Part shown: positions 1 to 8,475 of the stretch, in pieces | Layout: each line of letters opens with the position of its first letter | How positions within the stretch are numbered: position 1 is the first letter of the stretch | IMG/VR virus record: IMGVR_UViG_3300011118_000528 | Coordinates: 1-8,475 of that record | Strand: one strand, 5' to 3' | DNA: 8,475 nt | Translations under genes and position numbers: made by a program | The notes under the pieces: generated by a model | Database searches by the model: none | The model's input: the letters and a program-made list of their open reading frames with translations, nothing else | Told to the model about the DNA's origin: nothing

Positions 1-2360
1 ACAGCTTGGGTAAGTCTCCTCACTCCTCGCTGAGCCATGATAAGGTCGAAGTCAGTACTAGATATTCCTCTGAATACCCTCAATGCCTCATCAACTCCAC
101 CAAACGCCTTAGGATGCATAAGCTCAGCACCACCAAGGAAGCTCCTACCTGAATTCTCAAGATAATTGTAAGGGCCAAAGTTGGTGAACAGTAGTTGCCA
201 TCTAGCTACAGGCATTACTACCCTCCGCTCCATAGCTACCATACGAGCAGAGTATAATATCTTATCAGCTACCCGACTATGCCATGACGAAGACCTGCCA
301 GCCTGCTGCATCCACTTGGTAAGAGGACTGTGAAGATTGTTATATCGAGATAACTCCAGATAGCTACCTATCTTCTTAATCACCTGGTCTGCTGTATCAC
401 CCTTAAGAGCCTCAATAGCCGTGCGAGCAACACCCTTCTTGAACTTAGTTATCTCATATGCCAGCTTCCTAACCACAGCATCAGGTATATCACTCATACC
501 CATAATGTTAAGTATATTGCCTGCTGTTACCTTAGCACCCTGAGCACTAAAGGCATCGCACAGCTGACTGTTAATTCTAGCTAGTCGAGCAGTATCGAAT
601 ACTGCATCAGCTGATACAAAGCCCTTCAGGAACTTTGCTGCTGCTACATCATCTAGATAGTTAAACTCCATAGCAGATGTTCCAAGCCTAACTGCTGGAC
701 GAGTACCATGTTGAGGACTCTTCAATGCTGCTCCAATAGCTGCCTCAACAAGTTCATTAGCATCCTTACCAGTCATGCCTACCCCAAACTTGCCCCTTAT
801 ATCTTTATATGTTCTGCCAGCTACTGCAAAGAAGTCCTTGATACCTTGGTGTCCAAATCTTCTAGACATCTGAGTGAATGTTGCTGGTATAGTGTAGCCA
901 GCTCCAGTTAGCCAGAATGCACTTTTGATAGGAGCAGCAATTACCTTTAAGCCAGCCTTAAATACAGCATCCATTCCAGCAACATATCCATTCTCAAATG
1001 CTACCATCAGACTGCCAATTCTACTTCCTGCCCATTTGAGGCCTCTAGGGAGAACCATCTTAGTAAGTTTACTGCCAACAGCTGCTACTCCTCCCCAGCC
1101 TAACCACATTAGAGGGTCGTAGGCAGAATCCAATATCATCTTCTTCCACCAAGGAGCTTCCCACTCATTGAAAGCCTTAGCATACGAAGACCATGCACTC
1201 TCACCCAGTTCTCGGTAGAACTCATAATGTACTGTTAGTTCCTTATCAGCATCGGATTCAAAGGCAGCAAATATGCCAGCACCACCAATGGCTCCTACTA
1301 TAGCTCCTATGGCTGCTCCAACAGGAATACTAGCACCAAAGCTAAAAGGAGCAAGCATTGCACCTACCGCACCTCCAGCTGCAGCACCTAATGCTACGCC
1401 ATGAACTGCTCCAGCAGCAGGAGCAGGCATATTCATCATTATAGCAGCAGAGATAGGTCTACTGATTTTATCCCACCACTTCTGCATAACTTCCACAGTA
1501 GCCATCATAGGCTGAGTCACCACTAGCTTCAAATAATCCAGTGGAGCTAGTTCTGGTGCTTCAGCCAATATTTCACCTGCTCGGATAAGGCTCATCCTAG
1601 CTGCCTCAATCTCCCATTCTCGTGCTCTCTCAGCAAGCCACTCCTGCTGACTCAATAACTCCTCATCTTCTATCTCCATCTCGCTAAGAATACCCCTAAC
1701 ATCCTCTGCAGTCATTCCAGCTGGAAGCTCAGCCACACCAAAGACAAATGCCTTAGCTATCTCATCTACGGTAAGACGATGAACTCCCTTCATCTCTACC
1801 TCAGGCTCTGTCAATATCTCATTGAGTATGTTAGCCTGAGCATCAAGAACATCACCTCGGTAGTCAACCGGCAGAACATTTGATAGATGCTCAAGCTTGC
1901 CATAAGTTTCATTGAGCCAAGCAGTATCAGCAGCACTCAGCTCAACTCCAGGTGCTACATACTGTAATATATCCTCAGGCTTTTCTATTATATAGTTAGG
2001 GTCTGACAGATATACTGGCAGCACCTGCATAACCTCTAGCTTCCACTCAGCTGTTTGAAATAATACAGCAGCAGCATCAAACTCAGCTATAGCCTGCTCC
2101 TTAAGCTTCTCCAATGGAGCATATTCTCCAGCCTTAGAGAGTAAATCAGGCCAATGAAAAAGCTCTAAGAGCTTTCCAAACCAGCTTGTAACCTCAGGAG
2201 TAGATACAGGTAGCTTCACTTCAGCCTGCTGCAGCTTACCATATAATTGCTGTAGCTCTACCCCTATCTGCTCAAACTCAGCACCAAAGCCAGTATAGTA
2301 TTCTGGTGGCTCGACAGGAGGAGGTAATTTTTCTTTTGTTTCTTCTTTTGTTTCTGCCAT
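1..2360 (-). CDS. Large (>786 aa, runs off left edge) putative internal virion/DNA ejection protein with glycine-zipper hydrophobic hairpin
   Basis: Manual translation from ATG at 2360-2358 (MAETKEETKEKLPPPVEPPEYYTGFG...) shows no stop to position 1 (...AQRGVRRLTQAV). SD-like AGGAGAG upstream; 1 nt after the portal stop. Acidic helical N-terminus, GxxxG hairpin at aa 317-367, then DPLMWLGWGG. The ORF is solid; the function is inferred. Confidence 0.75.
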   Translation of the reverse strand, partial: MAETKEETKEKLPPPVEPPEYYTGFGAEFEQIGVELQQLYGKLQQAEVKLPVSTPEVTSWFGKLLELFHWPDLLSKAGEYAPLEKLKEQAIAEFDAAAVLFQTAEWKLEVMQVLPVYLSDPNYIIEKPEDILQYVAPGVELSAADTAWLNETYGKLEHLSNVLPVDYRGDVLDAQANILNEILTEPEVEMKGVHRLTVDEIAKAFVFGVAELPAGMTAEDVRGILSEMEIEDEELLSQQEWLAERAREWEIEAARMSLIRAGEILAEAPELAPLDYLKLVVTQPMMATVEVMQKWWDKISRPISAAIMMNMPAPAAGAVHGVALGAAAGGAVGAMLAPFSFGASIPVGAAIGAIVGAIGGAGIFAAFESDADKELTVHYEFYRELGESAWSSYAKAFNEWEAPWWKKMILDSAYDPLMWLGWGGVAAVGSKLTKMVLPRGLKWAGSRIGSLMVAFENGYVAGMDAVFKAGLKVIAAPIKSAFWLTGAGYTIPATFTQMSRRFGHQGIKDFFAVAGRTYKDIRGKFGVGMTGKDANELVEAAIGAALKSPQHGTRPAVRLGTSAMEFNYLDDVAAAKFLKGFVSADAVFDTARLARINSQLCDAFSAQGAKVTAGNILNIMGMSDIPDAVVRKLAYEITKFKKGVARTAIEALKGDTADQVIKKIGSYLELSRYNNLHSPLTKWMQQAGRSSSWHSRVADKILYSARMVAMERRVVMPVARWQLLFTNFGPYNYLENSGRSFLGGAELMHPKAFGGVDEALRVFRGISSTDFDLIMAQRGVRRLTQA
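2331..2354. repeat. Perfect 12-bp tandem duplication (ttcttttgtttc x2) encoding ETKE-ETKE
   Basis: Read directly; in frame at the N-terminus of the large ORF. Confidence 0.85.
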
Positions 2361-2361
2361 T

Positions 2362-4152
2362 TTACTCTCCTAATCTAGGCATTGGGCCTCTGCCACTAGT
2401 TAACTGTGGCGCTGCTCCAGGCCTAGCTGTTTGTTGAGTGGGAGCTGCTTGTTCTTCAGGTTGAGGCATCAGTTGCTGCATTACCATAGCAGACATCAGT
2501 TCATAAAGCTTCGAGCCTTTGGCATCACCATGCTTTGCTAAGAATGCAGCCTGCTCATCATAATATCTAATCAAAGCTGCCATAGAATTAGTTGGATGTA
2601 GCGCTGCTTTATCTGCCAGTACTTGTGCTCTCTCTTGCATTGTATCTTCGACATCAGGAAAGAGCTTAGCCATTACATAAGTATAACTCAGCTCAAAAGT
2701 TGGGTTAATCATTCTGGCTGTAGTTGCTCTCTGTATCAGGTCGCCAGGTATCTCCACTTCATAATCGGCTGACACCATACTATATTCAGGAAGGGCAGTA
2801 GGATACTTCCAGCCATAAGGCCTAAGTCCTCTCTCCTTAATATCCTGCAAGTCGTCATTGTCCATGTCTGATAGAGCAGCTATTATCGCCTGATGAAAAG
2901 GCTTCATTACTTGGTTGGCTGAGGCTGCTATCTGACTCATAACATAAGCAGTTATTTGTCCAGCAACCGCACCGTGCATAGCCCAGCTAACTCCACCTCT
3001 CTGCATCATGGCTTCAAGGTCAAGCTGAGTGCTTCTGAGTTCCAACGGTATAGGCGGTGTACCTAGGAAGGTAACATCATCATCAGCAGTACCTCGGAAG
3101 ATTGCTCCTCGCTTGAAGACATCCTCAGGCTTGACGATAGACTTACCACTCCTGCTCCGCTCAAATATTCTGGGTTGGGCAGTGTCCCTCAATAGCTGTA
3201 GACTGAAACTCCACCACTTATTCCAGGTTCGGTAGATGTTCTCATTGGTTGCTAGGATAGATTGACCGAGTTCAGCCTTCCATCTGTCAACCGTTGCACC
3301 AGACTTGGCATTCTGTTCCTGAACCTTCAGTGTAGATGAGTATGTCTCACCAACTGTTCCTCCTTCTGTCAAACTTCCCATATCAGGAAGACCGCCAACT
3401 GGAGATACATAAATAGGTATTCTCTTAAATCTTGTCTGTTCGTACTTGACAAGCTTATTGCCTATTACTATGGCATTCCAGATAGACATGATATAGGGGA
3501 ACTCGTCTGATATATCAGTCCACCAGTAGTCATACACAGTTACATTGCCTTTTCCGTAAGCTGCTACCCACTGATTGGGAGGACTACCGAGGTCCCAGTT
3601 ATTAGCCATAGTTATGTGAATTGCTGATAGCGGACTAATGCTAAAGACACGAGCTACCTCGGACATCCCAAGCATAGCATCCCACATCGGATAGACTTCC
3701 ATGGGATTCAAAGGTTCTTTGTAAGTCCGCTTGCCATCATCTGACATCATACTAATCATAGCATACCAGCCAGTAGCTAGCAGAAATCCAATGAATGTTC
3801 TATTCAAACCTTGTCTTGGATTGGCTCTCCTGAAGGTGTTCTGAGCATCCTGCCAATGAGTCTTGAAGTACTTCCCAACCTCAGCTACGGCAGAAGCTAT
3901 CTCAAGGTCGGTTATGTCATAGTTCTTAACTCTATGAGGGATATCAGTATCAAGGAGATGGAGTACAAGATTATAAAGTGCCCGAGGGTCATTACCTACA
4001 AAGGATTCCATCTTCTCGGTCTTCAGCTCATCAACCATCTCAATAAGCCTATACCAGCGCTTCATAGCCTTGTTCCTAGGCTCCCAGAATGTTTTAAGGT
4101 TATTACAGCGTGTGATTATCTGCTGTGTTTTGTCTGCATAAGTTGTAACCAT
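2362..4152 (-). CDS. Portal protein (head-tail connector, P22/T7-like podovirus type), 596 aa
   Basis: Size and position downstream of TerL; portal-like segments LNPMEVYP, VYDYW, RIPIYVSPVGGLP, LGQSILATNENIYRTWNK...LLRDTAQP; low-complexity Q/P/A C-terminal tail; SD AAGGAG before the ATG. Confidence 0.8.
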   Translation of the reverse strand: MVTTYADKTQQIITRCNNLKTFWEPRNKAMKRWYRLIEMVDELKTEKMESFVGNDPRALYNLVLHLLDTDIPHRVKNYDITDLEIASAVAEVGKYFKTHWQDAQNTFRRANPRQGLNRTFIGFLLATGWYAMISMMSDDGKRTYKEPLNPMEVYPMWDAMLGMSEVARVFSISPLSAIHITMANNWDLGSPPNQWVAAYGKGNVTVYDYWWTDISDEFPYIMSIWNAIVIGNKLVKYEQTRFKRIPIYVSPVGGLPDMGSLTEGGTVGETYSSTLKVQEQNAKSGATVDRWKAELGQSILATNENIYRTWNKWWSFSLQLLRDTAQPRIFERSRSGKSIVKPEDVFKRGAIFRGTADDDVTFLGTPPIPLELRSTQLDLEAMMQRGGVSWAMHGAVAGQITAYVMSQIAASANQVMKPFHQAIIAALSDMDNDDLQDIKERGLRPYGWKYPTALPEYSMVSADYEVEIPGDLIQRATTARMINPTFELSYTYVMAKLFPDVEDTMQERAQVLADKAALHPTNSMAALIRYYDEQAAFLAKHGDAKGSKLYELMSAMVMQQLMPQPEEQAAPTQQTARPGAAPQLTSGRGPMPRLGE

Positions 4153-4163
4153 ATTATTTCTCC

Positions 4164-4406
4164 TTATAGTATAGTCCCCAACACTAACCTAACGGCTCCT
4201 GCAATAGCAAATATAAGCCCAGCAAAGCCGACTGCAGTTCCAAAGATATAGTAATGGTACTCCTTCTTTATCATATTCTTTACCTTAGTACCTGACTCAT
4301 ATCTTGGCTGCCAAGGACAGAATCCTTCACCAATGCCTATGATGATAGTATGCCACTCTTCAGGAGTATTCATAAAGGTATATGCCCACTTAAACGGAGG
4401 AATCAT
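4164..4406 (-). CDS. Small membrane protein, 80 aa, with two ExHxxIxGxxxGF repeats; function unknown
   Basis: ATGA overlap with the upstream stop (4403-4406); C-terminal hydrophobic helix YYIFGTAVGFAGLIFAIAGAVRLVLGTIL; fills the operon gap exactly. Confidence 0.75.
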   Translation of the reverse strand: MIPPFKWAYTFMNTPEEWHTIIIGIGEGFCPWQPRYESGTKVKNMIKKEYHYYIFGTAVGFAGLIFAIAGAVRLVLGTIL

Positions 4407-4987
4407 ATTATTACAACTGCTCCTTCTAGAGGATAGAACTGAGGTGCGTGTTCTTCATGGAAGAATAGATTGTCAGTCTGAGGCTCAAGCAGCATTACCT
4501 TGCCATTAGGAAATATCACCAGATTGTAGGCATGACCAGACTTATAATCTAATACTATACCAACCTGATTAACTCCCCACTGGTCAGAGCTAGCTTTGAG
4601 TGAGATAGCAAAGTTGCCGCAGCGGTAGAACTTGTGATACTCAAATGAGTCAACCCAATCCCAGGCTATAAAGTCAATGAATGTATCCTTGTCAACTAGA
4701 TGAAACTCAGCGCCAAGAGGAAGCCTTATAACAGGAGCATTTATCTTTGCAAGGATACTACTAACCCAGACAGTGTCCTTCTCTACAATGTTCGTGAGTT
4801 CTGGAGGAGCAGGCCTAGGTACAAGTAGCTTAAGCTTCTTTATCATATCATCCGCCTTAGCCAGTTCTGCATCAAGGTCTATCAGCCTCTTTTGGCATTG
4901 AGCATAGTTAGCAGAGCACCGCTCATACTTCTGCTTAGAGCCTGAGCAGAACAAGTTGTCAATAAACTCCTGCCATCTAAAAGCCAC
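4403..4987 (-). CDS. Papain/transglutaminase-like cysteine peptidase (resembles the MOA agglutinin C-terminal domain) with N-terminal coiled coil, 194 aa
   Basis: GTG start with SD AAGGAG at 7-nt spacing; motifs YRC123GNFA, GH152AYN, LLE168PQTD match the Cys-His-Glu triad pattern (DCDDFA...HAxN...EPQxD); Pro-rich linker PRPAPP separates the domains. Confidence 0.75.
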   Translation of the reverse strand: MAFRWQEFIDNLFCSGSKQKYERCSANYAQCQKRLIDLDAELAKADDMIKKLKLLVPRPAPPELTNIVEKDTVWVSSILAKINAPVIRLPLGAEFHLVDKDTFIDFIAWDWVDSFEYHKFYRCGNFAISLKASSDQWGVNQVGIVLDYKSGHAYNLVIFPNGKVMLLEPQTDNLFFHEEHAPQFYPLEGAVVII

Positions 4988-5177
4988 TGTCTCGCTCCTT
5001 CTTGTGTGCTATTGTTCGCTCAGCAAACCACCAAGTAATAATCGGAATAGCCATACTCAGAAACCAAGTTGGCAGAGTCCTCCCGCTTGATACACAGTCG
5101 GCTATTACCGCAGCAAAGATGATAGTAACTGCAGGTCTTGGTAGCGCCCTAATAAAGTTACCTAACCAATCATTCAT
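4977..5177 (-). CDS. Putative holin, 2 TM helices, 66 aa
   Basis: Two hydrophobic segments (PAVTIIFAAVIA; WFLSMAIPIITWWF), RPxxT and WWFxxR motifs reminiscent of the GTA 3TM-holin-like family, charged C-terminal tail; SD AAGGAG. Confidence 0.6.
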   Translation of the reverse strand: MNDWLGNFIRALPRPAVTIIFAAVIADCVSSGRTLPTWFLSMAIPIITWWFAERTIAHKKERDSGF

Positions 5178-5186
5178 GTTACTCCT

Positions 5187-6866
5187 TTATCCCCAGCCTT
5201 CAGGCCAGCCTGCTGAACCGACATAACCTCGCTGGACTGGCTGAGCATCTCGACATACTATTCCTATTGCTCCGCAGTCATGGTGGTCGTCTGCACCTAC
5301 TACAAGAATACCACTCTTGATTGAGGCATTTCTGCGGATATTCTTACACTGACTCCAGAACCTCAAATCCTGACAGTCAATATGGTCAAGGTGTCTGCTA
5401 ACCTCAGTAATCATATAGGGCTTAGTTGATAAGTTGGTTTGCCAACCTACAGCTCTAATTAGTTTCCCTGTCCGCACATCCTCTCGCCAATACAAATCTG
5501 GCCAATCTCTCAGATGACTAACTATATCCAGATTGTCCTCAGGTGCTATGACTGCCCCATTGTAGTAGCGAGCCACTTCTTTCATTAGTATAGCCATCTC
5601 CCACTCATCATAGAAGCCTGCCAGTGTAGCACAGTGTCTCATAATAGGCGGTATCTCCTTACCTTCCTTATCGGTATATCCGTCCTCAAAGTGCCAGACA
5701 TGGCCTACTGACTCTGATGTCTTCCCCTTACCTGGGTCTATGGGAACTACATAGCTTAGCCCTTCCTCTACATCCTGCCAGATATCCAGAGTAGCTGACA
5801 CAACACCTTTGGTTTGACTATCAACTCCAGTAATAGGTAATTGCTTCTGAGCAGGGATACATTGTCGAACCTTATCAGTTATGATGTCAGAGCTGTAGGC
5901 TTGGTCGCCAGCAACAAGAAAACAGCTCTCATCATCTTCAGGAAATTCTTGCTCGAATAGCAGAACCGTATCACCGCTCCGTCTCAGACTTGCCATCTCC
6001 GCCTTCTTGTATCTCCTCCATCGGAGTTTAGCCATAGACTCAAATTCAGAAAAGCCATACTCATACAGAAACCGCTTCATCAGTATTACTTCATCTGACT
6101 TCAAGTTTGGCAGGGGTTCTACATCATCTCCGTCAAGACAGAAAGGGTCATCTACATACATCACATACTCAGGATGGATAAACCAGGTATAGAAGTGGTG
6201 TTTGTAGACTGACTGTCCAACTGTTGTTCCTTCCTTAGCTGCCCTATACATATCACAGTGAGGATTGTCTTCACCGTTAGCAGTTGATTGGACTCTGATT
6301 TTAGTTCCAAGCTTCATCGGCACACGCTGAACAGCAGAGCTAAATACTTGCTCTTGAGTCCCGATTAGCCAGAAGGCAAACTCATCCATTAGTAGATTAT
6401 GTATAGCTTCTCCTCTACCAAGTGTATAACTCCTTGAGCTGAAGATATACATGATAGAATAGAAGTTATTATCCTGACTCTCCCATGTTAGTTCCTCAGC
6501 ACTCTTATGGTCTAACTTAGCAACTGAGGGTATCTTTCTTTCCAGATGCTGATGAAAGCGCTTAGCCTTGATGATAAGCCGTTTAGCGCTAGTCTCATCG
6601 TAGCTAATGATAACTGAGACAGTTCCATTGATAGTAATGTTGTCAAGATAGAAGTCTGCCAGATGCAATGATGTAGCACCCACCTGAGCTGGCTTAACAT
6701 AGATGTCTCGAGGACCTGAGTTATCCAGCATATCTGCCTGAATAGGGTTAAGGATAAACGGCACAAGCTGACGCTCCTTGTTCTCTATCTGCAGTAGCGA
6801 CTCCATCATGAGCCGTCTGTTAGAGAATAGGGCTTCTACAGCTTCGTCTTTATTAACAGCTTGCAC
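5187..6866 (-). CDS. terL: Terminase large subunit, 559 aa
   Basis: GTG start with SD GGGAGG; adenine-binding PFILNPIQ, P-loop YVKPAQVGATS, GRG...LLMDEFAFW (Walker B), STANG coupling motif, WRRxK...FEQEFP, RNase H-like nuclease residues YVVPIDPGKG, APEDN, GADDHHD. Confidence 0.95.
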   Translation of the reverse strand: MQAVNKDEAVEALFSNRRLMMESLLQIENKERQLVPFILNPIQADMLDNSGPRDIYVKPAQVGATSLHLADFYLDNITINGTVSVIISYDETSAKRLIIKAKRFHQHLERKIPSVAKLDHKSAEELTWESQDNNFYSIMYIFSSRSYTLGRGEAIHNLLMDEFAFWLIGTQEQVFSSAVQRVPMKLGTKIRVQSTANGEDNPHCDMYRAAKEGTTVGQSVYKHHFYTWFIHPEYVMYVDDPFCLDGDDVEPLPNLKSDEVILMKRFLYEYGFSEFESMAKLRWRRYKKAEMASLRRSGDTVLLFEQEFPEDDESCFLVAGDQAYSSDIITDKVRQCIPAQKQLPITGVDSQTKGVVSATLDIWQDVEEGLSYVVPIDPGKGKTSESVGHVWHFEDGYTDKEGKEIPPIMRHCATLAGFYDEWEMAILMKEVARYYNGAVIAPEDNLDIVSHLRDWPDLYWREDVRTGKLIRAVGWQTNLSTKPYMITEVSRHLDHIDCQDLRFWSQCKNIRRNASIKSGILVVGADDHHDCGAIGIVCRDAQPVQRGYVGSAGWPEGWG

Positions 6867-6868
6867 TA

Positions 6869-7111
6869 TTACTTTATCCTCCCATTTAATCTGATAAGGA
6901 GCGTAGTAAGCTCCGTTACTGCTTTAGTAAGTCCCTCACGAGATTCCTGGTCTCGGTCAATAATGTTCTTCATCTGATCTTGCATAAATACCCTATCCTG
7001 CCTTATCTGCTCCGTACTACTCTTCCTATCTCTCCTATACATTATGAAGATGATTACTGCTAATGCTCCTCCTACACCAAGACTGCATATAGCTTCAATA
7101 GGTATCTCCAT
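6869..7111 (-). CDS. Single-TM plus coiled-coil protein, BhlA/UviB-like holin architecture, 80 aa
   Basis: N-terminal TM (SLGVGGALAVIIFIMY) followed by RRDRK and a heptad-like helix; TAATG overlap at 7111; SD AAGGAG. Confidence 0.55.
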   Translation of the reverse strand: MEIPIEAICSLGVGGALAVIIFIMYRRDRKSSTEQIRQDRVFMQDQMKNIIDRDQESREGLTKAVTELTTLLIRLNGRIK

Positions 7112-7317
7112 TATCTACTCCTTGTTCTCAGCTTAATTGGTGCTCTGGTACGGACTGATGGTTTGCTAAAAATCTGTCGTTTCCTTGTTTCTCTTCCAAC
7201 ACTACGAGGTTCCTTACGACCAATCCTTGCCTGCTGTGCTCTCTGGATATTTCGTCTGCTAGCTTGCCGAGCCTTAACGGTTATAGTCCTAGCTACCCTA
7301 GCTCTGTATTTCGCCAT
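7111..7317 (-). CDS. Small highly basic protein, 68 aa, putative nucleic-acid-binding
   Basis: 18 Arg + 6 Lys versus 2 Glu; fills the gap between terS and the next gene, with a 20-bp overlap upstream and TAATG coupling downstream. Confidence 0.7.
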   Translation of the reverse strand: MAKYRARVARTITVKARQASRRNIQRAQQARIGRKEPRSVGRETRKRQIFSKPSVRTRAPIKLRTRSR

Positions 7318-7858
7318 CAGGAGGTTTGTCCCTTACTGTTACCTTGTCTGTTCGGCTAAATTCAAGAATCTTATCTTGGTTATCAGCCACTAACTTAGCA
7401 AAGTTAAATTCTCCACTTCCAACACCCTTCATAACTTGTTCCAGTATCTGTAACTGTTGTGGAGTGTATGCTGAGCGGAGCTTGAGCAAGTATTCATGGC
7501 TCTGTTTAGGCAGGACTTCATTGTAGATAGCCTGCTTGAGTATTCGGTAGTCCTTCTCCAACACTAACCTGAAGTTGCGGAAGAAGTCCAACTCAATGTA
7601 CTCCTTGCTTAATTCCTTCCTAATCTCAGGAACCTGAAGCTCGATAACATTAAAGCCTTCATCCTGCCGCTGCTCCTCCAGCCAACCAACAGTTAGCCCA
7701 AGCATATAGAGTGATTCTTCTGGGTTGAAGCCACAGGCTAGATAGCCCATGTATCTTGCTCGGTTATCGTCTTTTCTCCAGGGTATAAGCGTAGTTGCAA
7801 TGCTAACTTCTTTTGGAGTATCAGAGCCTGTAGGCAGAATCGCCTTAGAATTATCCAT
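7298..7858 (-). CDS. terS: Putative terminase small subunit (HTH plus helical oligomerisation region), 186 aa
   Basis: Start revised to ATG 7858 (MDNSKAIL..., SD-like AAGGGT, 8-bp overlap with the upstream stop); HTH-like RARYMGYLACGFNPEESLYMLGLTVGWLEEQRQDEGF; size and position upstream of terL. Confidence 0.6.
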   Translation of the reverse strand: MDNSKAILPTGSDTPKEVSIATTLIPWRKDDNRARYMGYLACGFNPEESLYMLGLTVGWLEEQRQDEGFNVIELQVPEIRKELSKEYIELDFFRNFRLVLEKDYRILKQAIYNEVLPKQSHEYLLKLRSAYTPQQLQILEQVMKGVGSGEFNFAKLVADNQDKILEFSRTDKVTVRDKPPDGEIQS

Positions 7859-8246
7859 CTTTACCCTTACATATGGCTGACAACTTGATTCTGTAATCAC
7901 TTCGCAAATCTTTGATACATACTGGAGAATCGCTGTATAGTTGGTCGTAGTACTCCAGCACCAAGTTAGCCATAGTTTTCTTAATAATCAGGTAAGGCAG
8001 CAGAAGTTCTATAGTATCTATAGCATCCTTGCCACGCCACACTAATCTATATATTTTCTTTCGGCCATACCTTTTCTGGCCATAAATGTGCCCAGGTAGT
8101 AAGGCATTGATATAGTGAATAACACGCTCATCAGAGTTGGTAATCTGAGCGATAATGGATGAGTTAAATCCATTCCTTGAAATCATCAGGCAGCCTTCGC
8201 CATCGAAGAAGCCCGCTACATATGCTAGACTCTCGTTAGCCTCCAT
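7851..8246 (-). CDS. Single-motif LAGLIDADG homing endonuclease-like protein, free-standing
   Basis: LAYVAGFFDGEGCL motif near the N-terminus, IxNSD, YRLVW and LLPYLIIKK motifs. Start most likely ATG 8246 or 8249, because ATG 8258 lies inside the predicted -10 box. Confidence 0.9.
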   Translation of the reverse strand: MEANESLAYVAGFFDGEGCLMISRNGFNSSIIAQITNSDERVIHYINALLPGHIYGQKRYGRKKIYRLVWRGKDAIDTIELLLPYLIIKKTMANLVLEYYDQLYSDSPVCIKDLRSDYRIKLSAICKGKDG

Positions 8247-8253
8247 CATGACT

Positions 8254-8282
8254 AGCATAACACAATGCGATTATCAATGCAA
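8254..8282 (-). promoter_or_regulatory. sigma70-type promoter for the packaging operon, probably giving a leaderless mRNA
   Basis: Minus strand TTGCAT (8282-8277), 17 nt, TATGCT (8259-8254) with extended -10 TGn; ATG codons follow after gaps of 4 and 7 nt. Confidence 0.6.
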
Positions 8283-8329
8283 GGATAACCCATCATACGA
8301 TTATTTTATTACATAGTGATTAAGGAAGG

Positions 8330-8358
8330 TTGACAATAGATGCTGGATATGATACAAT
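8330..8358 (+). promoter_or_regulatory. Near-consensus sigma70-type promoter, divergent
   Basis: TTGACA (8330-8335), 17 nt, TACAAT (8353-8358) with extended -10 TG; AT-rich upstream tract. Confidence 0.85.
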
Positions 8359-8369
8359 GGTAATTAAAT

Positions 8370-8375
8370 GAGGTG
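8370..8375 (+). promoter_or_regulatory. Shine-Dalgarno site GAGGTG
   Basis: Lies 4 nt before ATG 8380. Confidence 0.75.
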
Positions 8376-8379
8376 AATA

Positions 8380-8475
8380 ATGAGAAGCAAAATAGGAAAC
8401 AAAAACAAAGACAAGTTTGAGCTGTCATGCTGTCTTTGTGGAACTAGAACAGACTTAGCACAGGTAGCTCACAGA
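8380..8475 (+). CDS. Partial ORF (runs off right edge) with CxxC motif, possible Zn-finger or HNH-like protein
   Basis: MRSKIGNKNKDKFELSCCLCGTRTDLAQVAHR; own promoter and SD; only 32 codons visible. Confidence 0.6.
   Translation, partial: MRSKIGNKNKDKFELSCCLCGTRTDLAQVAHR

Follow-up and report, generated by a model that had tools for sequence, protein, structure and literature searches.

In the XhlA-XhlB-XlyA system of PBSX and SPbeta, a tail-anchored protein with a soluble N-terminal domain and a two-segment holin-like protein are encoded beside a lysin. Spanins are built differently, the i-spanins having an N-terminal anchor and a periplasmic coiled coil, and the o- and u-spanins an N-terminal lipoprotein signal with a lipobox cysteine. 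Several types of phage lysins, namely CHAP, NlpC/P60, Amidase_5 and PeiW/PeiP (C71), are built on a papain-like core with a Cys-His nucleophile. In the fungal chimerolectins MOA and PSL1a, which also carry a ricin-type lectin domain, the protease domain (PF18022/PF18021) has been described as a 'unique papain-like fold' in an emerging family of fungal lectins (PMC8244254), and in the MOA-type fold beta-strand 1' is permuted and reversed (PMC10318531). Here we describe a viral locus that resembles the lambda S-R-Rz/Rz1 cassette in composition, with a membrane protein, a signal-less soluble enzyme and a second membrane protein encoded by overlapping, apparently translationally coupled genes. We give about an even chance to the reading that it is a lysis cassette of the holin/endolysin type whose lysin is of a new kind and most likely cleaves the peptides of peptidoglycan.

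The window, i.e. the whole stretch of DNA that was analysed (8,475 nucleotides, positions 1 to 8,475 of the IMG/VR record IMGVR_UViG_3300011118_000528), contains the following features.

6869-7111, minus strand: 80-aa protein next to terL on its upstream side; N-terminal membrane segment, coiled coil
5187-6866, minus strand: terL, terminase large subunit (559 aa), upstream neighbour of ORF-A, ORF-B and ORF-C in the operon
4977-5177, minus strand: ORF-A (66 aa, ATG start), holin-like, two hydrophobic segments
4403-4987, minus strand: ORF-B (194 aa, GTG start), coiled coil and predicted MOA-like peptidase domain
4820-4987, minus strand: ORF-B residues 1-56, coiled coil, conserved SGxK/YE motif, Pro-rich linker
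4406-4819, minus strand: ORF-B residues 57-194, predicted MOA-like papain-fold cysteine peptidase domain
4164-4406, minus strand: ORF-C (80 aa, ATG start), soluble N-domain and C-terminal membrane anchor
2362-4152, minus strand: 596-aa ORF downstream of ORF-C, putative portal from position and size only
1-2360, minus strand: large protein, of which the N-terminal 786 aa are present and which continues beyond the window, with a Gly/Ala-rich hydrophobic zipper

A preliminary description of this DNA had reported three overlapping genes between terL and portal. We confirmed the overlaps, which amount to 11 bases between ORF-A and ORF-B (4977-4987) and 4 bases, ATGA, between ORF-B and ORF-C (4403-4406). 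Ribosome-binding sites of the AAGGAG type precede ORF-A and ORF-B, and a more distant one precedes ORF-C. The dN/dS values against two relatives were 0.19 for ORF-A, 0.11-0.21 for ORF-B and 0.17-0.32 for ORF-C; as these are low and resemble those of terL (0.07-0.11), all three are real genes under purifying selection. The identity of terL held (Pfam Terminase_6N E=7e-4; tblastn to annotated terL genes E=2e-18), whereas for the portal label of the 596-aa ORF, which is kept in relatives, searches of Pfam, PHROGs and the PDB and a tblastn against phages gave no support.

The large protein encoded at 1-2360, whose counterpart in a complete relative has 2,088 aa, is probably an internal virion or ejection protein. 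It was rejected as a lysin, its weak PHROG matches to 'tail lysin/tape measure' being confined to the Gly/Ala zipper. The 80-aa protein upstream of terL, found at the same location in two loci lacking ORF-A (L017 and L019), is a possible further holin-type component. In agreement with the preliminary description, Pfam and PHROGs revealed no glycosidase or amidase domain in any ORF of the window.

ORF-B begins with a helix (residues 15-55) that forms a coiled coil, and neither a signal peptide nor a membrane segment was detected in it. Judged by profile and structural model, the rest of the protein is a papain-fold peptidase homologous to the MOA/PSL1a fungal protease domain. The ORF-B sequence alone stays under the Pfam cutoffs for PF18022 and PF18021 (E=0.0069 and 0.066), but the family profile matched MOA at E=4e-8 and PSL1a at E=5e-6 among solved proteins. 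A PF18022 match is precomputed for at least 30 relatives of ORF-B, of which L032 and L041 reach 5e-8. Foldseek with the full-length model returned no significant match because the long helix dominates, and the domain-only model (pLDDT 85, pTM 0.82) resolved this: the top eight matches were all MOA or PSL1a (probability 1.0, E about 1e-5, TM 0.66-0.69, rmsd 3.1 A), and later matches had E values of at least 0.2.

The predicted active site agrees with this assignment. The motifs D-C-x-x-F-A, H-A-Y-N and E-P-Q of ORF-B line up with Cys215, His257, Glu274 and Gln276 of MOA, residues whose roles have been described, the Gln of E-P-Q being functionally validated (PMC8244254). ORF-B and the MOA/PSL1a domain have the Cys-His-Glu triad and the E-P-Q motif in common; most relatives of ORF-B also share D-C-(D/E)-(D/N)-F-A, and the family has an aromatic residue at the position of Trp208. 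The triad Cys123-His152-Glu168 had been proposed from the single sequence, and in alignments of 32 and 29 sequences Cys123 and His152 were invariant and Glu168 was at least 90% conserved; Asn140, Asp147, Tyr148, Tyr154 and Gln170 were invariant as well. Some differences from MOA are evident. ORF-B is encoded by viruses of prokaryotes, beside membrane proteins, and has no ricin-B lectin domain, its N-terminus being the 56-aa coiled coil, which by analogy would suit dimerisation. MOA needs a binuclear Ca/Mn site for its activation. The acidic residues that flank the Cys in MOA and in most relatives are lost in the window clade, which has R-C-G-N around the catalytic Cys, with Arg and Gly at the flanking positions; therefore its substrate or metal dependence may differ.

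These results place a Cys-His-Glu papain-fold peptidase between small membrane proteins, in an endolysin-type slot as had been suggested. The suggestion that the enzyme is transglutaminase- or PeiW-like was overturned, since profile and Foldseek searches both point specifically to MOA/PSL1a. Pfam, PHROGs and Foldseek gave no match to lysozyme, amidase, CHAP, NlpC/P60, M15 or M23, and CHAP was rejected accordingly, as were C71 and transglutaminase on the lack of matches in Pfam, PDB sequences and Foldseek; an NlpC/P60 assignment was dismissed as well, with structure 4xcm reaching only E=0.3-1.3 in Foldseek. ORF-B has the Cys-His nucleophile and papain-like core in common with CHAP, NlpC/P60, Amidase_5 and C71, but in contrast to them its fold variant is of the MOA type with the permuted and reversed strand.

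The family to which ORF-B belongs is large. Clustering at 50% identity gives about 2,400 clusters, of which 840 reach E<=1e-10, and the family is absent from 50,697 deposited phage genomes. Relatives of the domain with the same unusual active-site features occur in viruses of bacteria, an archaeal virus and a giant virus. We found no paper tying MOA-type domains to phages and no report of the family as a lysin, and it is absent from a 2025 census of viral lytic proteins (PMC12596118).

The genomic context of the family points towards lysis. Of the 137 ORFs located within 600 bp of B-family genes, 52 encode small membrane proteins, compared with 69 of the 553 ORFs at other positions (odds ratio 4.3, p=7e-11). 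The pattern was seen at 28 of 31 loci, and these neighbours come from several unrelated families. One of them, at a distant locus, weakly matches the PHROG 'hemolysin' family (E=0.008), which we take to be XhlA-like. The preliminary description had treated homologues unlinked to holins as evidence against a lysis function. Distant homologues indeed lack ORF-A, ORF-C and the fused N-terminal module, but they still adjoin other small membrane proteins, so that in spirit this objection does not apply.

An indirect link to the cell wall comes from protein P0098, in which an Amidase_2 domain (N-acetylmuramoyl-L-alanine amidase; 41.7 bits, cutoff 26) is fused to a B-type domain with 37% identity to ORF-B over 142 aa. 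It was recovered from two samples, and the next ORF, of 63 aa, is holin-like with two segments. Two-domain lysins composed of an amidase and a Cys peptidase are common, and P0098 is similar to them. The fusion is a single protein cluster from a distant subfamily, and a search for additional amidase fusions returned P0098 only. Protein P0180 has a weak SLT-like N-terminus; besides these two, no Amidase_2-like or SLT-like ORF was detected in all 210 loci. In 2 of 148 representatives the N-terminus carries a membrane segment similar to a signal-anchor-release (SAR) domain.

A scan for a canonical endolysin, as the preliminary description had proposed, was possible in a close relative with a complete, circular-consistent genome of 43.9 kb, whose B protein is 84% identical to ORF-B. 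No lysin was recognised elsewhere in this genome by Pfam or PHROG, and about 300 kb of genomic context contained no detectable peptidoglycan hydrolase. These phages are highly divergent, so a canonical lysin could escape Pfam and PHROGs.

If the locus is a holin/endolysin-type cassette, its three genes would be expressed late. ORF-B, soluble and without a signal sequence, would accumulate in the cytoplasm, where its coiled coil probably dimerises, as may be inferred from MOA, whose active site needs the dimer. ORF-A with its two membrane segments, the tail-anchored ORF-C, or both would open a membrane lesion, and ORF-B would gain access to the envelope. Its Cys123/His152/Glu168 triad, together with Gln170 and the aromatic oxyanion-hole residue, would then cleave peptide bonds there, most likely in stem peptides or cross-links of peptidoglycan. 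ORF-C could act as an additional holin-type subunit, comparable to XhlA of PBSX, or as a dock or regulator for ORF-B.

The two membrane proteins fit this reading in general features. The hydrophobic segments on which the holin-like label of ORF-A and the membrane label of ORF-C had been based were confirmed. In ORF-A they lie at about residues 15-31 and 37-52 and are followed by a charged C-terminal tail, ERTIAHKKERDSGF; the motifs RPA...IIFAAVIA and WF...WWF.ER are conserved. ORF-A shows the general traits of holins, being small, with membrane segments and a charged C-terminus, and it adjoins a candidate lysin gene. Searches with at least 12 family members matched no known holin family in Pfam or PHROGs, and no homologue was present in 50,697 phage records; 114 relatives were recovered from IMG/VR. 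ORF-C, with 115 relatives there, has a conserved soluble N-domain of about 55 aa with invariant Glu17, His19, Gly24, His51, Tyr52 and Tyr53, and did not match Pfam, PHROGs or PADLOC. We rejected it as a spanin, as it has a C-terminal anchor only and a signal peptide or lipobox is absent in 14 aligned members. The arrangement of ORF-C and ORF-A resembles that of XhlA and XhlB by analogy only; ORF-C has no sequence similarity to XhlA, and gene order and enzyme differ from PBSX/SPbeta. Unlike the components of lambda-type cassettes, ORF-A and ORF-C belong to no known holin or spanin family, ORF-C lacks both a lipobox and an N-terminal anchor, A-C is mostly found with no enzyme beside it, and the enzyme family is unreported as a lysin.

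The A-C pair was present in more than 100 viral contigs, has no cultured representative and matches no known family. A test of the three-gene synteny had been proposed, and the order is conserved and moves between unrelated phage backbones, but it is not an obligate trio: 92 of 151 loci have A-C without B or any other enzyme alongside, as against 24 ABC or ABCC loci. As A-C is the more widespread pair and is mostly found without B, we regard B as an optional insert that is dispensable for the role of A-C, and the B-less phages, for example IMGVR_UViG_3300031275_000001 and 3300031624_000006, would need to have their lysin elsewhere. B is present or absent even within one and the same backbone, and the ORFs that set the B-plus apart from the B-minus versions showed no lysin-like features by eye. 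ORF-A is missing from one sub-lineage that keeps B-C, and in L013 a divergent allele (31% identity) takes its place between flanking genes that are 73-86% identical. Such a swap of the holin-like gene between close relatives, and the position of the module just upstream of terS in one backbone, are reminiscent of canonical holin-endolysin modules. ORF-C accompanies ORF-A and/or ORF-B throughout, and every ORF-B in this clade; because it is always present with one or both, we take it as their specific partner.

The same observations are consistent with a function of ORF-B away from the wall, which we regard as unlikely but worth serious consideration. ORF-B would then be a protease, deamidase or acyl-transferase that works in the cytoplasm or close to the membrane, docked via its coiled coil to A-C, and would process ORF-A or ORF-C and so set the timing of lysis, or have a host protein as its target, with a role in takeover, exclusion or anti-defence. 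The absence of an export signal in ORF-B, the soluble ORF-C domain with its invariant Glu, His and Tyr that always accompanies B in the clade, the occurrence of A-C without B, and a weak Pfam match of ORF-B to a papain-fold glutamine deamidase toxin family (E=2e-3) would all agree with this. So would the separability of the SGYK coiled-coil module, which is a split ORF in L004, L023 and L024 and which, in the A-C slot, is also joined to a Cys-rich domain that is not an enzyme. This fusion with the Cys-rich domain agrees equally well with docking or effector logic and with a lysin. However, distant homologues lack A, C and the N-module and yet lie beside other small membrane proteins, and the amidase fusion and SAR-like variants point outward, to the wall. 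PADLOC gave no match for ORF-A, ORF-B, ORF-C or their relatives, and they were rejected as anti-phage defence components.

The location of the module also bears on whether ORF-B might be a virion-associated or morphogenetic protease, active in head maturation or ejected, a reading that we consider highly improbable. It would explain the position in the window, between terL and the putative portal within a packaging/head gene block that is followed by the gene of a giant internal protein, and relatives do encode polyvalent giant proteins with an ART-PolyVal domain. The module, however, occupies the gap between adaptor and tail genes in L004 and lies upstream of terS in L007, the latter a non-structural position; B is optional within one backbone, and the flanking membrane proteins would be left unexplained. 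ORF-B was also rejected as a prohead maturation protease given this variable position and the lack of S78, U35, U9 or herpesvirus-type matches, and it is not the S78 prohead protease because the relatives L032 and L041 have a separate S78 as well.

Regarding the host, the signals were mixed. A megablast of the window gave no match, a tRNA scan found none, and scans for sigma-70 promoters and terminators stayed at or below the shuffle level. Most genes neighbouring the cassette family are of bacterial-phage type: relatives encode sigma-70, bacterial RecA, DnaB/DnaG, PolA, a DnaA-like protein and RecT, together with a fibre protein of the Ralstonia podophage GP4 type. The nearest matches to terL come from podophages of Gram-negative bacteria, and terL, PolA and the L004 portal have just 21-29% identity to bacterial phages. 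The element L004 is flanked by bacterial-looking genes (a PilD-type prepilin peptidase with a bacterial N-domain, RadC, RarA/MgsA and UvrC), and it encodes a tubulin of the CetZ type, for which the PDB search ranked 4b46 first (4.6e-47), with FtsZ only at about 1e-7; 4b46, 4b45 and 3zid are CetZ structures. The 445-kb contig Ga0568904_0000006 carried both bacterial-type and CetZ signals. Among 185,579 species genomes, the sole match was a viral contig that had been placed in the MAG of an 'uncultured archaeon'; such a bin is weak host evidence.

The preliminary description had speculated about a proteinaceous wall, possibly of Dehalococcoidia. We found no pointer to this; the only informative fusion is with a peptidoglycan amidase, and most neighbouring genes are of bacterial-phage type. 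A few archaeal hints nevertheless leave some room for the idea. A broader form of the idea, lysis in a peptidoglycan-less host (an archaeon, or a wall-less or S-layer bacterium), in which A-C would be a self-sufficient membrane-rupture module and B an optional, accessory S-layer or envelope protease, seems to us improbable. MOA itself is a genuine protein-cutting protease (PMC8244254), the best viral structural match of ORF-B comes from the archaeal Pyrobaculum filamentous virus 1 (a protein, E=2e-9), and the archaeal bin and the CetZ of L004 point the same way. That A-C can do without B would be expected if rupturing the membrane is enough by itself, and the roughly 300 kb without a peptidoglycan hydrolase would also fit. 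On the other hand, the bin counts for little, the L004 flanks, the sigma-70 and RecA genes and the affinity of terL to Gram-negative podophages argue for bacteria, and the Amidase_2 fusion implies that at least some family members act on murein hosts.

The close structural and sequence relatives in viruses revise the view of the MOA protease domain, which is not peculiar to fungi. The A-C pair represents an unstudied candidate two-component holin. Should the S-layer or peptidoglycan-less reading be true, the locus would be the first proteolytic lysis system of its kind beyond the pseudomurein-specific PeiW/PeiP. If ORF-B is a lysin, its family would add a new, large class of catalytic domains to the endolysin repertoire and would be a source of new antibacterial and biotechnological enzymes.

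The window is a whole IMG/VR contig, IMGVR_UViG_3300011118_000528, and ORF calling placed its genes in a single minus-strand operon. It includes the genes for a holin-like protein with two hydrophobic segments (ORF-A, 66 aa), a candidate cysteine peptidase (ORF-B, 194 aa) and a protein with a C-terminal membrane anchor (ORF-C, 80 aa), hereafter A, B and C.

Genes of the window in operon order
7851-8258, minus strand: free-standing LAGLIDADG homing endonuclease (PHROG 5046, E=7e-21)
between this gene and the next one listed, minus strand: a 200-aa ORF and a 68-aa ORF
6869-7111, minus strand: 80-aa protein with N-terminal membrane segment, basic patch and coiled coil, directly upstream of terL
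5187-6866, minus strand: terL
4977-5177, minus strand: ORF-A
4403-4987, minus strand: ORF-B
4164-4406, minus strand: ORF-C
2362-4152, minus strand: 596-aa ORF, putative portal
2360 downwards (1-2360), minus strand: large ORF with a Gly/Ala-zipper hydrophobic stretch, running off the window end

The overlaps claimed in the preliminary description, 11 bases between A and B and ATGA between B and C, are both present in the sequence. The identity of terL on one flank was also confirmed, but the portal on the other flank is a label given to the 596-aa ORF by position alone. The dN/dS values of A, B and C (0.11-0.32) indicate purifying selection and are comparable with those of terL (0.07-0.11) and of the 596-aa ORF. 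The large ORF that follows the putative portal spans 2,088 aa in one piece in a complete 43.9-kb relative. In the viral locus L001 (12600-18759) it is split into 914, 554 and 590 aa, whereas further lineages have at least 1,900 aa, in one case with an ART-PolyVal match; it was also seen at L057 1-223. Free-standing LAGLIDADG endonucleases occur also at L053 16662-17102 and L057 11369-11824, and the position of the gene differs between the window and its 43.9-kb relative.

None of the 82 close metagenomic homologues of B carried an informative name, and 50,697 deposited phage genomes gave no match to B. In the structure model of B, a long helix at the N-terminus (residues 15-55) is joined by a linker rich in proline to an alpha/beta domain. 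A profile of this domain, built from 29 diverse relatives and searched against all PDB sequences, matched only the fungal lectins MOA (Marasmius oreades agglutinin, E=4e-8) and PSL1a (5e-6), in their C-terminal protease domain. Foldseek with the domain-only model (pLDDT 85, pTM 0.82) retrieved MOA/PSL1a structures alone (probability 1.0, TM 0.66-0.69, rmsd about 3.1 Å). In the motif alignment, Cys123, His152, Glu168 and Gln170 of B correspond to Cys215, His257, Glu274 and Gln276 of MOA, whose roles are experimentally established (PMC8244254). Even among relatives as distant as 24% identity, these four residues of B show no or almost no variation, and the same is true of Asn140, Asp147, Tyr148 and Tyr154. 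Based on the profile match, the fold match and the shared active-site residues, B genuinely belongs to the MOA-like papain-fold peptidases (PF18021/PF18022, a branch that PMC10318531 counts as papain-like). By Pfam and Foldseek, it is neither the PeiW-type or transglutaminase enzyme to which it had been compared nor an NlpC/P60 or CHAP enzyme. The residues around the catalytic Cys (122-125, window 4619-4621 region) read R-C-G-N in the clade of the window but D-C-(D/E)-(D/N) in MOA and the majority of relatives, a change that may reflect altered metal dependence or substrate.

With a cutoff of E<=1e-3, the exhaustive profile search delimited a B family of 2,418 clusters, whose proteins are mostly 130-240 aa long with the domain at the C-terminus; in BFVD, Pyrobaculum filamentous virus 1 and a klosneuvirus also proved to have homologues. 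Highly conserved, important active sites are the usual targets of inteins, and in several B-family genes (P0166, P0127, P0209 and P0162) an intein or LAGLIDADG insertion splits the sequence precisely at the catalytic Cys. In P0166 the insert ends as inteins typically do, this Cys being the +1 residue, and P0162 appears degenerate. The N-terminal 'SGYK' coiled coil of B is itself modular. It forms a separate overlapping ORF in three loci (L004, L023, L024), and in three others it occupies the slot between A and C joined to an unrelated Cys-rich, zinc-ribbon-like C-terminal domain that replaces the peptidase (L187 3525-3974; L088 4391-4825; L089 2011-2532).

The proposed synteny is conserved in viral metagenomes: among relatives with 39% or more identity to B, genes in the order A-B-C turn up in backbones unrelated to each other. 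The lineage of the window has them between terL and the putative portal, the L007 type immediately upstream of terS-terL-portal, and the roughly 20-kb provirus-like element of L004 between adaptor-like and tail genes. The trio is not obligate, however, as A directly overlaps C without B in 92 of 151 new loci, the commonest arrangement, and B stands between them in 24. IMG/VR relatives number 114 for A, 115 for C and 39 for B, and the same backbone occurs with B (L007) and without it (L073, L074, L083). The families of A and of C are both well conserved and have no match in Pfam, PHROGs, PADLOC or deposited phages. Since the A-C pair is common without B, and B-C is present in every member of the window's backbone even where A is absent (L017, L019), C is the constant element and B a facultative insert. 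A is exchangeable: between the window and L013 its identity is 31%, against 73-86% for B, C and terL. The ORF-C family gene is present twice in L021 (10489-10833 and 11427-11690); three further loci have the order ABCC and three CAC. In every member of the window's backbone a protein of 80-89 aa with an N-terminal membrane segment precedes terL, and it is kept at the same place in both loci lacking A. It is a possible further protein of holin type, in a position comparable to that of the T7 holin gene, which lies directly ahead of the terminase genes.

Close to B-family genes (within 600 bp), ORFs for small membrane proteins are enriched 4.3-fold (p=7e-11, indicative only as the 31 loci, which include distant relatives without A and C, are phylogenetically related). 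These ORFs fall into several unrelated families, a pattern classic for lysis cassettes. In the cluster representative P0098, an N-acetylmuramoyl-L-alanine amidase domain is joined to a B-type domain 37% identical to B over the whole length of the domain; this fusion, found in two samples and followed by a two-segment holin-like ORF, is rare, a lone case in a distant subfamily. The N-terminus of another relative is weakly SLT-like, and that of 2 of 148 representatives contains a SAR-like segment. The preliminary description had called for a genome-wide scan for a canonical endolysin. In the complete, circular-consistent 43.9-kb relative, whose B is 84% identical to that of the window, precomputed Pfam and PHROGs matches revealed no other lysin or holin, although canonical ones could be missed in so divergent a genome; about 150 kb of other contexts contained none either. 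We consider it moderately likely that this is a holin/endolysin-type cassette, in which A and/or C would open membrane lesions and B, as an MOA-like cysteine peptidase lysin, would be released through them, most likely to cut peptidoglycan peptides. Against this reading, no enzyme gene was found among the neighbours of A-C in B-less phages. It is rather unlikely that B is instead a protease docked to A-C with A, C or a host protein as substrate. A role as virion or maturation protease is highly improbable, as relatives already carry an ordinary S78 prohead protease besides B, which also rejects B as the S78 enzyme itself.

Proteolysis of an S-layer or envelope protein in a host without peptidoglycan, as suggested earlier, seems improbable to us. 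The surrounding genes mostly belong to the kinds carried by bacterial phages (sigma-70, RecA, DnaB/DnaG, PolA, a DnaA-like protein, RecT, GP4-type fibre, DUF5681 terS), and terL is closest to podophages of Gram-negative bacteria. There are three archaeal hints: the single match in the species-genome collection, a viral contig assigned to the MAG of an 'uncultured archaeon'; the Pyrobaculum virus homologue; and a CetZ-type tubulin in the L004 element. This tubulin (L058 17600-18778 = L059 13283-14461) has its best PDB match at 4.6e-47, far better than any FtsZ, to 4b46, a CetZ structure, and 88 near-identical proteins from many contigs make up its cluster. Together with a pair of Ig-like surface proteins and a 1,165-aa protein, it is encoded between terL and the portal of the element, on the opposite strand; the flanks of the element look bacterial (PilD with bacterial N-domain, RadC, RarA, UvrC). 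Overall, we lean towards a bacterial host.

By analogy, the cassette would work like lambda S-R-Rz or the PBSX XhlA-XhlB-XlyA genes; unlike these, A, B and C fall outside all described holin, spanin and lysin families. Fungal toxin lectins are the only relatives known for the B enzyme. The plan of a holin/endolysin cassette is thus a known one, and what is new is an MOA-like peptidase as candidate lysin.
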